Positions 1-30,900 of a stretch of 30,900 nucleotides of DNA are shown here, piece after piece. The notes beneath the pieces were generated by a model. The model was not told where the DNA came from. It worked only from the letters and a program-made list of their open reading frames with translations, and ran no database searches. The translations under genes were made by a program, and so were the position numbers. The DNA is from a virus (lineage: Duplodnaviria; Heunggongvirae; Uroviricota; Caudoviricetes): the IMG/VR virus record IMGVR_UViG_2619619129_000008; one strand, 5' to 3'. The stretch's first letter is position 1. Each line of letters begins with the position of its first letter.

Positions 1-147
1 TCAATAAATCCCATCATTGCGATCAACCTCATCCTTAACCATTGATGCGAGCAGTTCTTCCAGTTTCTGCGCTGACAGCTTTACCTGGTGATCTTCAGCA
101 TCTTCCCGGGCTATTGTGGTTCGCGCAGTGGCTGATTTTGCTGACAT
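1..147 (-). CDS. hypothetical small acidic protein (about 47 aa from the MSAKSATARTT... start); function unknown
   Basis: Minus-strand ORF ending with TGA at 1-3 (protein ends ...VDRNDGIY); internal ATG at 145-147. Charged, helix-like composition. No convincing Shine-Dalgarno; the longer 93-aa version would overlap the upstream hairpin. Confidence 0.25.
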   Translation of the reverse strand: MSAKSATARTTIAREDAEDHQVKLSAQKLEELLASMVKDEVDRNDGIY

Positions 148-235
148 CACCACAGGGGGCAGACGGACCATTGAACCATGGCCTCCGGAACAAATAAGGG
201 CAAAAATAACAACCACTATCGAAAGCTCACAAACT

Positions 236-470
236 AACCGCAGCACGTTCCTGTATACGACGTGTCTGCGGCATAATCCCAATGATTACTCCCTGACAGG
301 ATTTGCAGGCCACTCAATATCAGGTGCAGTTGATGTATCAACACGATTCAACAATACCCGATATTTATTCCATGCCTCCAGCAACGATCTTTCTTCCTCC
401 GTTGCGATTTCCAGATCTACAGCATCCTGCAGTGGCGCAATATACTCACTGAATTCCTGGATGTAGAACT
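236..470. repeat. direct repeat copy 1: 3' end of a tfa-like gene plus downstream hairpin, similar to 1286-1520
   Basis: By eye, 236-300 (aaccgcagcacgttc...ggcataatcccaatgattactccctgacagg) matches 1286-1346 nearly base for base; similarity continues into the coding 3' ends (both encode ...[31 protein letters not shown]) and fades after ~230 bp. Confidence 0.7.
238..271 (-). terminator. imperfect GC-rich hairpin downstream of the tfa-like fragment (possible terminator or RNA-stability element)
   Basis: ccgcagcacg (238-247) pairs with cgtgtctgcgg (261-271) with one bulged base; no strong U-tract on either strand. Confidence 0.3.
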
Positions 471-555
471 GTGTGGTGACGGTCTTCCAGCCATTCGGCT
501 CCTGCTGTATCGAAGCATACCAGGCTATTTCAATATCGCTATGCTGCGGCAGCAT
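286..555 (-). CDS. tail fibre assembly protein-like ORF, C-terminal domain only (truncated tfa paralogue or remnant, 89 aa)
   Basis: C-terminal 55 residues nearly identical to the C-terminus of the full Tfa at 1335-1919; N-terminal 35 residues unrelated. Has an ATG at 553-555 preceded by AAGGGG at SD spacing. Confidence 0.5.
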
Positions 556-611
556 TTAACCCCTTGTAATTCATCGCCATAATTGATTTAATTCACAAAT
601 AAAACTATAAC

Positions 612-1280
612 ATGGTGAAATTAATGAAAAAAAACACAGATGATGGGGCTAAAATTTACACACCACTTACCCTAAAGCTTTATGACTGGTGGGTTTTGGG
701 AGTATCAAATTGGCTTGCATGGGGATGTCCTACAAAGGAACACCTTCTTCCACACTTTCTGGAACATTTAGGTAACAACCATCTGGATATTGGTGTTGGA
801 ACTGGGTTTTACCTTACTCACGTACCTGAGAGTAGTCTGATATCTTTAATGGATTTGAACGAAGCTAGCCTGAACGCGGCATCTACAAGGGCTGGGGAAT
901 CAAAAATTAAACATAAAATTAGCCATGATGTTTTTGAACCTTATCCCGCGGCGTTACATGGTCAATTTGATTCCATTTCCATGTTTTACCTTCTTCACTG
1001 CCTGCCTGGAAATATAACTACAAAAAGCTGTGTAATACGCAATGCGGCGCAGGCCTTAACTGACGATGGAACTCTATACGGAGCCACAATTCTTGGCGAT
1101 GGAGTTGTGCACAATAGCTTCGGTCAAAAACTGATGCGCATTTACAATCAGAAAGGCATCTTTTCAAACACAAAAGATTCCGAAGAAGGCTTAACACATA
1201 TACTCTCAGAGCATTTCGAGAATGTTAAAACCAAGGTTCAAGGTACTGTAGTAATGTTTTCCGCTTCAGGGAAAAAATAG
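612..1280 (+). CDS. class I SAM-dependent methyltransferase (222 aa), substrate unknown; opposite-strand moron
   Basis: Glycine-rich SAM-binding motif LDIGVGTGF about 60 aa from the N-terminus. No DPPY/NPPY (amino-MTase) or PCQ (C5-MTase) motif seen, so probably not a DNA methyltransferase. Visibly AT-rich compared with flanking phage genes. Start may be the second ATG at 624 (GGTGA at SD spacing). Confidence 0.7.
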   Translation: MVKLMKKNTDDGAKIYTPLTLKLYDWWVLGVSNWLAWGCPTKEHLLPHFLEHLGNNHLDIGVGTGFYLTHVPESSLISLMDLNEASLNAASTRAGESKIKHKISHDVFEPYPAALHGQFDSISMFYLLHCLPGNITTKSCVIRNAAQALTDDGTLYGATILGDGVVHNSFGQKLMRIYNQKGIFSNTKDSEEGLTHILSEHFENVKTKVQGTVVMFSASGKK

Positions 1281-1285
1281 CATCC

Positions 1286-1520
1286 AACCGCAGCACGTTC
1301 TTGCTTAAGACGTGCTGCGGCATAATCCCAATGATTACTCCCTGACAGGGTTCGTAGGCCACTCAATATCAGGTGCAGTTGATGTATCAACACGGTTCAG
1401 CAACACCCGATACTTTTTCCAGGCTTCCAGCAATGAGGTTTCTTCCTCCGTTGCAATTTCCAGATCTGCAGCATCCTGAAGCGGCGCAATATGCTCGCTG
1501 GCTACCTGCATCAGGCTGTT
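1286..1520. repeat. direct repeat copy 2: 3' end of tfa plus downstream hairpin
   Basis: See copy 1 (236-470). Confidence 0.7.
1288..1320. terminator. hairpin between the convergent methyltransferase gene and tfa; possible bidirectional terminator
   Basis: ccgcagcacgt (1288-1298) pairs with acgtgctgcgg (1310-1320), an 11-bp stem. Begins 8 nt after the methyltransferase stop and ends 15 nt before the tfa stop. U-tracts are weak. Confidence 0.45.
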
Positions 1521-1919
1521 TTTTGTTTCTTCCGCCTCCCGGATCCGGAACAGTTTTTCTGCTTCTGCATCTTTCACCCAGGCTGTGCCGTTCCACTTCT
1601 GAAACTCCCCTTCCGGGGATAACCAGGTGACATTTTCCGGTAATGAGCCGAGTTCAGAAATAAATAACGCATCGCCGGAAGCCACGTCATAAACCGTTTT
1701 ACCCCGATGATCTTCAACGAGATGCCACGATGCCTCATCACTGTTGAAAACAGCCACAAAGCCAGCAGGAATATCTGGTGGTGCAATATCGGTACTGTTT
1801 GCTGGCAGACCTGTATGAGGCGGAATATATGCATCACCTTCACCAATAAATTCATTAGTTCCGGCCAGCAGATTATAAATTTTTATGGTCCGTGCTTGTT
1901 CACTCATTCTGAATGCCAT
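1335..1919 (-). CDS. tfa: tail fibre assembly protein Tfa (194 aa)
   Basis: Near-identical over its length to remembered lambda Tfa ([47 protein letters not shown]...). Start codon overlaps the stf stop at 1919. Confidence 0.9.
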
Positions 1920-4900
1920 TATGCAAGCCTCACAATATAGTTAAATGCGATGTTTTTGACGGTGTTTTCCGCGTTACCAGCAGCGTTAACGGTGATGGTG
2001 TGTCCATGTGAGCCAATCGCAACCGAGTGCGTATGCGCACCAATACCTACAGTATGTGCATGTGCGCCAGAACTTGCTGCAGTACCAGACAGCGAGTGGG
2101 TATGAGCACCTGCTGACTGTGTCTGAATACGTTGATAATACGATCTACTGGAAGAAGTCCCCGGGCTTACTTGATACTGTGAATCCTTGACATAAGTGAA
2201 CCCACCGCCATCATAAAATGCTAACGCAGAACCGCCGCCTCCTGGCCAACGAATACCATTACCATGAGTATGAGCACCGGCAGACCCCGTAGAGCCACTC
2301 AGACTGTGCGTATGCGCCCCGGTGTTATTCGTGGATTTAGTGCCGTAATCAAACGACGATGTGGTTTTCGTCCCCAAATCCGTACTGGATACGCTGGCGC
2401 TGTGGGTGTGCGATTTAATGCCGTCCTGTTCCTGAGATAATACGGCTCGACCACTGGCAGGTTTGCCCTTAATCGTCCAGCCACGCATATCAGGGATCAC
2501 GCCTGACGGATAAGCGGCTGCAAGTTTTGGGTAGGCAGATTTGTCAAAAGTCTGCCCCTGCATCAGGGCATAACCAGACGGAACGGTATCTGATGGCCAC
2601 GGGATTGGTGCACCGACTGGATAAAACTCTGCAGGAGGATGAGCCGAGGTGTAAAGCTGCGCCCAACCACTTTCAAAACCATAACCGTCTCTTGAAGAAC
2701 GGTAGAACAGACCACCATTTCTGTAATGCGCCTTCATCTGCAAGGTCCGGCAACTTCCGACTCCGGTATAGAAGTTAACCAGAATATAGCTGTCGCCAGA
2801 GCGGGTGACATTGTAAGCGCCTGATTCGGCATTCCATGGAACGCCCCCATCCGCATCGGCATACGCATCCGTTGCTCTTCTGGCAAAAGCAGCCACATGC
2901 GCGGCGGTTAAAGTGATATCAGTAGAACCATCAAATGGAACACCGGATATTTTTCTTGCAGTCTGAAGTTTTGTAGCAGTTGCAGCATTACCAGTGGTGT
3001 TCTGATTACCCGTAGTGTTTACACCTGGAAGGTTAATATTTGCAGAACCGTCGAAAACAACTCCACCGATAGATCTTGCCGTCTGCAATTTCGTGGCTGT
3101 ACTTGCATTACCATTCAATGAACCAGTTAATCCACCTGTAACAGACAACGGACCTGAAACTGTTCCTCCGGTTGTTGGCAGTGCTCCAATATCTAACGGC
3201 GTCGGTTTCTGATGTGTGCTATACATCGTATAAACAACACCATCGCTAACGCTGGAAGGCTTACTCGCTGAATATGTTGGCGATGTATAAATAGAAACTG
3301 TCGCATTTGCAGTACAATCCCAATGGATATTTACACGAGTCGCATAATTGCCAATCTCAACGTAAATATCATATGTATCGCCGGATGTGTTGATCCAGGC
3401 GAAATTCGTTAATCCGACGGCTGTACGCTTCCACAAAGCCCCGGTAATTCCTTTGGGGTTTCCATTGCCTGCTCGTAGAACCAGTTCTGAAATGCCTGCC
3501 TGATGTGGGGAACCGACGTTGTAACCAGCGCCACCAATCAATGCGATGTAAACGATGGAACTCGCTTGTGGCATGGTAACCGTAGCCAGTTTGAACCACC
3601 CAGCCCCGCCAGAGAAAGACATCGTTACTGAATTTAAAGTACCAATATCTTTCGGCGTTAATGTTATATCCGCAGTCAGTGCTTTTCCGTTAACTTTTCG
3701 GTTAGATGGCACCCTGCTATTCGCATTGTCATTGGCTGCTTTAACTGCTTTTGGCGTTGCGGCCAGCGATTCACTGGTGCTATCAACAGCACTGCTAAGT
3801 TTCACAACACCTTTAGTTGTAAGGCTTGCGTCTTCCATCGCAACTGCACCGGCAATCTCTTCAGCACGATCAGCAGCAGCTTCCGCACGGGTCGCAGCGG
3901 ATTCAGCAGCAGTTTTGCTCTGAGATGCTGCCGTCGCACTGCCTGCCGCCTCTGTTGCTTTCGTGGATGCCGTCGTGGCGCTGCCCTTCGCTGCTGACGC
4001 CTGTCTGGTCGCCTCATCTTTTGAAGCAGACGCAGATGATGCCGATGACGCTGCCGAACTGGCGGACGATGCGGCTGCCGTTTTTGAGGATTCTGCACGG
4101 GTTTCCGACGCTTTCGCATTCGTTTCGGATGTCTTCGCTGCGGAAGCAGACCTCGCTGCTGCGCTGGCCTGTACAGCGGCTTCGCCAGCCTTCGTTGTGG
4201 CTGTTGAAGCGGACGATGCAGCACTTTCTGCCGATTTTCCGGCGGCGGTGGCACTGGCTGAGGCCTGCCCGGCACTTGTTGACGCGGCACTGGCAGACGA
4301 CGCAGCCGCTGTTTTTGAGCCTGCCGCAGCTGAGGCACTCTGTCCCGCTGCCGTTTCAGAAGCCTTGGCGTTCGTCTCGGACGTTTTTGCCGCCTTCGCA
4401 GAATTTGCTGTCGCCGTTGCCGAGGAAGCTGCGCTGCTGGCGCTCGAGGCTGCGCTCGTTTCTGATGATTTTGCCGCCTCTTTTGAAGCCGACGCATCCC
4501 GGGCTGAGGTGGCAGCTTCTGACGCTTTCGTGGTCGCGGTGGATGCTGAAGTGGCTGCTGATTGTTGTGACGCTGCCGCATTCGTTTCTGACGTTTTCGC
4601 GGCACTGGCACTGGTAGCTGCCGCGCTTTTTGAGGACTCTGCAGCAGCAGCACTTTTCGATGCTTCACTGGCCTTTGTTGATGCCGTTCCTGCGCTGGAA
4701 GACGCTGACTGAGCCGACGACGCGGCCTGTCCGGCTGACGTGCTGGCTGCGCGTGCTGAGCCTGCAGCATCAGTCGCATGGGTTGCCGCCTCACGGGCTG
4801 ATGTGCCGGCATCGCCGGCTGACTTCTTCGCGGCTGCCGTGTTCTGTGCCACCGCGGACGCGTTACGCGCCACCTCTTCCACCATCAGCTCAAAACGGCG

Positions 4901-5209
4901 CAGTGCCTCTGGCCGGGCATCATCCTCCGTCATGGCACCGAGAAAATCATTCAGCGTACCGGGTCGGGAGTCTTCATACACGGTGATGGTCCCGGCATGT
5001 GACGGCGGGAATCCTTCCACCAACAGAATAACGCTGTACTGACCGTACTCAACGTCCATGCTGTAACGCCCGGCTTCATCCGGGTTTTCTGAGGCCACTG
5101 TGTTCACCACCACCGTGGTGCTGTTGCGCCTGGCCTTTAGCTGAATGGTGCAGTTTTGTATCGGCTTACCTGCGCCATCTTTCAGTACACCTGAAATCCG
5201 TACTGCCAT
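1919..5209 (-). CDS. stf: side tail fibre protein Stf (1096 aa), apparently uninterrupted, with a long Ala/Ser/Thr-rich repeat region
   Basis: Single ORF. N-terminus [38 protein letters not shown]... and C-terminus ...[27 protein letters not shown] match remembered lambda Stf; central ~300 aa is low-complexity A/S/T-rich. Confidence 0.9.
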
Positions 5210-5220
5210 ATTCCCCCCAC

Positions 5221-5246
5221 AAAAAAGCCCGCCTGAACCGGCGGGC
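5221..5246 (-). terminator. intrinsic terminator downstream of lom
   Basis: GC stem gcccgcc (5227-5233) / ggcgggc (5240-5246), preceded on the plus strand by A6 (5221-5226), which gives a U-tract after the stem on the minus-strand RNA. Confidence 0.6.
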
Positions 5247-5273
5247 TGTCATAACACTGTGTTACCTGGCTAA

Positions 5274-5873
5274 TCAGAATTTATAACCGACACCAACGAT
5301 GAAACTGTTGGTACGCCAGTCACCGCTGCCGGAGCCTTCATAAGCGACGTCAACGGCCACGGATTCGGTCGGGTTAAACTGCACGCCAGCTCCCCACGCC
5401 AGAGACGTGTTGCTGTGGCGACCGTCATCACTTCCGGTCAGCACATCGTGCGTTTTCCCCTTGTTGTCAGTTACGCGGATATAATCCCCGGAGAAAGTCG
5501 ACACACGGCTGTAAGCCATACCCGCCATCGCATACGCGCTGAACCATTCATTCACGCGCACAGACGGCCCCGCCATCACGCTGAACCAGCGATTACGCAC
5601 GGAATCCTCATGCCAGCGGGTATCGCTGTAATGCGTTTTTTGCTCATCTTCAGCGTTGGCATAACTGAATGACGTAATCAGCCCCAGCGTGTCCGTAAAC
5701 TCATAACGGTATTTCACGTTAATCCCGTTCAGATTTTCGCTGCCGGGAGCGTTCGTACGGGCATGAAGATACCCTGCGCTCAGTGTGGCCTGCTGCTCAG
5801 ACGCCCATGCAGGCGCACCGGATACGGCCAGACAGATGGCTGCGGACAAAATGGCTGCACAAACTTTACGCAT
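5274..5873 (-). CDS. lom: Lom/Ail-family outer-membrane beta-barrel protein (199 aa)
   Basis: N-terminal signal peptide (MRKVCAAILSAAICLAVSGAPAWA), alternating beta-strand pattern, C-terminal ...YEGSGSGDWRTNSFIVGVGYKF as in remembered lambda Lom; positioned between J and stf as in lambda. Confidence 0.85.
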   Translation of the reverse strand: MRKVCAAILSAAICLAVSGAPAWASEQQATLSAGYLHARTNAPGSENLNGINVKYRYEFTDTLGLITSFSYANAEDEQKTHYSDTRWHEDSVRNRWFSVMAGPSVRVNEWFSAYAMAGMAYSRVSTFSGDYIRVTDNKGKTHDVLTGSDDGRHSNTSLAWGAGVQFNPTESVAVDVAYEGSGSGDWRTNSFIVGVGYKF

Positions 5874-5894
5874 AATTACCTCTCGCTTTTCTGC

Positions 5895-5920
5895 AATAAA
5901 AAAGGCGCCATTTCTGGCGC
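5895..5920 (-). terminator. intrinsic terminator downstream of J (tJ-like)
   Basis: Stem ggcgcc (5903-5908) / ggcgcc (5915-5920) with loop atttct; A-run 5897-5902 on the plus strand gives a U-tract on the minus-strand RNA. Lies 20-45 nt past the J stop. Confidence 0.6.
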
Positions 5921-5940
5921 CCGTATATGGGTTATAAAAT

Positions 5941-8900
5941 TCAGCTGATACTGATGCCTGCGGTGGCTTTCTTCATCACCACAACCAGCAAATCGCTGAT
6001 ACTTGCTGTGGGATACCAGTCATTTACCAGCCATGCTGACACCGAAAACTCCAGCGTCATGTGGCCGTGACCAGCTGGCATATCAATAACACCACTGTAA
6101 ATCAGCGTATTATCCAGCGCGGTACGGTTATAAATTTCAGCACCATTTTTCTTCACTATCAGGCGGCATGAGGAGTAAATATCAGTATGCTCTCTCTCAT
6201 GTTTAGCACCGCTGAATGCCACCGCCGGAATAACAATCTGCCGGTCAAACGGCTGATCGTCATAAATCCTGACGGTAATGGTCCCTGATGGCCACCGCTC
6301 CGGTGCCCGGGAGTCCCGCGGGAAAGCCTTACCCACTGTTTTGACAATATCGCCTTCAATCTGGTTGGCTGACAGTTTCCCTTTAATCTGACAGTTCTCA
6401 TTTATCGTAACGTTGTTGAGCGTCCCGGCGTTCGCATTCACACTGCCACTGATATCTGCATTTTTAGCGGTCAGCTTTCCGTCCGGTGTCATGGAAAATG
6501 CAGGAGGATTACCGCCGCTGGTAATGGTGGGAGCCGTCAGATATTTCAGGAACACTTCATTCATGAATATCTGATCACCCTGACCAACAAACATCGGTTT
6601 TGTGTTGCCATTCGCAGGATTAATCATCGCAATCCGGTCAGCAGCCAGAAGCACCTGACTCTGCATACCTGCTGGCGTATTCTCAATACCGGCTCCGATA
6701 CCCGCAATATAAAGGCGTCCGTCCTTCATCTGCTGCAGTTTCACGGCCCACATGCTGTTCAGGTTATTATTTGTATCAACCTGAACTTTCTGTATCTGCT
6801 GGATTGCCGCACTCTGGTCTTCCAGTTTTTTATTGACGGTCTGCGTGATTTCATTGCTGACATTCGTAATGGACGTCCTGATTTCAGCCAGGTCCGGCGC
6901 AAGCTGACCGTTATCAATCTGCGTCCACAACTCCTGGGCCAGATGTGTTTTCCCGATTTCTCCTTTGAAAAAATCCAGGTAACCTTCCGCATCATCGCTC
7001 GCCCGACCGACAGCCTCCACGAATGCCGATTTGCCAACGGTGTTCACACTGCGAACGTAAAAATAATAATCATGGCCCGGTTTGATATTGATACTGGCGG
7101 CTATCCAGTACAGCGCCGTACCAAGATAGCGGGCTGTGGTTTCAACCTGCCTGATATCCGCAATCCGCTTTTCCGAGAACCAGAACTCAAACTGTACCGT
7201 CGGATCATAAACCGCAAGATGCGGCGTGGCGGTTATCTGAAAATAGCCCGGCGTCAGCTCAATCCGCGACGGCGCTGCCGGTGCGGCAATCCGGAACGAT
7301 ACCGACGCCGGATCGCCCTGCTGCCCCCACGCATTTACTGCCCGGACTGTCAGCCTGTAGTTCCCCAGAGCCAGTTGTGTGAAGCGGTAAGTGGTTTCCG
7401 TCGTCCGGGCCGTGCTGACCAGCCGCTCACTGCCGTCATCCGCTGTTACGGTCAGGCGAAGCATGAAACTCACGCCCTTCACCACCTTCGGCGTGTCCCA
7501 GCGGGCCAGTACCTGATACTCCCCGCTGTCTGCGGTGACTTCGGCAGTCAGGTGCTGCACTGCTGGCGGCGTGACACCATTCACCGTGCCGCTCTGGTCG
7601 CCGTCAAAGTGCGCCCCGTTATCCACGATAGCTTCTTTTTCCGGTACATGCTGCACGGCGGTGATGGCATACGTGCCGTCGTCGTTCTCACGGATACTCA
7701 CGCAGCGGAACAGGCGCTGGCGCAGCGTCGGCAGCTTCAGCCCCCATACGCTGTATCCGGCAACGCCGTCAGGAACACGGCTCACTTTTACCTTCACGCC
7801 GTCGGTGACGGACTGGACCTCCACGCTGACCGGATTGCCACTTCCGTCAACCAGGCTTATCAGCGTGGTACCGGAGGATGGCAGCGTGATTTCACGGTCG
7901 AGCGTCAGCGTCCGGGTCTGGCTGTTCACCGCCAGCACGCGCCCGCCGGTGCTGATCCCCGCATAGTCATCATCGCAGATTTCAATGACATCGCCCGGCA
8001 CATGGCGAAGCCCTTCCGCACCCACGCTGAAGTCCACGGTCTGCGTTTCCAGTAGTTCCGTTTTAATCAGCCACAGCCCGGCGCGGTGCGCCTGCCCCCG
8101 GCTGGTACAGCCAAAGGCATCCATCTTCGTGACGTTACGACCGTAACGGAGAATGGCCTGCGTATCTTCAACAAGCTCTGTCGCCGTCTCCCAGCCGTTA
8201 TCCGGGTCAATCCAGTTCACCTCAACGGCATTATGACGGTCCTTCAGGGCACTGAAGCTGTAGCGGAACGGCGCGCCATCATCCGGCATCACCACATTAC
8301 TGCAGTTATAGGTCCACACCTTATCCGACGGTCGGTCCTGCACGAACGTCAGCGTCTGCCCGTTCCATACCGGCATACAGCGCATCGCCGAGCAGAAATC
8401 ACTGAGAACATCCCACGCCTTGCGCTGTGTGGTCAGCCAGGCATTACAGGTGATGCGCGGCTCCGTGCCACCAAAGCCATCCGGCACCGACTGGTCGCAA
8501 TTCTGGCCGATGACATACAGCGCCCATTTGTCCACATCCGCCGCACCGAGACGCTTCCCCATGCCGTAGCGCGGATGGGTCAGCATATCCCACAGACACC
8601 AGGCCATGTTGTTGCTGTATGCTGGCTTAAACGTTCCGTCCCAGATACCGCTGTATTGCCGCGTCTGCGGGTTATAGTTCGACGGCACCTGCAGAATGCG
8701 CCCGCGAAGATGATAATTACGGCTCACCTGCTGGCTGCCGAACTGTTCCGAGTCCACCTGCACGCCGACCAGTGCCGTGTTCGGGTAGCACTGTTTCACA
8801 TCGATGATTTCGGTGTATGACGACCAGAGCGTTTTGTTCTGCAGCTGGTCTGTGGTGCTGTCCGGCGTCATTCTGCGCATCCGGATATTAAACGGGCGCG

Positions 8901-9420
8901 GCGGCAGGTTATCCACCACCACCGAGGCCAGATACTGCGAGGTGGTTTTGCCCTTAATGGTGATGTCTTTTTCCGTCACCCAGCCACCATTACGCTGTAT
9001 CTGAACCAGCAGGCGAACTTCCGACGGATTCCGGTCCCCCTTTGAGGTGGTTTCCACCAGTGCCTGCACACCGAAGGTAAAGCGCAGTCGGTCGATGTTT
9101 GCCGACGTGATGGCGCGGGTGATCGGCGTGTCGTATTTCACTTCCGTACCCAACACCGTCTCGGAGCCGGAGGATTCAAATCCCTCCGGCGGAGTCTGCT
9201 CCTGCTCACCAGCCCGGAACACCACCGTGACACCGGCGATGTTGGTATTCCCATCACTGTCCAGCACCGGCGTACTGTTCAGCAGCACGCTTTTTAATCC
9301 ATCCACCGGACCTTCAATCGGCCCTTCACTGATGGCATCAATCACACTCAGCAACTGCGTGGACTTCAGGTTGTCCTTCGCTTCGCGCGGGGTATGCCCC
9401 TTACTGCTTCCTTTACCCAT
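5941..9420 (-). CDS. J: tail tip / host specificity protein J (1159 aa)
   Basis: N-terminal ~800 aa follow remembered lambda J almost residue for residue ([45 protein letters not shown]...); the C-terminal portion departs from it. Confidence 0.95.
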
Positions 9421-9441
9421 TCCTCACGCTCCATAAACGAC

Positions 9442-9463
9442 AAAACCGCCCGCAGGCGGTTTC
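9442..9463 (-). terminator. hairpin in the I-J intergenic gap (terminator-like or attenuator; weak)
   Basis: ccgcc (9446-9450) / ggcgg (9455-9459) with short flanking A/T runs. Confidence 0.25.
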
Positions 9464-9480
9464 ACATAAAACATTTTGCA

Positions 9481-10152
9481 TCAGCGACCAATCACCACAA
9501 CCTGACCACCGTCCCCTTCGTCTGCCGTGCTGATCTCCTGAGAAACCACGCGTGACCCCACGCGCATTTCCCCGTACAGAACAGGCAGAACATTGCCCTG
9601 GGCAACCATGTTATCCAGTGAGGAGAAATAGGTGTTCTGCTTACCGTTATCCGTTGTCTGTGTACGGGGAGTTCTGGCTTTCGGTGCCAGCATCTGCGCC
9701 ACACCACCGAGCACCATACTGGCACCGAGAGAAAACAGGATGCCGGTCATACCACCGGCCCCAATGGCTGCCCCCCATGCTGCAAGGGTGGCTCCGGCGG
9801 TAAAGAATGATCCGGCAATGGCGGCAGCCCCCAGGACAATCTGGAATACGCCACCTGACTTGGCCCCGGCGACTCTGGGAACAATATGAATCACAGCGCC
9901 ATCAGGCAGAGTCTCATGTAACTGCGCCGTTAACCCGGACGTGCTGACGTCCCGCCCGGCAATCCGTACCTGATACCAGCCGTCGCTCAGTTTCTGACGA
10001 AACGCCGGGAGCTGTGTGGCCAGTGCCCGGATGGCTTCAGCCCCCGTTTTCACACGAAGGTCGATGCGGCGACCAAATCGTTGCAAATCCCCGTAAAGGC
10101 AGATGCGCGCCATGCCCGGTGACGCCAGAGGGAGTGTGTGCGTCGCTGCCAT
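9481..10152 (-). CDS. I: tail tip assembly protein I (223 aa)
   Basis: Length and sequence as remembered for lambda gpI; overlaps the end of K by 103 nt as in lambda. Confidence 0.9.
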   Translation of the reverse strand: MAATHTLPLASPGMARICLYGDLQRFGRRIDLRVKTGAEAIRALATQLPAFRQKLSDGWYQVRIAGRDVSTSGLTAQLHETLPDGAVIHIVPRVAGAKSGGVFQIVLGAAAIAGSFFTAGATLAAWGAAIGAGGMTGILFSLGASMVLGGVAQMLAPKARTPRTQTTDNGKQNTYFSSLDNMVAQGNVLPVLYGEMRVGSRVVSQEISTADEGDGGQVVVIGR

Positions 10153-10793
10153 TTGTCGGTGTACCTCTCTCGTTTGCTCAGTTGTTCAGGAATATGGTGC
10201 AGCAGCTCGCCGTCGCCGCAGTAAATTGCGGCGTGATTCGGCACCGATGAACCAAAACAGCACAGCAGCACATCGCCCGGCTGTGCCGCTGACAACGGCA
10301 CCTGATACAGCCCCGTCGCCTCCAGATTATCCAGATAGAGATTCTGGCCGTTACGCCACCAGTCATCCTCACGATGAAAGTCCGGCATCTCAATCCCCGC
10401 CAGATGATAAGCATCCCGGAACAGTGTGTAACAGTCCGTCACACCGTGCTCAAAGCGCCGCCCGGTGAGATGCGGCACACAGCGGAACTTATGAATCGTC
10501 CCCCGGCAGACCAGCCACCACGGCAAATCACTCTGCACCTGCAGCCGCCGGTCGGCCTCACTCAGCCAGGGCAGACCACCGGGGTGGCTGTGGACCAGCG
10601 CCACAATCTCACCCTGCATTTCTGCCTGCAGCCAGTCTTCCGGCGACATACGGAAATACGCCTCCGGCTCACCGGAGATATTCACGCAGGGGAAATATCT
10701 TTCCCCCTCCGGCGTGCTTACCACGAAGCCGCACGACTCCGCTGGCGCACATCGCCGGGCGTGCGCCAGAATCGCTGATTCTGTCTGTGTCAT
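10050..10793 (-). CDS. K: tail tip assembly protein K (MPN/JAB plus NlpC/P60-like); 247-aa ORF, a shorter form could start at the internal Met near 10649
   Basis: Matches remembered lambda gpK. The JAB-type motif H-S-H-x7-S-xx-D (EIVALVHSHPGGLPWLSEAD) is present; the long ORF starts right after the L stop. Confidence 0.85.
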   Translation of the reverse strand: MTQTESAILAHARRCAPAESCGFVVSTPEGERYFPCVNISGEPEAYFRMSPEDWLQAEMQGEIVALVHSHPGGLPWLSEADRRLQVQSDLPWWLVCRGTIHKFRCVPHLTGRRFEHGVTDCYTLFRDAYHLAGIEMPDFHREDDWWRNGQNLYLDNLEATGLYQVPLSAAQPGDVLLCCFGSSVPNHAAIYCGDGELLHHIPEQLSKRERYTDKWQRRTHSLWRHRAWRASAFTGICNDLVAASTFV

Positions 10794-10798
10794 GGGAT

Positions 10799-11497
10799 TT
10801 ACTGCGAAAGTTTGTTAATGGAAAGGAAGCCGCCAAAGTTGCCGACGTTATTGCGGAACTTACAACCGCTCAGGCATTTGCTGCATTTATCCTTCGTGAT
10901 ATCGGACGTTGGCTGGTCATATTCATCCGCGACAGCCGGACCGCTATAACCGCACTCGTCACCGCGATAGGTCCAGGTGCAGGTGTTGGCCAGCATGATA
11001 CGTCCCGGAAAAACAGCGCCATCCGTTTCCGTCGGCGTGGACAGTACAAAAGAGGCACTCACCGCGCTCAGTTCGCTGCACTGCTCAATGCGCCAGCGGC
11101 TGATCACCTCCTGCTCCGGATCGGCGCCACTGTTTCCGTTGACGAAGTTCACCGCATCCAGAAAACGGGCGTAAACCTTACGCCGGACCACCGTTCCACC
11201 GACCAGACTCTGCAGATCTTCCGCCATCCCGGTGACCATACCGTACAGGTTAGAAACCGTCAGTGTGGGGCGCGTACTGGTGCCTTTGCCATTCAGTTCA
11301 AAACCACTCCCCTGAATGGGATACGGCTGATACTGTCGCCCCTGCCAGGTGACCGGCTCACCTTTTTCGTTCTGCTCATTACAGAAAAAATAACGTTCTC
11401 CACCGACCTCTGTCAGGTCGATTTCCCAGAGCACCACGCTGGCCGACTGCTCCGCACGGGTGCATTCATTCAGTGTTTCCTGCCGGATATCCTGCAT
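10799..11497 (-). CDS. L: tail tip assembly protein L (232 aa)
   Basis: Same length as remembered lambda gpL, with four Cys near the C-terminus; its start overlaps the M stop by 1 nt as in lambda. Confidence 0.9.
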   Translation of the reverse strand: MQDIRQETLNECTRAEQSASVVLWEIDLTEVGGERYFFCNEQNEKGEPVTWQGRQYQPYPIQGSGFELNGKGTSTRPTLTVSNLYGMVTGMAEDLQSLVGGTVVRRKVYARFLDAVNFVNGNSGADPEQEVISRWRIEQCSELSAVSASFVLSTPTETDGAVFPGRIMLANTCTWTYRGDECGYSGPAVADEYDQPTSDITKDKCSKCLSGCKFRNNVGNFGGFLSINKLSQ

Positions 11498-11826
11498 CAG
11501 TTCACCACCTGTTCAAACTCTGCGCTGAACTCAACACGCAGCATACTGACCCGCGACGACCATTTTGCGCAGGTCACCTTTATCTGCCGCCACTCATAAG
11601 GCGGCGTCCACAGAAAGGCTTTCCAGCCCCCGTGCTCAGCCAGAAACGACTCCAGCGCCGTGGCCTCCCAACGGGGAACAGAAAGCGTCACGCTGTACGT
11701 TTTCAGGTCGGCATTCAGCCCGGCAGGCGCTCGCTGGGAATAGCCATCACCAAAGCGCACTTTCCTGACGGAAGGGGCCGAAGCCACATCCATACCGGGT
11801 TTCACTTTCCAGCGGAAGGTCTTCAT
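11497..11826 (-). CDS. M: tail tip protein M (109 aa)
   Basis: Same length and position as lambda gpM; 4-nt overlap with the H stop. Confidence 0.9.
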   Translation of the reverse strand: MKTFRWKVKPGMDVASAPSVRKVRFGDGYSQRAPAGLNADLKTYSVTLSVPRWEATALESFLAEHGGWKAFLWTPPYEWRQIKVTCAKWSSRVSMLRVEFSAEFEQVVN

Positions 11827-14402
11827 CGTCCACCTCCGGAGAACAGGCCACCATCACGCATCTGTGTCTGAATTTCATCACGGGCACCCTTGCGGGCCAT
11901 GTCATACACTGCTTTCATCATCTGTGGACCTGGCAGACCATTCGTACCGTCGTTCTGAATCACCACGTTGTTGTTCTGCTCAAACCTGATACCCTCTGAA
12001 CGCCGCATCTGCGCCGGACTTCCGGCACCGCCCACATAACCACCTTCCGCATAGCCCCGCATCAGGCGGTACAGGTTGCCGACACCAATTCGGCTGGTTG
12101 CCTCCTTCGTGAAGACAAATTCACCACGGTGAACAATCCCCGCTGGCTCATATTTGCCGCCGGTTCCCGTAAATCCTCCGGTTGCAAAATGGAATTTCGC
12201 CGCAGCTGCCTGAATGGCTGTACCGCCTGATGCGGATGCGCCGCCACCAACAGCCCCGCCAATGGCGCTACCGATACTCCCGACAATCCCCACCATTGCC
12301 TGCTTAAGCAGAATTTCTGTCATCATGGACAGCACGGAACGGGTGAAGCTGCGCCAGTTCTGCTCACTGCCGGTCAGCATCGCCGCCATATTCTGCGCAA
12401 TACCATCAAAGGTCTGCGTGGCTGCACTTTTAACCTGCGACATACTGTCCGTGGCGCTCTCTTCCCACTCACTCCAGCCGGACCTGAGGCCTGCCATCCA
12501 GCTCCCGCGAAGCTGGTCTTCAGCCGCCCAGGTCTTTTTCTGCTCTGACATGACGTTATTCAGCGCCAGCGAATTATCGCCATACTGTTCCTTCAGGCGC
12601 TGTTCTGTGGCTTCCCGCGCTGCCTGCCGGTCAGTAAGCCCCCGGTTTTTCGCCTCAATGGCTGCCCGTTTTGCCCGTTGTTGCTGTGCGAACTTATCCG
12701 CCTGCTGCGCCAGCGCGTTCAGGCGCTCCTGATACGTAACCTTGTCGCCAAGTGCAGCCAGCTGGCGTTTGTACTCCAGCGTCTCATCTTTATGCGCCAG
12801 CAGGGATTTCTCCTGTGCGGACAGCTGGCGACGTTGCGCCGCCTCCTCCAGTACCGCGAACTGACTCTCCGCCTTCCACAAATCCCGGCGCTGCTGGCTG
12901 ATTTTCTCATTTGCTCCGGCATGCTTCTCCAGCGTCCGGAGTTCAGCCTGAAGCGTCAGCAGGGCAGCATGAGCACTGTCTTCCTGACGATCGCCCGCAG
13001 ACACTTTCACGCCGGACTGTTTCGGCTTTTTCAGCGTCGCTTCATAATCCTTTTTCGCCGCCGCCATCAGCGTGTTGTAATCTGCCTGCAGGATTTTCCC
13101 GTCTTTCAGTGCCTTGTTCAGTTCTTCCTGACGGGCGGTATATTTCTCCAGCGGCGTCTGCAGGCGTTCGTAAGCCTTCTGCGCCTCTTCGGTATATTTC
13201 AGCCGTGATGCCTCAGACTCGGCCCAGTCCTTTGCTGCCATCTCTCTGGCCTTTTCAAGATCGGCCTGCAACGTGGCGGCTGAAAGCCCAAGTTGCGCAT
13301 TCGCTCTGTCCTCCCATGCTCCCCGGAGATTGGCAAGAAATGCTGAGGTTTTACCGCGCCGGTGGCTTCGGCTCTGATACCACTGCCATTTTTTGTCCGC
13401 CTCATCAAAAGCCTTTTCTGCTTTCTCCAGCATTCCCTGGGCAGTGTCCGGGCGACCAATATCCAGCACCGAATCCCACATGGATTTGAATGCCCGTGCT
13501 GTCCTGTCTGCCCAGGTCTCCAGCGTGCCCATGTTCTCTTTCAGGCGGCGGGTCTGGTCATCAAACCCTTTCGTTGCGGCCTCGTTCGCCGCCTGCAATG
13601 CCCCGGCTTCATCTCCGGAACGCTGCAACTGAGCAACATACGCAATCTGCTCCGCCGTCACGTTATGGAACTGACGTGCCATCGCTGTCAGTCCCGACGT
13701 CGGGTCTGTGGTCAGCTTCCCGAAGGCTTCAGCGACCTTGTCCACCTCCACGCCGGATGCAGAGGAGAAACGCGCCACACTCTGGCTGATCGACTCAAAC
13801 TGCTCACCACCACGCACACCGGCATTCACCAGCGCCGTCAGTGACTCGCTGGTCTGGTTAAACGTCAGCCCTGCCGCCTGCCCGGCTCTGGACAGGGCCA
13901 GAATACGATCTGCCGTCAGTCCCGCCTGATTGCCGGAAAGGACCAGCGTTTTGTTGAAATCGGACAGGGTTGAGTTGCCCTGATACCAGGCATACGCCAG
14001 CGCACCGGTCGCCACCGCCAGCGAGGTGGCCCCCACCATCGGCAGGGTGATCGCACCGGCAAGCCCCCTGAACATGGGGATCATCCCGCCGAAGGAGTCC
14101 TTAACCTGACCACCCTGTTGCAGCAGGATCAGCCACGGACTTTGCCCGCCTGCAAGCTGCGTGGCCACGTCGGTGAACTGTGCAGGCAGCATACGCATGG
14201 CGGCTTTATACTGCCCGACGGAAATCCCCGCTTTCTGTGCAGCCAGCGCCTGTCGGCTCAGCGACTGTTCAACGACTGCCGCTGTTTTTTTCGCATCAGT
14301 TTCCGTACCGGAAAAATGACGCCTGACTCTGGCCATCTGCTCGTCAAATCTGGCCGCATCCAGACTTAAATCAACGACCAGATCGCCTACCGGTTCAGCC
14401 AT
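11823..14402 (-). CDS. H: tail tape measure protein H (859 aa)
   Basis: Long coiled-coil-rich protein with a Gly-rich C-terminal region, collinear with remembered lambda gpH (853 aa); 8-nt overlap with the end of the T frame as in lambda. Confidence 0.95.
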   Translation of the reverse strand: MAEPVGDLVVDLSLDAARFDEQMARVRRHFSGTETDAKKTAAVVEQSLSRQALAAQKAGISVGQYKAAMRMLPAQFTDVATQLAGGQSPWLILLQQGGQVKDSFGGMIPMFRGLAGAITLPMVGATSLAVATGALAYAWYQGNSTLSDFNKTLVLSGNQAGLTADRILALSRAGQAAGLTFNQTSESLTALVNAGVRGGEQFESISQSVARFSSASGVEVDKVAEAFGKLTTDPTSGLTAMARQFHNVTAEQIAYVAQLQRSGDEAGALQAANEAATKGFDDQTRRLKENMGTLETWADRTARAFKSMWDSVLDIGRPDTAQGMLEKAEKAFDEADKKWQWYQSRSHRRGKTSAFLANLRGAWEDRANAQLGLSAATLQADLEKAREMAAKDWAESEASRLKYTEEAQKAYERLQTPLEKYTARQEELNKALKDGKILQADYNTLMAAAKKDYEATLKKPKQSGVKVSAGDRQEDSAHAALLTLQAELRTLEKHAGANEKISQQRRDLWKAESQFAVLEEAAQRRQLSAQEKSLLAHKDETLEYKRQLAALGDKVTYQERLNALAQQADKFAQQQRAKRAAIEAKNRGLTDRQAAREATEQRLKEQYGDNSLALNNVMSEQKKTWAAEDQLRGSWMAGLRSGWSEWEESATDSMSQVKSAATQTFDGIAQNMAAMLTGSEQNWRSFTRSVLSMMTEILLKQAMVGIVGSIGSAIGGAVGGGASASGGTAIQAAAAKFHFATGGFTGTGGKYEPAGIVHRGEFVFTKEATSRIGVGNLYRLMRGYAEGGYVGGAGSPAQMRRSEGIRFEQNNNVVIQNDGTNGLPGPQMMKAVYDMARKGARDEIQTQMRDGGLFSGGGR

Positions 14403-15233
14403 ACCGGACTCCTCCTGCGATCCCTTCTGATACTGTCATCAGCATTACGTCATCCTCCGTCATGTCCGCCACATCCGGGGAAGCGGGGATAACTTCATTC
14501 CCGTCCGGGCCAAAACGAACGCCTCCGGCAAGCCCTGCCGCTTTCTGCATCAGCACATCATCTTCAGGCTCTCCGTCAGCCTCGCGCCGGTTCAGCAGAC
14601 TGAAATCCAGCGGATGCATATCCGGATCGCTGAAAAACAGGCTGAGCACGGTGTACGTCAGCCCGGAAAAGTGCATATCCAGCAGAACATCATGAAAATA
14701 ATGGGTACTGTAAAAGCGGTGCCAGTCGGCATACTCCGTGGATGACATCCCGGCAAGCATGGCACGCCAGTCGGGTCGCCCCATCTCGCGCGCCAGTTTC
14801 AGGGCAAAACTCAGCTCACCGTCGAACACTTTCCCGCAGAAACAGGCTCTGCAGGCCCGGCATCCTCTGCCTGTTCAGGGGCATCATTCACCACAAACTC
14901 ATACATACCGGACAGCCGGTACACCACGTTTTCAGCATGAGAAATTGCCTCCGTGGGCCAGGTGGTAAGCACTTCCTGCTCAATCTGTTTAACGGCTTCA
15001 TTCATGGAAGGCATCTGCGTCTTCTGCGGATGGTTATGCCACAGGGACATCGCCACCACACAAGCACCGGTTCTGATGGCGTCTTCCACAGTAAACTTCC
15101 GGTTGCTGTCTGACTCCGCCTGTTCTGCCTGCCGTTTCATCAGGGCGAGATGCTCAATACGCTGCAGGGCTGACAGTTCAGAAAGCGTGACGGTCACACC
15201 GTTATGTTCAAATGATTCGGTTTTCAGGAACAT
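14395..15233 (-). CDS. G-T: tail assembly chaperone G-T fusion, made by a programmed -1 ribosomal frameshift (G frame 15233 down to the slip site, T frame 14829 down to 14395)
   Basis: G ORF (14811-15233) and the overlapping -1 frame ORF (14395-14829, no ATG of its own) are joined at the slippery heptamer GGGAAAG (minus-strand sense of 14829-14835), ~6 codons before the G stop, as described for lambda. Confidence 0.8.
14811..15233 (-). CDS. G: tail assembly chaperone G (140 aa)
   Basis: MFLKTESFEHNGVTVTLSELSALQRIEHLALMKRQAEQAES... near-identical to remembered lambda gpG. Confidence 0.9.
   Translation of the reverse strand: MFLKTESFEHNGVTVTLSELSALQRIEHLALMKRQAEQAESDSNRKFTVEDAIRTGACVVAMSLWHNHPQKTQMPSMNEAVKQIEQEVLTTWPTEAISHAENVVYRLSGMYEFVVNDAPEQAEDAGPAEPVSAGKCSTVS
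14829..14835 (-). other. -1 programmed frameshift slippery heptamer G GGA AAG
   Basis: Plus strand 14829-14835 is ctttccc, i.e. GGGAAAG on the coding strand, within the last codons of G. Confidence 0.8.
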
Positions 15234-15248
15234 CGCTGACTCTCCGGA

Positions 15249-15989
15249 TTAACTGGCGGTGACGTTGATTTCTGCAACCGCAGCAAGTTCACCATTACCG
15301 GATACGACCGGAATGTTGACCTTGCCTGCAGCAACACCTTTCACGGTGATGGTCATACCACTGACCGACACGGTGGCTTTTGTTTTATCCGCTGACACCG
15401 CACGGAAGCTCTTGTCGGTTGCGCCTTCCGGCTGGAATGCCACGGTCAGCGTGGTGCTCTTCCCTTTCACTACGGAAGCGCTGGCTGGCGTCACGGTCAT
15501 ACCGGTTGCCGCTGTTACCGTGCTGCGATCTTCTGCCATCGACGGACGTCCTACGTTGGTGACTTTCACCGTGCGGGTGATCACGTCCTTCGCCGTCACC
15601 GCCTTACCGATACTGCTGACCCAGCCGCGGAACACATCGACCGTGCCGTTCGGGAAGCGGATTTTATAGGCACGGGTATCACCTTCATTAAACCACGCCA
15701 GCAGCGCCTGCTGCCCCTGCTCTCCGGGCATCCACGCCAGCGTGAAGCTGGTATCTCCGGCAGATTTCTGCCCCTGTCCGGTCGCGGTCCAGTCCGCATC
15801 TTCATCATCGAGATAACTGTCGTCATAGGACTCAGCGGTCAGTTCGCCGGGCGTCAGGTCTTTAACCTTTGCCAGACGCGACCAGTCATTGTCTGAAAGC
15901 GGGTTTGCATAAGGGTCGCCGCTCCCGTTATAAACCCACAGTGTGGTCCCGGCCCCTTTCACCGGTGCCAGAGGATTTGGTGTTGGCAT
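15249..15989 (-). CDS. V: major tail tube protein V (246 aa from the [12 protein letters not shown] start)
   Basis: Matches remembered lambda gpV; ATG at 15987-15989 preceded by GAGGA; C-terminal Ig-like domain present. The ORF track's longer start at 16019 would overlap U. Confidence 0.9.
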
Positions 15990-15996
15990 ATCGTCC

Positions 15997-16392
15997 TCAC
16001 ATTTCATAGGTAATGACATAAGTCAGATCGGCTGAACTCCACAGGCCCGCATCATCGTCGCGCCGGTAGTCATAGCCACTGGCCACCATACTGGTGATCA
16101 AATCTGACAGTGCCGGGATATCGCTCATCACCGGATAAATCCGGGACTCCATCCACGAATCCAGCTCTGAATCCGGCACCTGAGCAGGCAGGAAAACTTC
16201 AATATGCAGCTCCGCCTGCCAGGTATCGCTGTCCAGCTCTTCGCCCGTGTATTCAGCGCCGGTGAGATAAACGGCAATTGCCGGAAAATCTTCCTCATCA
16301 AAAACAGCGGGGCGACCATCAAAAAGCGTCGCCCCGGTGTCATGCTTCTCCAGTGCATCCAGTACGGCTGCACGGAGTTCAGTATGTTTCAT
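15997..16392 (-). CDS. U: tail terminator protein U (131 aa)
   Basis: Sequence and position as lambda gpU; 4-nt overlap with Z. Confidence 0.9.
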
Positions 16393-16967
16393 CGCTTTAT
16401 TACCATCCTCAGTTGATGCTGCAGCGCATAGCCCAGCTCTTTCGGAAGACGTTCACGCCGTATCCGCTCAATATTTTGTTTAAACGCCGTGGTCAGCGGC
16501 ACCGCCATCGGGATTTTCACCACATCAATGGGGTAACGGTTTTTCCCGGCCACACGCTGCATGACATGCCAGCGGCCATTTTTCAGTTGCTGAATAAACG
16601 CGCCGGGAATACGACGGTTTCCCACCACAAGCACGCTGCCGCCACCTTTCAGGGCTGAACGCTGCCCCTTTTTACGACGCCTGCGTCGGGACAGGACAAT
16701 CCGCGCGTTACCCAGCTTTATTACGGGCAAATCCCCCCGGTTAACCCTGATTCTGGCCTGCGGATTTTTGACCGTGGCCCTTTTCAGCCTGGCCCTTTCC
16801 TTTACCAGTTTCCGGCGTACCTTTGTCTCACGGGCAACCTGTGACGCCGACTGCGATATCGCGGATGAAGCAACGCGGTTAATGGCCATTGCGGCGGCAC
16901 CGGGCACCGCCGTTCTGCTGATACGGCTGAGGTTTTCAACGGCCTGCTCAAGACCTTTTATGGCCAT
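16389..16967 (-). CDS. Z: tail completion protein Z (192 aa)
   Basis: Sequence and position as lambda gpZ. Confidence 0.9.
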   Translation of the reverse strand: MAIKGLEQAVENLSRISRTAVPGAAAMAINRVASSAISQSASQVARETKVRRKLVKERARLKRATVKNPQARIRVNRGDLPVIKLGNARIVLSRRRRRKKGQRSALKGGGSVLVVGNRRIPGAFIQQLKNGRWHVMQRVAGKNRYPIDVVKIPMAVPLTTAFKQNIERIRRERLPKELGYALQHQLRMVIKR

Positions 16968-16978
16968 ACATCCCCCTT

Positions 16979-17332
16979 TCAGCGGCGACGGTTAACGGCA
17001 GGCGGTACGCCCCGCCCAAGCCAGAGATGACAGCTTCCGCCATCATCCGGCGAAATCCGGTCTATCCAGAAGTTTTCCTCACCGATGGTCAGCGTGTCGC
17101 CGCGCCGCAGCTGCCGCACATCATCAGTCCGGACAAACAGGGACGGGCTGGAGCCTTCAACGCGTACGCCCTGTCCGGCATAGCTGATATTTTCAGGGTC
17201 ATCAAAAACACCACGTATTACTGCGCCGGACTGCTCACCGGATGTCATGGTGGCTGACGTTCCCATGTACCCGCGTATCGTTTCATCGGCGCAGGCAATG
17301 GCAGCATCGAACAGGTTATCGAAATCAGCCAC
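16979..17332 (-). CDS. FII: head-tail joining protein FII (117 aa)
   Basis: Sequence and position as lambda gpFII. Confidence 0.9.
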   Translation of the reverse strand: MADFDNLFDAAIACADETIRGYMGTSATMTSGEQSGAVIRGVFDDPENISYAGQGVRVEGSSPSLFVRTDDVRQLRRGDTLTIGEENFWIDRISPDDGGSCHLWLGRGVPPAVNRRR

Positions 17333-17343
17333 AGCGCCTCCCG

Positions 17344-17739
17344 TTATTGCATTCTGGCCAGGCCGCGCTCTGTCATTTCAGCTGCCACACCGGCAGAGAC
17401 ACGGAACGCCGTTCCCGGCAGCACAAATGCCACAGCCTCATCCCGCGTGGCGTGAAGTGCATCAGTATGCAGCGTCACCAGTGCCACAACCGTGACCAGA
17501 GCAGCCGTATCAGTCACGGTATCCGTCTGTGCTGATACCACCTCATTTTCATGTCCGGTCAGTGCATTTTCCGGGCTGACAGACGTGTCCTGACCGGCTG
17601 CGTCATCCGTGTCATCAAGCTCCTCTTCCAGCTCTGCCACACGGAGCGCCAGTTCTTCTTTCGTCCCCGTCAGGCTGACATCACGGTTCAGTTGCTCACC
17701 CAGCGACCGGAGACGGGCAATCAGTTCATCTTTCGTCAT
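17344..17739 (-). CDS. FI: DNA packaging protein FI (131 aa from the MTKDELIARLRSLGEQL start)
   Basis: Matches remembered lambda gpFI; the ORF track's longer start at 17778 adds 13 residues not present in lambda. Confidence 0.85.
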   Translation of the reverse strand: MTKDELIARLRSLGEQLNRDVSLTGTKEELALRVAELEEELDDTDDAAGQDTSVSPENALTGHENEVVSAQTDTVTDTAALVTVVALVTLHTDALHATRDEAVAFVLPGTAFRVSAGVAAEMTERGLARMQ

Positions 17740-17780
17740 GAACTCCTCCACAGAGAGAAAATGGCCCCGAAGGGCCACGA

Positions 17781-18806
17781 TTACGCCAGTTGTACGGAAA
17801 CGAACTCATCAGGGTCAGCCAGCAGCATCAGCGGTGCTGACTGAATCATGGTGAACTCACGCGCCGGATCGCCGGTGGTCACCCAGTTTTTCGGGTAACG
17901 GGCAGAGGCGTTAATGCCTTCGCGCTGTGCGTCCGCATCCTGAATGCAGCCATAGGTGCGCAGACCGCGAGCCTGAGTGTTCCCCAGCACCATCGTGTTG
18001 TCCGGCAGGAAGTTCTTTTTGACGCCGTTTTCCACGTACTGTCCGGAATACACGACGATGGCCACATCGCCATACATTCCCTTATAGGACACCGCTTTGC
18101 CCAGGTCTTTTACCGCTGTCTCCAGCTCGGAATGAGAGCCGCGACGGGTATCCAGCTTCTCCCTGACGGCTTTGAAGGAACGGAACAGCGCCCAGCCTTT
18201 CGGATCAAACACGATGATATTCACCACGCCGCTGGCGTTCAGCGCGTAGGCTTCGATATCGTCGGTCGGGTCATACGTGGACTTGTCACGCTTGCTCCAC
18301 TCCGTGCCGCCGGACTGCGTGATGTTATTCGCTTCACTGCGACCCATATCCACCTCAACCGGATCGAAGGCTTCACCGGTCATGGTGTATTTGCCCTTAA
18401 GCACGGCAGAAACGGCCTGCATCTCTTCGACCTGAGCAATGGCCAGCTCTTCGTCTCGCATGTTCTGCAGGATGATGCGACGGCGGCGGTAAGCCGGGTC
18501 CGCCAGATTCTGTGGATCTTCATCCGGCAGGCGACGCAGGGTCATCTGCGGATTCACCTCATGCTTCGGCTTGACATATCCCGGTGTAAATTCAGAGGTG
18601 GAGCCGCCACGGGAGCGGATAACCTCACCGGAAACAATCGGCGAAACGTACAGCGCCATGTTTACCAGTCCCGGAATTTGTGAGAGATAGACTTTCTCCG
18701 TGGTGAAGGGATAGCTCTCACGGAAAAAGAGACGCAGAAACAGCGGATCAAACTTAAATTTCTGCTCATTTGCCGCCAGCAGCTGGGCGGTTGTGTACAT
18801 CGACAT
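17781..18806 (-). CDS. E: major capsid protein E (341 aa from the MSMYTTAQLLAANEQKF start)
   Basis: Near-identical to remembered lambda gpE; start at 18806 chosen by homology. Confidence 0.95.
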   Translation of the reverse strand: MSMYTTAQLLAANEQKFKFDPLFLRLFFRESYPFTTEKVYLSQIPGLVNMALYVSPIVSGEVIRSRGGSTSEFTPGYVKPKHEVNPQMTLRRLPDEDPQNLADPAYRRRRIILQNMRDEELAIAQVEEMQAVSAVLKGKYTMTGEAFDPVEVDMGRSEANNITQSGGTEWSKRDKSTYDPTDDIEAYALNASGVVNIIVFDPKGWALFRSFKAVREKLDTRRGSHSELETAVKDLGKAVSYKGMYGDVAIVVYSGQYVENGVKKNFLPDNTMVLGNTQARGLRTYGCIQDADAQREGINASARYPKNWVTTGDPAREFTMIQSAPLMLLADPDEFVSVQLA

Positions 18807-18819
18807 AAAAAAATCCCGT

Positions 18820-18840
18820 AAAAAAAGCCGCACAGGCGGC
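18820..18840 (-). terminator. terminator-like hairpin between D and E inside the late operon
   Basis: Stem gccgc (18827-18831) / gcggc (18836-18840), loop acag; plus-strand A6 (18821-18826) gives a U6 tract after the stem on the minus-strand RNA. Confidence 0.4.
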
Positions 18841-18861
18841 CTTTAGTGATGAAGGGTCAGG

Positions 18862-19194
18862 TTAAACGATGCTGATTGCCGTTCCGGCAAACGCGGTCCG
18901 TTTTTTCGTCTCGTCGCTGGCAGCCTCCGGCCAGAGCACATCCTCATAACGGAACGTGCCGGACTTGTAGAACGTCAGTGTGGTGTTGGTCTGGTCAGCA
19001 GCAACCGCAAGAATGCCAACGGCAGCACCGTCGGTGGTGCCATCCCACGCAACCAGCTTACGGGTGGCGGTGTCCAGCATCAGCGGGGTCATTGCAGGCG
19101 CTTTCGCACTCAATCCGCCGGGCGCGGTTGCGGTATGAGCCGGGTCACTGTTGCCCAGCGGCTGGTAATGGGTAAAGGTTTCTTTGCTCGTCAT
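18862..19194 (-). CDS. D: capsid decoration protein D (110 aa from the [12 protein letters not shown] start)
   Basis: Matches remembered lambda gpD; AAGGG lies 6 nt before the ATG at 19192-19194. Confidence 0.9.
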
Positions 19195-19203
19195 AAACAT
19201 CCC

Positions 19204-19809
19204 TTACACTGGTGTGTTCAGCAAATCGTTAACGGCATCAGATGCCGGGTTACCTGCAGCCAGCGGTGCCGGTGCCCCCTGCATCAGACGATCCAGCGCA
19301 GTGTCACTGCGCGCCTGTGCACTCTGTGGTGCTGCGGCCAGAATACGGCGGGCCGTTTCCACGGTCATACCGGGGGTTTCGGCCAGCACGCGCGCCTGTT
19401 CTTCGCGTCCGTGAGCCTCCTCACAGTTGAGGATCCCCATAATGCGACTGTTTTCTGCCGCAACCGCTGCGGTGATCTGCGCGTTCACGTCCGGCTGCGC
19501 CGCGCTGGCGTTCTCGCCCTCCGTCGCTTGCACCACGCCAGTAACGTCAGCCTGCGAAGCAGTGGCTGAAACAGTTGTTGATTGAGTCTCTTTGGTCATT
19601 CGCCCTCCTGAGAGACGGGATTTACGTGCATCCAGTGCATCACGCATGACGGTGATCGCATCGGTACTGTTAACAAGTTCATCAGCCAGTCCGGCATCAA
19701 TGGCCTCCTGACCGCTGTACACTGCAGCCTCGGTATCCAGCACAGCCTGCACGGACAGGCCGGTATATGCCGACACCTTCTGCGCAAACATCCGGCGGGT
19801 TGCATCCAT
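19204..19809 (-). CDS. Nu3: capsid scaffolding protein Nu3 (in-frame internal start within C, ~201 aa)
   Basis: In-frame ATG at 19807-19809 (MDATRRMFAQKVS...) at the position of the lambda Nu3 start, sharing the C reading frame and stop. Confidence 0.65.
   Translation of the reverse strand: MDATRRMFAQKVSAYTGLSVQAVLDTEAAVYSGQEAIDAGLADELVNSTDAITVMRDALDARKSRLSGGRMTKETQSTTVSATASQADVTGVVQATEGENASAAQPDVNAQITAAVAAENSRIMGILNCEEAHGREEQARVLAETPGMTVETARRILAAAPQSAQARSDTALDRLMQGAPAPLAAGNPASDAVNDLLNTPV

Positions 19810-30900: not shown

Follow-up and report, generated by a model that had tools for sequence, protein, structure and literature searches.

Mosaic structure of a lambda-like J protein whose tip, of a type common in E. 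coli, is predicted to use OmpC

Protein J, the tail-tip protein encoded in the window (our term for the whole 30,900-nucleotide stretch of viral DNA that was analysed), is a mosaic in which lambda-like hub and FNIII domains are followed by a long shaft of the phage 21 type and, after a conserved junction, by a tip of the VT1-Sakai/PhiR55_1 type that probably uses OmpC, not LamB, as its receptor. We put the probability of this reading as a whole at about 0.8. The tip type, its receptor and modular exchange of this kind are already described in the literature and exploited in engineered particles for delivery, and nothing about them is new here; the finding is correct and ordinary, and its importance is limited.

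Gene J and its protein family

Gene J occupies positions 5941-9420 of the minus strand as an intact open reading frame of 1159 aa plus stop, and its translation includes both peptides quoted in the initial annotation of this DNA. It was identified as a tail-tip/central tail fibre protein from its translation, the NCBIfam model NF049904 and the Pfam gpJ domain set. NF049904 (lambda_TipJ) scored 2382 bits against J (cutoff 1950) and aligned over 1-1159 of 1163, which makes J a member of that family; the length of the model, 1163 positions, is that of the long form of J. The Pfam domains found along J, all scoring above their cutoffs, are FNIII-A_GpJ (aa 86-207), Phage-tail_3 (aa 330-498), Ig_J (aa 610-714), Ig_J_second (aa 716-818), Phage_Tail_Tip (aa 872-1000) and Ig_GpJ_C (PF12421, aa 1029-1159, 127 bits). 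This is the order of the gpJ family, that is, a hub, two FNIII/Ig domains, a tail-tip fibre and a C-terminal Ig-like receptor-binding domain. By PHROG assignments, the gene follows H-M-L-K-I and precedes lom and stf, an order also found in lambda, phage 21 and PhiR55_1.

Could J be a decaying prophage remnant without current function, in which case its receptor specificity would be moot? We consider this very improbable. It is true that a frameshift interrupts the VT1-Sakai copy of the same J type, and that in the closest genome the left end of the window corresponds to remnants of tail-fibre pseudogenes. However, the 1159-aa frame of the window is uninterrupted and is matched end to end by the NCBIfam model, and J agrees with that of an infectious phage, PhiR55_1 (PV340571), in length and, at 98-99% identity, in the sequence of every segment. 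Furthermore, the window contains intact copies of all the neighboring tail genes (H, M, L, K, I, lom, stf and tfa) as well as open reading frames sized like the head and terminase genes of lambda.

Comparison with lambda J

We compared J with lambda J (NC_001416, 15505-18903) segment by segment using global alignment, with protein domains named after the lambda gpJ structure paper (PMC11101478). Lambda gpJ (PDB 8xcj/8xck, 8iyk) has the same domain order as the window J (hub, two FNIII domains, helical shaft, beta prism, Ig-like tip) and the same tip fold, but its shaft is 27-28 aa shorter, its tip is strongly diverged and its receptor is LamB. The overall identity of the two proteins, 84% by BLASTP, is distributed very unevenly.

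The hub domains and the two FNIII/Ig domains (aa 1-819; 6964-9420, minus strand) are lambda-like, with 798 of 819 residues (97%) identical to lambda and 98% identity to the J of phage 434. The initial annotation had described the first ~800 residues as nearly identical to lambda and had placed the start of the divergence exactly where we find it, directly after aa 819, where the second FNIII/Ig domain gives way to the alpha-helical shaft of the central fibre. The shaft and the upper beta-prism fibre (aa 820-960; 6541-6963, minus strand) represent a non-lambda allele by both segment identities and a nucleotide sliding window: aa 820-900 are only 26% identical to lambda J, with an insertion accounting for the 27-28 aa by which the window J is longer, and aa 901-960 are 63% identical. 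Next comes a conserved junction between the shaft and tip modules (aa 961-1005; 6406-6540, minus strand), 93% identical to lambda and composed of near-invariant columns in the multiple alignment. The transition from the lowest fibre prism to the receptor-binding domain follows (aa 1006-1028; 6337-6405, minus strand), in which aa 1006-1020 match lambda at 53% and phage 21 at 80% of positions.

The receptor-binding domain itself (aa 1029-1159; 5944-6336, minus strand) is an Ig-like beta sandwich, assigned from PF12421, sequence identities and a structural model to the type found in gpJ 1A2, VT1-Sakai and PhiR55_1, and putatively binds OmpC. It is not of the lambda (LamB) type by sequence, having 41% identity to lambda J over the Pfam domain and 43% over aa 1021-1159, the lambda counterpart being aa ~1001-1132. 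The expectation that the C-terminal ~150 aa would prove strongly unlike lambda was thus borne out over the last ~140 aa, whose 41-43% identity is far from the >90% that had been set beforehand as the mark of a lambda C-terminal domain. The range initially assigned to the divergence, 5941-6700, spans just aa 907-1159, whereas the diverged block runs from 6963 down to 5944. Nor is the divergence from lambda monotonic along that block, because the conserved island at aa 961-1005 lies between two modules that can be exchanged independently.

We had expected the divergence of the tip to be concentrated in its loops. This is ruled out by the even spread of identity to lambda, with 40% for predicted strands as against 44% for loops. 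Since strands and loops have diverged equally, the sequence points to an old, fully diverged allele and not to recent remodeling of loops.

Sources of the modules

Where did the non-lambda segments come from? At the protein level aa 820-960 share 97-98% of their residues with phage 21 and with PhiR55_1, and they are unrelated to the short shaft common to lambda and 434. A nucleotide sliding window, with lambda, phage 21, PhiR55_1 and VT1-Sakai as partners, gave 27-36% identity to lambda over the shaft versus 96-99% to phage 21 and VT1-Sakai. Phage 21 J is 97-98% identical to the window J up to aa 960, long shaft included, but its tip has just 59-62% identity and resembles the A8 type. The J of phage 434 resembles that of the window in combining an N-terminus of the lambda type (98%) with an exchanged tip; it differs in that it keeps the short shaft of lambda (99% identical to lambda) and in its tip, which is 40% identical to that of the window. 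Phage 434 is the classical OmpC-using lambdoid phage.

The junction at aa 961-1005 has, besides its 93% identity to lambda, 87-91% identity to phage 21, PhiR55_1 and 434, a degree of conservation that makes it the likely recombination joint of the shaft and tip modules. The megablast match of J, both to phage 21 and to numerous lambda-like phages, stops not far downstream, at nt 3100 of the gene, which is aa 1033. The Eligo chimeras were joined at lambda aa 964 (PMC11338833), the equivalent of aa 992 in the window J. The junction would account both for natural tip exchange and for the success of engineered grafts made there.

In VT1-Sakai J the match extends over aa ~750-1159 at 91-100% nucleotide identity (93-98% in the tip), whereas the N-terminal two thirds of the gene have only 66-79% identity. 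The low identity of the latter indicates that the C-terminal modules travel between J genes that are otherwise diverged. The module swap that had been proposed for the host-range region is therefore real, as can be seen from the segment identities and the breakpoints alike.

Relatives and predicted fold of the tip

Over aa 1029-1159 the tip is identical to PhiR55_1 at 129 of 130 positions, to phage 21 at 59-62%, to phi330/A8 at 57-60%, to lambda at 41% and to 434 at 40%, which also separates it from the 434 type. At 95% amino-acid identity or above it occurs in approximately 53 phage records; VT1-Sakai, many Stx1a and Stx2a long-tailed phages, the PPompW prophages and P-EibA share it with the window at 95-97%. 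No match to the tip was found in the J proteins of phi80 and HK97, which match in the shaft/fibre part only (37% and 28%, respectively).

The tip of A8, essentially that of the Stx2a siphophage phi330, shares with the window tip its fold and a C-terminal motif (9wca, 9wcb; PMC12502783), but it falls well below the ~90% identity and shared indels that would make the two one type; compared with the window it lacks 4 aa at one place and has 5 extra aa at another. Judged on these sequence differences, the A8/phi330 domain is a sister type of the window tip and not the same type.

An AlphaFold2 model of aa 960-1159 predicted an all-beta tip, with block-mean pLDDT values of 74-96 over aa 1029-1148. 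The best Foldseek matches to this model were gpJ of A8, both free (9wca, E 4e-20) and with OmpC (9wcb, E 4e-18, described as 'A8 gpJ 713 central tail fiber with OmpC G17 from E. coli EDL933'), followed by lambda gpJ, free (8xck, E 6e-18) and with LamB (8xcj). The model and its matches together assign the window tip to the Ig-like beta-sandwich fold of gpJ tips. Within the tip type, aa 1075-1081 are hypervariable, and aa 1118-1120 and 1130-1135 also vary. Enrichment of variation in loops amounted to a weak trend, the share of variable positions being 42% in loops versus 30% in strands (p = 0.17 by Fisher's test), and just the local hot spots stand out.

Receptor of the tip

Which receptor would a tip of this type recognize? 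The most informative comparison is with gpJ 1A2, since Brodel et al. (Nature 2024, PMC11338833) report that this lambda chimera and a second one, A8, use OmpC in place of LamB. The 1A2 DNA, taken from Supplementary file 1 of that paper, was machine-read with indels and was for that reason compared by a frameshift-tolerant protein-to-DNA alignment. In the last 130 aa, 116 of the 126 readable positions are identical between the window tip and 1A2, and over the whole 1A2 donor part (aa 992-1159) a hand count on the same alignment gave 147 of 163. This places the window tip in the 1A2 type. Several mismatches fall at evident machine-reading errors, and the true number of differences is probably ~5-10 per 130 aa, examples (window/1A2) being VND/VNN, ISIS/ITIS and HER/HEK. 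The two share a C-terminal motif ending in (S/T)IS, and the conserved junction of the window J is the one used in grafting. They differ in that 1A2 is an engineered fusion on lambda aa 1-964, with the short lambda shaft, while the window J is a natural protein with the long shaft of the phage 21 type. The published 1A2 DNA has 69% nucleotide identity to the window and encodes ~90% identical amino acids, and it appears to have been recoded.

The receptor of 1A2 was established in K-12 recipients in which lamB and ompC were deleted and ompC was supplied from a plasmid (PMC11338833). At the top MOI, 1A2 gave more than 75% GFP-positive cells with 20 of 23 natural OmpC variants, and 2% or fewer with OmpC G1 (K-12 MG1655), G2 and G40 (PMC11338833 source data). 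Wild-type lambda gpJ delivered to 3% or fewer of cells of the same lamB-deleted strains at every dose (PMC11338833). OmpC dependence has also been demonstrated experimentally for A8/phi330: phi330 forms no plaques when ompC is deleted, and complementation restores its growth (PMC12502783). A8 and phi330 differ from 1A2, the type of the window, in accepting the OmpC of K-12.

The tip's 41-43% identity to that of lambda, taken with its near-identity to the OmpC-dependent 1A2, supports by homology the earlier proposal that this phage uses a different outer-membrane receptor. Among the receptor genes considered (lamB, ompC, ompF and fhuA), the analogy with 1A2 points to ompC as the candidate. That the tip might still use LamB, as lambda does, is hardly credible. 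It does belong to the same domain family as the lambda tip and has the same fold, and one 12-aa segment equals lambda's RQRESSVDWPSG in length where phage 21 and A8 carry a 4-aa deletion. Against this, identity to the lambda domain is low even when strands and loops are taken separately, and the nearly identical 1A2 functions in cells deleted for lamB and requires OmpC, under conditions in which wild-type lambda gpJ largely fails.

If the window J does behave like 1A2, it would accept most natural OmpC variants but not the OmpC of K-12. Circumstantial evidence for this is that the closest phage records that name a laboratory host give E. coli C or ECOR13 and never K-12, as would fit the failure of 1A2 on K-12 OmpC. 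PhiR55_1 has been used as an infectious phage in a study (PMC13190303) that covers ManYZ and a nuclease and contains no receptor data for PhiR55_1 or other ECOR-derived phages. In the literature searched we found no receptor assignment for the tips of VT1-Sakai, the Stx long-tailed phages, the PPompW prophages, P-EibA or PhiR55_1, and a 2026 receptor-prediction preprint covers virulent siphoviruses but does not treat lambda-like J tips of the window kind.

Is it conceivable that the few differences from 1A2 have changed the receptor, such that the tip uses another outer-membrane protein (OmpF, another porin, BtuB or OmpX) in addition to, or instead of, OmpC? There are those ~5-10 differences per 130 aa, and the tip type has the hypervariable and variable positions described above. 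Moreover, OmpC, OmpX and BtuB are the reported binding partners of Gifsy-1 J (PMC12312913), and single substitutions can let lambda J gain OmpF (cited in PMC11101478). We regard such a shift as improbable, however, because differences from 1A2 are also found in the natural cluster members P0002, P0012 and P0026, because 1A2 binding is robust enough to tolerate 20 of 23 OmpC variants, and because delivery by 1A2 without OmpC in the double deletion background is ~2% or less. A broader form of the idea, in which the few differences together with aa 1075-1081 lead this allele either to accept a set of OmpC variants other than that of 1A2 or to use a second receptor, seems rather unlikely. Were it true, the thousands of copies of this tip would represent graded OmpC-variant specificities that partition prophage traffic among E. 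coli lineages.

With OmpC as the favored receptor, the events at the cell surface may be pictured by analogy with the solved complexes of lambda with LamB and of A8 with OmpC. The Ig-like tip, a trimer, would dock on trimeric OmpC, not LamB, and docking would spread the tip open; a twist might then pass up the prism and shaft, leading to unplugging of the tail (after PMC11101478). The host ompC gene lies outside the window.

Distribution among E. coli genomes

Of 5426 complete E. coli genomes, 3394 contain matches to the 390 nt that encode the window tip, mostly at 90-99% identity; the median number of copies per genome is two. The corresponding 390 nt of lambda have matches in 98 of the 5426, all with at least 99% identity, and the genomes with a lambda tip among the matches listed (five) are all laboratory strains, such as DE3 lysogens. 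The initial annotation had presented the window tip as one that departs from lambda. While the difference in sequence is genuine, that framing is reversed by these counts: taken with the long-form NF049904 model, they lead to the conclusion that lambda is the outlier and that the window J is the common natural form.

Lambda is thus atypical at its tail tip, and most lambda-like prophages of natural E. coli bear the tip type of the window, the LamB-binding tip being essentially confined to lambda itself and its laboratory lysogens. By its near-identity to the tested 1A2, this majority tip type of E. coli would be directed at OmpC. In annotation, tip type would be of use as a predictor of infectable strains, here those with the common OmpC variants and not K-12.

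Neighboring genes and prophage context

The best match to positions 1-12000 of the window among complete E. coli genomes has 98% identity over 94% of that region. In this closest genome the same prophage adjoins an ompW remnant and yciE/yciF, a site that fits with the PPompW prophages, which have the same tip.

Downstream of J lie intact genes for the side tail fibre (stf; 1919-5209, minus strand; 1096 aa) and for tail fibre assembly (tfa; 1335-1919, minus strand; 194 aa), identified from the PHROG tail fibre and tail fibre assembly families, respectively, and from the annotation of the closest genome. Together stf/tfa (1335-5209) constitute a second host-range determinant of the same virion. 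Between J and lom, a consensus scan detected a terminator-like hairpin and T-run (5893-5922, minus strand) consisting of GGGCGCCAGAAATGGCGCCT then TTTTTATTGC, with eight pairs, six of them G-C, the hairpin after J having coordinates 5922-5903; in phage 21 a terminator is annotated at the same position after J.

Shaft, tip and variation in J

The J tail-tip proteins of the classical lambdoid phages are built from shafts and tips that assort independently. Phage 434 J (OL657227) carries its own tip on lambda's short shaft (99% identical to that of lambda) and phage 21 J (OL657228) carries an A8-like tip on a long shaft as in the window J, two pairings which together show this independent assortment.

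Among natural proteins of the window's tip type, the most variable stretch is EREHTDI (aa 1075-1081 of J; window 6178-6198, minus strand), with three to five different residues at each position in seven sequences of the type; other variable positions are at aa 1118-1120 and aa 1130-1135. Variation across the tip type overall was not significantly enriched in loops (p = 0.17). We consider these three segments candidate determinants of preference among OmpC variants.

The same tip type is found in J (1921-5393, AP000400) of VT1-Sakai, the Stx1 prophage of O157:H7 Sakai. The annotation splits this J into two ORFs described as "truncated by a mutation", and the length of the region as extracted, 3473 nt, is not divisible by three. 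Some genomic copies of the tip type therefore reside in broken genes.

Genes downstream of J

Terminator-like hairpins with T-runs directly follow both J (window 5922-5903, minus strand) and lom (5247-5226, minus strand), the former at the same position as an annotated terminator after J in phage 21. Bracketed in this way, lom is predicted to form a unit of its own.

The side tail fibre gene of the window (1919-5209, minus strand; 1096 aa) is intact, whereas that of reference lambda is split into orf-401 and orf-314, and it is accompanied by a tail fibre assembly gene (1335-1919, minus strand). Together with J, this fibre would give the phage particle two host-range determinants.

Left end and closest genome

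The exact window sequence was present in none of the complete E. coli RefSeq genomes searched, the best match among which, from a human faecal isolate from Tanzania, aligns to 94% of window 1-12000 at 98.0% identity. Just past the tail fibre assembly gene, and on the opposite strand to it, lies a 222-aa ORF (612-1280, plus strand) that matches PHROG 2132, a family of unknown function. The annotation of the closest genome calls the counterpart of this ORF a class I SAM-dependent methyltransferase; the ORF is probably prophage cargo. Window 1-555 corresponds to pseudogene remnants in that genome, one a fragment carrying a DUF4376 domain and the other an incomplete tail fibre assembly gene. The prophage end there adjoins a truncated ompW beside yciE/yciF, which is the attachment region of "PPompW" prophages.
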